A stretch of 64,000 nucleotides of DNA, taken from positions 1 through 64,000 of IMG/VR virus record IMGVR_UViG_3300023174_000033; one strand, given 5' to 3'. Within the stretch, counting starts at the first letter, position 1; each line of letters begins with the position of its first letter. The notes beneath the pieces were generated by a model. That model was not told the origin of the DNA and made no database searches. It worked only from the letters and a program-made list of their open reading frames with translations. Of the stretch, positions 1-64,000 are shown in pieces. Both the position numbers and the translations under genes were made by a program.

Positions 1-213
1 GTCTGGTCCTTGGTCACCCTGGAAACCTTGTGGGCCATCTGGGCCTTGGTCGCCTTGGAAACCTTGTGGGCCATCTGGACCTTGGTCACCCTGGAAACCT
101 TGTGGGCCGTCAGGTCCTTGGTCACCCTGGAAACCTTGTGGGCCATCTGGGCCTTGGTCGCCTTGGAAACCTTGTGGGCCGTCAGGACCTTGGTCGCCTT
201 GTGGACCTGGTGA
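1..213. repeat. 36-bp coding tandem repeat ([12 protein letters not shown])n
   Basis: ccttggtcaccctggaaaccttgtgggccatctggg-like unit repeated about 5.5 times; variation is mostly synonymous in the minus-strand frame. Confidence 0.95.
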
Positions 214-345
214 TCCAGTAGCGCCGATTCCATCTACACTAACCCAGGATAAATTTCCCCCACTAACTCCTAAAACTTTATCATCTGAACCGGTCAAGCC
301 GGAAAGTAAAAACTTACCAAATAAATCTATCTTATCAATTCTCAT
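1..345 (-). CDS. Collagen-like (Gly-X-Y) fibre protein, 5' part; runs off the window start
   Basis: Minus-strand ATG at 345 reads [67 protein letters not shown] with no stop in the window. Absent from the ORF track. Confidence 0.9.
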
Positions 346-433
346 TTTTGAATATTTTATTGATTTTAATTATATATTAATTCTTTAATTCTTAAAGTGA
401 GTTGAAACTTTTACCCGAAATTTTTATAATATT

Positions 434-754
434 TTGACTATGAAAATTGTGACCATACTAATGTTCTTACTTACTAGTTCTGTCTTTGCACAAACTAATC
501 ACAACACAATTCTTGCCCCGAAACACGACACAATACAGAAAATTAATTTAAGACTGAAGAAAAAAGAACGGCTTGAAACCACCGGAAATATTTTATTCGC
601 AGGTGGTGTTTTATCAACTATAGTATTATATCAAACAAATCCAGTATCACCATGGCAATTTATTGCACCAGTATCCCTTTGTGCAATGGGATTTATCACT
701 ATGGGCATTGCTTCAAAGTATGAAGATGGTGTTGAAGATGAAATAAATAATTAA
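434..754 (+). CDS. Hypothetical exported/membrane protein
   Basis: Signal-peptide-like N-terminus (…SVFAQ) and two C-terminal hydrophobic segments. Confidence 0.6.
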   Translation: MTMKIVTILMFLLTSSVFAQTNHNTILAPKHDTIQKINLRLKKKERLETTGNILFAGGVLSTIVLYQTNPVSPWQFIAPVSLCAMGFITMGIASKYEDGVEDEINN

Positions 755-767
755 ATTAATTCACATC

Positions 768-1193
768 ATGAAAAAAATATTTATCTTATCAATTCTTTTT
801 TTTATTCAGAGTTGTAAATCAACCGATGAATATAGAAATGAATATGCCATTGAAACAATTGATTCTACTTTTTCTGATTTGGATCAATTAAGATCAAGAG
901 CTTCCTATTATGATTCAACAATCAATAATTTTAAATTAAATGATTCAGTTCATTTTGACACATCTTATGTTAGTTTGTGTGAAAATTACGAAAAAAGAAA
1001 AAAAGAAATTCTATCACTTGACCACGATAGTATTCTTAATGTATACCATTCCATAAGAGCAAAAGACACCAAGTTAGCTTCTAATTATGCAAATGAATTT
1101 CAACATCATGTAAGAGAATTGGAATATGAAGCAATAAAATCTTATTACCTTTTTTACAGAGAAAAACAAAAAAGAAGTAAAAAAAATCCATGA
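768..1193 (+). CDS. Putative lipoprotein
   Basis: MKK + hydrophobic stretch + IQSC lipobox-like motif. Confidence 0.55.
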   Translation: MKKIFILSILFFIQSCKSTDEYRNEYAIETIDSTFSDLDQLRSRASYYDSTINNFKLNDSVHFDTSYVSLCENYEKRKKEILSLDHDSILNVYHSIRAKDTKLASNYANEFQHHVRELEYEAIKSYYLFYREKQKRSKKNP

Positions 1194-1954
1194 AAATGAA
1201 GATAAATGATTTAAAAAATCAAATAAAATCAAAACAATCTTTTCTCTGTATTGGTTTAGATCCTGAAATATCAAAAATAGGTTATGAAACTCCACTTAAC
1301 TTTTGTAAAAAAATAATTGATCAAACAATTGACCACGCAGTAAGTTACAAAATAAATTCTGCCTTTTTTGAATCACTCGGTTCAGAAGGTTGGTCTATGA
1401 TGGAATGCCTTTTTGATTACTTACAAAATAAAAATGTTTTCATCATCTGTGATTCAAAAAGAGGCGATATTAATTCAACATCAATACATTATTCAAAATC
1501 TGTTTATGATAAATTAAAATCTCATGCTGTAACACTAAACCCGATCATGGGACAAGACTCACTACAACCATTTCTAGATAGAGATAAGGTAAGTATTTTT
1601 CTTGGCCTAACATCAAATCCAGATGCTTCTCAAATTCTTTTAAGAAATTTCGGCGGAGAAAAAGTTTATCAGATGATTATCAATGAAACAAAAAATTGGG
1701 AAAGTAAATCAGATAAAATGTGGGTTATTGGAGCAACCAATCAAAATGAATTCAAAAATGTAAAAAAGGTTCTACCAAATGAATTCCTACTTGTACCAGG
1801 TGTTGGACACCAAGGAGGTTCTTTGGAAGAGGTTGTTGATGGATTAATGATAGACACAAACATATTGATTAATATGTCAAGATCAATCATTTATTCAAAA
1901 GATCCAAGTTCAGAAGCGAAGAAAGTAAGAGATACGATGAAAAAGTATCTCTGA
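1190..1954 (+). CDS. pyrF: Orotidine-5'-phosphate decarboxylase
   Basis: LCIGLDP, YKINSAFFE, DSKRGDI, TSNP, GAT, LVPGVGHQGG and SRSII motifs. Confidence 0.95.
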   Translation: MKMKINDLKNQIKSKQSFLCIGLDPEISKIGYETPLNFCKKIIDQTIDHAVSYKINSAFFESLGSEGWSMMECLFDYLQNKNVFIICDSKRGDINSTSIHYSKSVYDKLKSHAVTLNPIMGQDSLQPFLDRDKVSIFLGLTSNPDASQILLRNFGGEKVYQMIINETKNWESKSDKMWVIGATNQNEFKNVKKVLPNEFLLVPGVGHQGGSLEEVVDGLMIDTNILINMSRSIIYSKDPSSEAKKVRDTMKKYL

Positions 1955-1967
1955 AAATATATAAGGC

Positions 1968-2231
1968 ATGTCGCCTTGTATATGTATTGATGAATCTAGT
2001 TCGATGTTTAAAGTAATAAAGGGTGCCCACTATTGGCAACCAGTAGTAGAACTATCAATAAGGGTGGGTGATATTATCTATTTTGAAAAAAGAAATACTG
2101 GTGTTGTATTATCCAAAACAGATAATCCAGATGATAGTTTTATATTTTTCAGTGAGTTAGAATTTGAAAAACACTTTAAAGATTTATCTGAACAAAGAGA
2201 TAATAAGATTGATGAATTACTAGATGAATAA
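1968..2231 (+). CDS. Hypothetical protein with C-terminal RDNKIDELL motif
   Basis: ORF; C-terminal motif shared with several small ORFs in the window. Confidence 0.6.
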   Translation: MSPCICIDESSSMFKVIKGAHYWQPVVELSIRVGDIIYFEKRNTGVVLSKTDNPDDSFIFFSELEFEKHFKDLSEQRDNKIDELLDE

Positions 2232-2283
2232 TAGTGAAACATTAAGTGTTTTTAGAATATAAATTCCAAAAATTACCAACAAT

Positions 2284-2955
2284 ATGTGGATTTATTACAC
2301 TAATGAGAAACACCCAAGACTAAAACATAAATTTAAAGGTTCCGAAGATATTACAATTAACCACTCACAATCTGGTCAAGATATATTTACATTAATGATG
2401 CTTGATGGGAAAAGAAATGGCACATATCTTGAGATTGGAGCTCATGACCCAATTAATATTTCCAATACTTATCTATTGGAAAAATCTTTTGATTGGAAGG
2501 GACTATCAATTGATATCCAAAAAAATCCGAATTTTGAATTTGTTAGAAAAAATGATTATCTAATTGCTGACGCTTTAAAAACAGATTATAATGAAATCCT
2601 TGAAAGATTTTCTCTACCAAGTAATATAGATTACTTATCTATTGATATTGAACCAAGTATTAATACATTCACTGCTTTGAAAAAAATACCACACGATAAA
2701 TATAAATTCAACGTTATTACATTTGAACATGATTTCTATAGTGGGGATCCATACAATGTGCGAATTGAATCAAGAGAATTTCTTCAATCTTTGGGTTATA
2801 AATTAGTTGCTAGAAATTTATCTGGACTCGGCACTAATTATCCTTTTGAAGATTGGTATGTAAATCCTGATGTAATTGACCCTGAAATAATTGATAAGGT
2901 TATAAATACAAGTGATGATACTAAATTTTTTGAAGATGTAATTTTATCTATCTAA
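2284..2955 (+). CDS. FkbM-like SAM-dependent methyltransferase
   Basis: SQSGQD, YLEIGA..P..SNT, W.GLSID, IDYLSIDIE, ITFEH and EDWYV motifs. Confidence 0.8.
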   Translation: MWIYYTNEKHPRLKHKFKGSEDITINHSQSGQDIFTLMMLDGKRNGTYLEIGAHDPINISNTYLLEKSFDWKGLSIDIQKNPNFEFVRKNDYLIADALKTDYNEILERFSLPSNIDYLSIDIEPSINTFTALKKIPHDKYKFNVITFEHDFYSGDPYNVRIESREFLQSLGYKLVARNLSGLGTNYPFEDWYVNPDVIDPEIIDKVINTSDDTKFFEDVILSI

Positions 2956-3009
2956 ATTTACGATAAAATATCGGAGGTAAAAGTCTTTTGAAGTAAAATA
3001 CTGAAAGTT

Positions 3010-3040
3010 TTTGAAATCACCCAAACCTTTTTTATCTTTG
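3010..3040 (+). promoter_or_regulatory. Bacteroidota-type promoter (TTTG ... TATCTTTG); representative of about 19 copies
   Basis: TTTG at 3010-3013, 19 nt spacer, TATCTTTG at 3033-3040, ATG at 3048. Confidence 0.8.
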
Positions 3041-3047
3041 TAACATT

Positions 3048-3293
3048 ATGGCACAAGCAACACTTAACTTCGACCTAAACGACCCAGATGATAATATGGC
3101 ATTTATGAGAGCTGCTAAATCCACTGATATGGCTTTAGCTCTATGGGAATTCGCCCACAACACTAAAAAATCATTTCAAAGGGATTTTGATGAATCAGAT
3201 GATAAATCCTATGAACTACTTGATAAAGTATATGATAAGTTTTGGGAAATCCTAAATGATAATGGTGTTAAGATAGATGATTTGATTAATTAA
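3048..3293 (+). CDS. Hypothetical phage protein
   Basis: ORF directly downstream of a promoter box. Confidence 0.7.
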   Translation: MAQATLNFDLNDPDDNMAFMRAAKSTDMALALWEFAHNTKKSFQRDFDESDDKSYELLDKVYDKFWEILNDNGVKIDDLIN

Positions 3294-3373
3294 AATGATC
3301 CATAATTAACCCAAACTTTCTTAATGTTCCCAAATACCATCTATATATAGCTTATATAAAAAAACTAATAAAA

Positions 3374-5719
3374 ATGAAACTCCTAAACAGATTCCTCCCA
3401 CTTCTGTTCTTAATCCCCTTCAAAATCTTTTCTCAAATTAACATGACTACAACTAGTAGTCACACTCAAAACTTTAATACCTTATCCACAACTGGAACAA
3501 CAAACGCTTGGACTAATAATTCCACTATAAGTAGTTGGTATTCACAAAGAACAGGTAGTGGAACTACTTATGAAGCTACCGCTGGAACCGCGACTGCCGG
3601 AAATCTTTATAGCTTTGGCTCTACTTCATCCACAGATAGAGCGATTGGTTCGGTTGGTTCAAGTAATGCAGCGGCTGGTAATTTTGCACATGGAGTCTTA
3701 CTTAGGAATACCTCAGGAAATACCATCACATCTATAACGGTTAGCTATACTTTAGAACAATGGAGAAATGGTAATAATACCACACCAAATGTTATAACAT
3801 TTTGGTATCAAACTTCTGGATCTACAATATCTTCTTTAACACCAAATAACAATACGGCTTGGACACAAGTCACAACTCTTAGTACTCAAAGTCCAATTAA
3901 TACAGGCACTGCAGGATCTTTAGATGGGAACGCAACCGCTAATAAATCCACCCTAAATAATATCTCTATACCTAGTTTATCATTAGCTAATAATAGTTTT
4001 ATAATGTTGAAATGGGAAGATCCTGACCATACTGGAACAGACCATGGTTTAGGAATTGATGATGTGACTATTTCTTGGACAACCGCATCTACACCAACTG
4101 CAACTATAACGGGAGCAGCCACTACATCAGCTTTCACCACTACTTATGGAACTGAATCTACCGCACAAAGTTTTTCCATATCAGGATCAAATCTAACTAC
4201 TAGTATAACAGCAACTGCACCAACCGGATTTGAAGTTTCAAATGATGGTATAATTTTTGGAAGTACTACAACATTCACACAATCTAGTGGTAGCGCATCG
4301 GGCACATTAAGAATAAGATTAAAAGCAAATGCATCAGCCACTGGTACATATAATAGTAATAATATTGTACTTTCATCTACAGGAGCAACTAGTGTGAATA
4401 TAACAACACCATCATCAGGAAATTCAGTATCCACTAAAACATTAACTATTACTGGAATAAGTTTTAGTGATAAGGTTTATGATGCAACAACCACAGTAAC
4501 TATTACAGGAACTCCTAGTTATGTTGGATTAGTTAATAGTGAATCGTTCTCTGTATCTGGTTCGGTGACTTGGGCTTTTTCAAGTGCAAATGCTGGAAGT
4601 AGTATATCAATAACTAGAACTGGTAGTTATAATGCACCATCAACAAACTATACAGTAACCCAACCCACTGGATTTACAGCCAATATAACAAAAGCTAATC
4701 AAACTATTACATTCAATAATCTTCCTTTTAAGTGTTCATCAGATGTTGATTTTGCACCAGATGCATCTAGTAGTGCCGGATTGACTTTAACACTTACTAG
4801 CTCTAATACATCTATCGCAACAATCGTTTCAAATAAAGTACATATAGTTGGAAATGGTACTTGTACTATAACTGCATCTCAAGCTGGAAATACTAACTAC
4901 TTTTCAGCAACTAATGTAAGCAAAACACTTATAGTTAAATCACCAACATCTAGGTGGAGCTTTGAATCTATAACCGTAAGTAATACAGGAACAACTCCAA
5001 ACTTTGGTTCAACATCTCAAACTGCTGATATTGGTGACCTAACAACCAGCTCTAGTATAACTGGATTCCATTCTTCTAGTTCTACAAATTGGACATCTAG
5101 TTTTGTTGGTAATGGAAACTCTAAATCCATAAGTGCTACAAACTGGTCAGTTAATGATTATATTCAATTTCAGTTAAAGACTACATATTATGATAGTTTA
5201 TTACTTACAGTAGAACAAAATAGTAGTGGTACTGGTCCAAGAGATTTTAAGTTACAATACTCGTTGAATGGAACAAGTTATACAGATATAACACCATATC
5301 AAGTTCCATATTATGTGCCAAGTACAACAGCTTATGCTTGGTCATCAACAAACTACCAACCACAATCAGCTTTTAGTTTTGATTTAAGCTCACTAACCCA
5401 AATACATAACCAATCTTTAGTTTATTTTAGATTGGTAAATACTAGTACAACAGCTCTATTAGGTGGTGTTGTTCAACCCACAGGAACATCAAGAATAGAT
5501 AATATAACATTGATGGGGAATTATAATGCTCCACTTGATTTAGAAGGATGGATTAGAAATAATCCAAAACCTGATATAAAACCAAAGACTGTTATTGATT
5601 CCGATGTGGAAAAAGTATATTATGATTTATTGGGCAGAAGGGTATCAAAGTTTGAATTAGGTAAGGTTTACATAGAAAAATCATTTGATACACTAAGGAG
5701 GATTTTAATTGTCGAGTAA
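3374..5719 (+). CDS. Large secreted Ser/Thr-rich beta-sandwich protein with a YDG-like segment and a T9SS-sorting-like tail
   Basis: Signal peptide (…IFSQ), S/T-rich Ig-like modules, DKVYDATT segment, C-terminal VYYDLLGRRV. Confidence 0.65.
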   Translation: MKLLNRFLPLLFLIPFKIFSQINMTTTSSHTQNFNTLSTTGTTNAWTNNSTISSWYSQRTGSGTTYEATAGTATAGNLYSFGSTSSTDRAIGSVGSSNAAAGNFAHGVLLRNTSGNTITSITVSYTLEQWRNGNNTTPNVITFWYQTSGSTISSLTPNNNTAWTQVTTLSTQSPINTGTAGSLDGNATANKSTLNNISIPSLSLANNSFIMLKWEDPDHTGTDHGLGIDDVTISWTTASTPTATITGAATTSAFTTTYGTESTAQSFSISGSNLTTSITATAPTGFEVSNDGIIFGSTTTFTQSSGSASGTLRIRLKANASATGTYNSNNIVLSSTGATSVNITTPSSGNSVSTKTLTITGISFSDKVYDATTTVTITGTPSYVGLVNSESFSVSGSVTWAFSSANAGSSISITRTGSYNAPSTNYTVTQPTGFTANITKANQTITFNNLPFKCSSDVDFAPDASSSAGLTLTLTSSNTSIATIVSNKVHIVGNGTCTITASQAGNTNYFSATNVSKTLIVKSPTSRWSFESITVSNTGTTPNFGSTSQTADIGDLTTSSSITGFHSSSSTNWTSSFVGNGNSKSISATNWSVNDYIQFQLKTTYYDSLLLTVEQNSSGTGPRDFKLQYSLNGTSYTDITPYQVPYYVPSTTAYAWSSTNYQPQSAFSFDLSSLTQIHNQSLVYFRLVNTSTTALLGGVVQPTGTSRIDNITLMGNYNAPLDLEGWIRNNPKPDIKPKTVIDSDVEKVYYDLLGRRVSKFELGKVYIEKSFDTLRRILIVE

Positions 5720-5722
5720 TTT

Positions 5723-6538
5723 ATGGATTCTGTAAAGGATTTTGTTTTAAATAAAATAGAAACTACTGATATAAATACTTATCCGTTCTATAATCTTTAT
5801 ATCCAAGATATTTTCCCAGATGATTTCTATAAAAGGTTAAAAGATAAAATGTTGTATTTTAAATACAACAAAAATTTACAAGATAGAAATTGGGATAACC
5901 CCAATTTTATCAATAAAAGGTTTCCACTCCATGATATTAATGATACGGAAATCAGCCAAGTCAGAGAAGTATTTGATGATGTGGACATCAAAAATGCCTT
6001 AATGAAGAAATTCTATTTCAATAGTTATCCAGATGAAATGGTTTTTAATCATGATATGCAATTTGTATTTACAGATGGAATGAGATTCCAAAGTATACAC
6101 ACAGATATACCAGCTCAATTTATATCTGTTAATTTCTATCTACCTGAGGATGAGCTTACAGAAGAGCAAGAGTTAGATAATGGAACTATTCTTTATGATA
6201 AAGAATTAAACCCTTGTAAAATAGTTAGATATAGGGGAAATAGTGTTTCTTTTTTTGCTCCTCATTTTTATAGTTATCATGGTTTTAATACAACTATAAA
6301 GAATAGAAATACTTTATTATTCTTTTATGCACAGAAAGACCTTATCAAAAGGTTTTATGATAATATTAAAAATCAAAATGGTGAACAGAATCCTGATAAG
6401 TTTAAAGATGTTATCCAATGGAAATTATCTAAATATAGATTAATTGAATATGGTTCAGATGATTTGGAATTTCTAACTAAATTAATTAAAGAAAAAGGAG
6501 ATTGTAAAGTAAATACATTAAATGGTAGGATAGAATAA
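5723..6538 (+). CDS. 2OG-Fe(II) oxygenase-like protein
   Basis: YPF…DIFPDDFY, HTD, GTILY, distal SYHG and R motifs. Confidence 0.7.
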   Translation: MDSVKDFVLNKIETTDINTYPFYNLYIQDIFPDDFYKRLKDKMLYFKYNKNLQDRNWDNPNFINKRFPLHDINDTEISQVREVFDDVDIKNALMKKFYFNSYPDEMVFNHDMQFVFTDGMRFQSIHTDIPAQFISVNFYLPEDELTEEQELDNGTILYDKELNPCKIVRYRGNSVSFFAPHFYSYHGFNTTIKNRNTLLFFYAQKDLIKRFYDNIKNQNGEQNPDKFKDVIQWKLSKYRLIEYGSDDLEFLTKLIKEKGDCKVNTLNGRIE

Positions 6539-6580
6539 AATATTTGGAATTCATCCAAACCTTTTTTATATTTGTATCTT

Positions 6581-6790
6581 ATGAAAGTAGTTTGTAATGC
6601 AAACACCACAATATTTAATTTTACTGAAGGTAAAATCTATGAAGTAATAACAGCACCTCACGATTATTTCTTTGCTAAATATATCATAGATGATAAGGGA
6701 TATAAAATTAAATATAGTGAATATACTGAATATATGTTCACGCCACTCGAATCAATAAGACAAGATAAGTTAAACCAATTAATAAAATGA
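6581..6790 (+). CDS. Small hypothetical protein (GKxYEV … IRQDKLNQL family)
   Basis: ATG at 6581 follows TATATTTG (6567-6574); paralogous to the next two ORFs. Confidence 0.65.
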   Translation: MKVVCNANTTIFNFTEGKIYEVITAPHDYFFAKYIIDDKGYKIKYSEYTEYMFTPLESIRQDKLNQLIK

Positions 6791-7008
6791 AAGTATCTCT
6801 TAAAAAAGTAGTATTTATGCCAGATACAGATGATATATATCATCCATTGGAATTAACCCCTAATAAAGTATATGATGTGATTAAAATCGTAAATGAAATC
6901 TTCTATCAGATTAAATCAGATGATGGTGAATTGAGAACCTATTATAACTCATTCTTTGAAGATATAAGTAAAATCAGACAAGAAAAAATAGACCTATTAC
7001 TAAAATGA
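6787..7008 (+). CDS. Small hypothetical protein (same family)
   Basis: LTPNKVYDV … IRQEKIDLLL; ATGA-type overlap with the previous gene. Confidence 0.65.
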   Translation: MKVSLKKVVFMPDTDDIYHPLELTPNKVYDVIKIVNEIFYQIKSDDGELRTYYNSFFEDISKIRQEKIDLLLK

Positions 7009-7292
7009 AAATGAAAGCTGTATTAAATCATGAAGATGATTTATTTACAATGGATAAACCTATTACTCAAATGAATGTTGTATTCACACCAACAGATAAT
7101 AGATTTCCAAATGGTTGGTTGACTATTGGGAAAACCTATGAAGTTATACAAACCCTTTCAGAAAGATATCCATCTGTAAAAAATTATTACCAAATACAAA
7201 ATGATAAAGGTGACCAACATTCCTATTTCACAGAAAACTTTACTGAATTAAGTGAGTATAGGAAAAATCAGATAGATAAGATTATTTATTAA
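7005..7292 (+). CDS. Small hypothetical protein (same family)
   Basis: LTIGKTYEV … YRKNQIDKII. Confidence 0.65.
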   Translation: MKMKAVLNHEDDLFTMDKPITQMNVVFTPTDNRFPNGWLTIGKTYEVIQTLSERYPSVKNYYQIQNDKGDQHSYFTENFTELSEYRKNQIDKIIY

Positions 7293-7305
7293 TTAAAATA
7301 CAATT

Positions 7306-7764
7306 ATGAAAATAGATTTAAATAAACTAGTTGATATAAGGAATAAATCGGCCACCTATGAATTCGAAATCCTTGATAAAATGACTGCTGGGATTGTACT
7401 TACAGGAACTGAAATTAAATCTATTCGCAATCAAAAAGTAAATGTACAAGATAGTTTCTCCCAGTTTAAAGGTTCAGAATTATATCTAGTGAATTTACAC
7501 ATTGGAATTTATAAAGAAGGAACTTATAATAACCACATCCCAAAAAGAGAAAGAAAACTTCTACTTAAAAAATCAGAAATTAAAAAGTGGAAAGGAAAGA
7601 TGGAAGAGAAAGGATTAACCATTGTACTAACTAGATTGTTTATAAATGAAAGTGGAAGATGTAAAGTTGAAATTGCACTTTCAAGGGGCAAGAAGCTACA
7701 CGATAAAAGAGCGAGTATTAAAGAACGAGATCTTGATAGGGAAATAAGAAAGAATTTGGAATAA
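7306..7764 (+). CDS. smpB: SsrA (tmRNA)-binding protein
   Basis: NKSA.YEF, AGIVLTGTEIKSIR, RKLLLKK.EI and GKKLHDKR..IKERD motifs. Confidence 0.97.
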   Translation: MKIDLNKLVDIRNKSATYEFEILDKMTAGIVLTGTEIKSIRNQKVNVQDSFSQFKGSELYLVNLHIGIYKEGTYNNHIPKRERKLLLKKSEIKKWKGKMEEKGLTIVLTRLFINESGRCKVEIALSRGKKLHDKRASIKERDLDREIRKNLE

Positions 7765-7781
7765 GTTAAATTATTTCTTAA

Positions 7782-8279
7782 TTATAGTTTTTCTATTATA
7801 TTAACTAACTTAGCATAATCCTGACTCATCAACCATTTGAGTCCAAAGTGTAAAGGTTGTGGTAAATTATCCAATTCAGTCCAAGTGAATTCCTTAGTTT
7901 CCCAGTTTAATTTAGGTGTAAATTCTTCATCTACTATCGCTAAGAAGTTATAGTATCTAAACGAATCTTTTTGAAATATAGATAGTGGTACCATTTCTAC
8001 CTTACCACTATATCCAGCTTCCTCTGTTAATTCTCTTTTGGCTGAAATTTGTGGATCTTCATCACTATCAATCGCACCCCCCCAAACACCCCAAGTGTTC
8101 GGCTCTAATACATATGATGATCGTAATGGTAAAAGAAATCTTTTTGTTACCCTACATAGGATTATACAACCAGCGCCTTTTTTACCCCAAAATCCAGTAT
8201 CAGATAAAGCCTTACGGTGGTCTTCATCACTTTCCTTCAAAAATTTTTCAAATGATTCAAATTTGAATAAATGTTTCAT
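7782..8279 (-). CDS. NUDIX hydrolase with N-terminal MKHLFKFESF tag
   Basis: Nudix box GGAIDSDEDPQISAKRELTEEAG. Confidence 0.9.
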   Translation of the reverse strand: MKHLFKFESFEKFLKESDEDHRKALSDTGFWGKKGAGCIILCRVTKRFLLPLRSSYVLEPNTWGVWGGAIDSDEDPQISAKRELTEEAGYSGKVEMVPLSIFQKDSFRYYNFLAIVDEEFTPKLNWETKEFTWTELDNLPQPLHFGLKWLMSQDYAKLVNIIEKL

Positions 8280-8944
8280 ATTATATTATTTTCTAAACAC
8301 CATTCATCCAAGACTTTTAAAGCCTCCTCCCTTGGTAAATCTCTTACCACTCTACCATTCTCCTTATAGAACTGTGCCCTCATTTGATTATCTATCCCAC
8401 GCTCAGTGAAATCTTCATCCTTTAGGACTGGTTCAGACTTATATGATCTAGGAATTCTAGGAACTTTAGTAAATAATCCCTCACTAGCTTTATCTTTTAA
8501 TAATTGCTCCAAACCTTTAAATGGGTTTTTATCACTTTCCTCACATATAAAATGTCCCATAGCTTTTGTATAATCAGTAGCCCTTGTATTGGGTGCAAAT
8601 ATAGAAACCACAAAACCAATACCACCTTGATCGAATGGTTTGATTAATATAATGTGATCAGTCTCCTCACATCGACAAATCAAAACCTTTAGAACATCTT
8701 TATCACTATATTCATATTGACGATCAAATTCAGCACTAAATGAAACATCACCTATAATAGATTTACACAACTCTTCTATCTTATTAAAAAATCCGTTTGA
8801 TTTCTTATCATCATCCCAAACGAGATACTTATCCCCCATTAACCAACTCTCCCTCCAAGTATTATATTGTTCCGCACTTATCTCTTCATAATAAGTTGAA
8901 AAGTAATCAGTATCAAAATCTTCAAATAATTTTAAGTGTTTCAT
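8276..8944 (-). CDS. Hypothetical protein, MKHLKLFE family
   Basis: N-terminal tag; C-terminal ~50 aa shared with 17280-17969. Confidence 0.7.
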   Translation of the reverse strand: MKHLKLFEDFDTDYFSTYYEEISAEQYNTWRESWLMGDKYLVWDDDKKSNGFFNKIEELCKSIIGDVSFSAEFDRQYEYSDKDVLKVLICRCEETDHIILIKPFDQGGIGFVVSIFAPNTRATDYTKAMGHFICEESDKNPFKGLEQLLKDKASEGLFTKVPRIPRSYKSEPVLKDEDFTERGIDNQMRAQFYKENGRVVRDLPREEALKVLDEWCLENNII

Positions 8945-8996
8945 ATTTTATATATTTATTTTTGGATTACAATTATATTATTGATATTTTTGTCTT

Positions 8997-9221
8997 ATGA
9001 CATACCAAGAAGCTTACGACCTAGCACTTAAATCAAAATGGATTGCAACACCCTGCTTTGTAGGGGAATCCTGTTGGTGTAATATAATCACACCAGAAGT
9101 CCCAATCTTTTATGGCGAAGAAGATAACGAAGAAGTCCAAATAGTTTCATCAGGCGCCATTAATAAACAAATAGCAGAGCATATAGTAAAAGTCCATAAC
9201 CAATCCCTTGAATCAAAATGA
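8997..9221 (+). CDS. Hypothetical protein (CFxGExCWC motif)
   Basis: ORF after TATTTTTG box at 8985-8992. Confidence 0.7.
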   Translation: MTYQEAYDLALKSKWIATPCFVGESCWCNIITPEVPIFYGEEDNEEVQIVSSGAINKQIAEHIVKVHNQSLESK

Positions 9222-9457
9222 TGAATGAATATTATAAACCCCTAATAGTTTTCCTCATAGGTGGTATCATAGGAATTTCTATTCTCATTTTAAAAACACC
9301 CAGTAAAAAATACCCAGTGACAGTTCAATGTTATTGGGAAACAAAAGGTTATCAATCATATCCCACTTTTGAGTGTGATTCTATTAAAGGTGATACTTGT
9401 TATAAAGATGGTAATGTGATTATAACAAAGAATATTATTAACGTTAGTTTTAATTAA
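9218..9457 (+). CDS. Hypothetical membrane-anchored protein
   Basis: N-terminal hydrophobic helix. Confidence 0.6.
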   Translation: MMNEYYKPLIVFLIGGIIGISILILKTPSKKYPVTVQCYWETKGYQSYPTFECDSIKGDTCYKDGNVIITKNIINVSFN

Positions 9458-9494
9458 ATTTGGTTTACAATTATTTTATCCTTACCTTTGTCTT

Positions 9495-9662
9495 ATGAAT
9501 AACACAAAAGTTGAAAGAGCAATCTACCTACAAAAAAAGGCGAACGACCAAATAGATACTTATGGTGAAGCATCCCATGATGTTGTAGATGAACTAATGG
9601 AAATTGTAGATTCCTTAAATGAAGGGGAACAATCACTTATGTTAGAACTTTATTACAAATAA
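9495..9662 (+). CDS. 55-aa hypothetical protein; its TAA stop forms the first TAAC core of the array
   Basis: MNNTKVERAIYLQKKANDQIDTYG…LYYK*, after TACCTTTG at 9483-9490; below the ORF-track cutoff. Confidence 0.7.
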   Translation: MNNTKVERAIYLQKKANDQIDTYGEASHDVVDELMEIVDSLNEGEQSLMLELYYK

Positions 9663-9748
9663 CGGTTGGGTGTATATGTAGGTTTTTAAATAAATACTCT
9701 AATATATACTATTGAACTAAATGAAAAACTTACATATACACCTTGTTA
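9660..9748. repeat. attC-like site 1 (class A)
   Basis: TAAC-GGTTG-GGTGTATATGTAGGTTTT … AAAACTTACATATACACC-TT-GTTA. Confidence 0.85.
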
Positions 9749-9806
9749 TGTGTTAGTAAAAAAAATAAAAACTTATTATGAAACAAAAATTATACAAATT
9801 AAAAAT

Positions 9807-10019
9807 ATGAAAATTAAAGACTTAAAAGATTGGTTGGATACACTAACAAAAGAACACGATGAATGCGAAATTGTGTTTAGAAAAATTGTTGGTAAAGATA
9901 ATAAGGATTATATGATTGCGAAGGATAATAGCATTGATGCTTGTGGAATAGACACAGACAATAATGAGGTTTATTTTTGTGATGAAACGACACACAACAT
10001 TATTGAGAAAAACTCATAA
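9807..10019 (+). CDS. Cassette 1 ORF, hypothetical
   Basis: ATG at 9807 (MKIKDLKDWL…KNS) after the conserved cassette leader. Confidence 0.7.
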   Translation: MKIKDLKDWLDTLTKEHDECEIVFRKIVGKDNKDYMIAKDNSIDACGIDTDNNEVYFCDETTHNIIEKNS

Positions 10020-10037
10020 TTTTTGTTTTATTACTTA

Positions 10038-10085
10038 TAACGTCCGATGATAAACAATCGTTTTAATGTTGTTTATCATTTGTTA
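10038..10085. repeat. attC-like site 2 (class B, 48 bp)
   Basis: TAAC-GTCCG-ATGATAAACAA-TCGTTTTAATG-TTGTTTATCAT-TT-GTTA. Confidence 0.85.
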
Positions 10086-10119
10086 GGTTTAGTATCAAAA
10101 ATTTTATACAAATTAAAAT

Positions 10120-10443
10120 ATGAAAGCAAGAATTAACGAGAATGAAACAAAAGAACTGAATCCAACAGAGATTGGAGAAAGGTTCATCAATGTAATGAAT
10201 AAATTACAAGAATTAGGTGTTTTTTATGGTGAAAACTATGGTGGTAAATACGAAGAAAAATATCCACATAGTTGTTATATGTTTAATATTAGATTGGATA
10301 GACATCGTTCTGGTTTTGAAAGTTTAATTGAAGATGGGTGTGGTGATAACACAGAAGAAGTTGAAGTTGCAAGAGAAGATACATCAGTTGAAGAATTATT
10401 GGTTCTTTTGGAAAAGACTTTCGATAAACTAAAAAACTCATAA
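10120..10443 (+). CDS. Cassette 2 ORF, hypothetical
   Basis: ORF between complementary cassette ends; ends in KNS*. Confidence 0.7.
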   Translation: MKARINENETKELNPTEIGERFINVMNKLQELGVFYGENYGGKYEEKYPHSCYMFNIRLDRHRSGFESLIEDGCGDNTEEVEVAREDTSVEELLVLLEKTFDKLKNS

Positions 10444-10537
10444 AATTTTTGATATTGAATATAACTAGCGGCTACACGCAGGTTTATTGTGTATATACAA
10501 CAAATTAAAAAACTCAAAACAATAATTTAATTGAACC

Positions 10538-10650
10538 TAACGGTTGGGTGTATGAGAAGGTTTTTTATTTGGAAATCTCGAAATTTATACCTACCTTTGT
10601 ATGAGTAGTGTGGCTTTGCACATACTTTCAACTTACAGATAAACTTTATA
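10538..10650. repeat. Degenerate attC-like site (class A left arm, decayed right arm) with an internal promoter
   Basis: TAACGGTTGGGTGTATGAGAAGGTTT is identical to the left arm at 12504. Right arm AACTTACAGATAAACTTTATAAAC lacks GTT. TTTG (10568) and TACCTTTG (10592) lie inside. Confidence 0.65.
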
Positions 10651-10663
10651 AACAGTTTTTACT

Positions 10664-10879
10664 ATGGAAGAATTTACACAACATGATTGGAATCACATGC
10701 ACGATTGTATATTACATGCAACTTGGAATACCACGAAGAAGAAATCTACAAGAGAAGAACTTGTGGAAATTTTCAATAAACTACCAGAAGACTTAAAAGA
10801 AGATGCTTACGAATGGGGTATGTCAGATACGTTGTGGAGAGATAAGTTTATTGAATGGTATGAGGAAAATTGTTTATAA
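10664..10879 (+). CDS. Cassette 3 ORF, hypothetical
   Basis: Stop codon overlaps the TAAC core at 10877. Confidence 0.7.
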   Translation: MEEFTQHDWNHMHDCILHATWNTTKKKSTREELVEIFNKLPEDLKEDAYEWGMSDTLWRDKFIEWYEENCL

Positions 10880-10955
10880 CGGTCGCAAATATGAGAAGTA
10901 AATCTTTTCATTAAAAATTAGGCAAAGTAAGATTTATTTCTTATATTTGTTGTTA
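10877..10955. repeat. attC-like site (class C, 79 bp)
   Basis: TAAC-GGTCG-CAAATATGAGAAGTAAATCTT … AAGATTTATTTCTTATATTTG-TT-GTTA. Confidence 0.85.
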
Positions 10956-10985
10956 TAAGTAGTAAAAACTAAAAAAATTATACAA

Positions 10986-11201
10986 ATGGAACAAAAACTC
11001 GAATTAAATTACAAGGAACAAATTGATTTTCTAACTTCAAAAAGAGATATAGAGTTGGAAAAATTGGATAATATGTTAAAAAGTAATTCAGATAGATTAA
11101 AAATAGAAAATCAATTTGATACACTCATGAAAGAACAAAATCAACTATCACTTACAATAGGTGCTAATAGAGTTTTTGTTAATAGTAGATATGGTAAATA
11201 A
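10986..11201 (+). CDS. Cassette 4 ORF a, coiled-coil-like hypothetical
   Basis: ORF inside the cassette. Confidence 0.65.
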   Translation: MEQKLELNYKEQIDFLTSKRDIELEKLDNMLKSNSDRLKIENQFDTLMKEQNQLSLTIGANRVFVNSRYGK

Positions 11202-11218
11202 TTTTAAAAATTAAACAA

Positions 11219-11440
11219 ATGAAAAGAACTAAATTAACAGATTTTATTTTGAAAAACTTACGATGGACTAGTATATTTTTGTGGAATCAAATATATTTTA
11301 ACAGATTAAGTAAAGCGTTAGAAGAATTTAAAAACAATTCAGATGTGGAAACTATTTCACACAAAAATAATGATGTAATTAAAAGTTTTTCAAAAGAAAA
11401 TTTAGGTGATAGTACTATATATAAAGTTGAGGTAGTTTAA
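11219..11440 (+). CDS. Cassette 4 ORF b, hypothetical
   Basis: Second ORF in the same cassette. Confidence 0.6.
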   Translation: MKRTKLTDFILKNLRWTSIFLWNQIYFNRLSKALEEFKNNSDVETISHKNNDVIKSFSKENLGDSTIYKVEVV

Positions 11441-11459
11441 TTTTAGTTTTTATTACTTA

Positions 11460-11538
11460 TAACTGTTGCAAATATGAGAAGTAAATCTTTTCATTAAAAA
11501 ATAAACAAAATAAGATTTATTTCTTATATTTGTTGTTA
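11460..11538. repeat. attC-like site (class C, 79 bp)
   Basis: TAAC-TGTTG-CAAATATGAGAAGTAAATCTT … AAGATTTATTTCTTATATTTG-TT-GTTA; near-identical to 10877-10955. Confidence 0.85.
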
Positions 11539-11552
11539 TATTAGTTAAATTA

Positions 11553-11801
11553 TTGTTTTACAGATTAAAAAAGAAAAAAGTGAAAGAACAAATTATTGAA
11601 ATTTTAGGAAAAAACCACACCACTCCAATACAATTTGATGAATTTAATGGTTTTTATGGACTATATACATATAAAAATGGTGTATATGTGTTTAAGGAAG
11701 GTGAAGATATTGATTATGATGATATTAATGATAGTGATAAAAATAAAATATTAAAAGTGGTTTTGTCTAAAAAATGGAAATTAAATAAATCTCTACAATA
11801 A
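11553..11801 (+). CDS. Cassette 5 ORF, hypothetical
   Basis: ORF filling the cassette; start codon uncertain (TTG or a later GTG). Confidence 0.6.
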   Translation: MFYRLKKKKVKEQIIEILGKNHTTPIQFDEFNGFYGLYTYKNGVYVFKEGEDIDYDDINDSDKNKILKVVLSKKWKLNKSLQ

Positions 11802-11820
11802 ACAATAATTTAATTGAATA

Positions 11821-11868
11821 TAACGTCTGATGATAAACAATCGTTTTAATGTTGTTTATCATTTGTTA
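11821..11868. repeat. attC-like site (class B, 48 bp)
   Basis: TAAC-GTCTG-ATGATAAACAA-TCGTTTTAATG-TTGTTTATCAT-TT-GTTA; 1 nt different from 10038-10085. Confidence 0.85.
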
Positions 11869-11914
11869 TAAGTATGTAAAACAAAAATTATACAAATTAA
11901 AAAAAAATAAAATT

Positions 11915-12148
11915 ATGAGTTGGAAATTAAACACAGAAGATGAAAATCCATTATGGAGACAATATATGGATGAACTTGAAAAAATGAATCCAGAGGAATC
12001 AAGAAAATGGGAGGTAGTAAGAGAATTACCAGTTGAATTACCATTTAAGACAACAACGACATCCAATTATTCAGAAGATGAATTTTTGGAAAAATTGAAA
12101 ACTGATGAGGACTTTAATAAGAGATGGGGTAAATTAAAAAACTCATAA
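11915..12148 (+). CDS. Cassette 6 ORF, hypothetical
   Basis: ATG at 11915 (MSWKLNTEDE…KLKNS) after the conserved leader. Confidence 0.7.
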   Translation: MSWKLNTEDENPLWRQYMDELEKMNPEESRKWEVVRELPVELPFKTTTTSNYSEDEFLEKLKTDEDFNKRWGKLKNS

Positions 12149-12166
12149 TTTTTGTTTTATTACTTA

Positions 12167-12214
12167 TAACGATTGCAAATATATTGTCGTTTTAATGCAA
12201 TATATTTGTTGTTA
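12167..12214. repeat. attC-like site (class C-type stem with class B loop, 48 bp)
   Basis: TAAC-GATTG-CAAATATATTG-TCGTTTTAATG-CAATATATTTG-TT-GTTA. Confidence 0.85.
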
Positions 12215-12252
12215 TAGGTAGTTTATTAATTTTCTAAAACGGATTAAAAGAT

Positions 12253-12495
12253 ATGACACACGAATACATAAATGAATTATTAGAAAGACAGGGTGAAAAT
12301 CCTGTTTTGTTAGATAGATGTGTATTAAACATCACTGATGGTAGAAGTATAATTTACACACTTTGTGGTGATACTGATTATGAACAACGAGAACTTGAAA
12401 TATGCTATGCTGATAAACATAGTGATGTTATTTGGAAAGGTATCGTTAAAACAAAACAGGAATTGGAAAAGGTAGTTTTAGAAAATTTAAAATAA
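12253..12495 (+). CDS. Cassette 7 ORF, hypothetical
   Basis: ORF between complementary ends. Confidence 0.7.
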   Translation: MTHEYINELLERQGENPVLLDRCVLNITDGRSIIYTLCGDTDYEQRELEICYADKHSDVIWKGIVKTKQELEKVVLENLK

Positions 12496-12503
12496 ATTAC
12501 ATA

Positions 12504-12591
12504 TAACGGTTGGGTGTATGAGAAGGTTTGCTTTGATGAACTTTCAAATTATCACCAATGCTGATAGCAAACTTTCTTATACACCTTGTTA
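12504..12591. repeat. attC-like site (class A, 88 bp)
   Basis: TAAC-GGTTG-GGTGTATGAGAAGGTTTGCT … AGCAAACTTTCTTATACACC-TT-GTTA. Confidence 0.85.
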
Positions 12592-12702
12592 TAACCAGTA
12601 CGGTAAAATTGCACAAATGTTTGATTGAAATACTGAACAAAAACTTTTAAAAATGTGCGGTGGGAATTTTAAAATTGAATATTTATATATAAAGTAAAAA
12701 CT

Positions 12703-13200
12703 ATGAGTGAAGATATACGCAAAATGATTGATAAAGTTAAGAAATTTAAACAATTTATTAGCGAAAGTAATACTACAAATTATATCAATTGGAGTGATTT
12801 ACCAATCCAAGTAAAAAATGACATAACTGAAAATTTGAGAGATAATATACGATATATTAAAGAAGAATATTGGAATAGTGAAGCGTTGAGAGATTCTATT
12901 GACGATTCTATTAATAAACCAATTTTTAAAATAGAATATAAAAATGTTGATGTTTTGTATAACGAACTTATACAAATTGGTTGGGGTATTAGTGAAGACA
13001 ATGTTAAAAGATTAATTTCTGCTCTAAAAAATGGTGCTGAACTTGACCCAATTATACTTGAAAACGGTAAATTTTTTGATGGTGGTCATAGATTGACTGC
13101 ATACAAAAAAATGAAAAAAGAATTAATACCTACAATTGATATTGGATTTTTGATGAATTTCGATTGGGAAAAATGGGACAACGGACAGGCTGATTTTTAA
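12703..13200 (+). CDS. Cassette 8 ORF, ParB/Srx-like domain protein
   Basis: LDPIILENGKFFDGGHRLTAY motif. Confidence 0.7.
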   Translation: MSEDIRKMIDKVKKFKQFISESNTTNYINWSDLPIQVKNDITENLRDNIRYIKEEYWNSEALRDSIDDSINKPIFKIEYKNVDVLYNELIQIGWGISEDNVKRLISALKNGAELDPIILENGKFFDGGHRLTAYKKMKKELIPTIDIGFLMNFDWEKWDNGQADF

Positions 13201-13247
13201 AAGTTTTTGAAAAAAAATGCTAAATAGAACGTATAATGTAATATTGG

Positions 13248-13280
13248 TTATAACTAACATATATCTACAATAACCTGTTT
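13248..13280. other. Candidate attI-like primary site at the integrase-proximal end of the array
   Basis: The last cassette ends in TAAC (13251-13254), followed by non-palindromic TAACATATATCTACAATAAC about 50 bp before the integrase start. Confidence 0.45.
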
Positions 13281-13305
13281 TTCCACCTTTTAAACAAACT
13301 GGCAA

Positions 13306-13814
13306 GTGAAAAAAACCAACTATTACGAAATTTGTAAAACAAAACTGCAATACCTAAACTACTCACCCAAAACCCAATCTACCTATTTACACTATGTAGA
13401 GCAATTCCTAAACGCAACCAAAATACCACCTACAAGGCTTACCTCACAAGATTTTCAATCCTATCTTGATAACTTTAATTTCACCTCAACATCCCAACAA
13501 AATCAAGTAATAAATTCAATCCGATTTCTATATAAGTTTGGACTGAATAAGAAATATGATAAGGTTTCTTTCAAAAGACCTAAATCAGAAAAAAAACTAC
13601 CTAAAGTAGTTGATTCCGATTTTATACTCAATAAACTTGACCAAATAGGTAATATCAAACACAAAACTATACTAACACTAACCTTTTCTGTGGGTCTTAG
13701 AGTATCTGAAATAACTAACCTTAAAATTGAAGATATTGACTCTAAACGAATGATAATCCATATCAAAAATGCGAAAGGTAGAAAAGATAGAATAGTCCCA
13801 CTTTCACAAAAAGT
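13306..13814 (+). pseudogene. Tyrosine recombinase (integron-integrase/XerD-like), N-terminal part
   Basis: NYSPKTQSTY…F, QNQVINSIRFLY, KKLPKV, GLRVSE..NLKIEDID and KGRKDRIVPL motifs; breaks off at the GIY-YIG gene. Confidence 0.9.
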
Positions 13815-14600
13815 CTATTTCAAATTATAATCTTCTAAATATCTAAAATTAGTATTATTTTTTATTTGTCCTAAAAGTTTAGCTTTTAAGGTTCTTACCT
13901 TTATTCCCATTGAATCGGCTGCTTCCTTTTTACTCGGAAAAATTTCTCCAGTTTCAATGTTTATAATTGGTCTTTTATTATGAGCTACTTTTCCTTTATT
14001 CGATTCACTTATTTTTTTCTTTGTTTCACCTGAATGTTTTTTACCCGACATTGGTTTATGATGAGCATGATTTTTACTAATTTTTTTTCTTATATCATCT
14101 GTAAGTTTTACACCCTTTCTATTTGAATTGCCCTTAGTGAAATTATTACCTAATAACCAACCATTTTCTAAATATGATTCCAATTGATTTACACATACTA
14201 GAATACACTCATTATCTTTATAAATCCATTTTTTACCAAATTGTGGATTTTTTTCATTACTGAAATCAGCTCTATTCATTTTCATTAATAACTTAGTATA
14301 ATCAGACATTATATAACTATCACCACCCTCCCTCAAATTTAATCCAATGTCACTATTAAAGCTATTAAACTCTGCTATGTATTTTTTCTCTAAAAAATTT
14401 AATTCATCTCTTTCACATTCTACAAGAATAGAAAATTCATGATTTTCCCAACCATATTTTTTTATAGAATTATATAAAAAAGTTTGTTCTATGCATTTTT
14501 CCGATTTATATGATCTAATTCTTCTCTTTATATCAATTGATTGTCCTATATAAATTCTACCAGATGGAGAAACTATTTTATATATACCACATATTTTCAT
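13815..14600 (-). CDS. GIY-YIG homing endonuclease with NUMOD3-like repeats
   Basis: GIYKIVSPSGRIYIGQS…R…Y, LE..YI..FNS…GLNL..GG, GKKHSGETKKKIS and C-terminal IINIETGEIFPS..EAA motifs. Confidence 0.92.
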   Translation of the reverse strand: MKICGIYKIVSPSGRIYIGQSIDIKRRIRSYKSEKCIEQTFLYNSIKKYGWENHEFSILVECERDELNFLEKKYIAEFNSFNSDIGLNLREGGDSYIMSDYTKLLMKMNRADFSNEKNPQFGKKWIYKDNECILVCVNQLESYLENGWLLGNNFTKGNSNRKGVKLTDDIRKKISKNHAHHKPMSGKKHSGETKKKISESNKGKVAHNKRPIINIETGEIFPSKKEAADSMGIKVRTLKAKLLGQIKNNTNFRYLEDYNLK

Positions 14601-14633
14601 TAAAAACTAATTAATTTACATTATATATTAAAA

Positions 14634-14735
14634 ATGATAATCCAAAAAATAGCAGGTCACTCAAATGTTAAAACAACTGAAATATATACACACGTCTCAA
14701 ATCAATTACTAAGTAAAGTAAATCTACCCATATGA
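14634..14735 (+). pseudogene. C-terminal remnant of the tyrosine recombinase (catalytic Tyr box)
   Basis: Translates as MIIQKIAGHSNVKTTEIYTHVSNQLLSKVNLPI*, matching IQxLxGHxxxxTTxIYTH. Confidence 0.9.
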
Positions 14736-15076
14736 AAGTAATTATAGCAGGCTCAAGAAACTTTAATGACTACAACTTACTAAAATCAAGTTGTGATAAC
14801 CTACTTACACAATTCACTAATATAGAAATAGTTAGTGGAACCGCCAGAGGTGCAGATAAACTTGGTGAAAAATATGCAAGGGAGAAAGGTTATGATATAA
14901 AACAATTCCCAGCTAATTGGAATTTGGGTAAAAGTGCTGGATATATTAGAAATGATGAAATGGCACAGTATGCAGATATGTTAATTGCGTTCTGGGATGG
15001 AACAAGTAGAGGAACTAAACATATGATTGATTTGGCTAATAAAAGAAGTTTAAAGGTTGAAATTGTAAGATATTAA
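14732..15076 (+). CDS. SLOG/YspA-like (DUF2493) protein
   Basis: KVIIAGSR, IVSGTARGAD, AGYIRN..M and FWDG.SRGT motifs. Confidence 0.85.
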   Translation: MKVIIAGSRNFNDYNLLKSSCDNLLTQFTNIEIVSGTARGADKLGEKYAREKGYDIKQFPANWNLGKSAGYIRNDEMAQYADMLIAFWDGTSRGTKHMIDLANKRSLKVEIVRY

Positions 15077-15104
15077 AATAAATAAGTTTTTATATATATC
15101 ACAT

Positions 15105-15479
15105 ATGGAACACTTATGTGATTTTTTGGATTTTGTAGAACTTCTTGAAGAATCTAATGACCCAAAAGTAGGAACTGGTAAAAAACCTAAAGGTTCCAGT
15201 AGAAGACTTTACACAGATGAAAACCCGAATGATACAGTATCAGTTAAGTTCAGAACTAAAGAAGATGTTCAACAAACAATCAATAGCCAATCATTCAAAT
15301 CTAAATCACATAAAAGACAATCACAAATACTAAACCTTATTGAACAAAGGTTAAGAGTGGCTCATAAAAGAGCAAAAGATACAGATACAAAAGAAAGATT
15401 GAAAAGAGCTCACGATTATATAAAATCAAAATGTGAAGCATCTAAAAAGAAAACCCAAAGGTTAAAAGAAATTGGGTAA
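15105..15479 (+). CDS. Basic hypothetical phage protein
   Basis: ORF after a TATATA element; DPKVGTGKKPKGS.RRLYTDENP segment. Confidence 0.7.
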   Translation: MEHLCDFLDFVELLEESNDPKVGTGKKPKGSSRRLYTDENPNDTVSVKFRTKEDVQQTINSQSFKSKSHKRQSQILNLIEQRLRVAHKRAKDTDTKERLKRAHDYIKSKCEASKKKTQRLKEIG

Positions 15480-15561
15480 GTTTTATCGGGGTAAATAAAC
15501 AATTGTCTGAGCATAAAGTAAAATTACATAACCAATCCCTTGAATCAAAATAACTAATTAT

Positions 15562-16518
15562 ATGAAAATATTCACCGGTTCAAATAACAATCAATTAAGT
15601 CAAAAAATATCAAATAGCTTACAATCTATTTCAAATGGGTATTATACTGACTCATTCGATAGTCTTAAAATAGAGAAGTTTTCAGATGGTGAAATACTTC
15701 CACTCTTTACCGAATCTGTTAGAAATCAAGATGTTTATTTTATACAAAGTTTAGTAAGCAGTGATGCAATAATGGAAACCTTACTCGTATCAGATGCCGC
15801 TAAAAGAGCAGGTTGCTTATCTTTTAATCTAATATCACCTTATATGGGATACTCAAGACAAGATAAAACAGATCACCTAAGATCTTCTATTGGCTCTAAA
15901 GTTATCGCTGATATATTTGAAAAAATAGGAGTTAATAATTTATTCACTATCGACCTACACGCATCCTCTATTCAAGGATTCTATAACATACCAGTTATAC
16001 ATTTAAATGGTAATAAAATATTTATTGATTACTTAAAAGATCTAAACATTGATGATATTTGCATCGTAGCACCAGATCAAGGTGCGGTTAAAAGAGCCTC
16101 GGATTACTGTAAAGCTTTCCCAGATTCTACATTCGCAATGATTAATAAAAAAAGAACTAAACCAAATGAAGTTCATTCAATGGAGCTAGTTGGTGATGTT
16201 AAAGATAAAAACGTTGTTATCGTTGATGATATAGCAGATACCCTTGGAACTTTGAAAAAAGCATCAGAACTTGTTAAATCACACGGGGCCAAATCAGTTA
16301 GAGCAATTTGTACTCACGGAATCCTTTCCTCAAGTGCTATCAAAAATCTTGAAGAATCCCCTTTAATAGAATTATTGGTTTCAGATAGTATAGAATCTGT
16401 TATTGATAAAGCAACTTGGAGTAATAAGTTAAGAGTCGTAACTTGCGCTGATATCCTATCCAAAACAGTTATAGCAGTCCACCATAAGAAAAGTGTACAC
16501 GAAATAAACATAATCTAA
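15562..16518 (+). CDS. prs: Ribose-phosphate pyrophosphokinase
   Basis: FSDGEI, ESVR, YSRQDK, DLHA..IQGFY, PDQG, VDDIADT.GT and THG motifs. Confidence 0.95.
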   Translation: MKIFTGSNNNQLSQKISNSLQSISNGYYTDSFDSLKIEKFSDGEILPLFTESVRNQDVYFIQSLVSSDAIMETLLVSDAAKRAGCLSFNLISPYMGYSRQDKTDHLRSSIGSKVIADIFEKIGVNNLFTIDLHASSIQGFYNIPVIHLNGNKIFIDYLKDLNIDDICIVAPDQGAVKRASDYCKAFPDSTFAMINKKRTKPNEVHSMELVGDVKDKNVVIVDDIADTLGTLKKASELVKSHGAKSVRAICTHGILSSSAIKNLEESPLIELLVSDSIESVIDKATWSNKLRVVTCADILSKTVIAVHHKKSVHEINII

Positions 16519-16573
16519 TCATTAATCTTTCATCTAAAAAGAAAACCCAAAGATTAAAAGAAGGTAAGTAATT

Positions 16574-17278
16574 TTAAAATAGTTTTTCCTTGTAAGACTT
16601 ATGACATTGTAATTCTAACCCATTAGAGATACGTCTTACAGTTGCAATGTGCTTACCCCCATCAAAAAAATGATAAAACATTAAACCAATATCTCTAATA
16701 CAAGGATACAATCTGAATAACTCTAAAAACTTCTCATAATCTATTTCTTTAGACTCAGAATCCAATTCCCTTAAAGGTGATTTAAGTAAACTCAACATCT
16801 CCTCATTATCATTGTAAGGAGTTGTCTTTTCAGCCCACTCTTCAAACCCATCCCATCCATCTATAATACAATATAAAGTAACCATTGCAATAGATTCACT
16901 TTCAACCCTTGTTGGAAATACTACAGGAACATTTACCTGTATAACAAAATAATCATCATTATAAAAATTAATACGAAAATCAGGCTCTATTCCAACTTCA
17001 GTCTTATAATATAATGTAAGTACATTTGGCACTAGTTTTGAAGAAACACCATTAAACTCAATACCAGTAACTTCTGGTTTTAAGTAACCATTTAAAATCT
17101 TTAATATCCTTTGCTTATCACCTTCAGTTATTTTGTGTCTACCTTTTATTTCTTGTAAATCATCCATCATATAATCATACTCATCCTCATCTAAATCCAT
17201 ATAGGTTTTATTCTGCCTATTGAATATATCCCATAGTTCAGATTCGTTTAATTGATTAAATGATTTTAAGTGTTTCAT
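16574..17278 (-). CDS. Hypothetical protein, MKHLK family
   Basis: MKHLKSFNQLNE tag; DDYF…DGWDG motif resembling the 39.4-44 kb family. Confidence 0.7.
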   Translation of the reverse strand: MKHLKSFNQLNESELWDIFNRQNKTYMDLDEDEYDYMMDDLQEIKGRHKITEGDKQRILKILNGYLKPEVTGIEFNGVSSKLVPNVLTLYYKTEVGIEPDFRINFYNDDYFVIQVNVPVVFPTRVESESIAMVTLYCIIDGWDGFEEWAEKTTPYNDNEEMLSLLKSPLRELDSESKEIDYEKFLELFRLYPCIRDIGLMFYHFFDGGKHIATVRRISNGLELQCHKSYKEKLF

Positions 17279-17279
17279 A

Positions 17280-17969
17280 TTATTTATTATTCATATCCCA
17301 TTTATCCAAAACCTTTAAAGCTTCTTCTCTGGGTAAATCCCCTACCTCCTTACCATGTTCCTTGTAAAACTTAGCCTTCATTTGATTGTCCATTCCACGC
17401 TCGATAAAATGTTCATCCTTTAAGATTGGTTCAGACTTATAAGCTTTTGGTTCCTTTTTAATCTTCTTATGTAAACAAGGCGATTCAGTCCAAACGTGTA
17501 ATGTAACACCTTCTTCCTTAGACATCTGAATCAATTCTTCATAAGACAAGGATCCAACCATACCACTATCAATTAACTGCTGTTGATACTCAACTATTGG
17601 TAGATAATCCCAATTCTTAAAGAAAAGTTGCCCAAGTCCACCACTGCCTATTTGTTTTGTAAACCCAAATCTAGCACCTTCTTGTGGTATTATCTCAAAT
17701 GCATTTCCAAACTTATCATAATTATTATCAGCCGGTCTGAAAAACATATGTACAGATTTAGTAGGGTCTTGTATTCCAAACTTAGTTGACCAGTTAGTCA
17801 TGAATTTTCTATAATTTTCATCATACCACATATCCCCTAAATGAACCTTTCTTTGACTAGGGTCATCTATGTATTCATCCTTATCTGCCCTTGAACCTCT
17901 TATCAAGGTTTTGTTGAATACATCTGGGAAATTAGATTGGAAGTTTTCGAATAGTTTAATATGTTTCAT
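17280..17969 (-). CDS. Hypothetical protein, MKHIKLFE family
   Basis: N-terminal tag; C-terminal module shared with 8276-8944. Confidence 0.7.
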   Translation of the reverse strand: MKHIKLFENFQSNFPDVFNKTLIRGSRADKDEYIDDPSQRKVHLGDMWYDENYRKFMTNWSTKFGIQDPTKSVHMFFRPADNNYDKFGNAFEIIPQEGARFGFTKQIGSGGLGQLFFKNWDYLPIVEYQQQLIDSGMVGSLSYEELIQMSKEEGVTLHVWTESPCLHKKIKKEPKAYKSEPILKDEHFIERGMDNQMKAKFYKEHGKEVGDLPREEALKVLDKWDMNNK

Positions 17970-18018
17970 GATATTATATATATTCGCATCCTTTAATGAA
18001 TTCTTTTTATATAATTAT

Positions 18019-18591
18019 TCACTCATATAACCCTAAACCCATATACTTATGAAATGAGATAGAATATCTTTCTTCAGTTATCGTTTCATCTTGTTCTACA
18101 TCATGAGTAAATTCTGATTGGAATTCCCCACCCATATGAACCATTTCACCCATCACTAAAGGTATATCTTTTACTTTAATATCTGTGGTTTTATCAAAGA
18201 CTCTAAAGTTTCTCAACCCACCATAAGATATTAATAAGACGCCATTTAGTGGGTGGTTTTGACTATCAGAATGTTTTTCAATATATTGTGAACCATCTTT
18301 ATAATAGTTTATTATTATACCATTATAATCTGAATTAAACCTAACATTAATAAAATCAAGGATTTCTTTTAAAGCGGGTGTTAACTTTTGGGATTTGCAC
18401 ACCCTAAACTTCCCATACATATAATCTTCTGTAATAACATCAGAAAAGAAGCTAACCTTTCTGGTTGTAACATCTTCTAACTTATCTTTACACTCTTCTA
18501 TACACCTATCAAGTAAGTCAGTATTATTAACGGCATAGATGTTTAAAAAAGATGAATTGGTTTTAATCACTTCACTTTTCAACTGTATCAT
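18019..18591 (-). CDS. AlkB-family 2OG-Fe(II) dioxygenase
   Basis: N.Y.DG..I..HSD, ISYG..R.F, MGG.FQ..FTH and R.SISF motifs. Confidence 0.88.
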   Translation of the reverse strand: MIQLKSEVIKTNSSFLNIYAVNNTDLLDRCIEECKDKLEDVTTRKVSFFSDVITEDYMYGKFRVCKSQKLTPALKEILDFINVRFNSDYNGIIINYYKDGSQYIEKHSDSQNHPLNGVLLISYGGLRNFRVFDKTTDIKVKDIPLVMGEMVHMGGEFQSEFTHDVEQDETITEERYSISFHKYMGLGLYE

Positions 18592-18633
18592 ATATTATAT
18601 ATGATTTTAGTTAAGAAATGTCTGATTTAAAGT

Positions 18634-19236
18634 TTATTTTTTTCTGAAATCATCACTCCTTGAATAATAAGTTAATCCAGAGTTATCATGCCTAACATAA
18701 CCATAAAATGATAAGATTATACTAAATAAACCCCATACAACAAAACCCAATATCATGCCCAAAAAAGCTGTAACCTTAAAATCAAGAACCATAGTTGTTG
18801 AGAATAAACTTGTTAATAAATTTATTATTACCGCATTTGGAATACCACCAGTAAATAAGTTTATTTTACCATACTGCTTCAAACTATACATAATTTTCAC
18901 AGCTAAACTCTCACCATCCTTTAATTCATCTATATAGTATAATTTTTCATTTTTCATTTCTATACCTAAAATGCTAGACATCTTCATAAAGTTCTCCTTG
19001 GTTGGCTTTACTTCTGTTGTACCAAAATTCTCTTTTAGAAAATCTCTTATATTCTGAACCTCTTCTTCTGGTAACTCTAACTTACTTCCAAACTTAGATA
19101 CCATACTACTAATCATAGATTTACTTGATGAAAGTAAATCGCTTAATACTTCACCAGAATGTTTTACTACATCGGTTGGTAAAAATCCCATTTCAACCTC
19201 CTCGTTGAATTTTTTATAATTTGATAAGTGTTTCAT
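18634..19236 (-). CDS. Membrane protein, MKHL family; paralog of 32775-33410
   Basis: Likely start MKHLSNYKKFNEEVEMG; two C-terminal hydrophobic helices. Confidence 0.65.
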   Translation of the reverse strand: MKHLSNYKKFNEEVEMGFLPTDVVKHSGEVLSDLLSSSKSMISSMVSKFGSKLELPEEEVQNIRDFLKENFGTTEVKPTKENFMKMSSILGIEMKNEKLYYIDELKDGESLAVKIMYSLKQYGKINLFTGGIPNAVIINLLTSLFSTTMVLDFKVTAFLGMILGFVVWGLFSIILSFYGYVRHDNSGLTYYSRSDDFRKK

Positions 19237-19279
19237 AGAAGTAATTTTTTTTAACACTTTATATATTATTTTTTAAACC

Positions 19280-20005
19280 CTAAATATATTTAATAATCCC
19301 TAACCACCCCAATAACCTAATAATAGGATAAGTAGGGTCAAATTCAAACCATTTAACCCCAAAATTAGCCCTATTAGGTAGTTTGTGGTGGTTATTTTGA
19401 TATAACTCACCCATCATTAGAACATCAATAGCTAAAGAGTTCCTACTCTTATCATTATTGTCAAAGTTCTGATATCCATACATATGTCCAGACCAATTAA
19501 CTATAGCTCCATGTACCGGACCCATTAAGAAATGTATAGGTAATAATAAAAACAAATACCACATATCAGTTGGTACAAAACCCATATAAACCACTGTGTA
19601 AAATGTCCCCCACAAAACCCTACTGATCCAAGTATCTCCAATCCTTTCTATTAAGTTCCAAGAAGGTAAGTCTTTAGTTAGACTCCTATCTACTTCTTTA
19701 CCGTTTAATATACTATGATAAATATCCTTGGTCTTCCACATCATAGAAAATACATTACTTGATTCATGTGGTGTATGTGGATCCCTATCAGTATCCGAAT
19801 ACTTATGATGCATTCTATGTAGGACACCATAAGCCCTTGGACTTAAGTAAGATGAGCCTTGGGTTATATAGGTAAATATGTAAAAGAACTTCTCCCAGAA
19901 CTTATTCATTTTAAACATACCATGTGCGCCATAACGATGTAAGAAAAAGGTTTGGGAGAATAGGGATAGATACCAGTGGAGGATAAAGAATAAAATTATA
20001 ATCAT
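19280..20005 (-). CDS. Fatty acid (acyl-CoA/lipid) desaturase
   Basis: His boxes HRYGAH, HRMHH and QNNHH; DPH.P and EFDPT motifs. Confidence 0.92.
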   Translation of the reverse strand: MIIILFFILHWYLSLFSQTFFLHRYGAHGMFKMNKFWEKFFYIFTYITQGSSYLSPRAYGVLHRMHHKYSDTDRDPHTPHESSNVFSMMWKTKDIYHSILNGKEVDRSLTKDLPSWNLIERIGDTWISRVLWGTFYTVVYMGFVPTDMWYLFLLLPIHFLMGPVHGAIVNWSGHMYGYQNFDNNDKSRNSLAIDVLMMGELYQNNHHKLPNRANFGVKWFEFDPTYPIIRLLGWLGIIKYI

Positions 20006-20100
20006 AATCTTATATAATTATTGATACAACCTACCTTTTGACTATTTTTATTATTGTAAAGGTGGAAACAAAATTTGATTTAAGAATATAATTAACCTAT

Positions 20101-20661
20101 ATGGCAAACGATTGTTGGAATAAGGTAGTTATCACAGGAAGTGATGAAACCTTGGAAAAAATTAAAACCCGTTTTACTAGTTCGGAAAATGGTGTGTTCA
20201 CAATGAATAATTACCAAACCCTCTTTGATTCAGACGTATCTGATATGAGTGAGGATGATTTTGGTTCTAAACGATTTTCTCCTTCCGTTGAAATAGATGA
20301 TAAAAAATTGTATATCTCTGGCGATTCTGCTTGGTCTCCTATGACTGGATTATTTGAAAGAATCTGTGTTGAATATGGAGTTGAAGCCACTCTTGAATAT
20401 GATGAAATGGGCTACAACTTCGCCGGTAAAATTTCTTGGGATACAAATGGTGTTGAGAAAGAAAACATTGAATGGACTTATTGGGAAAAACAATACCTTT
20501 ACGATCAAGAAAATTTCTGGGAAGAAATGGAATGGAGATATGAGGAATATGATACATTTGATGAACTAGTTGAAAACTTTGAATTGGATAAATGGGAAAA
20601 TCCCCAAATCCTTGATTTGGATAAACTAAAAGAACAATACGAATCTGTTAATGACCTATAA
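20101..20661 (+). CDS. DUF1281/ferredoxin-like-fold phage protein
   Basis: MANxCxN, G.K and DSAWSP…L.Y.E.G..F.G pattern. Confidence 0.6.
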   Translation: MANDCWNKVVITGSDETLEKIKTRFTSSENGVFTMNNYQTLFDSDVSDMSEDDFGSKRFSPSVEIDDKKLYISGDSAWSPMTGLFERICVEYGVEATLEYDEMGYNFAGKISWDTNGVEKENIEWTYWEKQYLYDQENFWEEMEWRYEEYDTFDELVENFELDKWENPQILDLDKLKEQYESVNDL

Positions 20662-20665
20662 AAAC

Positions 20666-20691
20666 AAAACCCATCCTCAAGATGGGTTTTT
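20666..20691. terminator. Bidirectional intrinsic terminator
   Basis: AAAACCCATC-CTCAA-GATGGGTTTTT between convergent genes. Confidence 0.75.
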
Positions 20692-20988
20692 GAATAAATG
20701 AGGATTGAGTGGTTTACAACAATTCTTTATCAAACCTACAAGTCTTTCAACTACCTCAAAATCTAAATCAGTAACCTTACCCTCTGAATGTGTTGAGATT
20801 TTTATCCTCACTGTTTTACCTTCTAAACAAAAATAATCTGGATGATGATCTAATTCATTGAATACATCACAAGACTTTTTAATGAATTCCATAGCCTCAT
20901 AAATATCCTTGAAGTTGAAACTTTCCTCTAAAACAAGTCCATCTTTATCAAAAAATTCTTTCAAATATTTCATAATCCTACCAATCAT
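20677..20988 (-). CDS. Pterin-4a-carbinolamine dehydratase-like protein
   Basis: F.FKD..EA..F, DHHPD, STHSEG.VTDLD motifs. Confidence 0.85.
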   Translation of the reverse strand: MIGRIMKYLKEFFDKDGLVLEESFNFKDIYEAMEFIKKSCDVFNELDHHPDYFCLEGKTVRIKISTHSEGKVTDLDFEVVERLVGLIKNCCKPLNPHLFKNPS

Positions 20989-21085
20989 TTATTGAATAGT
21001 TTTCAAACTTTTTTAAATATATGATTAAGTATATATTTCATTTAAGAAATAATTAATATATAGATTTATAAAATTTTTTATAATC

Positions 21086-22237
21086 ATGATATATTTAAAA
21101 ACATTCAAAAATATACAAAAGCTTAATGAAGCCGAAACACCTACAACAGAAAAAGAGATTGGTGTAAAAACAAAACCGGAAAAGGGACCAGATGTTCCAG
21201 TGACTAGACAAGATATTGAAAAAGTTGGTAAAATGTTAGATGCGGATTATGATTCCTTCATAAAAGCATTAACTGGAGTATCAGGAATTCCATCATCTGA
21301 AACAGTAGCTGAAATTGACCCAAAAGTAAAAGCTGTTTTGAATATGGGACGTAGAGATAAAAATCTACAAGATGAAATTATTAAGTATAGCACACCACAA
21401 TTGAATGTTAAAGATCTTAAACCAACTCAATCACAAATCGGACTAGCAGATTCAATTGGGTTTATAGCTTTCAAAGATCCAAATGGTGCTAAAAGTTCTC
21501 TTTCAGGCGCATCCAACTTCGGTGGTGGTGCAATTTTAACTGCCGATAATAAATATATCCTAGACGGACATCATAGATGGAGTCAAGTATTTATGATAAA
21601 TCCTGATGCTACAATTCCTTGTGTGAATATTAATCTTAATGTTAGTAGTGGTGAAGAAGCACTGAAAGTTATTCAATTGGCAATCGCAGCTACTTATGGA
21701 GATCCAGATAAACCTGGCTCCTTATTTATGAAACCAGCAAGTGCAGTCACTGATTTATTTGACGATAGTATTACTGGACAAAAAGGTGAAAAAATACCTG
21801 AACTACTCAAAAGAATATTTAAAGGAGATCCCAAAGTTGTAAAAATGCCAAAGGGTGGAAATTTAGACAATGTTTCAATTTTTATGGATATATTGAAAGA
21901 AGCTTGGGATACAGATGATGATGGTGTTGTTGAAAAGTTAGCCAAACACGCAACGATGATTAAATCCTATAGACCAGAAAATGCACCAGCAAGGGCTATT
22001 ATGCCACAACCATCTGATACCGCTGATAAGTTGGGTAAACCAACCGATGATGGTCCGGGTAAAATGCCAGCTGCTGTTATTAATAAATTAACATCTGGTT
22101 CTTTGAATTTTAAGCAACCACTTACACCAGAAGATAGTACAAGAACACGTCAACAACTTGGACTAAAACAAAAATATGGAACTAAAACAGATCAAAAAGT
22201 AGTTGATAATTTCAACACCTTTCTTAAAAGAAATTAA
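21086..22237 (+). CDS. ParB/Srx-like domain protein with N-terminal tag
   Basis: LKPTQSQI and YILDGHHRW motifs. Confidence 0.7.
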   Translation: MIYLKTFKNIQKLNEAETPTTEKEIGVKTKPEKGPDVPVTRQDIEKVGKMLDADYDSFIKALTGVSGIPSSETVAEIDPKVKAVLNMGRRDKNLQDEIIKYSTPQLNVKDLKPTQSQIGLADSIGFIAFKDPNGAKSSLSGASNFGGGAILTADNKYILDGHHRWSQVFMINPDATIPCVNINLNVSSGEEALKVIQLAIAATYGDPDKPGSLFMKPASAVTDLFDDSITGQKGEKIPELLKRIFKGDPKVVKMPKGGNLDNVSIFMDILKEAWDTDDDGVVEKLAKHATMIKSYRPENAPARAIMPQPSDTADKLGKPTDDGPGKMPAAVINKLTSGSLNFKQPLTPEDSTRTRQQLGLKQKYGTKTDQKVVDNFNTFLKRN

Positions 22238-22241
22238 AATT

Positions 22242-22270
22242 AAAAACCCACTTTAAAGTGGGTTTTTTTT
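22242..22270. terminator. Bidirectional intrinsic terminator
   Basis: AAAAACCCACTTTAAAGTGGGTTTTTTTT. Confidence 0.8.
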
Positions 22271-22949
22271 ATTTTGAAAAATTTATAAACCCCTCAAATG
22301 TCATAACCTTTCTCTCGGTTACATTTGACAACATCGGAATCATTTTTTCCATCTCACCAATTGTTTCAACAGAATTCTTATGAAGGATTGCACTTCCACC
22401 AGCAGCAGTAAATACATTTACATACTTTGGTCTATCATCAATTAATAAACAACACTTATCCTTAACCACAGAAGCCTTATCAGTAGTTATAATAATCTTA
22501 TCAACCATATCACCAAAATTACTTTTAACCCAATCCTTTTTCTCTTGAACAGATGGATTACTTGGATCATTCTCATCACCAACTGGTGAAGAAAGAATAT
22601 TAGGTAATTGACCAGTTAACTCCTTAGCCTTCATAACCATTTCTTTAGCACCTTCCATTAAAGGTAAATTAGCATAAAAACCAGGCTTTGCAGCTATTGA
22701 AAATACTTTTGAAGTGTATTTATTGAAAGCCTTCTTTAATTCCTTTACAGGACTCTCTGGGTTTTTCTCTAACTCCGATTTGAACTTTGACTTGATATCA
22801 TCATCAACCAACCCTTTATAATCTTGAAACTTTGCTTCAATCAAATCATCCAATATCTTCCTTAAATCAACTAATTCTTTATTCTGCATTAACCCACCTT
22901 GCATATCGGCTAACACACCATCTAAATCAAAATAAACTATAACTTGCAT
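22269..22949 (-). CDS. HAD-family 5'(3')-deoxyribonucleotidase-like protein
   Basis: FDLDGVLAD, ILSSP, EKKDW and LLIDDRPK motifs; likely start MQVIVYF. Confidence 0.85.
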   Translation of the reverse strand: MQVIVYFDLDGVLADMQGGLMQNKELVDLRKILDDLIEAKFQDYKGLVDDDIKSKFKSELEKNPESPVKELKKAFNKYTSKVFSIAAKPGFYANLPLMEGAKEMVMKAKELTGQLPNILSSPVGDENDPSNPSVQEKKDWVKSNFGDMVDKIIITTDKASVVKDKCCLLIDDRPKYVNVFTAAGGSAILHKNSVETIGEMEKMIPMLSNVTERKVMTFEGFINFSK

Positions 22950-22950
22950 C

Positions 22951-23460
22951 TTATTTAAAATCATTTTTAGTAATATCCCCAATTGAACCAAATGAATCAG
23001 CTACACCAGGCATTTTCTTGTTCTCTACATTATTAGCGATTGTCATATGAAAAAACCTTTCTGGTTCTGGATTATCAATTCCTAAACGAGAATAAATCTC
23101 ATCTACATACTTTTTCAATTCTTCTTGATTTAATACCGCAACAACAAAACTCTTTTTTGAAGCTTCTGGCCTTTCAGCAATCGTCACATCACCCAATTCA
23201 ATCCTAGGTGGTTGAATATCCTTTGGTAAATCCGACTTTAAAACCCCCTTTATATCTTTACAAGACTTGATACTAGTTAATGTAATGTGCAATTTATCTT
23301 CTGGTAAAGCAAATAAATCACTGATGTTAGCTTCCTCTAGTATCTTCAATGCAGCTTCTTTTATTGAATTATCAACTTTTAAAAGTAAAGCCGCTTCAAA
23401 TATCAAATCAGTACCCATGCCACTTGACTCAAATAATTTGAATGATTTTAAATGTCTCAT
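22951..23460 (-). CDS. 2H phosphoesterase (Acb1/RNA ligase-like) with N-terminal tag
   Basis: Two HxT motifs: LHITL and FHMTI. Confidence 0.75.
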   Translation of the reverse strand: MRHLKSFKLFESSGMGTDLIFEAALLLKVDNSIKEAALKILEEANISDLFALPEDKLHITLTSIKSCKDIKGVLKSDLPKDIQPPRIELGDVTIAERPEASKKSFVVAVLNQEELKKYVDEIYSRLGIDNPEPERFFHMTIANNVENKKMPGVADSFGSIGDITKNDFK

Positions 23461-23500
23461 TTTTATAATTAGTTTTATTTATATATATATAATATAGACT

Positions 23501-24061
23501 ATGAAAAAGTTAATGAAATTTGAATTATATAAATCCACTTATATGTCTGCTGCTGATAATTTAGAACAAGGACATAAAAAGAGGTCAGAGGAATTAAAAA
23601 AACATGCTGCTGAAAAAGGCATAAGTGCTTTCGCTGGCAAAGAAGGATTTGATAGAATTTACGGACATCCGTTTGTTTTTCAAAATCAGTTTCCAAATAG
23701 AGAAAAATTCCTTGGTAAGTTTTTTATAACAGATTTTAAAGATCAATTATATGGTCGTTATAATCAATCATATCATGGTATAGGTGTTGTAATGAAATCT
23801 GATTATGGTAATACAATTCAGATTGATGTTGTTACTTCCCCAGATAAAGAATGGGTTAAAATGGATTTACAATATCAAATCGGAAATAGTGATAGGACAA
23901 CAGAAGAAAAGAATTTCCTTTTTGAAAATAGAAAAGATGCTTTGGAGTTCAGAAAATCACTTTTAGAATATGTGGAAGATGAATTATATGACTATGATGA
24001 AGCTTCTGAATATTTCAATTTAAAAACTATACCAATAAATAAACTCTATAAAACTGTATAG
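23501..24061 (+). CDS. Hypothetical protein with MKKLMKFE tag
   Basis: ORF, divergent from a shared TATATA element. Confidence 0.7.
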   Translation: MKKLMKFELYKSTYMSAADNLEQGHKKRSEELKKHAAEKGISAFAGKEGFDRIYGHPFVFQNQFPNREKFLGKFFITDFKDQLYGRYNQSYHGIGVVMKSDYGNTIQIDVVTSPDKEWVKMDLQYQIGNSDRTTEEKNFLFENRKDALEFRKSLLEYVEDELYDYDEASEYFNLKTIPINKLYKTV

Positions 24062-24184
24062 TAACCTATTCACTTTAACCATCAGGTCATAAAGTCAGTG
24101 AACTCTTCTGATATACCTTTCCTTGCAAAATATAACCTATTAAGAATTCCTTAAGTTTGTTGAATTATTATCAAATCCAAATTT

Positions 24185-26743
24185 TTAAGGTGGGCAAGTT
24201 CCCCATACTGGTTTTGGTAATGTCCATGCTGCCCCAGGTCCGGAGAATAATGATGGCACTGAAGGTATTAATGAAACACACCAGCCACTCAGATCTCTAT
24301 TGAATGCGCTTGCAAGAAAGAACATATTATCCATGTTTGTTACATTAGACGTATCCCAATTACCTATATTCTGATTGAAAATACTCGCACCCACAAACAT
24401 ACCATACATTGTAGTTACATTTGATGTGGTCCAAGAACCAATATTCTGATTGAAATTGGTTGCACTAGCAAACATATCACTCATACTTGTAACTTGTGAG
24501 GTGTTCCAAGAACTAATGTTACCATTAAATGATGGTGCCTGAGAGAACATTTCACTCATATCTGTAACTTGTGATGTGTTCCAACTATTAAGAGTATTAT
24601 TAAATGCGTTTGCACTATAGAACATACGACTCATGTTTGTAACAGACGAAGTATCCCATCCACTTATGTTTTGGTTGAATACATCAGCACCCTCGAACAT
24701 ACCACTCATATTTGTTACATTTGAAGTAGTCCAACTTCCAATATTTCTGTTGAACGATACTGCATTATTAAACATCCCACTCATATTATTTATGGTTGAT
24801 GTGTTCCAATTTCCGATATTCCCATTGAAACTTGAGGCGTTCCAAAACATGAGACTCAAATCAGTGACCTGACGAAGATTAGGGGCGTCCGTAGCTGAAT
24901 AAGTCATATTAACACAATCAGCAAAAGCCCCGTTAAGAGATCCTTTCCAATGATTGGTTCCCCATTGAACTATGTCAGTAACTTTGACCGCATCCGAGGA
25001 TCCAGCAAATTGTATTGATGGAAATACTTTAGTAATGCTGATACTAAATTTACTTCCAGTTGCAAAATTTATTGTATGATTTCCAGTGAGTCCTCTAACA
25101 GATCCCTTATTGCCTGATGTGATCAAATCCTGCCAAGTTACATTGTATCTGTATGAGTATCCGTATTGGTCGTAAGTCGGTATAGTGAAGTTTGAACCAC
25201 TACCTAGTGCAGTGTCAATATTGAAAATAAATGGACTTTGTGATGCTGAAAAGCCCCAATTTGGTTTTTGTAAGCCCCACGCTGAAGCTCCCGTTTTGAA
25301 ACCATCCGGTTCGGTCAACTTATTAGGAACCGACCATAAACTGAGATCTTGATTGAATGATGAAGCTCCATTGAACATACCATCCATATATGGTCCAGTA
25401 GCACCTTTTGAAACATCCCAGTATCCTATATCTTGATTGAATGAACTTGCACCGGAGAACATACCAAAAAAACTGGTACTTTTTGAAACTGTCCATCCGC
25501 TGATATCTTGATTGAATGATGGTGCATTGGAAAACATGCCAATCATGTTATTGGCTTGAGTTGTGTCCCAATTTGATATATCACCATTGAAAGCAATTGC
25601 TCCCGAGAACATATTTTGAAAGTTAAGGGTATTACTTGCAGTATATAAATTCCAAGTATTCAAATTTTGATTGAATGATTCTGCATTATAGAACATTCGG
25701 AAGAAACTTGAAACTTTTGTGACATTCCAAGCACTTATATCTTGGTTGAATGATATTGCTCCCTCAAACATAGCACTTACAGAAAAAACATTAGATACTG
25801 TCCAAGTTCCGATAGGCTGGTCAAATATAGAACATTCTTGGAACATATTGGCCAAAGTTACAGCACTTGTTAGATTCCAGTTACTGATATTTTGATTAAA
25901 CGATGAGCAACCATAGAACATTCCAGAAAATGTGTTAACATTACCAACATCCCAAGAACTCAAAGGTTGATCGAACGAGCTACATAAATAGAACATAAGT
26001 CCCATATTTTGTACAGAAGATACATTCCAAGAATTCAAAGGTTGATCAAACGAGCTACACAAATAGAACATTGATTGCATGGATGCAACATTTGAAACAA
26101 TCCAGCTAGAAATATCTTGATTAAACGGTATACATCCATAGAACATTTGTTCCATTAACGTTACACTTGAAACGTCCCAAGTTGTCACATCACCATTGAA
26201 TAAACTACATCCAGAAAACATACTAGTCATATCAGTGATCGTACTTGTGTCCCAACCACTCAAATCTGGATTTGTTATAGAACTACAATTTAAAAACGCT
26301 TCCACCATGCTAGTAACATTGGATAAATTTGGGTAATCTATAGCTGTAATTGTCATATTCAAACAACCAGAAAATGCACTGTTAAAACTTTCCCATACTA
26401 TATTGCCCCAATTTTCTATTCTAGTTAATTTTAGACAACTACCAGTATTTGCAAATTTTACAGATGGGTAGGTACCCGTAATTTTTATTCTCCATATACC
26501 TGGATTTGGTAAAATAAAATTAAGTCCACTATTTTGATTTGTATATAAACCATTATTTGATGGATTCCCAACCTCCTCATAGTATAGGTCAAAAAGATAT
26601 GTTAGTGTGTTATCATAAGGAATATCCAAACTTGGATTACCATCTCCCAAACTAGTATCAAATCGCATTACGAATTCTGGTCCAACATAAGGAGGTTCCT
26701 CTGAGGGACTAGAATCTATAATGCCGTGTAATAGTGAAATCAT
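24185..26743 (-). CDS. BspA/DUF285-repeat surface or fibre protein (two repeat blocks)
   Basis: Many ~25-aa FNQDISxWDVSxVTxMxxMF repeats. Confidence 0.92.
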   Translation of the reverse strand: MISLLHGIIDSSPSEEPPYVGPEFVMRFDTSLGDGNPSLDIPYDNTLTYLFDLYYEEVGNPSNNGLYTNQNSGLNFILPNPGIWRIKITGTYPSVKFANTGSCLKLTRIENWGNIVWESFNSAFSGCLNMTITAIDYPNLSNVTSMVEAFLNCSSITNPDLSGWDTSTITDMTSMFSGCSLFNGDVTTWDVSSVTLMEQMFYGCIPFNQDISSWIVSNVASMQSMFYLCSSFDQPLNSWNVSSVQNMGLMFYLCSSFDQPLSSWDVGNVNTFSGMFYGCSSFNQNISNWNLTSAVTLANMFQECSIFDQPIGTWTVSNVFSVSAMFEGAISFNQDISAWNVTKVSSFFRMFYNAESFNQNLNTWNLYTASNTLNFQNMFSGAIAFNGDISNWDTTQANNMIGMFSNAPSFNQDISGWTVSKSTSFFGMFSGASSFNQDIGYWDVSKGATGPYMDGMFNGASSFNQDLSLWSVPNKLTEPDGFKTGASAWGLQKPNWGFSASQSPFIFNIDTALGSGSNFTIPTYDQYGYSYRYNVTWQDLITSGNKGSVRGLTGNHTINFATGSKFSISITKVFPSIQFAGSSDAVKVTDIVQWGTNHWKGSLNGAFADCVNMTYSATDAPNLRQVTDLSLMFWNASSFNGNIGNWNTSTINNMSGMFNNAVSFNRNIGSWTTSNVTNMSGMFEGADVFNQNISGWDTSSVTNMSRMFYSANAFNNTLNSWNTSQVTDMSEMFSQAPSFNGNISSWNTSQVTSMSDMFASATNFNQNIGSWTTSNVTTMYGMFVGASIFNQNIGNWDTSNVTNMDNMFFLASAFNRDLSGWCVSLIPSVPSLFSGPGAAWTLPKPVWGTCPP

Positions 26744-26752
26744 ATTATTATT

Positions 26753-28537
26753 TTATGCTTTTAAGTCTCCAAATACATACCAGTTATCGGTGCTTAGTTT
26801 GATTAGAGTTGCAGCTGAATATTGAAAATTCAAATTTAAATATCCTTGAGCCGAATTTACCGTTACAACTCCACCACCAGTCACACCTAACTCACCAGTA
26901 CCAGACCTTATGATTACCAACTGTGTTCCATTAGGAAATGGTACAGTACTATCTTGTGGTATGGTTAAGTTTTCATTTGAACCAGATGTTAAATCAATTA
27001 CTTTCCCCTCATCACTTTGTACTAATGTGTAACTTGTTGATTGAGGATTTATACCAAGTACTGAAAGATTCCTCCATTTCATTTTCAATGAGTTAGCTTC
27101 ATCCCAAACTAAAACTTTATTTAGTGTGTCATCATTTGATGCTGTAGCCACTTTAAGTTCTGGAACATAAACAAGATTTGGTTCACTATTTAAAAATAAG
27201 TTACTACCACCTAAAATAACAGATTGTGCTGATGAATTCAAACAATTTTGATATCCACCAATTATTGAAGAATTACAAGAATTGTAACTCATAGTATTAC
27301 CCTTACCGCCAATTATTGACGAATAATCAGCATTTCCACAAATTAAATTATCACGTCCAGCAAAAATCCCCGAGCTGTTATCACTCGAACAAAGAGTGTT
27401 CCGATAACCACCAATGATTGATGAATTACTAGAATCATAAATTATATTACAACATCCAGTAACTACTGATGAATTATATGATGAATAGCAAACTTTATTA
27501 CAAATTCCAGAAACAACTGCGGAACATGCAGCACAAATATAATTACGATAACCACCAATCAAAGGGGATGAACCACTATTAAAAATACGGTTGCAAGTTC
27601 CACCTGAAATTATAGAATAGACACTCGATGAAACTTTATTACAGAACCCACCACCTATGGAAGAGCCCCAAGATAAACAAGTAATTTCATTACACCTACC
27701 GCCTAATATCGTTGATTGATAAGATTGAAAATATATTTTATTATATTTACCAGAAACAATTGAATCACAAGAGTTGTCAGAAATTATATTTGAACACCCA
27801 CCAATTATGGTTGATTGACAAGATTGAGTTGCAATTGTATTACAAAATCCACCAACTATTGAAGACCTACAAGAATAAGATTGAATTGTATTAGAAATAC
27901 CCCCAGTTATTGATGAATTAGAAGAATTACACTGAAGTGTATTACACTGACCCCCAATTATTGATGAATAATTAGATTGAGTTGCAATTGTATTACAAAA
28001 TCCCCCAACTATTGATGAATAAGGATTAAATTGAAGTGTATTACACATACCCCCAACTATTAAAGATCTAGAAGAACATTGAAGTGTATTACACATACCC
28101 CCAACTATTGATGAATAACGAGATTGACACTTAAGTGTATTACAAAAACCACCAACTATTGTTGAATCATAAGAATTAGATTGAAGTGTGTTAGATTGAC
28201 CACCAATAATTGATGAATGAGTTGAATAAAGATCTATAGTATTACCCCAACCCCCAATTATTGAAGACCTAGAAGAACCACACTGAAGTGTATTACACAC
28301 CCCCCCAACTATTACAGAATTACAAGAACTTATATCAATTGAACTTGATTCAGCAACCTTTAAATTTTTGTAAGTTGAATTAAATGTAAATACATCACTA
28401 GATACTATACCAGTACCATTACCAAATCCTATTTCACCTGATGGTAAAGCAGCTGAACCACTACCCCCACCAATTAAACTAACCGTCACCCCATTTACCG
28501 TGAAATCTCCAATTAAATCAATATTATCAATCCTCAT
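26753..28537 (-). CDS. Repeat-rich tail-fibre-like protein
   Basis: Numerous SSIxGGxCNT repeats; C-terminal YTLV.SD.GK…FP.GT…W…GDL module. Confidence 0.75.
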   Translation of the reverse strand: MRIDNIDLIGDFTVNGVTVSLIGGGSGSAALPSGEIGFGNGTGIVSSDVFTFNSTYKNLKVAESSSIDISSCNSVIVGGVCNTLQCGSSRSSIIGGWGNTIDLYSTHSSIIGGQSNTLQSNSYDSTIVGGFCNTLKCQSRYSSIVGGMCNTLQCSSRSLIVGGMCNTLQFNPYSSIVGGFCNTIATQSNYSSIIGGQCNTLQCNSSNSSITGGISNTIQSYSCRSSIVGGFCNTIATQSCQSTIIGGCSNIISDNSCDSIVSGKYNKIYFQSYQSTILGGRCNEITCLSWGSSIGGGFCNKVSSSVYSIISGGTCNRIFNSGSSPLIGGYRNYICAACSAVVSGICNKVCYSSYNSSVVTGCCNIIYDSSNSSIIGGYRNTLCSSDNSSGIFAGRDNLICGNADYSSIIGGKGNTMSYNSCNSSIIGGYQNCLNSSAQSVILGGSNLFLNSEPNLVYVPELKVATASNDDTLNKVLVWDEANSLKMKWRNLSVLGINPQSTSYTLVQSDEGKVIDLTSGSNENLTIPQDSTVPFPNGTQLVIIRSGTGELGVTGGGVVTVNSAQGYLNLNFQYSAATLIKLSTDNWYVFGDLKA

Positions 28538-28663
28538 TCTGACAAATTTATTTTATTATCTATATATAAAATTCACAATCCAATATAATTACCTTGATTT
28601 GACTCAATTTAAAAAATTTTTTTCACCATATAAACAAAAAGAAAAATTATAATACATGATTTT

Positions 28664-28837
28664 ATGGGCGGTTTAATTGCACTAATCATTATGGGACTGA
28701 TTTATTTCATCCCAACTATTATAGCTAATAATAGAAATCATAAACAATTCACAGCTATCTTTATCCTAAACCTATTCGCAGGCTGGACAGGCCTAGGATG
28801 GCTCGCAGCACTCATTTGGTCAGTAACAAACGATTAA
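28664..28837 (+). CDS. Superinfection immunity protein (T4 Imm-like), 57 aa
   Basis: MGGLIALIIMGLIYFIPTIIANNRNHKQFTAIFILNLFAGWTGLGWLAALIWSVTND; YFxPxIIA…NLxxGWTxxGWxxALIW signature. Missed by the ORF track. Confidence 0.88.
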   Translation: MGGLIALIIMGLIYFIPTIIANNRNHKQFTAIFILNLFAGWTGLGWLAALIWSVTND

Positions 28838-28851
28838 ATTTATATAAAACT

Positions 28852-29067
28852 ATGGCAAAATTAATGTGGGTAACCAATACAACAACCTGGTATGAATTTG
28901 AACTCTCACCAGAAGAAAAAGAAGAGTATCTCCAAGATGAAGATGCATTCATGGAAAACTATGATGTCTTCGGTTCTGCTGAAATCGTTAGAGAAAAAGT
29001 CCTTGAAGCCGATCAGATTGACTTCTATGATGATGATGATGACGAAGAAGAAGATTATGAAGATTAA
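28852..29067 (+). CDS. Acidic hypothetical protein
   Basis: Likely start MAKLMW at 28852; D/E-rich tail. Confidence 0.65.
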   Translation: MAKLMWVTNTTTWYEFELSPEEKEEYLQDEDAFMENYDVFGSAEIVREKVLEADQIDFYDDDDDEEEDYED

Positions 29068-29068
29068 T

Positions 29069-29101
29069 AAAAACCCCACTCTAAAAAGGTGGGGTTTTTT
29101 T
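29069..29101. terminator. Intrinsic terminator
   Basis: AAAAACCCCAC…GTGGGGTTTTTT. Confidence 0.8.
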
Positions 29102-29130
29102 ATAACTGAATAATTTTTTATATATACTTT

Positions 29131-30369
29131 ATGAGGCATATACACACTTATAAAGGGTTTATTAAAGAATCAATCAAGGCAATTGATAAACAAACCCTTA
29201 TCATTGAAAAACAATTATACAAACATTTCTCATCAAACTTCTGGAGACTTTGTAATAACTCTACCGTATTTACAATAGAAGAAAAAAAACTTATTAATAA
29301 TCACCTTATTCAAGAAAGAGTTGATTTATTAAAAGAAGAATGGAAATTCCTTGATAAAGCAGTTGATTACTTCAAAGATAAATCAAAAGAAATTAAAGAT
29401 AAATTCACCGCTAAATTAAAAGATATTAAAGATTCAATTGGTTCATTCGTAACATCAGTTAAAGAATTTGCTAAAAAGATATTTTTTGCCCTAGTTGATG
29501 GAGTTAGATCAAAAGCTAATGAAGTTTTTAAACAACATAAAGATAAATTTGAAGAAAAAATAAAAGCTCTTGATAAACTAAAACTTAACGAAGAAAAGAA
29601 AAAACTAATTGAAACCTTTTCCTGGTGGGGTTATCTTTCAAAAGGAGTTGATGACCTACTAAAAGCAAAACCCATTCCTAATTCTGCAGCAAGTAAATCC
29701 ATATCTTCAAAAATTGATTCAACCCAATCAAATGTAGAATCAGAAACTCAAAAAAATATCAGTGATGCTGAAAAAGAAATGGAAGAAGTGAAGAATGAAT
29801 CCTTTGAAAGCATTCTTAATTCTACTAATGATGATGTTCTTTTAAGCTTCTATCTCTTAAAAGAACAAGAAGAAGTCAAAGAGGGCAAAATTGATTCTTG
29901 TATAACTTGGTTACTTAAATTCCTTGAAGTTGAGAAATTAGATCCAGAAGTTAAAACAGGTAAAAAACTCCTATGGTGGGGTAAGTTATTCTTGAAAATC
30001 CTTCAAGCTTGTTTAAATCCTATTGTAATATTTGTAGAGAAAGTTATAGTAAAGAATGCTTTAACCGCCACATCTTGGTTTACTCAATGGTTAGGTGGAC
30101 CTGGTCCTTATGAGTTTGTTTTGCTCGGTGGAGTAGCTGCTGGTTTGTTTGGAGTAATAGCTGACTTTGGTTTAATCTTCCCAACTGATAATCCTTTTAT
30201 CCAATCCCTTGGATTTGTTAAATCTTGGTTATCCCATGCTTTAGAAAATGCCGGTGGTTTTTTTCCAGCTTATGAAACAATTAAAACCTTTTTAAAGTTA
30301 TTCTGTTTAGCTATGGCTATGTTTCATTTATCCCATGCTATACACGAATATGAAGAAAGTAAAGAATAA
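29131..30369 (+). CDS. Helical membrane-associated protein with N-terminal tag
   Basis: MRHIHTYKGFIKES; amphipathic helices and hydrophobic C-terminus. Confidence 0.7.
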   Translation: MRHIHTYKGFIKESIKAIDKQTLIIEKQLYKHFSSNFWRLCNNSTVFTIEEKKLINNHLIQERVDLLKEEWKFLDKAVDYFKDKSKEIKDKFTAKLKDIKDSIGSFVTSVKEFAKKIFFALVDGVRSKANEVFKQHKDKFEEKIKALDKLKLNEEKKKLIETFSWWGYLSKGVDDLLKAKPIPNSAASKSISSKIDSTQSNVESETQKNISDAEKEMEEVKNESFESILNSTNDDVLLSFYLLKEQEEVKEGKIDSCITWLLKFLEVEKLDPEVKTGKKLLWWGKLFLKILQACLNPIVIFVEKVIVKNALTATSWFTQWLGGPGPYEFVLLGGVAAGLFGVIADFGLIFPTDNPFIQSLGFVKSWLSHALENAGGFFPAYETIKTFLKLFCLAMAMFHLSHAIHEYEESKE

Positions 30370-30398
30370 ATAAAATTAAATATTAATTTAAGTAAGAA

Positions 30399-30740
30399 AT
30401 GAATAAACCAGAAGTAAGAATAATTGAACCTCAATTTGAAGAAAGTAAAGAAGTTCAAACAAGTGATTGGGAAAAACAACAATTATTAGCTAAATATGGT
30501 TGGAGTTCAAATCAAACTATAACCCAACCTACATATCATAACCCAGACCAAGAATTATCATTTGAAGAACTATGTAGAAGAGAAGAACTAAAACAAGAAG
30601 AATTAAGAAATAGAAATAGAAAACCAAAAGTTAATGTTTATTCAATAGATCCTAATTCAGTTAGATATACAGAAGAAAAATACTCTGGCGATGGTGACCT
30701 AGGTTTTAAAGTTCAAATAGTATCCGATATGAAATTCTAA
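30399..30740 (+). CDS. Hypothetical protein
   Basis: ORF. Confidence 0.6.
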   Translation: MNKPEVRIIEPQFEESKEVQTSDWEKQQLLAKYGWSSNQTITQPTYHNPDQELSFEELCRREELKQEELRNRNRKPKVNVYSIDPNSVRYTEEKYSGDGDLGFKVQIVSDMKF

Positions 30741-31310
30741 TTAAATCTTCTTGTAATCTTTAATTGACTGCTCACTAAATATAGCAACATTCTCACTACC
30801 CCTTTCAATAACTATAAACCCATCATATCCTCTTTCCTTTATTGATTCAATTATAGGACCCGACTCAATAACCCTCCAAGCACCATTCTTAATCCTCCAT
30901 AGATAAAAGTAAACAGCTTCTGATTTACCATTAATCTCAAACTCCTCATTTGTATCAGGATTATAACCTTTTAATTTTGATGAAAACTCCAAGAAGGTTG
31001 TACCATTTACTGGATCTATATACTTCTCATCAATCATCTTTTGTATAGTTCCCTTTAAGTCTAAATCAATAATCACCTTCCTATCCATAGGATTACATAA
31101 CTTTAAACCTTCTTTTAACTCAACCTCCCATACAGCACCATCAGGAAACTCATCACCATCATTCATTCCAGCAAAGTCTTTAGCAAAATCTAAATTAGTA
31201 GTTAAGAAAATAGCCCCAGAAAACCTTTTCTTCTCTGGTGGGAAATCTCCTTTTCTATTCCCATGGTATAACTTCTTTCCAAATGATTCAAATAACTTTA
31301 AGTATTTCAT
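30741..31310 (-). CDS. Putative ADP-ribosyltransferase-fold protein with MKYLKLFESF tag
   Basis: LYHG, IFLT…A..FA, GYDG and E.VAIF pattern. Confidence 0.6.
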   Translation of the reverse strand: MKYLKLFESFGKKLYHGNRKGDFPPEKKRFSGAIFLTTNLDFAKDFAGMNDGDEFPDGAVWEVELKEGLKLCNPMDRKVIIDLDLKGTIQKMIDEKYIDPVNGTTFLEFSSKLKGYNPDTNEEFEINGKSEAVYFYLWRIKNGAWRVIESGPIIESIKERGYDGFIVIERGSENVAIFSEQSIKDYKKI

Positions 31311-31356
31311 TCATTATATATTTTTATTTCTCCCTAAACTTTATTACCTTTGTCTT

Positions 31357-31824
31357 ATGATTCACTCGTACTCTTCATCTGATTTCATTCCAGGATATAA
31401 GAATTCCCTTATCGCCAAATCCGAGACTAATGATTGTGTGGTTCGGTCATTTGCTTCAGCTTTTAAAGTCACCTATGATGAATCCCACCAGTTTGTTCAA
31501 ATTAAATTCAATCGGAAGAATAGAAAAGGAACCGCTAGGTTCGTTACTATAATGAATAATATGGCTAATCACGAAACTATCCTATGGGACAAATCCCTTA
31601 AAAGATTGGGCGATGGCAAATCAAAAAACTCAATGACCTATATTGATAAAGGCGTTCAAAGAAAAATGACAACTTTTCAGTTTATTAAAAGAAATCCAAA
31701 AGGAACTTTTATGGTTACAGTAAGTGGACATGCTTTCACCATCTGTAATGGAGCTATCTTTGGTAACCACGAAGATGTTCTTAAAACAAAAAAGGTTATC
31801 CTTCACGCTTGGGAAGTTATCTAA
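31357..31824 (+). CDS. Hypothetical phage protein (DCVVR…GH motif)
   Basis: ORF after TACCTTTG at 31345-31352. Confidence 0.7.
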   Translation: MIHSYSSSDFIPGYKNSLIAKSETNDCVVRSFASAFKVTYDESHQFVQIKFNRKNRKGTARFVTIMNNMANHETILWDKSLKRLGDGKSKNSMTYIDKGVQRKMTTFQFIKRNPKGTFMVTVSGHAFTICNGAIFGNHEDVLKTKKVILHAWEVI

Positions 31825-31856
31825 TCAACCACTAACTAATATTTGATATAATTACT

Positions 31857-32732
31857 ATGTCTCACTTCTTACAAACAGATTGGAATAAATTCCACCTTAT
31901 TGATTTAATTGAAGGTATGGAAAAAATCCAATCCGAATCAGTTGATATCATTATCATTGATCCACCCTATAATATCGGCAAAGACTTTGGAGAATGCAAA
32001 GATAATCTTTCTTTAGATGAATATCTCACTTGGTGTGATAAGTGGATTACTCAATCCATAAGAATCCTTAAACCAACCGGTTCAATATTCATCTATGGAT
32101 TCAGTGAAATATTAGCACATATATCAGTTAGACTTAAACTTGATAAAAGATGGTTGATTTGGCACTATACAAATAAAACAGTTCCAAGTTATAACGGTTG
32201 GCAAAGAAGCCACGAAAGCATAATCTATGCTTGGAAAACTAAACCACAATTCAATAGAGATGTGGTTAGAGTTCCTTATACAGATACATTCCTAAAAAAC
32301 GCAGCCGGTAAAAAAAGAAAAGGAAGCGAAACCGCTAGGTTCGGTAAAAGTAGTGATACAATCTATCAAGCCCACGAAGGAGGTGCACTACCCAGGGATG
32401 TATTCACCGATATATCAACTTTAGCCGGTGGTTCTGGTAGAGAAAGATACTTTCTTTATGATGGTGAGGTTTATCCAGGAAAAGATATAAGTAATTTTGA
32501 TGTAAGTAAGTGTTTGAAACATCCCACACAAAAACCAAGTAAACTAACCGAAAGATTAATCCTTTCCGCTAAACCCAATTCAAATTGCAAAGTAGTAATT
32601 CCTTTTGGTGGTTCCGGTACAGAAGGTGTCGTGTGTAAAAGACTTGGAGTTGATTTCATTGGGTTTGATATTAATCAAGATTATATCAAATTGGCTAATG
32701 GAGCTTTAGAAAAATATTTAGATATATTTTGA
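31857..32732 (+). CDS. Amino (N6A/N4C) DNA methyltransferase, beta class
   Basis: DPPY, then HPTQKP and PFGGSGT. Confidence 0.93.
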   Translation: MSHFLQTDWNKFHLIDLIEGMEKIQSESVDIIIIDPPYNIGKDFGECKDNLSLDEYLTWCDKWITQSIRILKPTGSIFIYGFSEILAHISVRLKLDKRWLIWHYTNKTVPSYNGWQRSHESIIYAWKTKPQFNRDVVRVPYTDTFLKNAAGKKRKGSETARFGKSSDTIYQAHEGGALPRDVFTDISTLAGGSGRERYFLYDGEVYPGKDISNFDVSKCLKHPTQKPSKLTERLILSAKPNSNCKVVIPFGGSGTEGVVCKRLGVDFIGFDINQDYIKLANGALEKYLDIF

Positions 32733-32740
32733 TTAAAAGA

Positions 32741-32770
32741 AAAAACCCAGTTTAAAGACTGGGTTTTTTT
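32741..32770. terminator. Bidirectional intrinsic terminator
   Basis: AAAAACCCAGT…ACTGGGTTTTTTT between convergent genes. Confidence 0.8.
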
Positions 32771-32774
32771 ATTA

Positions 32775-33410
32775 TTAGAACTTATTTCTAATATCTTTTT
32801 GAGGATTATAACTACCAATACCAGCAATATCATCATCAGAATTATATCCAAACATTTTCATAATCAAGTCAAACATAAAAAGTGCAGCCCAACCTGCAGC
32901 TGCAAGTTCAATTGTTGTCATTAAACTAACATCCACAGCTAGAGATGTATTCATGGGTAATTTACCTAAAACGTGTAATGCATATGTAAGTATGATAGCT
33001 AAACCCATACCAGCTGACCCAGCAACATTAATCCCTAGAGCTTGTTTTATCCTACCAATAATCTTAACAGCCATGTTTTCATTTTCTTTAAAGTTTTCTG
33101 AAATGGTCTCTAATCCAAGTGCTTTAGTTAATTTCATAACATTCTCCTTGTTCATTTCTGGATTAACAGTACCAAATGTTTTCTTCATAAACTGCGCAAT
33201 CTTTCCAGCATCTTTATCAGATATGCCCTTGAATGAATCTTTGACTTCTTCAATCTTATTTCCTATTTTATCCACAAGATCACTATATAAGTCAGATATA
33301 CCAGCAAAAACATCCTTATAAGCATCACCAGCATGTTTAACAACATCTACTGGTAACATACCCATTTCTACTTCTTCATTAAACTTATTAAAGTTTCGTA
33401 TGTGTTTCAT
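32775..33410 (-). CDS. Membrane protein; paralog of 18634-19236
   Basis: Shared KFNEEVEMGxLPxDVVKH, FGT, KEN and AVKI motifs. Confidence 0.7.
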   Translation of the reverse strand: MKHIRNFNKFNEEVEMGMLPVDVVKHAGDAYKDVFAGISDLYSDLVDKIGNKIEEVKDSFKGISDKDAGKIAQFMKKTFGTVNPEMNKENVMKLTKALGLETISENFKENENMAVKIIGRIKQALGINVAGSAGMGLAIILTYALHVLGKLPMNTSLAVDVSLMTTIELAAAGWAALFMFDLIMKMFGYNSDDDIAGIGSYNPQKDIRNKF

Positions 33411-33457
33411 ATTTATATCTATATCTTTTTTTATATATTATTTTCTAATCCCAAAAA

Positions 33458-34888
33458 TTATTTAGAAAAGAACTTTTTGATTTTAGAAAAAGTTGAAGTC
33501 TTTACACCACCCAATAATGTTTTTATCTCACTCATTAGTTCTTTACACTTTGAAATAGTCTCATTAACATCTTGTGGTTTACAATTATCTATGAGTTTAC
33601 TTATTTCCTTTGAATTTTCCCCAACAACAGAACTTACTTTACTATCCTTAATCTCATAAGCTGAATAACCTAGATAAGTAAAAAAGTCATTTATATTTGA
33701 TTTATCATATACTTTTGAACCTTTCATATTAGTTTCTACCCAATTAACTATTGATGAATATGTTGGTTCTTTTGTGAGTTCAGAATTTAATTTAGTCTCT
33801 ACTCTTCTTTTAGTTTCTCTATATTTCTTATCTTCTAACTCTCTTTCCCTTTCCCTTTTAATATCACCTTGCTCTTTCCATTTCTTTTGATTTTCCTTAT
33901 CTATAACTTCTTGTTTAGTCTTCTCTTCCTTTGATCTATTCTCTTTTTCAGTATTCTTTTGATTCCCTTTTTCAACTTCCTCAGCCCTTGAAATCTGTTT
34001 CGTCTGTTCATCATATTTCTCACCTAAATCTTTTAATAATTTAACCTTGTAATTGGCTAAAGAGTCTAACAAATCCTGTTGTGAACTACTCAACTTAATA
34101 CCAGGTAACTTATTATGTTTGGTTGTCTTATCTTGAATATCAAAAGTTATACCCGAAGCTAACTCTTTTATCTTATGAAAAAACCACCAGTTCCATAAAC
34201 AAATTAATAATTGAGACCCAAGAATAGCATTTCCAGCCCTACTACTACCAGTAAACTTTTTAATACTACTAAATATCTTACTGAAATTTCTCTTCAAATC
34301 CTTATCCAAGGACACTAAACTATAAAGTGATTTTTCAAAAAACTCACTATTTACAAAATCCCCCCAAGGTAAACTCTGAGTAGTCTTCTTACCAGAACTT
34401 AATTTGATGCCATCATTCTTCATAGTGACCTCATTATATCTAACCCCAAGTATAACCTCATCAAATATAACCTGTATCCTAGTAATGTATTTTTTAACAT
34501 TTACTATATCAGAAGTACACCTTTCCTCAAACTGTGAGTTATTAACTGTATCTGATTTACTTCTAGCATCACTCCAAGGAACTATCTTATACTTCTCCTT
34601 TAACTTATCAGAATCAAAATGAATGATAATCCTAATGGGTTCTTCAACACCATCTTGTATTCCAGCAAGTTGGTCCCTTGTTAAATATTGTCTACAAAAT
34701 GATATTGATTTATCTGCTACCTTACTCCACTCACCACTAGATGAATCACCAACATATCTAGCTATCATTCTATCCGATTTAAGAATCAAATAAAGATTTG
34801 ATAGGGTAGTATAATGATATAAGGTTTGTTTTGAAACCTCCTCATTTACCTTATCAAAATAATCTGAAAACCCATCTAAATATTTCAT
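33458..34888 (-). CDS. Hypothetical protein with possible ART-like N-terminal domain and coiled coil
   Basis: LYHYT…IL, ISFCR and FEER pattern; charged helical C-terminal half. Confidence 0.5.
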   Translation of the reverse strand: MKYLDGFSDYFDKVNEEVSKQTLYHYTTLSNLYLILKSDRMIARYVGDSSSGEWSKVADKSISFCRQYLTRDQLAGIQDGVEEPIRIIIHFDSDKLKEKYKIVPWSDARSKSDTVNNSQFEERCTSDIVNVKKYITRIQVIFDEVILGVRYNEVTMKNDGIKLSSGKKTTQSLPWGDFVNSEFFEKSLYSLVSLDKDLKRNFSKIFSSIKKFTGSSRAGNAILGSQLLICLWNWWFFHKIKELASGITFDIQDKTTKHNKLPGIKLSSSQQDLLDSLANYKVKLLKDLGEKYDEQTKQISRAEEVEKGNQKNTEKENRSKEEKTKQEVIDKENQKKWKEQGDIKRERERELEDKKYRETKRRVETKLNSELTKEPTYSSIVNWVETNMKGSKVYDKSNINDFFTYLGYSAYEIKDSKVSSVVGENSKEISKLIDNCKPQDVNETISKCKELMSEIKTLLGGVKTSTFSKIKKFFSK

Positions 34889-35006
34889 ATAATTTTTATA
34901 TATTATTTTTTTATACCAAAACTTCTATTACCTTTGTCTTATCATTGAATTTTTTTAGAAAAACTTCTTATAATTATTCCGATATATACGAAAAATAAAA
35001 ATCTAA

Positions 35007-35963
35007 ATGAACCTTAAAGAACAACTACAAAACCAAATTAAGTTAAAGGGTGGATGGGTTAATACTCACGCACACTTTGATAGAGCTTTCTCATTAGATG
35101 GAGAATCTATCAATCACATTTATTCTCCTCTTAAAGAGAAATGGTCTTTAGTTGATTCATTAAAAAAGTTATCCTCTGTTGAGGATATTTTTTTGCGTAT
35201 GGAAAAAGCTACCCAACTAATGAATCAACAAGGATGCCAAGCAATCGGATCATTCATTGACGTGGATGAAGCTATTGAAGATAAAGCAATACTAGCCACA
35301 GAAATGCTAAAATCTAAATGGGGCGATAAAATCAAAATGAAATTTATGAATCAAACCCTTAAAGGAGTTATTGAAAAAGAAGCTAGATATTGGTTTGATA
35401 AATCCTCTGAATATGTAGATATAATAGGAGGACTACCAGGCAAAGATGGTGGTAGAGAAAAACAACATTTAGACATAATCTTATCTACAGGCAAACGATT
35501 AAATAAAAGAGTTCACGTTCATGTAGACCAACTAAATACCGATATGGAATGTGAAACTGAACTTCTAGCAAAGAAAACAATTGAATGGGGTATGGAAGGT
35601 AAAGTCACCGCAATTCACTCAATATCACTAGCTTGTCATAAAAAACCAAAAAGAGACCATATCTATAAACTAATGAAACAAGCTGACCTATCAGTTATCG
35701 CTTGTCCTATAGCTTGGATTGACCACCCTAGAACTGAAAGATTATCTCCTACACATAATGCAATTACACCAGTAGATGAAATGATTGAATGGGGTATTAA
35801 GGTAGGTATTGGCACTGATAATATAAATGATATTTATAAACCCTTTGGCGATGGCGATATGTGGACCGAACTTAAAGTATTACTAGAAGCTTGTAAGATT
35901 TATGATATTGATACGTTGGTGGATATATCAACTAAAAACGGATTAGAAATATTAGGACTATAA
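35007..35963 (+). CDS. Amidohydrolase, cytosine-deaminase-like
   Basis: NTHAHFD, HVHVD, AIHS and GTDN motifs. Confidence 0.85.
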   Translation: MNLKEQLQNQIKLKGGWVNTHAHFDRAFSLDGESINHIYSPLKEKWSLVDSLKKLSSVEDIFLRMEKATQLMNQQGCQAIGSFIDVDEAIEDKAILATEMLKSKWGDKIKMKFMNQTLKGVIEKEARYWFDKSSEYVDIIGGLPGKDGGREKQHLDIILSTGKRLNKRVHVHVDQLNTDMECETELLAKKTIEWGMEGKVTAIHSISLACHKKPKRDHIYKLMKQADLSVIACPIAWIDHPRTERLSPTHNAITPVDEMIEWGIKVGIGTDNINDIYKPFGDGDMWTELKVLLEACKIYDIDTLVDISTKNGLEILGL

Positions 35964-36050
35964 GTTTATTTAAAACCCCACCAGTTCTGATGGGATTTTT
36001 TATTCTATAATAATAGGATTAAACCAAAAAAATAACTATATTTGTATACT

Positions 36051-36635
36051 ATGTCAAACAACAGCCAAACATTATCTGAACTCTTTAATGAATCATTTTA
36101 TCTACCAGTTTATAAGAGGTGGAGAGTTGATAAGGAAAAAGCAGGTAAAGATATCGTAGGTGAAGAGTATGAGAAATTCAGAAAGAATTACTATACACAA
36201 AAAGGTTTAAAAGCCCTTAAAGGTAAAAGAGTCTTTGGTGATATGAATCCTGACCTGGTTGTATATAAAGGTGATGAAATTGTTATTGTTGAAGAATGTA
36301 AGGGACATTACGTTGATAAATGTTTCCTTGAAAGAGCTATAGGTGATGCTGTTAAAATCTTCAGATGGTGTTTAGAGAATAAAAAATCAATGCCTTATTT
36401 TGTTTTGAGTTGTGCTACTAATCTAAAGACTTTCAACCCAATCTTCAATCATATCGTTGATAACTATAGGAAAGATTTATCCGATATCCTTAAAGAGAAG
36501 TTTGTTTACCTACCACTATGTGACCACGGCAGATTACCTAAAAATAGTTATTTCACTAACCCAGATAATAACTTTAAAATTGATCAAAACCTTGTAGATA
36601 AACAAGAAGAGATTATCTCAAATATTACAAAGTAA
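36051..36635 (+). CDS. Putative PD-(D/E)xK nuclease (restriction-endonuclease-like)
   Basis: NPDLVV…VEECKG motif; converges on a methyltransferase gene. Confidence 0.55.
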   Translation: MSNNSQTLSELFNESFYLPVYKRWRVDKEKAGKDIVGEEYEKFRKNYYTQKGLKALKGKRVFGDMNPDLVVYKGDEIVIVEECKGHYVDKCFLERAIGDAVKIFRWCLENKKSMPYFVLSCATNLKTFNPIFNHIVDNYRKDLSDILKEKFVYLPLCDHGRLPKNSYFTNPDNNFKIDQNLVDKQEEIISNITK

Positions 36636-37680
36636 TATAATCAAAACTCTCTCCAATTGACAAAACCTTTTTAATTCTTGGTTTTGTTATTGATTCACAT
36701 ATATTTGATTCGTTATTCGTAACCAGAATAAACTTACGGTTTGATTCTGGATTTTCTCTATTGTATTCCAATACAGCCTGACCTAAAGTACCACTACCAG
36801 CAAAAAAATCCAATATAACCGAATCATTCCTAGATGCAATCTCTATAATCCGTTTAATTAGTTTAACTGGTTTAGGATAAAGGAAACTAGCTTCAACCTT
36901 TAGAATATCTTCTAAATCCTTTGTACCATCTTGAGTATATCCAACATCTTGACCTAACCAAAGGTTTCTAATACCCCTTCCTTTAGAATTCCCTAGAAAA
37001 GTTTTCTTGGTAGGACAAGAATCACCTTTCTCACCCCAATAGATTAGGTTTTCCTTAACTAATGTGTTATACCATTCTTCTTCAGAGTAATTCCAACCTT
37101 TAGTCCACTTAACACCAGTGGGAGATTCAACTGTATAAACCTTCTTGGTTTTCTTTTTAAATAACTGAACTCCTTTCCTCCAAGGCCCCCTAGGATCATT
37201 ATCCCAATTCTTATATACTTTAGCGTATTCAGGATCTAATGGATCATTATTGATAATTACTTTCTTTGGATTCTTACAGTAAACCAAAATTGATTCTGTT
37301 TGACTAGATATACCTTGTTTATCATTTGATACGGTGTATTTACATTGCCAAACTATAGTGGATAAATGATTCTTTATATCAAAAATAGTATCACAAAGAA
37401 TCCTCAAATAAGGAGCATTCTTATCATTTATATTGATGAATATAAGTCCATCCTCGGTAAGCAATTCTTTGGATAATTCAAGTCTTGGTTTCAAGAAGTC
37501 TAACCAAGATTGCATACCATTAAATGAGTCTTTATACTTACCCATTTTTTTACCAGTGTTATAAGGGGGATCTATACTGATTAACTGTATCTTTCCCTTT
37601 AATTCCTCTCTGAATTTATTTAGAAAATCTAAATTATCAGAATTGAATAAATAATTCCTATTCAAATTAATCATACTCAT
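36625..37680 (-). CDS. Adenine DNA methyltransferase (Mod-like, beta class)
   Basis: IDPPYNTG, YPKP..L..RII and LDFFAGSGT motifs; start at 37680 follows a minus-strand TATATTTG. Confidence 0.93.
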   Translation of the reverse strand: MSMINLNRNYLFNSDNLDFLNKFREELKGKIQLISIDPPYNTGKKMGKYKDSFNGMQSWLDFLKPRLELSKELLTEDGLIFININDKNAPYLRILCDTIFDIKNHLSTIVWQCKYTVSNDKQGISSQTESILVYCKNPKKVIINNDPLDPEYAKVYKNWDNDPRGPWRKGVQLFKKKTKKVYTVESPTGVKWTKGWNYSEEEWYNTLVKENLIYWGEKGDSCPTKKTFLGNSKGRGIRNLWLGQDVGYTQDGTKDLEDILKVEASFLYPKPVKLIKRIIEIASRNDSVILDFFAGSGTLGQAVLEYNRENPESNRKFILVTNNESNICESITKPRIKKVLSIGESFDYITL

Positions 37681-37762
37681 TATATCACAAATATAAGCTA
37701 ATGTCTGGTTTTTTACAAAATATATTTTAAAATCCATAAAATATCATTATCTTTGTATTCAT

Positions 37763-38077
37763 ATGTTTATACTAATCTCTTCCATAATAATCCTTTTAAT
37801 TTCAAGGAAATACTTTCCAACCTATAAAGACACCATCAATAAGATAGTAATTGTTCTATCTGTTTGGTTGACTCTAGGAACAATCTTGAAACACTTTCTA
37901 GCTGATGAACCTAGTAGAAAATACACAGACGTGGAAATGGCCCAGAACTTGATTAAAGAAGATCCAGAGTTTAAGAAAGCTAAAATGAAGATCCTTGATG
38001 ATGGAAGTGTTAAGATCAGTGTTAAAAAGAAAAAGTGGTTTCTTTTGAAAGATGGCGTATTGACCAGTTTGAGATAA
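37763..38077 (+). CDS. Hypothetical membrane protein
   Basis: Two hydrophobic segments; promoter box at 37748. Confidence 0.6.
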   Translation: MFILISSIIILLISRKYFPTYKDTINKIVIVLSVWLTLGTILKHFLADEPSRKYTDVEMAQNLIKEDPEFKKAKMKILDDGSVKISVKKKKWFLLKDGVLTSLR

Positions 38078-38099
38078 ATAAATAAATTTTGTTATAAAA

Positions 38100-38354
38100 A
38101 TGGCAACATTAGAAACACAATATAAAAATTGGTTGGAAAACAATGAACCAATTGAATACTCTGAATGGTTAGAAAAATTCAGTGAGATACATCATCTGGA
38201 TAAGATTATCAAGAAACCTTGTAAGATGGATCATAATGGAGAATGTTTAATATGTGATTGTTGGCCATCTAATTGCGCCTATAAAAGATATCTCAACCAG
38301 GATTATAAATATGAATCAAAAGAAGAGTTAGAAAAAATGTTTAAGGATTTATAA
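38100..38354 (+). CDS. Hypothetical protein with a Cys-rich motif
   Basis: CKMDHNGECLICDCW..C. Confidence 0.65.
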   Translation: MATLETQYKNWLENNEPIEYSEWLEKFSEIHHLDKIIKKPCKMDHNGECLICDCWPSNCAYKRYLNQDYKYESKEELEKMFKDL

Positions 38355-38492
38355 TCATTCAAACCACCCATCCATAATTCCAAGTTTGATATCTGAATAG
38401 GAATTAAGAATATAAAAAGTCAATAAGATGACTAAAATAACTTTCCAATTATTTCTGAATAAGCTTACTATATCTGTTAATAAATTTCTCAT
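38355..38492 (-). CDS. 45-aa putative membrane peptide
   Basis: MRNLLTDIVSLFRNNWKVILVILLTFYILNSYSDIKLGIMDGWFE*, downstream of 38507-38893. Confidence 0.5.
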   Translation of the reverse strand: MRNLLTDIVSLFRNNWKVILVILLTFYILNSYSDIKLGIMDGWFE

Positions 38493-38506
38493 TGATAATT
38501 AAATAT

Positions 38507-38893
38507 TTAAATCTTTCCTTTAACCATATCCAAATCAACTGGCTTATCCATATTATCCATTGCCATAATGATATTACCATCTTCATGTAGAACAGCAATT
38601 AATTTATCCTCCTCTTCGATAAGGGTCATTTCTCTTTCCCCTTTAACATAAGCATCCCAATACTTCTTAGTCTGCTCATCGTTTCTAACGGATAAACTCC
38701 ATAATACAGGCTGTCCATGTTCCTTAGACCACTGATGAACTGCACCAACAAAAGCTGCAAAGTCATCGGGATAATATGTATCTGGTCCTAATTCAGGATA
38801 AACAGTTTCTTTATCATACATACCACCATCTGGCATTCTTACCATATCCTCGGGCATATCACTTTCAAATACTTTGAATGTTTTAAATCTCAT
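38507..38893 (-). CDS. Hypothetical protein with MRFKTFKVFES tag
   Basis: ORF. Confidence 0.65.
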   Translation of the reverse strand: MRFKTFKVFESDMPEDMVRMPDGGMYDKETVYPELGPDTYYPDDFAAFVGAVHQWSKEHGQPVLWSLSVRNDEQTKKYWDAYVKGEREMTLIEEEDKLIAVLHEDGNIIMAMDNMDKPVDLDMVKGKI

Positions 38894-39172
38894 AATATTT
38901 TCTTTTTTATATTATCACCATAGTGATTTATATAGATTTTCTTTAATGTAAGTGCATAGTTTCCCTCTTATGGGTTTAATACCATTTTTTAAATTGCTCC
39001 CATTTGTTTCTCTATTCGGTATCCTATTTCTTCTAAAGTTACCTAAATCTACTTGTTCACATTCTCCAGTCTTATCTGTGCCACTAATGTGGACTTATTT
39101 GTGCTAGTGCTACTATTCAAATCAAATAACTGTAAGTATATATTATTAATTAATAATATGTTTTTTCTAAAA

Positions 39173-39385
39173 TTAAAGATTCTCGGATGCTTGTCTGGCT
39201 TCTTCTAATGTAGAGAAACACTGCCACTCACTATTATTTTCAAAACGAGTTCTAGCACATTCATCAAGTGGCCCACCAATTGCCCAAGTTTCTGTTTCTT
39301 GAATTGTTAATTGTCCACATATAAACTTTTTTTCTTTTACTTTTTGGTAAACCTCACCACTCGCTAATACATATATCTTTGCCAT
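39173..39385 (-). CDS. Hypothetical protein
   Basis: ORF. Confidence 0.55.
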   Translation of the reverse strand: MAKIYVLASGEVYQKVKEKKFICGQLTIQETETWAIGGPLDECARTRFENNSEWQCFSTLEEARQASENL

Positions 39386-39447
39386 TTTAGAATCTATATT
39401 TAAATCTATATATTATTTGGTGAAAATTAATATATAGATCTATCCAT

Positions 39448-39819
39448 ATGAAATACCTAAAAATATTTGAAAGTTTTACAAGTGATAAATTTGAAGATCA
39501 AATTGAAGATTTATTTATTGGAATAACTGATGAATTAGGATCAGATATAGGTATTCATGTGGTTATGGATCTATTTGATGTTGGTCCAAGAACTGAACGA
39601 CTACAAGTAAAGATATTCTTTCCACATGGATATGAACCATCACCTATGGATGTTTATTATAAAATAAGAAATGAACTGGTACCAATCCATAACAAAATAA
39701 TGAAAGATTATGGATTAAAGTTCAGTGGTTGTTCACAATTATATAGACGTGGTGACCCTAAATACTATGGGGTGATGAATTTAATTTATTATAAGAATGA
39801 AGTATCTGAAGAAGTTTGA
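39448..39819 (+). CDS. MKYLKIFESF-family protein
   Basis: N-terminal tag; IEDLF motif shared with the next ORF. Confidence 0.7.
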   Translation: MKYLKIFESFTSDKFEDQIEDLFIGITDELGSDIGIHVVMDLFDVGPRTERLQVKIFFPHGYEPSPMDVYYKIRNELVPIHNKIMKDYGLKFSGCSQLYRRGDPKYYGVMNLIYYKNEVSEEV

Positions 39820-40654
39820 GGGGTTTGACTATCATGGTCCACAATATGCAAAGACTATTTGTGATGGTTGGGGTATTGATTTAGAAGACATAGAAGACCT
39901 TTTTCTTGAATTTGCAGATGAAGGTAAAGTTCTTATTCATCCTATGATAGTAAATAAGGAGTTACGGGTTACTATCCATTCTATTTGGAAAGATTTAAAT
40001 GATTCTGATTGGTTATATAATCCTCTTTGGGATGGGAGGTTTGGGTCTATTAAAAGAAGGTTGAGACAAATGGGTCTTGATATGAACTTAGAGACTAAAA
40101 ACTTACCACAAAGATTTGTTAGTGTTAGGATTTTTCCACAAACTGAGAGAAAAAGAACCTACACTAAAACTGATATAGTTACAGAATCATTTGGTAGATT
40201 TCAATTGGATGAAATCAGCAAACAAGAATATTATTCGATTTTGGATAATAATCCTTTGGTTTATATGCCAGAGAGTAAGGTTTTAGAATTTAAAAGTAAG
40301 CTATCAAAAGAATATAAATTACTTTATGCTCGTGGTGATAAAAAAGATACTGTGGAATACTTCCGAGCTGAATATGAAACAGAAATAGATTATCATTTTA
40401 CCTGCAAAAATTTTAGTATAAAAAAGAAATCCCAAGGTCAAGGTGTGGATGAATCTTGTTATATAATGTTCTACAATTACGAAGAGTTTACATCACACGC
40501 AGCTCCCAAATCTCATATTGAAACACTACCCGACCAACAACGAATAAGTTTTCAAAAGAAATTTTACTTTAGATTTGAAGAATCTGACTTCAATCAAATG
40601 TGTAAAAACCCACAAATCCTTTTGGATTACTTAAATAATTTAGACTTATCATGA
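39797..40654 (+). CDS. MKYLKKFE-family two-module protein
   Basis: Internal ESFGRFQLDEI module shared with 41568-43229. Confidence 0.7.
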   Translation: MKYLKKFEGFDYHGPQYAKTICDGWGIDLEDIEDLFLEFADEGKVLIHPMIVNKELRVTIHSIWKDLNDSDWLYNPLWDGRFGSIKRRLRQMGLDMNLETKNLPQRFVSVRIFPQTERKRTYTKTDIVTESFGRFQLDEISKQEYYSILDNNPLVYMPESKVLEFKSKLSKEYKLLYARGDKKDTVEYFRAEYETEIDYHFTCKNFSIKKKSQGQGVDESCYIMFYNYEEFTSHAAPKSHIETLPDQQRISFQKKFYFRFEESDFNQMCKNPQILLDYLNNLDLS

Positions 40655-41097
40655 AACATTTAAAACTATTTGAATCATTTGGTGGTGAACCTTACTTTAG
40701 AATTGAGGTTGCTGAATTCAATCAAGATGATAAGTGTGAATTATTTAATACTAATGAAGTTTCAAAGATTATAGAATTACTAAAAGGATTTGGATATGAA
40801 GTAGAACTAGAAAATATCTTCTATAATCCAACAGAAAACCCAAATAAATCATTTAGGATTAGAGGTAAAAAAACATCACCTTTAGCTAAAGGTGATGGAT
40901 ATTATAAAGATGAAGTTATTCTGTATAAAGTGGAAGATGAATACTTTGATGTGTTTGTAAAGAAGATTACCGGAATACCAGAACAATCAAGATTAGAAAG
41001 ATTGAGAGGTCATAAAGCTATACCACTAACAGATATGGATTATTTAAGGGCAGACCAGTTAGATGGGTTAGAAGAATTATTTAAGGATAGATTATAA
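40651..41097 (+). CDS. MKHLKLFESF-family protein
   Basis: EDEYF…ADQLDGL module. Confidence 0.7.
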   Translation: MKHLKLFESFGGEPYFRIEVAEFNQDDKCELFNTNEVSKIIELLKGFGYEVELENIFYNPTENPNKSFRIRGKKTSPLAKGDGYYKDEVILYKVEDEYFDVFVKKITGIPEQSRLERLRGHKAIPLTDMDYLRADQLDGLEELFKDRL

Positions 41098-41100
41098 GGT

Positions 41101-41553
41101 TTACTTTTTTACATTATCCTTCTCAACCTTTTCAACTATTTCATTTGAAAACTTCTCAAAGTTCTTAATAATACCCATTAAATCTTGAAGTTCCATTCTG
41201 ATGTGAATACTAGTTAATTGCATATCAGTTCCTATAACATTGTAATCAACTAAACACAATACATAAGGCGTGTCATCTTGGACCCCTCTAATAAGAAATG
41301 TTGCAATAAAAATAACCCTTCCAATTTTAGTTTGTTTATTCCAATTCAAAATTATTTGAGTAGGATGCTCACCACCTATTTGATTGGTTCTCATTCCATT
41401 ACGATTTGCATTCAATGCAAAAGCTTGATAAATCTTTCCACTAAAACCAACTCTTTGAGTATTCTTATAAGACTGATCAAACTTCCATTTTGGAACAAAC
41501 TCAAGTTCAAAATCCCCAGTTTCAAATTCCTCAAATACTTTTAAGTATAACAT
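41101..41553 (-). CDS. MLYLKVFEEF-family protein
   Basis: N-terminal tag; GVQDDTPY motif resembles the GDEPF motif of neighbours. Confidence 0.65.
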   Translation of the reverse strand: MLYLKVFEEFETGDFELEFVPKWKFDQSYKNTQRVGFSGKIYQAFALNANRNGMRTNQIGGEHPTQIILNWNKQTKIGRVIFIATFLIRGVQDDTPYVLCLVDYNVIGTDMQLTSIHIRMELQDLMGIIKNFEKFSNEIVEKVEKDNVKK

Positions 41554-41567
41554 ATTAATATATATTA

Positions 41568-43229
41568 ATGATGAAATACCTTAAACTATTTGAATTATTT
41601 GGTGGATTTCAATTGGATGAAATCACAAGAAAACAATACATTGATATCCAGGTCAGTAGAGAGGATGAGATTATTAATTATGGAAGTCTTCAGTTGATGG
41701 GGGAAAACTTGGATAAAAAGTATGAACTAAAACATACTGGTGTTTGGTTTAAGATTGAATGGGTAGATATACTAAACGGTAATGTTGAGATTCAAACAGA
41801 AATATTTGTGGATAAAGTTTCTCAATATGGAGATGAACCATTTTATACTTTAAAATATTACTATGATGTTTCTCAAGGTAGTAAATATAGTGATAGGTAC
41901 CATTTCTTTAGATTTGAGGAATCTGATTTTGACCAGATGTGTAAGAACCCACAAATACTAATTGATTATCTTAAAGATAATTATTTTGATGAGTCTATTA
42001 TTCAAAGGGATGGGGTAGTTGATGAGGCATTTGGTTTCTCTAGGGGGATTAATCCAGATATACTAACACGGGAACAATTTGAAAGTTTATCAAGACAATG
42101 TATTCATATGAGGTTTAGTAGTAAAACCACAGTAGGACTTACTATGAATATTAGAAAGACTGATATAAATATCAACTATGATTCAAAGGTAAAACAACAT
42201 ATAATGTTTTATTTTAATTATAGTTATTTGGATGCTAAAATGGTATTCAATACCAAGTTTTCTATTATGAAGATTGAAGGTGATGAGCCTTTTGTTTATT
42301 TTGATGCTCGATATGGTTATAGAAATATTGGAACGGATTATTGGGAATACCAAAAATATCCACATGATGAGAGCATCTATGGTAGAATGGAGGTAGAGGA
42401 GTTTGATATGATTATCAAAAATCCAAGACTATGGAAAGATTGGATGGTTGATAAAACTTTTGAACTAGACCAACAGACACATAAGATATTAAAAGAATCT
42501 TTATTTGATGTACCAGAACCAGAACTCATGGATGTAAATGAATGGGATGAAGAAGTAACTAATGCTAAAGAAGTTGATTTCAATCAAAAGGAAAAAGAAT
42601 TATTCATTTCTTTGAGTGATACCATCAGTGTAAAAAACAAAAGGTATATGCCAGAAATCGGTAAATCTAGTTTATTTTTTCAGATGATTAATGGGGATAT
42701 AAATCCTAAATTAAAAGAAACAACTCCTATAAGAAATATTTCAACTTACAAAAATGATGATGAATTTTATTATGTAAATATTTGGGGAAGAGATGCTGAT
42801 GATAAGGTATATCGTTGTGATGGTTATGAATGTTGGGAAAAGTTTTTAAAAGAAATATTCCAAGGATATAGAGATTTGATTAATAACCAAACTAAAACCA
42901 ATGAATCATTTGGTGGGTATTATTATAAGGAAATGGGAGGTTCTGATTATTTCAGGGCAACAAATCATAGATTCACTGATAGTGAGATAAAAGAGTTATC
43001 TAATATCGCAGAACAAAAAGGTGGTGAAGTTCAAAAGTATCCAGGTGATTTAATGGCTACTATTAAAATTCCAAGGGATAAAGGAACTGTAACGATGATA
43101 GAACATACTAGTGTAAAGAAAGTAGAGGATGAGTTTTATTATGTGGCATTTGATATAATGAATCAAAAGAAATATTATGAAGCAGATCAGTTTGATGGGT
43201 TAATAAAATTACTAGAAGATATACTATGA
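41568..43229 (+). CDS. Four-module MKYLKLFE-family protein
   Basis: Modules begin at ELFGG, EAFG, ESLFD and ESFGG; three have close paralogs in neighbouring genes. Confidence 0.75.
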   Translation: MMKYLKLFELFGGFQLDEITRKQYIDIQVSREDEIINYGSLQLMGENLDKKYELKHTGVWFKIEWVDILNGNVEIQTEIFVDKVSQYGDEPFYTLKYYYDVSQGSKYSDRYHFFRFEESDFDQMCKNPQILIDYLKDNYFDESIIQRDGVVDEAFGFSRGINPDILTREQFESLSRQCIHMRFSSKTTVGLTMNIRKTDININYDSKVKQHIMFYFNYSYLDAKMVFNTKFSIMKIEGDEPFVYFDARYGYRNIGTDYWEYQKYPHDESIYGRMEVEEFDMIIKNPRLWKDWMVDKTFELDQQTHKILKESLFDVPEPELMDVNEWDEEVTNAKEVDFNQKEKELFISLSDTISVKNKRYMPEIGKSSLFFQMINGDINPKLKETTPIRNISTYKNDDEFYYVNIWGRDADDKVYRCDGYECWEKFLKEIFQGYRDLINNQTKTNESFGGYYYKEMGGSDYFRATNHRFTDSEIKELSNIAEQKGGEVQKYPGDLMATIKIPRDKGTVTMIEHTSVKKVEDEFYYVAFDIMNQKKYYEADQFDGLIKLLEDIL

Positions 43230-43603
43230 AACATTTAAAACTGTTTGAATCATTTTTTGGTGAATATGAGAAGGTTGATGCTGAAACTTGGAATTCATTT
43301 GGAAAGATTACTCGTTTTGGAGATTCTAAAATTAATCAAATAGAAAAACTAATCCATACCAAAGGTTATGGACATATGTTTATTACAGATAAAATAGGAA
43401 CAATTGGGGTTAGTAAGGAATTAATCAATTTTGTTAAAAGGGATAATAAATTATTCACCAAAATCTTAGTAGTATCTCTAGAAGATGAATGGTTTAAAGT
43501 TAGAATAGAAACAAGTAAGAAAACTCAAGTAACATATGATAAACAATATTACATATGTGATCAGTTTGATGGGTTAATAAAATTTATAGAAGAAGTCTTA
43601 TGA
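43226..43603 (+). CDS. MKHLKLFESF-family protein
   Basis: EDEWF…CDQFDGLIK module. Confidence 0.7.
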   Translation: MKHLKLFESFFGEYEKVDAETWNSFGKITRFGDSKINQIEKLIHTKGYGHMFITDKIGTIGVSKELINFVKRDNKLFTKILVVSLEDEWFKVRIETSKKTQVTYDKQYYICDQFDGLIKFIEEVL

Positions 43604-44022
43604 AATACTTAAAACTATTTGAATCTATGTTTGATGAAGTGCCAGAACCAAGAAGTCTTCTTGATGAAAATGGAGATTATATCATAGGTTCATCAAGACT
43701 CCATCAAAATTTAGTTGAACCGTTCAATCAGCAAGAAAAGGTATTCATCAATGAACTTTTAGAAACCTTAAATGAAGATTATATTTCAACTAACTTTAGT
43801 GATCCAGCTCAATTCATATTAGCAATGGGTGAGATGGGTGAACCTACACACTTTTTAAAAGTTATAAAAATGGAGGATGATTATTATCAGGTTGAGTATG
43901 TGAACTATGTAGATTCAGATGATGAGTATATAGTTTCAGAATGTGATGGGTTTGAGTGTTTATCTAAACTTCTAATTGAACTCTTTGGGAAAATTAAAAC
44001 GGATTACGATGGTGGTGAATGA
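43600..44022 (+). CDS. MKYLKLFES-family protein
   Basis: FDEVPEP…FNQ.EK…CDGFEC module, as in module 3 of 41568-43229. Confidence 0.7.
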   Translation: MKYLKLFESMFDEVPEPRSLLDENGDYIIGSSRLHQNLVEPFNQQEKVFINELLETLNEDYISTNFSDPAQFILAMGEMGEPTHFLKVIKMEDDYYQVEYVNYVDSDDEYIVSECDGFECLSKLLIELFGKIKTDYDGGE

Positions 44023-44043
44023 AAATGACTATATGATTTACCA

Positions 44044-44310
44044 TTAAAAATTAATCTTTCCCTTATAAACAGATTTAATATTATCCAAATATTCTTTAAT
44101 TCCAATCATACACTGACGATAATCAATCTCTTCCCCAAAATTAAATCTAATATTCTCTTCTTCTCTCTTAAATAAATTAATAATGGAACTATTGATATCA
44201 GATAATATCTCTTGATAAATTCTCTCCTTATCTCTATTGTCCCTAAGAATAGATTTTATCTCAAAAATCTCTCCCTCTAATTCCTGTATTTTATTCTTCT
44301 CATATTCCAT
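44044..44310 (-). CDS. Hypothetical coiled-coil protein
   Basis: ORF after a minus-strand TATCTTTG at 44315-44322. Confidence 0.65.
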   Translation of the reverse strand: MEYEKNKIQELEGEIFEIKSILRDNRDKERIYQEILSDINSSIINLFKREEENIRFNFGEEIDYRQCMIGIKEYLDNIKSVYKGKINF

Positions 44311-44398
44311 TTTACAAAGATAATTAATTTCCTATAAAAATTAGATAATAAAAAAATAGATTTTGTTGTAGAGAATAATTGTTATATCTTTGTCTTAT

Positions 44399-44671
44399 AT
44401 GGAAAAAGTTATTAATTTTATTAAAATGTTCATCCCAGCATATGTAGAGTTTCGTTCTTTATATTGGATACAATATAGGGCTAAAATGGATTCAGCCCTA
44501 ATTGAAATCTTCAACTCTATTGATGAAGACCAATATGAAAAAGCTGATAACCTAATTGCAGAATTCGAATCAAAGTTTAACCAAAGTACTGGTCCAGAAT
44601 GGGTAGGTATGAAGTATGCTGAGATATACAAAGCAAAGAGTATGTTAGATTTTCTTAAAGCAACTAGATAA
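44399..44671 (+). CDS. Hypothetical protein
   Basis: ATG at 44399 after TATCTTTG (44385-44392). Confidence 0.65.
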   Translation: MEKVINFIKMFIPAYVEFRSLYWIQYRAKMDSALIEIFNSIDEDQYEKADNLIAEFESKFNQSTGPEWVGMKYAEIYKAKSMLDFLKATR

Positions 44672-44677
44672 AAATTT

Positions 44678-44872
44678 ATGAAAAACTTAAAAGATTTAAT
44701 TGATCGCCTTTCAAATAAGGCAGACTTCACTACAAACATATTAAAGGGTCATATTGAAGACTATTTGACTTGGTCTAATAGAGATGGATATAACCAAGCA
44801 TTGGAAGACGCAATCACTAAAATTACTGATGTCAAAACTATTGAGATCTTAAAAAGTATGAAAAAGAATTAG
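44678..44872 (+). CDS. Hypothetical protein
   Basis: ORF in an operon-like arrangement. Confidence 0.6.
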   Translation: MKNLKDLIDRLSNKADFTTNILKGHIEDYLTWSNRDGYNQALEDAITKITDVKTIEILKSMKKN

Positions 44873-44884
44873 GTTCTTAATAAA

Positions 44885-45217
44885 ATGATTGAAATTAAAG
44901 GATTTGATATATATAGAGATGGTGGGACTATAAAAATAACCACCAATGAAGGAATTTTCTGCTTTGATAATAGGTTAATGTCTACAACTAAAGGTAGATT
45001 ATATTATGGTTATCCAATGGATGATGATAGTAATATAATAGAAAATTCAGAAGAACTTGAATATAAGATTATTAAATCACTTAAATCCCATAAAAATGAG
45101 ACTTACCAAAAATCATTTTTAGTAAGTCTCGAGACTTACCAAAAATCAATTGACCATTTTGTAAAATCAAAACTACATTTGCTTAGAGATGATATTATTG
45201 AAGATATACTAAATTAA
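44885..45217 (+). CDS. Hypothetical protein with an in-frame 33-bp rearrangement
   Basis: YRDGGT motif; ETYQKS occurs twice. Confidence 0.6.
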   Translation: MIEIKGFDIYRDGGTIKITTNEGIFCFDNRLMSTTKGRLYYGYPMDDDSNIIENSEELEYKIIKSLKSHKNETYQKSFLVSLETYQKSIDHFVKSKLHLLRDDIIEDILN

Positions 45218-45301
45218 TTTAGGCAATAAAAAATCAGTCCAACTTTAATCTCTTTTTTAAAGAGAATTGGATATTCCAACATAAATGTTTACCTTTGTAA
45301 T

Positions 45302-46096
45302 ATGAAAACACGAGTAGCTCCATCACCTACGGGTCAATTCCATCTAGGCACCTTACGTACCGCACTTCTTAATTATCTAATGGCCAAGTCCAATGGTGGT
45401 GAGTTTATACTTCGTATTGATGATACCGATCAAGAAAGAAATAAACAAGAGTATATTGATTATATCTATGATCAAATGAAGGAATTTGGTCTAGATTTTG
45501 ACTTAACATTCAAACAGTCTGAAAGATTGGATCGTTATGCAGATGTGTCTCAAAAGATTGGAACACCCACCGAAAATGGATACGAACTTGATATGGGTGA
45601 TTATAAGATGGTTATTCTTAGAAATAATGGATATCCAACTTATAACTTCTGTTCTATTCTAGATGATTATGATTATGATATTACTCATATCGTCCGTGGA
45701 GTAGATCATATTGCTAACCTAGATAAACAAAAAAGAATCTGGGATGAAATCTGTAAAGTTGAAGGTGATAAACCATTTCCAGAAGTTATTCACGCTGGAT
45801 TGCTTTTCGAAGGTGGTAAGAAACTATCAAAAAGAAGTGGCAATGGAACAACACAAGACTACAAAGATGTTAATAAAAAAGCCCTTTTGAATTGGTTGCT
45901 TAAATTTGGATGGTCACACCCAGATCCTAACTTTGATAGTAAACATAAAACTCTGAGTATGGGGGAAATGATCCAACTTTTCAATGATGGTAATATCTCC
46001 AATCGAAATTGTGGAATTGATAAGAATAAACTTGCCTTCTTAAATAAAACTTGGAATAAAAAAGACTCCATAAAGGATAGACAATTTGTTTATTAA
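45302..46096 (+). CDS. Minimal glutamyl-tRNA synthetase / GluQ-like class I synthetase
   Basis: TRVAPSPTG.FHLG, LRIDDTD, QSER, PTYNF…DD, THIVRG.DH and KLSKR motifs; only 264 aa. Confidence 0.9.
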   Translation: MKTRVAPSPTGQFHLGTLRTALLNYLMAKSNGGEFILRIDDTDQERNKQEYIDYIYDQMKEFGLDFDLTFKQSERLDRYADVSQKIGTPTENGYELDMGDYKMVILRNNGYPTYNFCSILDDYDYDITHIVRGVDHIANLDKQKRIWDEICKVEGDKPFPEVIHAGLLFEGGKKLSKRSGNGTTQDYKDVNKKALLNWLLKFGWSHPDPNFDSKHKTLSMGEMIQLFNDGNISNRNCGIDKNKLAFLNKTWNKKDSIKDRQFVY

Positions 46097-46111
46097 AACA
46101 ACTTCGAATAC

Positions 46112-46183
46112 GCATCCATAGTGAAATTGGTATCACGACGGTCTCCAAAACCGTTATTCTACGTTCGAATCGTAGTGGGTGTG
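46112..46183 (+). tRNA. tRNA-Trp (CCA); 3' CCA not encoded
   Basis: Acceptor GCATCCA/TGGGTGT, D stem GTGA/TCAC, anticodon arm ACGGT-CTCCAAA-ACCGT, T arm CTACG-TTCGAAT-CGTAG; followed by CAA. Confidence 0.93.
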
Positions 46184-46297
46184 CAAATATGAACGAAATA
46201 TTAGATTACATAGACAAAATGACAGACCAACATATTGAATTTGGTCACGAAATAAATTTGGAATCCTCAACCCAAATGATTACCTTTGTATTCACTT

Positions 46298-46987
46298 ATG
46301 AAGATATCCATTAACAAACGATTTGACATCCTCCAAGATCTCACCACCCTCGTCACCAGACGTATCATGCCTTCACTGGTTGTTACCGGTGGACCCGGTA
46401 ATGGTAAGTCCCATACCATCATTAAAACCATTCAAGAAGGGGGTTTAACCGAAGGGGAGAACTATGTAGTATTTAAAGGTTATTCAACCGCCCGTGGTCT
46501 TTATAACACCTTATATGACCATAATGGTAAACTAATCATATTTGATGATTGTGATTCAGTCCTAGAAGATAAAACCTCACTCAATATCCTAAAGTCAGCT
46601 TTAGACTCCTATGATAAACGTACTATCTCTTGGATGGCTAAACTTGGTAAGTCTGATGAATATCCTAATCAGTTTGACTTCACTGGTAGAATCATCTTTA
46701 TTTCAAATAAGGATAAAGGGGATATGGATGAAGCAATTCTATCCAGGTCACTCTCTGTTGACTTATCTATGACTGGTGATGAAAAGATCCAACGTATGGT
46801 TCATGTGTTGCCACAAATCCTCCCAGATATTGATATCCGTATTAAACAAGATGCACTTGACTTCCTTAGAGCTAATAAGGATAAAGACAGTGTGAACTTG
46901 AGGAGTCTTATAATGGTGAGTAAGATCCGTAAGGAATTCCCAAGGAAATGGAGGGGGATTGCTGAATATATGTTGGAAGGGGCTTAA
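46298..46987 (+). CDS. P-loop (AAA-like) ATPase
   Basis: Walker A GGPGNGKS, Walker B IIFDDCD, IFISN and SR motifs. Confidence 0.8.
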   Translation: MKISINKRFDILQDLTTLVTRRIMPSLVVTGGPGNGKSHTIIKTIQEGGLTEGENYVVFKGYSTARGLYNTLYDHNGKLIIFDDCDSVLEDKTSLNILKSALDSYDKRTISWMAKLGKSDEYPNQFDFTGRIIFISNKDKGDMDEAILSRSLSVDLSMTGDEKIQRMVHVLPQILPDIDIRIKQDALDFLRANKDKDSVNLRSLIMVSKIRKEFPRKWRGIAEYMLEGA

Positions 46988-47047
46988 TAGTCCTTTTTTT
47001 TACACTTGATTTAATATATACCCATATGAATTCAAAATTAATCAAAG

Positions 47048-47485
47048 ATGAATATTATTGGGGGTATAATAATTTGTCAACTTGCGCCAAAGCACGAATC
47101 AATTTATAACTTTGTTGGAGAATATCTAGATATAATATTTGATTTAGAGGAATATTTAACTAATCCTACTATAAATCAAATGGTTGCTATTAAGGATAAT
47201 AAACTAATAGGTGCTAGAATGTTTAGAATTAATGATGGGTTTATTCATCTGAGCTACACTGCAGTCACACCAGAAGAACGTGGTAAGGAAATAAACCATC
47301 TTATGTTACTGGAAATAGAAAAGATTGCAGTTACAAAAGACATCCATAAAATCACATCATCTGCAAGAGTGAGTAATAATTCATCTATAAGGTCACTGGA
47401 GAAATCTGGGTTTATCTTTGATTGGGAGAAAGAGTCTTTTTATAATTGTGGTGAAAGGAAACTACATTACTTCAAGTTTATTTGA
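47048..47485 (+). CDS. GNAT-family acetyltransferase
   Basis: AVTPEERGK.I and N..SIR.LEKSGF motifs. Confidence 0.8.
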   Translation: MNIIGGIIICQLAPKHESIYNFVGEYLDIIFDLEEYLTNPTINQMVAIKDNKLIGARMFRINDGFIHLSYTAVTPEERGKEINHLMLLEIEKIAVTKDIHKITSSARVSNNSSIRSLEKSGFIFDWEKESFYNCGERKLHYFKFI

Positions 47486-47598
47486 AAAATTAGATATATA
47501 TGTTATGAATAGAATTAAACCATATCAACAATTTATCAGTATTCCATCTGATGAAGATGATTTTAATTCACCAGGATACGGTGATAGATGGTAAAAAG

Positions 47599-47631
47599 AA
47601 AAAACCCACTTAAATAAGGTGGGTTTTTTTT
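47599..47631. terminator. Intrinsic terminator
   Basis: AAAAAACCCAC…GTGGGTTTTTTT. Confidence 0.8.
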
Positions 47632-47794
47632 AATTTTATTTGTTTCTATCAAATCTTTTCCGTATCTTTGTATTGTCATTGAAACACTGTGACAGAAGCC
47701 AGATACAATGGAAGGTTAATCGGAAGTGGCTCGCTTAAAAAAAAATTAAATAAAATTATTTTGTTATAATAAAACTTTATATTATCTTTGTATT

Positions 47795-48361
47795 ATGAAA
47801 AATATTATCACAATTCTACTAATCATCATTTCAAGATTTACTTTTGGTCAAACTTCTTCAACCGAGTATAAATTGGATCAATACAAAAAAAGGGATAAAA
47901 AAGAGAAGTATAGTAAAATACAAATGGGCGATTCAGCAAGGTTGGGTCAAATTTACGCATTCCAAAGCTCTGAATATTGGGGTTGGGACTATGGACAACT
48001 AGTTGATATTAATAATAATAAGTACCTTTTGGAAACCTATCCAGTGAGGGGTTTTAAAAAAATAGTGAAGTTGAGATTTAATAGCATATATAATGTTGAT
48101 ACTAATCAGAAAAATCTGAACCAAACTGTTAATCTAAAGATGAATGATTATTTAGACAAAGCTGGTAGTAATGTACAAGTAGGTAGTTTATTACTTGGGG
48201 CTTTGGTTGCTAATATAATTTTCTACCCACAAATCTTCAAAATAGAGTCCAAAGATGATTTAATCCTATATAATGTTCTAAATGGTGGGTTAGCCCTTGG
48301 AACAGTAATATCCTTTAGTTCAGCTGGTATGAACCTTAAACTTGCATCAAAAACAAAATAA
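47795..48361 (+). CDS. Exported/membrane hypothetical protein
   Basis: Signal peptide and two C-terminal hydrophobic segments; promoter box at 47783. Confidence 0.6.
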   Translation: MKNIITILLIIISRFTFGQTSSTEYKLDQYKKRDKKEKYSKIQMGDSARLGQIYAFQSSEYWGWDYGQLVDINNNKYLLETYPVRGFKKIVKLRFNSIYNVDTNQKNLNQTVNLKMNDYLDKAGSNVQVGSLLLGALVANIIFYPQIFKIESKDDLILYNVLNGGLALGTVISFSSAGMNLKLASKTK

Positions 48362-48367
48362 AATAAT

Positions 48368-48625
48368 ATGAAAAAGCTAATCTTCACCCTAATCACCCTT
48401 TTCGCCCTAACTTCTTGTGGTAAGGAATATTGTTGGAAATGTACAGTTACCAGTAAAAGACCAATTTCTAATTCTACATACGATTCAACTAAAATAACCA
48501 CAGTTGTTTGTGATAAAACTCAAAATGAAATAGAGGATTATGAAGAATCCGGACAAACCACAACCATTACCTCCAATGGAATTCCGGTTGTAACTACCAC
48601 TGATTGTGAAATTAAATATAATTAA
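48368..48625 (+). CDS. Small Cys-containing lipoprotein
   Basis: LTSC lipobox; CWKCT, VCD and TTTDC motifs. Confidence 0.75.
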   Translation: MKKLIFTLITLFALTSCGKEYCWKCTVTSKRPISNSTYDSTKITTVVCDKTQNEIEDYEESGQTTTITSNGIPVVTTTDCEIKYN

Positions 48626-48637
48626 ATTAAATTAAAT

Positions 48638-48883
48638 ATGAAAAAGCTAATCTTCACCCTAATCACCCTTTTCACCTTTACATCTTGTGAAAAGAAACAA
48701 TGTTGGAAATGTACTATATCCGCCCAAGCACCAGGATATGTCAATACACTTAACCAGACGACCACAACTGTCTGTGACCAAACCCAAACTGAAATTGAGG
48801 ACGTTGAGAAAGCTGGAACTATGACCACCATCAGTAATGGTATCAGAGTAGAAACCACAACAGATTGCCAGTCCAGTCAATAA
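48638..48883 (+). CDS. Small lipoprotein; tandem paralog of the previous gene
   Basis: Identical MKKLIFTLITLF start and the same Cys pattern. Confidence 0.75.
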   Translation: MKKLIFTLITLFTFTSCEKKQCWKCTISAQAPGYVNTLNQTTTTVCDQTQTEIEDVEKAGTMTTISNGIRVETTTDCQSSQ

Positions 48884-48907
48884 CCCATCACCAAACCACA
48901 ACCTAAT

Positions 48908-48952
48908 AAACCCACAGAATATTCCTAAAAGTGATATCTTGTGGGTTTTTTT
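48908..48952 (+). terminator. Probable intrinsic terminator
   Basis: AAACCCACA…TGTGGGTTTTTTT. Confidence 0.6.
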
Positions 48953-49044
48953 ATTTATCATTTAAATATATTTAATATTTTTTGATTTTATATATAAACA
49001 AGAATTAATATTTTATATATAAATAAAAAATAATAATAATAATT

Positions 49045-50301
49045 ATGTCGTACACAGTAAAAACAATTAATGTCTCTCAGGACTTACCAAATAAAAATGG
49101 TGGAAGAGCTAATGGATTTGACTTGAAATCCTCTATTATGGAAAAAATTGATAACTCTATAGATGCTGGCAACAGATATGTTTCAATTAAAATAGATACA
49201 CAACTTGGTAAGACTATCATATTCAACAATGAGAGTGGTTTAGATATCCATCAAATTGAAACTTTTCTTGGAATTGGAAAATCAGGAACTTATAAATCAA
49301 AAAACATTGGTAATTTTGGATTTGGTGCATTTATGGCTCTAACTTTTTTGGGTGAGAATGGGAATGTACAAATAAACTCAGTTAAAAATAATGAAAAAAT
49401 TAAAGTGGAATTGGACTTCAATACCGCTAAACCGATGGATTACAAATTTTATGATCCAATCAAAGTTTCTGATTCTGATATGTTAGAGATTATATGTACT
49501 ACAAAAAGTTTTGATATTTTTGATCATGTAGATAGTTTAGCAAATGATCTAGGAGCTCACTACCATGATATTCTAACAGAAAAAGATGAAAATGATAATC
49601 CAAAATTTATTATTTTTCTGGAAGTAGACAACCATAATACAAAACAAATCCAACCTATTGACCCATTCTATAAAACATCCCCAAATACAATTCCTTGGGT
49701 TGATTCCAAAACTTATGATTTGAAAATAGGAACAAACATTTTCAAAGTAGATTGTGATGGATATTTTATATCAAGGAACACTGATAAAAATGAACTTGAT
49801 AAGAAAGGTAGAAAAGGATTCCCACATGAATATCAAGGAATCTATATTAAGCTTAATGGTAGGATACTTAAACTTGGGAATGGTTGGGGAATTGAAGGAA
49901 CTAATAACAAATGGGTTGGTGGAAGATTGGAAATAAAAATAGATACTGCAAATTTACATAAAAGTGATAAAGAAAATGTTCTTAAATATTTTGGAATAAC
50001 ATCAAATAAAAATAATCCTAACTTACAAATTTCAGAAAAATCTTTGGATAAAAAAGAACTCAGAGATATTATTAAATCATTTAGAGGTTGGGTAGATAAT
50101 CAATATGATAGATTTAACAGTGAGAAAAAATCATCTAAGCCAAGTAAAACAAACCCAATTGAAAATATCCTAAATCTAAAAGTTTTCAATATAGACTTGA
50201 AAACTATAAAGAATGGACAACTAATTGAAAGAATGTGCCCAGATGTATTTGAAGCATTGGAAGAAATTCAAAATATGAAAAATACATTAAGTGAGTCTTA
50301 A
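49045..50301 (+). CDS. GHKL (MORC/HSP90-like) ATPase domain protein
   Basis: E.IDNSIDA, IFNN..G, IGNFGFG and GIYI..NGR motifs. Confidence 0.75.
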   Translation: MSYTVKTINVSQDLPNKNGGRANGFDLKSSIMEKIDNSIDAGNRYVSIKIDTQLGKTIIFNNESGLDIHQIETFLGIGKSGTYKSKNIGNFGFGAFMALTFLGENGNVQINSVKNNEKIKVELDFNTAKPMDYKFYDPIKVSDSDMLEIICTTKSFDIFDHVDSLANDLGAHYHDILTEKDENDNPKFIIFLEVDNHNTKQIQPIDPFYKTSPNTIPWVDSKTYDLKIGTNIFKVDCDGYFISRNTDKNELDKKGRKGFPHEYQGIYIKLNGRILKLGNGWGIEGTNNKWVGGRLEIKIDTANLHKSDKENVLKYFGITSNKNNPNLQISEKSLDKKELRDIIKSFRGWVDNQYDRFNSEKKSSKPSKTNPIENILNLKVFNIDLKTIKNGQLIERMCPDVFEALEEIQNMKNTLSES

Positions 50302-50306
50302 CTAAC

Positions 50307-50906
50307 TCACCAAACCACCACCCACTCACAACCCAGAACACCCTTATAAACATCCTTATAAGTCTCTGTATGAATATCACCACCCACCAGGCGTGCAACC
50401 TCTAAGGACAACTTAGATGATGGAGTTCGGAACATCTGAACTCCATCTTTTGTTTTATAACAGTCTGTACTTAATAACCCAGTCAAGATGTCATATGGTA
50501 TGAACTCTTGGAAAAGAGGATTGTGAACTATACCATAACTAGATAAATCAGACACCATCTGACTAGATGTAATCTTTAGTTTGAGTTTTCCCTGGTCTGA
50601 TTTCTCTATAGGATAGTTACTATTCAGTTTAGTCTTAATGTCTTTTAAGGTTTGTTCATCTGACCTAACTATGATGGTATGGTCATTTTGTATGAATGAG
50701 GTAGCAACCATCTGACCCAGTGTGATTAATTTGTCTGGTGTGAGTGGTGAGGTGAAGTAAGAATGGTCCAATGAATACTTCTGATTCTTACAAGTTTTAG
50801 AACAGTGGAGTATTGGACGCTTGTCGATATAGTAGGAATTGTTTATGGGAAAGGGGTTCCCACAGGTAAGACAAGTTCGGATTAATTTGACCTGACGAAT
50901 AGTCAT
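50307..50906 (-). CDS. Zn-finger protein resembling a degenerate LAGLIDADG endonuclease
   Basis: CxxCG..F…CS..C, then DHSYF…LG; catalytic motifs not recognisable. Confidence 0.45.
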   Translation of the reverse strand: MTIRQVKLIRTCLTCGNPFPINNSYYIDKRPILHCSKTCKNQKYSLDHSYFTSPLTPDKLITLGQMVATSFIQNDHTIIVRSDEQTLKDIKTKLNSNYPIEKSDQGKLKLKITSSQMVSDLSSYGIVHNPLFQEFIPYDILTGLLSTDCYKTKDGVQMFRTPSSKLSLEVARLVGGDIHTETYKDVYKGVLGCEWVVVW

Positions 50907-51041
50907 AGAGTATTTATCGGTTTTTTACGGTCTCATAGGCTATCAATCACAACTAACAAAATTTTCAAAAAAATCAACATTATCAAATTTTATTTTTAGT
51001 AATATCTTCTTCTTTTTTTTTTCAGAATATATATACTCTAT

Positions 51042-51413
51042 ATGAAATACATTAGAATATACGAAAAGTATTCGGACTGGGTAGATATTAAAAGGTCTGA
51101 ATCAGACAAAATAGTATCACTGCCTGGATACGATTTATATAGAAGTAACATATTAGGGTATTATGGTGTAATTGGTAGGAGGGAACAATTGTCTATGGAG
51201 AACTTGACCATACGAAAGGAAAGTGATGGAAGTTTCATATTAGATATAAGGAGGTCTCCTGGTTATTTCAAGGGTCTTATAGCAGCTGGTCAAAAGGGAT
51301 GGGAAGAGGATTGGTCAAGGAGGGAGTTTGATTTGAAATTTAATTTTGATGATATAAACGAGTTAATTAAGTTTTTAACTGAGTATGATGGGTGGTATGA
51401 TTTGAAGTATTGA
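51042..51413 (+). CDS. Hypothetical protein with MKYIRIYE tag
   Basis: ORF after AATATATA. Confidence 0.65.
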   Translation: MKYIRIYEKYSDWVDIKRSESDKIVSLPGYDLYRSNILGYYGVIGRREQLSMENLTIRKESDGSFILDIRRSPGYFKGLIAAGQKGWEEDWSRREFDLKFNFDDINELIKFLTEYDGWYDLKY

Positions 51414-51524
51414 TTTTAGAACATAGGGTATTTATCGGTTTCATATAAGATGTTCAATACGTGGGTCTTATAATCCAAAAAAATTTTTTTAAAAACTCGG
51501 AATTATTCATATCTTTGTATCCAT

Positions 51525-52049
51525 ATGAAAAAAATATTATCACTTATCATCTTGGGTTTAATTATCCCAATGACTCAAACTTTCTCACAGAATATAAAAG
51601 TTGAGACTGATCACAATTTTGGAAATGTACTTGAAGGAACAATGGTTTCCTATGAATTCAATCTGAAAAATCTATCATCGGAAAAAATTCTGATTAAGAA
51701 CGTTCAGCCATCTTGTGGTTGTGTTAGTCCACATTTCACCAAAGAAATATCACCGGGTAAAACTGGTTTAATTAAGGCTACATTTAATTCAAAAGGTAGA
51801 TTAGGTGTTTTTGAAAAAACACTTAGAGTTTATTTGTATCCTAGTGATTCTGTGGTATTATTAACCATTAGAGGTAATGTGCTCGGTAATACTGATTATG
51901 TTCAGAATCAAAAGGTAGATACTGTTATTACTAATTTTTTGAAACCAGTATCCGATACATCTATAAAATCAACTGAAAGAATCTATTATAGAGGACCTAG
52001 GGGTGGATTATATTATTACAACAGTAAAGGGAAAAAAGTATATAAATAA
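51525..52049 (+). CDS. DUF1573-like Ig-fold exported protein with a basic C-terminal adaptor motif
   Basis: NFG.V, F…N, SCGC, I.PG and F.K…V motifs; C-terminal GPRGGLYYYNSKGKKVY. Confidence 0.8.
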   Translation: MKKILSLIILGLIIPMTQTFSQNIKVETDHNFGNVLEGTMVSYEFNLKNLSSEKILIKNVQPSCGCVSPHFTKEISPGKTGLIKATFNSKGRLGVFEKTLRVYLYPSDSVVLLTIRGNVLGNTDYVQNQKVDTVITNFLKPVSDTSIKSTERIYYRGPRGGLYYYNSKGKKVYK

Positions 52050-52058
52050 TAAAAAATT

Positions 52059-52511
52059 ATGGCGTCATCAAGAATATACAAAACTAGAAAACTATCTGAT
52101 GGTTCTACATATAGGGAATCATATTCGTATTCGGAATATTATTTTTACAAATTTATAGGTTGGGTTTTTGATTTGTTCATCTTAACAATATTCACCCTCC
52201 CATACTATATTTTCGTAAAGATACCATTTCTAATCATAGTAAAAACACTATCGATCATACCCAAAACATCTGAATTTTCGAAGAGGATTGGTGATAAATC
52301 TTATTCAATAAATCAATTTAAAACCAATACTATTATTTACTTGTCTATAATTGTTGGTATAATGTCTATAATGATTTGGACTGATAAAAATTCAAAAATG
52401 AATTCCACACTTGATAGAAATCAGGTAGATACTACAAAGGTAGTTTCTAAAGTAACCCACTCGAAACATAAAAAACATCATAAAAAATTAAAACATCATA
52501 AATCAAATTAA
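52059..52511 (+). CDS. Hypothetical membrane protein
   Basis: Hydrophobic segments; H/K-rich tail. Confidence 0.6.
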   Translation: MASSRIYKTRKLSDGSTYRESYSYSEYYFYKFIGWVFDLFILTIFTLPYYIFVKIPFLIIVKTLSIIPKTSEFSKRIGDKSYSINQFKTNTIIYLSIIVGIMSIMIWTDKNSKMNSTLDRNQVDTTKVVSKVTHSKHKKHHKKLKHHKSN

Positions 52512-52514
52512 AAT

Positions 52515-53228
52515 ATGTCATTAGTACAATCATTCATTAATCAAATAGGCAGGGAAATAGGCAGGGATGTTTATAATTCTGTTATCAACAACAAAAATGT
52601 CAATACTTATTATGGTTCCAAAGCTTCTACTACTTGGGATCAGTTAAGGGATTTCAAATTATCTTCTTATGATAAGTTGACTATGAATAATTTAGTTAAT
52701 CTCGTTGAATCTGTATCAAACTTAAGTCCGAACAATTTTACTAATCTTGAGTATTTCATCACTATGGATGAAAAGATTGATTTTTGTAAAGAGCATTTAG
52801 ACAAAAAGTATTTGGAGAAATTAGAAGATTTGGATAACACCAATAAAGAGAATTTCAAAGCTTTTTTATTTGACCACAAGATTTACATTGCTGATTGTCA
52901 TGATAAACTTGAGGAAAAGATAAACAATTATAAGGAGCCTAATAAGTGGTTACGTCGTTTGACTAATTTTTGGGCAATTCTATGGATTATTTGTGGTGTA
53001 TGGATTTCAACTAAATATGATTCTTTACATTACAATGATGGAAAAGAGATTCCTGGTAATTGGATGTTTTGGGCATTAGAAGGAATTCTTTTATTTTGTT
53101 GTTTTTTTCCATCTGTTATTTTCCGTGAGGCTTCTATTGAAGATACTATTACAAATCATAAAAAAGATCGTGAGGCTTTGGAAGCTTTGGAGGATTATTT
53201 TACTAAAATATCAAACATAAAATTTTAA
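52515..53228 (+). CDS. Hypothetical membrane protein
   Basis: Two hydrophobic helices near the C-terminus. Confidence 0.6.
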   Translation: MSLVQSFINQIGREIGRDVYNSVINNKNVNTYYGSKASTTWDQLRDFKLSSYDKLTMNNLVNLVESVSNLSPNNFTNLEYFITMDEKIDFCKEHLDKKYLEKLEDLDNTNKENFKAFLFDHKIYIADCHDKLEEKINNYKEPNKWLRRLTNFWAILWIICGVWISTKYDSLHYNDGKEIPGNWMFWALEGILLFCCFFPSVIFREASIEDTITNHKKDREALEALEDYFTKISNIKF

Positions 53229-53229
53229 T

Positions 53230-53988
53230 ATGAAACAAATTTTACCCTTTTTAATTCTCTTACTATTTGGATCTTGTCAGAAAGAGGAGAATCCTGTTCC
53301 CACTATAAATCCTTATGGTAAGAACACTTTAATTGGTTATACTGGGGCTTATGATTATATGAGTCCGGATAGTAATTCAAATGGTGGGATTTTAGCAAAG
53401 GTTATGAGTGGTAATCAGGTAATAGCCACGGGTATTACTGATAGTTTAGGTAAGTTTGAGATTTTTGATTTAGATGTTGGTACATATGATATTGTTATAA
53501 CTAGGGAGGGTTGGGCTCAATACAAGACTAAGTCTGTATTTTGTGGGCCTGGTCCGAGTCCTACTACTGTTTATTTTGAGAATGACAATGCATATGGTTA
53601 TAGGGTTAATCCTTTAGTTAGGAGAGTTTATTCTGATATAGTATCTGTTGAGATGGACAGTATAAAAAGTGGTACGGCTTACTTTTGTATGACTATAAGT
53701 CCTAATCAGTTAGATTTAGTTGATAGTTTAAAGATTGGGTTAATTGATAATTCTAAATCAGACGAGAGGCTAGTATATTTTTGTTATGGTCCTAAAGTAA
53801 TTAGCACTAGTAAACTTATTTTCAGTGTTGGTTATTATAATCAATGGAGAGGTATAAATAAATTTGATTTTGTTTTATTTCCATATTTAGACTATGCGAT
53901 GTGTGGATCTATACTAAACAGTAGGGGTAATTTTGAGGTTACCAATGCTCATAAGATTTTGCAGGATGTTTTGGTAGTTTTCCCGTGA
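53230..53988 (+). CDS. Lipoprotein with a carboxypeptidase-regulatory-like domain
   Basis: FGSC lipobox; TDSLGKF.I.DL..GTY.I motif. Confidence 0.7.
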   Translation: MKQILPFLILLLFGSCQKEENPVPTINPYGKNTLIGYTGAYDYMSPDSNSNGGILAKVMSGNQVIATGITDSLGKFEIFDLDVGTYDIVITREGWAQYKTKSVFCGPGPSPTTVYFENDNAYGYRVNPLVRRVYSDIVSVEMDSIKSGTAYFCMTISPNQLDLVDSLKIGLIDNSKSDERLVYFCYGPKVISTSKLIFSVGYYNQWRGINKFDFVLFPYLDYAMCGSILNSRGNFEVTNAHKILQDVLVVFP

Positions 53989-54001
53989 TAGATATTTTAA
54001 T

Positions 54002-54847
54002 ATGTCTGTATTTTTGTCTTCGTATCCAATCGGAAAGAAAGTAGGTTTATCAAACTATTTAAAATCTATTTTTTCTTGTTACAGGTTAAATCAGATTTAC
54101 AACAAGGGATTAGTTCCTTGTGTATATGGTTTTAACAATGATAATTTCAAGACCTTATTTGATTGTGATAATTTAGTTTATAATGATTCTTTAGAGTTTA
54201 AATTACATTCTTTAGATTCATTTGATAAAGTAAGGGATTTAGTGGGAGTGGGAGTAAGTCCTTATATCTTATCTTTTACTTGGAGGTTTTATTTAAGTGA
54301 TGAAGATAGGGTTAATTGTAAGCCTTTTGGGAAAGAGTGGTATTATTGGGATGATCCAAATTCAATTGATTTCAAATTCACTTCAATTCCACAAAATATG
54401 ATTGATCTTTATTTGGGGGTAATTATTAATTTTCCTATAAGGAAGAAATTGCTTGATTGGGTTGATCATTTAAGTCATGGGATTGGAGAGGTAAGGTTAG
54501 GGGTTCACATAAGGACTTGGAGGGGTGAGGATACAATTTATAATAACAGGTTCAATCATTATTTATCAACTAAACAAGAAATAATTGATTCAATCAATCA
54601 ATCGGATCATAAGAAGGTTTTGATATGTAGTGATGATTTGATTGAGGTTGGGGATTTAGTTAAGTATATAAGTGGGAAAGAGTTTTTCTTTTATATTAAT
54701 CGTAAAGACTTTACTCAATTAGAGAATGATTTTTGTGAGTTATTATTATTATCAAGGTCAATGGATTTCATAGGGAGTTTAAATTCAACTTTCTCTGAAT
54801 TAGTTTGGTGGTATGGTGGTTGTCAATTGGGTGTTAAGATTATTTAA
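54002..54847 (+). CDS. Fucosyltransferase-like glycosyltransferase
   Basis: GL.N.L, GVHIR, CSDD and ELLLLS…IGS..STFS motifs. Confidence 0.7.
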   Translation: MSVFLSSYPIGKKVGLSNYLKSIFSCYRLNQIYNKGLVPCVYGFNNDNFKTLFDCDNLVYNDSLEFKLHSLDSFDKVRDLVGVGVSPYILSFTWRFYLSDEDRVNCKPFGKEWYYWDDPNSIDFKFTSIPQNMIDLYLGVIINFPIRKKLLDWVDHLSHGIGEVRLGVHIRTWRGEDTIYNNRFNHYLSTKQEIIDSINQSDHKKVLICSDDLIEVGDLVKYISGKEFFFYINRKDFTQLENDFCELLLLSRSMDFIGSLNSTFSELVWWYGGCQLGVKII

Positions 54848-54890
54848 GAATAAATTTTGAACTTTTAGTTAAAAATGTTATATTTGTATT

Positions 54891-55472
54891 ATGTTTAAAT
54901 CATTAGTACCTCATATTGAACAAAGGTTAAAGAAACACCACGAATTATATAGTGGTCAGTGTAAGGCTGAATTATGGGAAGAGAATTGTCACCATGCTTT
55001 AGTAGCTGCTGGTTTTGGTTCAGATTGGAAGCCAGATTTCAATCATCAGTCGGGAGCTGATATGAGGATTATTGCAGGTGATAGGATTAGTAATAAAGGT
55101 GGTCAGATTGATTCAGAGAGTTTAACTTTTTCTGGTTTTCGTACAACAAAGTATAAAACGCTTACTGACAAGTTAGAATTCCTTAAAGATAAAAAAGATG
55201 ATTATGTATTTTGTTTAGCTACCAATAAGAATGAGTGGGAATCTGGTAAAAAGATTTATCATTTCATTGTAGTTGATAGTAATAAGCTTGATTATCATAA
55301 TCAAGAGTGGGTTGATACTTTTGGGAAGAAAGGAACTGGTAAAGACAAACACAATGGGTATTCTTGTAAGAATGAAGTATTTGAGGCAAAAATATGTTTT
55401 AGTATGTCGGATCAGCTTTGGACAACAATCAAATTAAATGAATGTAACGAACATTATACAATAACAGTATGA
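54891..55472 (+). CDS. Hypothetical protein, possibly restriction-endonuclease-like
   Basis: E..E…H..GAD…ISNK pattern is only weakly nuclease-like. Confidence 0.4.
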   Translation: MFKSLVPHIEQRLKKHHELYSGQCKAELWEENCHHALVAAGFGSDWKPDFNHQSGADMRIIAGDRISNKGGQIDSESLTFSGFRTTKYKTLTDKLEFLKDKKDDYVFCLATNKNEWESGKKIYHFIVVDSNKLDYHNQEWVDTFGKKGTGKDKHNGYSCKNEVFEAKICFSMSDQLWTTIKLNECNEHYTITV

Positions 55473-55549
55473 AGAATTTATTTTAACTCTGGTGAAAACC
55501 TTTAGTTTTTTACGAAAAAACTTTATTGGTTTTTTGAGATATATATAAA

Positions 55550-56083
55550 ATGAGTAGTGTTATTAAGTTTTTTATCTTTTTTTTATTAGTTAGTCAATCT
55601 GTTTTCTCTCAAGATTCCACTGTTATTTTAAATCATGTTGTAGGTCCATTAGGTATTCAATCCATAAAGCGGCCTGATTTAGATTTGGTGCATGGTGTGT
55701 TAAGTTCAAGGAGATTAACTGATGATTTTGAAAAAAGGGTTACAGAGGAATTGAATAGATTGAACATGAAGGGTTATAGGACTGATGTAGATAATATTTA
55801 TGTTAGGACTTATGTTAAGGGAAACAAGATTATCACTGAAAGTTCTTGTGATATTATTGAGTCAAGGGATGGTAGGTCTTATGTTGTATTTACTACTAGG
55901 GGAAGTATTGGTAGGGGTTATAAGCAAAGGCATGATAAGCAGATACAGGGATTAGAATCTTGGTTAAGTTTTTACTATCGTGGGTATTGTAAGAAGATAA
56001 AGACTATATTAGTCAATTTCAAGTTAAGGGGTGGTGTTATAAATTATAAGCAAAGTTTTTTTGTTGTGGCGAGGGGTTATTAA
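55550..56083 (+). CDS. Exported hypothetical protein
   Basis: Signal peptide …VFSQ. Confidence 0.6.
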   Translation: MSSVIKFFIFFLLVSQSVFSQDSTVILNHVVGPLGIQSIKRPDLDLVHGVLSSRRLTDDFEKRVTEELNRLNMKGYRTDVDNIYVRTYVKGNKIITESSCDIIESRDGRSYVVFTTRGSIGRGYKQRHDKQIQGLESWLSFYYRGYCKKIKTILVNFKLRGGVINYKQSFFVVARGY

Positions 56084-56147
56084 AGAATTTTCTAAAAAAA
56101 TTAGAAATTTTTGTAACTATTACCAAAAAAAGTCGTATATTTGTATT

Positions 56148-56339
56148 ATGAAAAATGTAATGAACTTCTTTAGGAAAAATTTCGCTGTTGTGTGGTTGAT
56201 TGGTGCTATCCTTTATTACCTTCTCGGTGTTAAAGATATTGCTTTCAATCTGATGGTCCTCTTTGTTATTGAGGATTTGTGTGATAGGGTTGAGTGGTAT
56301 ATGAGTAAAAAATCTCTTGATAAAAAATCAGGGGTTTAA
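56148..56339 (+). CDS. Small membrane protein
   Basis: ATG at 56148 after TATATTTG (56136-56143). Confidence 0.6.
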   Translation: MKNVMNFFRKNFAVVWLIGAILYYLLGVKDIAFNLMVLFVIEDLCDRVEWYMSKKSLDKKSGV

Positions 56340-56342
56340 ATT

Positions 56343-56372
56343 AAAAAGGGTCCAAATATGGACCCTTTTTTT
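56343..56372. terminator. Bidirectional intrinsic terminator
   Basis: AAAAAGGGTCCA-AATA-TGGACCCTTTTTT. Confidence 0.85.
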
Positions 56373-57123
56373 ATTTCTTTCTAAATACTCTATTATGACC
56401 TACACAAATTAGTTCTTCATATTCTGAATTAAATTCTAAAAAGTTTTTAATTGCCAAGGATACTTCGTAATGGCCAGAAAACCTTTGATTATTCTGAATA
56501 AGACCTTTGAAGTAAGAACTATCGTCAAAAACTACAAGAGATCCAGATTTTGCCAAGTCTGGTAGTAAGCTAATATCTGAAACTACCGCATTATAATCAT
56601 GTCCACCATCAATATAGATAAGGTCAAACTTACCAAGGGATTTTATTTTTTCAATAATATGTGAGTCGTTTGATAATCCTTTGATAATATTTTTATTGAT
56701 ATCAAATTCCAAATTTAAATCTTTAAATAATTTGGTGATTATCTCGGAATAGTTTTCTTTTCCATATTGTGAGTATTTATCACCGGTATCATCAAGTGGA
56801 GTTACTCCAATAAATTCAACCACTTTATTTGTTTTATCAGCAAGAGATTTAACAAGACTTAAAACTTGTGCTTTATAAACACCGATTTCAATAAATCTAA
56901 ATTGTTCTGGCATAGAATTTACTAGCTCCCTCCATAAAACGTGAAATGGTCTTTCACCAAATCCCAAGTTATTTTCTTCAATGAATAATCTATGATTTTT
57001 TAGAAAATCATCTTGGTAGAACTCATTTGAAAAGATTTCGTAAATTTGATTTACTTCTTTGTTTCTGTGCAATTCAATCATTTTAATTTTTTTTATTTCT
57101 ATTATAAAAGTAGGATTGGGCAT
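56371..57123 (-). CDS. Class I SAM-dependent methyltransferase
   Basis: IEIGVYK, FDLIYIDGGHDY..V..D and FDD motifs; true start probably MIELHR. Confidence 0.85.
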   Translation of the reverse strand: MPNPTFIIEIKKIKMIELHRNKEVNQIYEIFSNEFYQDDFLKNHRLFIEENNLGFGERPFHVLWRELVNSMPEQFRFIEIGVYKAQVLSLVKSLADKTNKVVEFIGVTPLDDTGDKYSQYGKENYSEIITKLFKDLNLEFDINKNIIKGLSNDSHIIEKIKSLGKFDLIYIDGGHDYNAVVSDISLLPDLAKSGSLVVFDDSSYFKGLIQNNQRFSGHYEVSLAIKNFLEFNSEYEELICVGHNRVFRKK

Positions 57124-57400
57124 AACCTAAATCCTTTACCAATATTTCTTCTCTTACATATGCGTCAGTTTCATATTCATCAAGGATAAGAAGTTCCTCA
57201 TTAGTTACTTCAATAACTTGACCAACAACGCATCCAGCGGAATGAGGGAATAATCTCGGATAAGCGGTTCCTTCCACATTCCAATCACGCAGAAGAATGT
57301 AATTATCAATTAATCCAAACTTACCTTCACAAACCCGACCAAGTAAATCCAATTGAACATTTGGATCAAGTAAAGTTCCATAGATGAAAAGTTTTTCCAC
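57083..57400 (-). CDS. Gamma-glutamylcyclotransferase (AIG2-like)
   Basis: LFIYGTL, YP and LDEYE..Y.R motifs; probable GTG start. Confidence 0.85.
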   Translation of the reverse strand: MEKLFIYGTLLDPNVQLDLLGRVCEGKFGLIDNYILLRDWNVEGTAYPRLFPHSAGCVVGQVIEVTNEELLILDEYETDAYVREEILVKDLGYAQSYFYNRNKKN

Positions 57401-57422
57401 TGAATGTATAGTCCAAGAAATA

Positions 57423-57761
57423 TCAAAAGTTGAATATTGTTCTTGGGTTTTTAAAGGTTGAGTTCTTAAACCAATCTTCATAAAAGTAATGTAGGTTTGA
57501 ACATTGAATTAGGAAATTTTCAACTTGTGTTTGTGTTAAATCAAACCATTCACCTGATACCTTTCTATCCCCATAATTTCTATGCAATTGTGCTTCAATT
57601 TTTGTGGCCCACTTTGATTCAAAAATAGTTTCAACAGTTAATTCTTGATGGTTTCCGGTTTTCAACTGTTTGAGTCTTTGGTCAATTGGTTTTTTCGTAA
57701 AACCAATTTTATATTTTTTACCATCTACATCACCACAAGAAATTAAATAAACTTTGGACAT
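57423..57761 (-). CDS. GIY-YIG (T5orf172/MUG113-like) protein
   Basis: VYLI…YKIGFT…RLKQL.TGN, E..LH and GEWF motifs. Confidence 0.88.
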   Translation of the reverse strand: MSKVYLISCGDVDGKKYKIGFTKKPIDQRLKQLKTGNHQELTVETIFESKWATKIEAQLHRNYGDRKVSGEWFDLTQTQVENFLIQCSNLHYFYEDWFKNSTFKNPRTIFNF

Positions 57762-57817
57762 ATAAACGATATATATTCATTTAATTTTTCCCAAGTGGAT
57801 AACTTTTAAACAAAAAA

Positions 57818-58729
57818 TTGAATAATATTATGGATTTATCAAAATTTATAATAGGTGAAAATTTAAAAGACCTATCCACTATTAGTATCAATTTCACTAA
57901 TCATCAACAAAAAAGAAATTATAGTAGAAACAATATAGTTTTTTGTAAAACTGATTTAGTTTTAATGCTTTTCAATGAAGTAAGTAATCTTGACATCAAT
58001 ATCATATTAATAACCCATCAGTCTGATTATGAAGTAAATAATATGAATCCTTTGATTGATGGTTCTGGAAATTTATTAATTGATTGGACTAGGCCAGCAG
58101 AGGGAAATACACCAGCTTTATATAAAATTAAACCACCTCAAATAAAAAAATGGTTCGCTCAAAATGTCAATCATAAAAGTGACAATTTAATACCGTTACC
58201 AATTGGACTTGAAAATCATCATGGTCCATCAAGGGGTGGATCAATTGATCCAAATTACTTGGAAGGATTGGAGGATATAAATACTGATAATATTTGTAAA
58301 GAAGGAAAAGTAACTGATAAAATTTATTTGAATTTTGGTAAAACTCATAATAATAGAGAAAATGTTAGAAATTTTCTTATTGAATCTAAACTTTCCTTTA
58401 TTGAAAATGAAAAACTCTCTTATACAAATTACTTGAAAAAAATAAGTGATTTTTTATTCATAGCTTCCCCTAGGGGAAATGGTATTGATACCCATAGAAC
58501 TTGGGAAGCTCTTTATATGGGATCAATACCAATTGTAGAAAAACATCATATGTATGATACTTATAACCTTCCAATCTGGCAAATTGAATCTTGGGATGAA
58601 GTAACTAACGAATCAAAAAGAAATTATTGGATTGAAAGATATAAATCTGGCAATTTATTCAAAAATATTGACCAACTATTCATGGAATATTGGAAAAATA
58701 GAATTTTGGATGAATACAATAAACTTTGA
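57818..58729 (+). CDS. Exostosin-like (GT47) glycosyltransferase
   Basis: WFAQN, PLPIGL and SPRGNGIDTHRTWEALY.GSIPIV motifs. Confidence 0.75.
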   Translation: MNNIMDLSKFIIGENLKDLSTISINFTNHQQKRNYSRNNIVFCKTDLVLMLFNEVSNLDINIILITHQSDYEVNNMNPLIDGSGNLLIDWTRPAEGNTPALYKIKPPQIKKWFAQNVNHKSDNLIPLPIGLENHHGPSRGGSIDPNYLEGLEDINTDNICKEGKVTDKIYLNFGKTHNNRENVRNFLIESKLSFIENEKLSYTNYLKKISDFLFIASPRGNGIDTHRTWEALYMGSIPIVEKHHMYDTYNLPIWQIESWDEVTNESKRNYWIERYKSGNLFKNIDQLFMEYWKNRILDEYNKL

Positions 58730-58730
58730 A

Positions 58731-58874
58731 TTACTTACCTTGTCCTTTGTATTTCTTCTTATACATTTTGGATCCTTTAGCTGATGAATTCTTTTTAGCG
58801 TGTCTTTTCAGTCTCTTTTTGGATCTCTTTTTGAAAAGAATTGAGGTAGATGATTTTGTAGGTTTAGCTGCCAT
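58731..58874 (-). CDS. 47-aa highly basic peptide
   Basis: MAAKPTKSSTSILFKKRSKKRLKRHAKKNSSAKGSKMYKKKYKGQGK*, preceded by AATATATA; missed by the ORF track. Confidence 0.7.
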   Translation of the reverse strand: MAAKPTKSSTSILFKKRSKKRLKRHAKKNSSAKGSKMYKKKYKGQGK

Positions 58875-58900
58875 TTTTGAATTATATATTTAATTCAAAA

Positions 58901-60070
58901 TCAATTTTTTGATAGAAAATTATCAACCTCAATCCTTCTTATTTCCCTACCTAAATCACCTTTTTTAAAACCCTTTCTAATCAAATCTTGCACATTCGTC
59001 ACTGGCATCCAATTAGAAAACTTTACTATATTTTTACTTTTTAAAATATTTCCCCATTCTAAAATTGTAGAATTATCAATCTTTGATTGTAGTTTTTCTT
59101 TATAATAATCATAAACTAAATTTAAATCAAATTTTGATATTTTTAAGAGAAATACAACCTTTTTAGCAATTTCAATTTCAATCTTATATACTTGAACCAT
59201 TTTATTTTCAAGGTCAAATGGATTCTCAAATAAAAACAAATTTGATAGAATTAAAACAAAATTATCACTATTGATAAGTTTTGTATTTATTTTTGAATTT
59301 GGGAATAATTCTACCCACATATCATATTCTGTGATTAGACTTAAAAAGAAATTAAAATCTTCAGATTGTTTCCAAGCTTTAGTAAATTCACTCCAAATCC
59401 TTTCTTGGGATATTCTTTTCTCTTTATTTGTATCTAAATCAATTGTTGTTAATTTGTTTTTATTTTTGATTGCTTGTTTGGTAGACTCGTCTAATTCCGA
59501 TTTATATCTTGAAGCAAATCTAAAAGCTCTTAATATTCTCAAGGAATCTTCATCAAATCTCTCTGATGCGTTTCCAACCATCTTTATTATGTTTTTATTC
59601 AAATCTTCTTTACCTCCGGTTAAATCTACAATTTCTTTTGTATCTAAATCGTAGAATAAAGCATTGAATGTTATGTCTCTTCTTTTTACATCATCTTCAA
59701 TTGTCACTCCCAATTTAACTTGTGGGTTTCTACCCTTTGAAATATCTTGTCTGAATGTGGTTATTTCAATTCCATCTGGTTGATCATCGGTATATACAAC
59801 TATAGTTCCATAAGCTTTTCCTTGTATATTAGTATTGTATCTATCTTGTAAAAAACTTAATACTTCATCAGGCAGGGCGTTTGTGGTTAAATCAAAATCT
59901 TTTGGATCATCTCCTTTAAGGAAATCTCTAACAGCACCACCGACTATATAAAGTTTTTTACCTTGTTGATTGAATATTTTATGTATATCTTTTATAGATT
60001 TTGGTATAATTGACCATAGATCCATTTGACTTGATTCAACCAAGAAGTTTTTAAAATTTAAAATACGCAT
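58901..60070 (-). CDS. cca: CCA-adding tRNA nucleotidyltransferase (class II)
   Basis: VGGAVRD, DFDLTT, EITTFR, D..RRD.TFNA, RFDEDSLRILRAFRF and SQERI..E motifs. Confidence 0.9.
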   Translation of the reverse strand: MRILNFKNFLVESSQMDLWSIIPKSIKDIHKIFNQQGKKLYIVGGAVRDFLKGDDPKDFDLTTNALPDEVLSFLQDRYNTNIQGKAYGTIVVYTDDQPDGIEITTFRQDISKGRNPQVKLGVTIEDDVKRRDITFNALFYDLDTKEIVDLTGGKEDLNKNIIKMVGNASERFDEDSLRILRAFRFASRYKSELDESTKQAIKNKNKLTTIDLDTNKEKRISQERIWSEFTKAWKQSEDFNFFLSLITEYDMWVELFPNSKINTKLINSDNFVLILSNLFLFENPFDLENKMVQVYKIEIEIAKKVVFLLKISKFDLNLVYDYYKEKLQSKIDNSTILEWGNILKSKNIVKFSNWMPVTNVQDLIRKGFKKGDLGREIRRIEVDNFLSKN

Positions 60071-60127
60071 TAATTATATATTAGAAACAAATATAAATAT
60101 CTTTTATATAAAAAGAAAAGTAAATCC

Positions 60128-60385
60128 TTGTTTTTTTGTGGAAATTTACCTTTTATGGAATTAGGTTTTATACAAACAGATGAAAACCTATGGGTCAAAT
60201 ACACCGATCAAAAAGTATCAGTCCCACATTTCATAATATCAACTACAATAAATCCTGTATCTCAAACTTTTGTTTTGAAGAATTTATTAAAAAATGAAAC
60301 AATGTCAACTAATTCATTTGATAAGATAAGAGAGGTGGTTATTTCAGGTCAAAGGGAGTTTAAATTAAATCAATTATTCCAGTAA
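60128..60385 (+). CDS. Small hypothetical protein (…QREFKLNQL family)
   Basis: C-terminal motif; true start probably MELGF. Confidence 0.55.
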   Translation: MFFCGNLPFMELGFIQTDENLWVKYTDQKVSVPHFIISTTINPVSQTFVLKNLLKNETMSTNSFDKIREVVISGQREFKLNQLFQ

Positions 60386-60417
60386 ACTTAAATTCAAGCA
60401 AACATATAATCAAAACT

Positions 60418-60597
60418 ATGAAAACTTTAAAGAAAAATGGAACCATCGTCAGAGTTACAGATAAGGAAGCTGATGATAAAATTAAATTCGGTTGGGAGTT
60501 TTGTCCTAAACATGAGTGGAAAACTAATGTGAGAGATTTTGGCAAGACTAGTAAGAAATCCAAAAAGAACGATGAAGAAACTGTTTCAGAAGATTAA
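60418..60597 (+). CDS. 59-aa hypothetical protein
   Basis: MKTLKKNGTIVRVTDKEA…GWEFCPKHEWK…; TAATG overlap with the next gene. Confidence 0.65.
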   Translation: MKTLKKNGTIVRVTDKEADDKIKFGWEFCPKHEWKTNVRDFGKTSKKSKKNDEETVSED

Positions 60598-61040
60598 TGG
60601 AACTTATATCAACACATATTTGCAAAGCATCTGAAACTGGTCTTCATCAGAATATGTTCGGAGGCCATATGTTGAGTCTTATTGACGAGTCAGCGGTGGT
60701 CTATGCAATGCAATTGTGTGATACTCCTCGGATGGTCACTGTGATGATTGACCAATTAGTTTTCAAAAAACCAGTAAAAGTTGGTAACTTAATTAAAATC
60801 TATGGTAAAGTATCTGATTTCGGCACGACTTCAATTAAATTGTATATCGAAGTTAGAAAACATAATGTTTACACTGGAAATCAAGAGATAGTTACCCACA
60901 CTAATATCAAATTCGTAAGGATTGATGAAGAAGGAAACCCCTTATCCATTTCTGACCGGGTCAAATCACGTTACTTTGAGAGACTCGGCAAATATGGAAA
61001 GGGGTTACTTTCTATTGATGAAAAAAATATTAAAGAGTAG
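60597..61040 (+). CDS. Acyl-CoA thioesterase (hotdog fold, YciA-like)
   Basis: NMFGG..LS.IDE, VTV..D…FKKPV.VG, GTTS and FV.IDE.G.P motifs. Confidence 0.9.
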   Translation: MELISTHICKASETGLHQNMFGGHMLSLIDESAVVYAMQLCDTPRMVTVMIDQLVFKKPVKVGNLIKIYGKVSDFGTTSIKLYIEVRKHNVYTGNQEIVTHTNIKFVRIDEEGNPLSISDRVKSRYFERLGKYGKGLLSIDEKNIKE

Positions 61041-61932
61041 GACCTGCATCAACTATAGATTCCAATGTAGCTTCAGTTGCATCTGGAAGAGCTGAAAGGA
61101 TATCATATCCAGTCGCTGCTTCGATATCATCTACTGTTGTTCTATATCCAGCCCAAGTAGAAGTTACAATAGTTTGTGTATTAGGTGTATTTACAGCAAT
61201 AACTCTTGTAGCTGTAGTAACTCTTGAGATATCGTTTGTTCCCTGTGGTATGACTAATACTACTTTCCAAATATTTGATGGAACTGTGACTCTACCACCA
61301 TCCAATGTTGTTTTATATCCAGCAGAACCAGTTCCACCAACACCATAAGAACCACAGATGATGTAACACTCATTACCTTGAGTTACAAGTTTTCTACAAT
61401 AAGCCTCTAATTTTTCCCAAGTTTGTTGATTATTATTAGGAGCTTGAGGCATCATATTTGTCATTAAAAAAGTCTCTCTGTTATCAGTAGAGTTTAAGGT
61501 TCTATCGCCAGAGGGACAGTTATGACCTCTATCGAAACCAGAACCTGTGTAAGATGTAGTACTAACCCGATACCATGTAGATGGGAGAGTTGCGTCAGAT
61601 GAAAAACAATCACATCTAGTGGCCGAACCCAACCAAGTATTATCCAAGTGCCAAGAAACCCAGTTTGGTTTTCCCTGAACAGAGTTATAGCTTAGAGCGA
61701 ATCCAGTTTTTTGCATTAAATAGTTTGTGTTGGCAACTGTTGAAGTTGTTGCATTGCTTGGATTTCCCATTAAAATATTATCAGAATCGGTTCTAAAAGC
61801 ATATTGACCTTCCTCTTGTTGAGGAGGTGTTGAGGTGACCATTGGTTGAATTGGTTCGTCTTTCTCACATGATGAGAAAAAAATCCCAACGAAAAGAATA
61901 AAGACTTTGATAAAGTTATCTAACATAATCAT
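61030..61932 (-). CDS. DNA/RNA non-specific endonuclease (NucA-like) lipoprotein
   Basis: FSSC lipobox; NWVSW, SGFDRGHNCPS.DR, TF.MTNM.PQ..N…W..LE and VP…WK motifs. Confidence 0.93.
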   Translation of the reverse strand: MIMLDNFIKVFILFVGIFFSSCEKDEPIQPMVTSTPPQQEEGQYAFRTDSDNILMGNPSNATTSTVANTNYLMQKTGFALSYNSVQGKPNWVSWHLDNTWLGSATRCDCFSSDATLPSTWYRVSTTSYTGSGFDRGHNCPSGDRTLNSTDNRETFLMTNMMPQAPNNNQQTWEKLEAYCRKLVTQGNECYIICGSYGVGGTGSAGYKTTLDGGRVTVPSNIWKVVLVIPQGTNDISRVTTATRVIAVNTPNTQTIVTSTWAGYRTTVDDIEAATGYDILSALPDATEATLESIVDAGPTL

Positions 61933-61998
61933 AAGTTTTTTTTTATTATATATTCCAATATATTATATTGAAAAAACTAATAAATAAAAGAATTCATC

Positions 61999-64000
61999 TT
62001 ATTCAATATCAGTGTCGACGATGTTGTGGTAATAGTTGTAGAAGGCAGAATTATCATTATCAATATAATTGAATTCCGATAAATATATGTAAGTATTACT
62101 GTAGTCAACTGGCTTTTCGGGTATAGACAGAATTTTACAACGCTTTACCACCGATCCAGCTTGAAATTGGGGTATACCAGAATTCGGATAAGATCTTTTA
62201 TCGATGAAAGAATTCTCAAGACTACCAGCAAACGGGTTAGGTGTCCAATCACCAACGAACCAAAGATTTCTAATCACAGAGGCAGTTCCAACTCCACAAT
62301 CTTTCATAATTTTATTACAAGAACCTATTTTCAGATTTTCAATTCTTATATTATCTAGTTTATTACTCGAAGAAGTGTAAACTTGGAAAGCCTCATCACA
62401 AGAAATAGCCTCAATATCCTTATACCAACCACTTATATTGATGCTATTTGCACCCCCAACAAATGTGCTTTTGAAAAAATGTCCTGTGATTGATCCCGCT
62501 TTTATCTTTTGATAGGTCCCATCAAATTTACCACTAGACACAAAACAATCACCGCTAACATTACCTACTTGAATATTTTCAAAAAAATTATCTGAAGAAT
62601 CAAAAGATCCCGAAGTAAATACGTCACCCAGACAGTCTCCAAGCGTTATATTTCTAAATTTTCTTCCAATTATTTGATCTCCGAAAAATGCCTGTCCTGC
62701 AATATTTCCGGTCTTCACATCATAAACATCACAATTTAGTTCTTGGTCTGCTACAAAAAAGTTAATACCTAGGTTATTAATATTAATATTCCTGAAACTA
62801 CCCTCAATATTTCCAGCACTTGAATGAAAACAATAATTTCCAACATTTCCACCATAAATGTTAGAAGCGGTACAGGAGGTAAAAGCTTGAGTGTCACAAA
62901 AATCATAACAACTCTCAAATATTAAATTTTCAATCTTTCCATATAAGCTTTCTGCCTTTATACAATTTGTTACATTACCAATTATTATATTTTGAACACC
63001 GATCCCCAAGTAAACAGTCGATTCTAAAAACGAATTAAAAGTACCAAGAAATTTAGAATCTTTAATTGTTGCTGTGGTGGTATCTGCCACAAAACAATTA
63101 GTATTCAATGTATTTATGTCACTGAACGTACCTATAATTGTGAGTGAGTTGAATATGGATAAGCTATCCACATTGATATTTTCAAAGACTCCAAGGATTG
63201 TACTCGGGCAATTTAAAACTGTACTACTACTAGATTGTAAAACTGTCAAATCTTGAATTTGCCCCGAAAAATAATTTACGGACAGTACTGATGAAGTTAT
63301 GTTTTTAAGGTTTATATTTTTTAAAGTTCCACTCATAGTATAAATTGAATAGAAAACATTTTCAGCTCCATCAACTTGAATATTTTCAAAGTATCCATCA
63401 TTAAGTCCAGTAATACCAGGTTCAAAAATAGTACTAACATTCTTGAATTTCATATTCTTAAACTTTCCAGTGATTATCCTTGATGAAAATATAGTTGTAT
63501 TGGAATTATTTATTTCGATGTTTTCGAAGGTTCCTATTAAACTAGCTATAGAGGAAAAAGAATCATAGGTCGATGTGGTTACTTCACCTATAAATATATT
63601 ACTAAAAGTTCCTGCAATTGTATTACCGCCGGTAAATAACGTATCGACACTTTTGGCACTAATGTTGGTGAATTTACCATCAATTGAAGTTTGAGCAAAA
63701 AAAGCATTCGCGCCATCTTCTATAATTATATTTGTATACTCACCCCTAATATCACTCCAAAAATTTGTTATATCGAATGTAATACCACCAAAAGCAACAT
63801 TTTTCCATCTAGGATAAGACTGATCAATTGCATAACAAGATCCGTCGCCTGGTAAATAAATGTTTTCCAATCCAAAATCAAAACCAGTACTATCTCTAAC
63901 AACTGGCCCACCTATGGTATTTCTCAAAACCGTGTGATATGGATTACTTGACAACCCGATGTAATCAGTGAACCCTACCGGAATTAATTCGCTTGTAGTG
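61999..64000 (-). CDS. Large beta-helix-like repeat protein (probably structural); 5' end outside the window
   Basis: Frame stays open from 63954 to 64000; repeated GTFxNI units. Confidence 0.7.
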   Translation of the reverse strand, partial: TTSELIPVGFTDYIGLSSNPYHTVLRNTIGGPVVRDSTGFDFGLENIYLPGDGSCYAIDQSYPRWKNVAFGGITFDITNFWSDIRGEYTNIIIEDGANAFFAQTSIDGKFTNISAKSVDTLFTGGNTIAGTFSNIFIGEVTTSTYDSFSSIASLIGTFENIEINNSNTTIFSSRIITGKFKNMKFKNVSTIFEPGITGLNDGYFENIQVDGAENVFYSIYTMSGTLKNINLKNITSSVLSVNYFSGQIQDLTVLQSSSSTVLNCPSTILGVFENINVDSLSIFNSLTIIGTFSDINTLNTNCFVADTTTATIKDSKFLGTFNSFLESTVYLGIGVQNIIIGNVTNCIKAESLYGKIENLIFESCYDFCDTQAFTSCTASNIYGGNVGNYCFHSSAGNIEGSFRNININNLGINFFVADQELNCDVYDVKTGNIAGQAFFGDQIIGRKFRNITLGDCLGDVFTSGSFDSSDNFFENIQVGNVSGDCFVSSGKFDGTYQKIKAGSITGHFFKSTFVGGANSINISGWYKDIEAISCDEAFQVYTSSSNKLDNIRIENLKIGSCNKIMKDCGVGTASVIRNLWFVGDWTPNPFAGSLENSFIDKRSYPNSGIPQFQAGSVVKRCKILSIPEKPVDYSNTYIYLSEFNYIDNDNSAFYNYYHNIVDTDIE

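What the first reader, a model, noticed from the sequence alone, without database searches (positions are those of the whole stretch)
39448..44022. Expanded modular family with polyprotein-like fusions joined at E(S/A)F linkers
Seven tagged genes reuse a few modules. FQLDEI…FRFEESDFxQMCKNPQILxDYL occurs in 39797 and 41568. FD(E)VPEP…CDGxEC occurs in 41568 and 43600. EDExF/Y…DQxDGL occurs in 40651, 41568 and 43226. In fused genes each internal module begins at TESFG, DEAFG, KESLF or NESFG, matching the end of the N-terminal tag. Inference: a Glu-specific head protease could release the modules, so one tag would package several effectors.
Basis: partly seen in the sequence, partly recalled or inferred. 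Interest (0 to 1): 0.6.

Follow-up and report, generated by a model that had tools for sequence, protein, structure and literature searches.

The report
Tagged capsid-cargo polyproteins of a huge phage
A 465-kb uncultured freshwater phage carries a cluster of small-protein genes that all start with the same 8-residue tag, and some of them are strung together into "beads-on-a-string" proteins whose joints keep an invariant Glu-Ser, so the phage's T4-type head protease most likely cuts them into separate capsid-packaged proteins, although no cleavage has been measured.

Summary
Seven genes at 39448-44022 start with MK(Y/H)LKxFE. They reuse modules A/B, C/D and E (BLASTP E 1e-5 to 2e-10). The four internal joints (VTE|SFG, VDE|AFG, LKE|SLF, TNE|SFG) repeat the end of the tag.

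Context: the window is the start of a 464.6-kb virus record with a T4-type portal, major capsid protein and prohead protease. Its portal is 81% identical to a 642-kb uncultured phage.

Evidence for cleavage at the joints:
- 45 metagenomic homologues shuffle the same modules. All 119 joints (84 unique) have Glu at P1, with Ser in 76 of 84 at P1'.
- The motif never occurs inside a module.
- AlphaFold2 gives four folded domains. They are separated by pLDDT<50 linkers centred on the joint Glu residues.
- Close relatives carry the same modules either fused or as separate tagged genes, with the Glu at the same aligned position.
- The protease-scaffold protein holds about ten [LI]AE|N repeats and INE|S and IQE|S sites.

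Best reading: a T4 capsid-targeting-sequence analogue, with polyproteins cut by the head protease. Cleavage, packaging and module function remain unproven. I rate it a new variant of a known kind. Interest 0.62.

The parts
39429..39436 (+). AATATATA promoter-like motif 11 nt upstream of the first gene of the plus-strand cluster
   Evidence: The same motif lies within 40 nt upstream of 116 ORFs, including the major capsid protein and giant structural ORFs.
39448..39819 (+). Tagged single-module gene (module E, 123 aa). The tag is MKYLKIFE|SF, with Glu8 at 39469-39471.
   Evidence: Its orthologue is fused in frame to the next gene in relative L012.
39797..40654 (+). Tagged two-module gene (E2 39824-40180, A2 40196-40651). 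The joint is IVTE|SFG with the Glu codon at 40184-40186. It overlaps the previous gene by 23 nt in another frame.
40651..41097 (+). Tagged single-module gene (D-type, 148 aa), tag MKHLKLFE|SFGG
   Evidence: HMM E 5e-33.
41101..41553 (-). Divergently transcribed tagged gene (MLYLKVFE|EFE, 150 aa), weakly B-like
   Evidence: 23% identity over 129 aa to module B; weak.
41555..41568 (.). Palindrome TTAATATATATTAA between the two divergent start codons; a candidate bidirectional late promoter
41571..43229 (+). Four-module polyprotein-like gene: tag (Glu8 at 41592-41594), A 41601-41990, B 42009-42470, C 42489-42875, D 42894-43226. Joint Glu codons are 42024-42026 (VVDE|AFG), 42495-42497 (ILKE|SLF) and 42903-42905 (KTNE|SFG). 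There is an extra candidate site, YFDE|SII, at 41991-41993.
   Evidence: (four folded domains with disordered joints).
43226..43603 (+). Tagged single-module gene (D-type, 125 aa)
   Evidence: model pLDDT 82, pTM 0.77.
43600..44022 (+). Tagged single-module gene (C-type, 140 aa). Its orthologue is the last, fused module of the 709- and 726-aa proteins of relatives.
   Evidence: 72-75% identity to the terminal C of L012 and L014.
30741..31310 (-). Tagged ADP-ribosyltransferase-like protein (ART-PolyVal-like) elsewhere in the window. It is a functional parallel to T4 Alt.
   Evidence: PF18760, E 0.0016, below the cut-off; Atlas feature score 0.94, 187 shared features.
8276..8944 (-). Tagged gene (222 aa) that shares a 64%-identical 66-aa C-terminal domain with the tagged gene at 17280-17969
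17280..17969 (-). Tagged gene (229 aa), partner of the gene at 8276-8944

Best explanation
The locus is a hypervariable cargo cassette of a huge T4-related phage. Each gene starts with an 8-residue N-terminal tag, MK(Y/H)LKxFE. I read the tag as the counterpart of the T4 capsid targeting sequence: it brings the protein into the scaffolding core of the prohead, and the gp21-type prohead protease then cuts it off after its Glu (P3 Leu/Ile, P1 Glu).

Small indels, and recombination between homologous modules, fuse neighbouring genes into strings of 2 to 5 acidic domains of 110-155 aa. At each fusion point the targeting half of the former tag decays. The cleavage half (aliphatic or beta-branched P3, x, Glu | Ser, hydrophobic, Phe/Gly) is kept. 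The protease would therefore cut the string inside the prohead into the same mature modules that separate tagged genes would give. One tag would then load several modules in equal amounts.

- **Shown:** the modules, the joints, their conservation, the disordered linkers, the fused/split polymorphism, the T4-type head genes, and co-occurrence of the tag with a promoter-like motif shared with structural genes.
- **Inferred:** packaging, cleavage, and injection into the host.
- **Unknown:** what the modules do. Anti-defence or host take-over roles are the guess, by analogy with T4 IPI and Alt.
For: 1. **T4-type head module.** Portal PF07230 E 7e-59, major capsid protein PF07068 E 6e-27, head maturation protease phrog_207 E 1e-29.
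2. **Published specificity.** T4 gp21 cuts after L/I-x-E. A 10-residue N-terminal CTS suffices for packaging and is then removed. CTS-bearing proteins are hypervariable among T4 relatives (PMC9026906, PMC3012670). SPN3US gp245 prefers Ser at P1' (PMC10052503).
3. **The tag fits the L-x-E rule.** It is conserved as a peptide with synonymous codon variation. It occurs 21 times here and 16 times in the 642-kb relative LR756502.1, with 0 for the reversed control. That relative shares none of the modules.
4. **Joint conservation.** All 119 joints in 45 homologues have Glu. Among 84 unique joints, P1 is E in 84, P1' is S in 76, A in 4, P in 3 and T in 1, and P3 is T, I, L or V in 82. The motif never occurs inside a module. 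It precedes three unrelated module superfamilies.
5. **Structure.** AlphaFold2 gives four folded domains separated by pLDDT<50 segments centred on the joint Glu residues.
6. **Natural fusion and fission.**
   - In L012 the orthologues of 39448 and 39797 are one ORF with the joint KQFE|GFEY, where the window has MKYLKKFE|GFDY.
   - The orthologue of 43600 is fused behind KTNE|S in L012 and L014.
   - L018 (C, D and D2 100% identical) has B-C-D with its own tag MKHLKLFE|TF where the window has VVDE|AF.
   - A contig variant duplicates C with the joint landing exactly on the Glu309 codon.
7. **Sites in the protease-scaffold protein.** It contains SINE|S, about ten 14-aa repeats each with [LI]AE|N, and KINE|S, LIQE|S and QLNE|S. 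The capsid protein N-terminus has SINE|N.
8. **Co-regulation.** 15 of 26 tagged genes, or their operon leaders, carry the AATATATA motif, which also precedes the capsid protein and giant structural ORFs.
9. **Alt parallel.** One tagged protein is ART-like, as T4 Alt is.
Against: - No proteomic or biochemical evidence of cleavage or packaging exists; the phage is uncultured.
- P3 at the commonest joint (KTNE|S) is Thr, not the Leu/Ile of T4.
- The strongest conservation apart from Glu lies on the P' side (Ser, hydrophobic, Phe/Gly), which T4 gp21 is not known to read.
- The bare motif is not enriched proteome-wide.
- The capsid protein cleavage site could not be aligned to T4 gp23.
- The protease match to Pfam S77 is below its cut-off (19.1 against 27 bits).
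- The modules are acidic (pI 4.3-5.3), unlike the basic T4 internal proteins.
- The homologues are related by descent, so 119 joints represent only about 12 independent joint classes.
Confidence: 0.55

Rival explanations
1. The fusions stay intact as multidomain proteins. Under this reading the E-S-(F/L)-(F/G) stretch is kept because it is a functional N-terminal element of every module, for example a contact with the scaffold core or a folding cap, or simply because it is a conserved flexible linker. Only the N-terminal tag, if anything, is removed.
For: - Conservation is strong on the P' side, which belongs to the following module.
- Phe at P2' and P3' could pack on the domain.
- T4 packages CTS fusions to large foreign proteins without internal cleavage (PMC9026906).
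- No cleavage data exist.
Against: - The same motif precedes three module superfamilies with no detectable homology. It lies in pLDDT<50 segments, not in the folded cores.
- P1 is Glu 84 times out of 84, with no Asp, in otherwise variable acidic linkers. T4 work shows that Asp at P1 blocks processing but not targeting (PMC9026906), so the Glu/Asp asymmetry is what a cleavage constraint predicts.
- Fused and split states alternate among relatives that are 72-100% identical.
Confidence: 0.22
2. The tag is not a capsid-targeting signal. It could serve another purpose, such as efficient initiation on near-leaderless late mRNAs, localisation in the infected cell, or recognition by another protease. 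The joints would then be cut, if at all, by a different enzyme, for example a host protease or the M20-like peptidase encoded beside the head genes.
For: - The promoter-like motif often sits only 4-8 nt before the ATG, so the first codons could matter for translation.
- A second peptidase gene lies next to the head module.
- Targeting was not tested, and the complex prediction gave no verdict.
Against: - Synonymous codons vary freely within the tag while the peptide is kept.
- Tags also occur on genes inside operons that start by ATGA overlap without a promoter.
- The joints have no start codon.
- The second peptidase resembles PepT/M20 exopeptidases, not an endoprotease.
- The tag ends in the L-x-E rule of the protease family that the genome encodes.
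Confidence: 0.13
3. The long ORFs are artefacts: assembly chimeras of repeated modules, or decaying pseudogene fusions without function.
For: Repeated modules invite misassembly. Contigs from other lakes show joints and duplications between modules.
Against: - 45 distinct open multi-module ORFs of 300-744 aa come from independent JGI, ENA, NCBI and Logan assemblies, some on contigs of 30-45 kb.
- An independent study holds 95% of the words of this stretch with 0 differences.
- Reading frames are intact and the domains fold confidently.
Confidence: 0.03

Closest known systems
T4 internal proteins IPI, IPII, IPIII and Alt with their capsid targeting sequence (CTS), processed by prohead protease gp21
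   Same: - A short conserved N-terminal peptide ends in an aliphatic-x-Glu site.
- The tag sits on otherwise unrelated, hypervariable small proteins, including an ADP-ribosyltransferase.
- A T4-type portal, protease and capsid protein are encoded in the genome.
- The cargo set differs between close relatives while the tag is kept.
   Different: - The tag sequence differs (MKYLKLFE, 8 residues) and there is no sequence homology to the T4 internal proteins.
- The cargo is acidic, not basic.
- About 26-49 tagged genes occur instead of a handful.
- Cargo modules are also fused into strings with conserved internal Glu-Ser joints, which is not described for the T4 internal proteins.
Processed head, inner-body and ejection proteins of phiKZ, 201phi2-1 and SPN3US (proteases gp175, gp268 and gp245)
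   Same: - Giant phages with diverged gp21-like proteases that cut after x-x-Glu, with Ser preferred at P1' in SPN3US.
- Paralogous families of internal proteins.
- Several cuts per substrate.
   Different: In those phages the cuts remove and fragment long N-terminal propeptides (P3 is Ala, Ser or Gly). They are not described as releasing several folded cargo domains from one chain. There is no short shared N-terminal tag, and no homology to these modules.
Polyvalent proteins of phages and conjugative elements (Iyer et al. 2017, PMC5512222)
   Same: The concept is shared: several conflict-related domains are joined in one polypeptide, delivered with the DNA, and possibly released by proteolysis. 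An ART-PolyVal-like domain occurs on one tagged protein of this phage.
   Different: - Polyvalent proteins are large, carry known enzymatic domains, and often carry their own embedded peptidase (zincin-like MPTase).
- Here the domains are small and unknown, with no embedded peptidase (no Pfam hit).
- Release would be in trans by the head protease at a uniform linker motif.
Polyproteins of eukaryotic RNA viruses
   Same: One translation product would be cut at short conserved sites between folded domains by a viral protease.
   Different: The proteases and domains are unrelated. Here fused and unfused gene versions coexist, and the purpose would be co-packaging into a capsid rather than genome economy.

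Membership tests
T4-type CTS-bearing internal (capsid-packaged, ejected) proteins | Short conserved N-terminal peptide shared by otherwise unrelated proteins and ending in L/I-x-E | tested here: met
   MK[YH]LKxFE is found on 21 genes by exact DNA pattern (control 0) and on about 26 by a strict regular expression. P3 is L, I, V, T or K and P1 is E.
T4-type CTS-bearing internal (capsid-packaged, ejected) proteins | Genome encodes a gp21-family prohead protease and a T4-type head module | tested here: met
   phrog_207 E 1e-29, with Pfam S77 E 1e-3 (below its cut-off). Portal PF07230 E 7e-59 and Gp23 PF07068 E 6e-27, adjacent to each other.
T4-type CTS-bearing internal (capsid-packaged, ejected) proteins | Sequence homology of tag or cargo to T4 IPI, IPII, IPIII or Alt | tested here: not met
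   There are no Pfam or PHROG hits for the seven proteins and no tblastn hit in 50,697 phage records. Only one tagged protein is ART-like. The resemblance is functional and architectural, not homology.
T4-type CTS-bearing internal (capsid-packaged, ejected) proteins | Presence in the mature capsid with the tag removed, and ejection into the host | not testable with these tools
   The phage is uncultured and no virion proteome is available.
Peptidase S77 (T4 gp21) prohead protease, for the 690-aa ORF at G000 247865-249937(-) | Profile match over the catalytic domain, with His and Ser motifs | tested here: inconclusive
   The PHROG 'head maturation protease' match is strong (1e-29), but Pfam S77 scores 19.1 bits against a cut-off of 27. 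GEFDHP and VSSRA stretches are present and resemble the T4 catalytic motifs as I recall them; they were not aligned here. There was no PDB sequence hit.
Peptidase S77 (T4 gp21) prohead protease, for the 690-aa ORF at G000 247865-249937(-) | Substrates (scaffold, capsid protein) carry aliphatic-x-Glu sites | tested here: met
   About ten [LI]AE|N sites lie in a 14-aa tandem repeat of the fused scaffold part. SINE|S follows the protease domain, and SINE|N lies in the capsid protein N-terminus. Actual cleavage was not tested.
Polyvalent proteins (Iyer et al. 2017) | Large multidomain protein built from the known polyvalent domain repertoire, often with an embedded peptidase | tested here: not met
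   No Pfam, NCBIfam or PADLOC-type domain was recognised in the 552-aa protein, and there is no embedded peptidase. Only the concept is shared.
phiKZ/SPN3US-type processed head proteins | Long N-terminal propeptides removed at (A/S/G)-x-E; homology to the conserved giant-phage head proteins | tested here: not met
   The tag is 8 residues long, P3 is aliphatic or Thr and never Ala/Ser/Gly, and no homologues were found in the phage collection.

The most novel reading that the evidence does not exclude
A clade of huge freshwater phages uses a universal 8-residue address tag on up to about 9% of its genes to load cargo into the capsid. It has also evolved cargo polyproteins: strings of 2 to 5 interchangeable acidic modules joined by a minimal, strictly conserved prohead-protease site. 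One tag would then deliver a stoichiometric cocktail of injected proteins, and modules could be added, lost or duplicated by recombination at the joints without losing packaging. This would be the first polyprotein strategy for capsid cargo in a tailed phage.
Probability: 0.45. Interest if true: 0.75.

Novelty: new variant of a known kind. Interest (0 to 1): 0.62.

Why it matters
- Injected capsid proteins are a phage's first weapons in the cell, and they are known in detail only for T4, P1, P22, N4 and phiKZ-like phages.
- Huge uncultured phages have large capsids and hundreds of unknown genes. A readable address tag plus cleavage rule would allow the packaged and injected proteome of such phages to be predicted from sequence alone. 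Here that is about 26-49 genes.
- The polyprotein joints give a precise, falsifiable prediction: the N-termini should start at Ser after eight named Glu codons.
- The fused/split polymorphism shows how new cargo combinations evolve.
- A short tag plus a minimal linker that releases several proteins inside a capsid would also be useful for phage-based protein delivery, as the T4 CTS already is.

Tried and rejected
- **Phage collection.** DNA and protein searches of the 50,697-record phage collection with the locus found nothing. One viral-contig scan gave a single weak locus (not used).
- **Domain libraries.** Pfam, PHROGs and NCBIfam gave no significant family for any of the seven proteins.
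- **Fold searches, whole protein.** The four-domain model gave only meaningless sliding-clamp and other repeat-architecture hits, with TM about 0.1.
- **Fold searches, D module.** The single D-module model (pLDDT 82) had no PDB match at E<=0.001. It gave only weak matches to uncharacterised phage proteins in BFVD and the Atlas. Module function therefore stays open.
- **Alignment to solved T4 structures.** phmmer of the capsid protein and of the protease domain against PDB sequences did not reach T4 gp23 or gp21. The capsid protein cleavage site and the catalytic residues are therefore not formally aligned.
- **Complex prediction.** The protease domain (residues 1-180) with the tagged D protein gave no verdict (score 0.01). 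This is no evidence either way.
- **Second peptidase.** I considered the peptidase beside the head genes (phrog_4191) as the processing enzyme. It resembles PepT/M20 exopeptidases, so I rejected it as the endoprotease.
- **Nucleotide-level signal.** I considered that tag conservation acts at the DNA or RNA level. I rejected this because synonymous positions vary.
- **Frameshifting.** I considered programmed frameshifting at the 23-nt overlap of 39448 and 39797. There is no evidence for it; the fused relative differs by a 1-nt length change plus substitutions.

Full report
**1. What the window is**

The window is the first 64 kb of a single 464,605-bp virus record with 32% G+C and a CheckV completeness of 98%. 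The genome has a T4-type head module in one block: portal (PF07230, E 7e-59), a 690-aa head maturation protease (phrog_207, E 1e-29; Pfam Peptidase_S77 only 19 bits) and a Gp23-type major capsid protein (PF07068, E 6e-27).

By portal protein, the nearest sequenced relatives are uncultured huge phages: LR756502.1 (642 kb, 81.5% identity) and LR745206.1 (635 kb). Lak phages follow at 31%. The locus occurs in freshwater and lake metagenomes from about ten studies.

**2. The observation**

The seven ORFs and their tags are as described. BLASTP against all ORFs of the genome confirms the module reuse:

| Module | Match | E-value |
|---|---|---|
| A | 39797[130-281] vs 41568[9-137] | 1.8e-10 |
| C | 43600[6-129] vs 41568[308-431] | 5e-5 |
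| D | 43226[5-125] vs 41568[443-553] | 1e-5 |
| D | 40651 vs 43226 | 1.7e-5 |

Profile comparison adds three points:
- The second module of 41568 (B) is a diverged A (87% probability).
- C and D are homologous (95%).
- E, the module of 39448, is unrelated to the other superfamilies. E2, the first module of 39797, shares only a short IEDLF stretch with E (pairwise BLASTP E 0.028).

All modules are acidic, with median pI 4.3-5.3.

The architectures are therefore E | E2-A2 | D | (x, minus strand) | A-B-C-D | D | C. The four joints are IVTE|SFG, VVDE|AFG, ILKE|SLF and KTNE|SFG, at Glu codons 40184, 42024, 42495 and 42903.

**3. The tag is a genome-wide feature**

- A degenerate DNA pattern for MK[YH][LI]KxFE matches 21 times in this genome and 16 times in LR756502.1. 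It matches 0 times in the 735-kb LR756501.1 and 0 times for the reversed control.
- Synonymous positions vary (AAA/AAG, TAC/TAT, TTA/CTA/CTT/CTG, GAA/GAG), so the peptide is what is conserved.
- A strict regular expression finds about 26 tagged ORFs, and a loose one finds 49 of 523.
- Tagged proteins include an ART-PolyVal-like protein, a weak HAD-like one and an NFACT-R domain protein next to the head genes.
- The module HMM finds 12 full C/D modules in this genome but only tag-length matches in LR756502.1. The tag is conserved while the cargo is not, which is the pattern known for T4 internal proteins (PMC3012670, PMC9026906).

**4. Relatives show bead-on-a-string shuffling with an invariant joint**

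The word-based protein search with the 553-aa protein returned 45 metagenomic homologues of 300-744 aa. Nearly all start with the tag.

Mapping the modules gives many architectures: A-B-C-C-D, A-B-C-C-C, B-C-D, B-C-C-C-C, A-C-C-D, C-C-D, E-A-E-C-C, E-A-C-C and others.

All 119 joints contain Glu followed by a small residue. Among 84 unique joint strings:
- P1 is Glu in 84.
- P1' is Ser in 76, Ala in 4, Pro in 3 and Thr in 1.
- P3 is Thr in 51, Ile in 16, Leu in 9, Val in 6 and Gln in 2.
- P2' is hydrophobic.
- P3' is Phe or Gly.

Positions further upstream are variable, with entropy near 3 bits. The motif E[SA][FLMYI][FG] occurs 127 times in the family, always at a tag or a joint and never inside a module.

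The joints fall into about 12 classes: KTNE|S, VIKE|S, ILKE|S, IIQE|S, PINE|S, MIKE|S, KQFE|S/G, IVTE|S, IIKE|S, VDE|A, IDE|T and I[LTS]E|P. The sample is therefore smaller than 119 but still far from chance. No joint has Asp, although the linkers are acidic. In T4, Asp at P1 of the CTS blocks processing but not targeting (PMC9026906).

**5. Domain boundaries**

AlphaFold2 was run on the 552-aa protein with a 34-row alignment, giving mean pLDDT 75. It yields four domains with block pLDDT mostly 74-89. They share a similar strand, helices, antiparallel-sheet and C-terminal-helix order.

The domains are separated by pLDDT<50 segments at 1-12, 144-158, 305-312 and 441-450. Glu8, Glu152, Glu309 and Glu445 lie inside these segments.

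**6. Natural fusion and fission**

- **L012.** In this contig the E, E2 and A2 modules are 72-89% identical and the A and B modules 91-95% identical to the window's. The orthologues of 39448 and 39797 form one 399-aa ORF. The window has ...YYKNEVSEEV-stop overlapping MKYLKKFE|GFDYHGPQ, whereas L012 reads ...YYKYEDQKQFE|GFEYHGPQ. The DNA differs by one base in length plus substitutions.
- **L012 and L014.** The orthologue of the stand-alone C gene 43600 (72-75% identical) is the last bead of 709- and 726-aa proteins, behind KTNE|S(I/M)F.
- **L018.** Here C, D and the downstream D gene are 100% identical to the window. B-C-D is a separate gene with its own tag, MKHLKLFE|TFNFSDGINPD, where the window has VVDE|AFGFSRGINPD.
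- **Stand-alone D homologues** (24 clusters) all carry the tag. In the alignment, the fused D module lines up QTKTNESFGG with MKHLKLFESFGG.
- **Contigs from other lakes**. One is a C/C2 recombinant (joint 42524 to 43620). Another is a C duplication whose inserted letters encode DLISKGNKTN and whose return point is the Glu309 codon.

Cutting after Glu would give the same mature proteins from fused and split versions. That would explain why both are tolerated.

**7. The protease and its other likely substrates**

The 690-aa ORF has GEFDHP and VSSRA stretches. These resemble the T4 gp21 catalytic motifs as I recall them from memory; they were not aligned here.

Downstream it contains:
- SINE|SLNY after the protease domain;
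- a 42-nt (14-aa) tandem array with about ten copies of SEY[LI]AE|NLDKNI.Y;
- an acidic stretch;
- KINE|S, LIQE|S and QLNE|S.

The capsid protein N-terminus has SINE|NAYANATIAGMG. These sites fit the L/I-x-E rule of T4 gp21 (PMC9026906) and closely resemble the joint classes PINE|S and IIQE|S. SPN3US gp245 likewise prefers Ser at P1' (PMC10052503).

**8. Co-regulation**

An AATATATA motif occurs 162 times in the genome, and 116 of those lie within 40 nt upstream of an ORF. These ORFs include the capsid protein and ORFs of 1,000-3,500 aa. Fifteen of 26 tagged genes have it, and most of the rest sit downstream in tagged operons. This suggests late, structural-gene timing, but the promoter is inferred.

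**9. What remains open**

- Module function is unknown.
- Cleavage and packaging are inferred.
- The complex prediction gave no verdict.
- P3 Thr and the strong P'-side conservation differ from T4 and may reflect a diverged specificity or a second constraint.

**10. Verdict**

| Question | Verdict |
|---|---|
| Observation | Confirmed and extended |
| Best description | A T4-CTS-like cargo system of a huge phage, in which cargo modules are also encoded as polyproteins with conserved prohead-protease joints |
| Novelty | New variant of a known kind |
| Confidence in the full mechanism | 0.55 |
| Interest | 0.62 |

Noticed in passing
G000 whole genome; in the window for example 39429-39436 and 41557-41564: An AATATATA motif behaves like a late promoter. 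It has 162 copies, of which 116 lie within 40 nt upstream of ORF starts. There are two spacing classes, 4-8 nt (near-leaderless) and 19-26 nt. It precedes the major capsid protein and ORFs of 1,000-3,500 aa.
   Followed up: partly
window 41555-41568: The palindrome TTAATATATATTAA fills the 14-17 nt between two divergent tagged genes (41553 minus strand, 41568/41571 plus strand). It may be a bidirectional promoter giving leaderless transcripts on both strands.
   Followed up: no
G000 247865-249937(-) = L002 9866-11938(-): The prohead protease is fused to a scaffold-like part. That part has a 14-aa (42-nt) tandem repeat, SEY[LI]AENLDKNI.Y, in about ten copies, each with a T4-type [LI]AE site. 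An extremely acidic stretch follows.
   Followed up: partly
G000 239915-241288(-) = L002 1916-3289(-): A 457-aa PepT/M20-like peptidase (phrog_4191 E 1e-67; weak NCBIfam and PDB PepT hits) lies beside the head module and has the promoter-like motif. It might degrade released tag and scaffold peptides, but this is speculative.
   Followed up: partly
window 30741-31310(-): A tagged 189-aa protein resembles ART-PolyVal ADP-ribosyltransferases (Pfam E 0.0016, below the cut-off; Atlas feature score 0.94). It is a parallel to T4 Alt.
   Followed up: partly
window 8276-8944(-) and 17280-17969(-): Two tagged proteins share a 64%-identical 66-aa C-terminal domain behind unrelated N-terminal parts. This is another case of module exchange among tagged genes.
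   Followed up: no
G000 410192-413898(-) and 434672-435917(+) (L003, L004): There are two further clusters of tagged C/D-type single-module genes, with five and three genes, joined by ATGA-type overlaps. The 276-aa gene at 411022 has Asp instead of Glu at tag position 8 (MKYLESFD).
   Followed up: partly
window 39797-39819: There is a 23-nt out-of-frame overlap between 39448 and 39797. The tag of the second gene is encoded inside the last codons of the first. The overlap is conserved in relative L014 and replaced by an in-frame fusion in L012.
   Followed up: yes
window 45302-46096(+), 58901-60070(-), 24185-26743(-), 36625-37737(-): Several other genes were noted: a short (264 aa) class I Glu/Gln tRNA-synthetase catalytic domain without an anticodon-binding part; a PolyA_pol/CCA-adding-type nucleotidyltransferase; an 852-aa protein with eight DUF285 repeats; and an N6/N4 DNA methylase.
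   Followed up: no
window 39327-40438 and 42124-43625: Contigs of a freshwater metatranscriptome library (X14) cover parts of the locus at 85-100% likeness. This is compatible with expression, but DNA carry-over cannot be excluded.
   Followed up: no
P0013, P0039 (homologues): Some homologues carry a double signal at the N-terminus, MKHIKLYE|SFNKIINE|S(F/L)..., as if a whole module had been deleted between the tag and the next joint.
   Followed up: no
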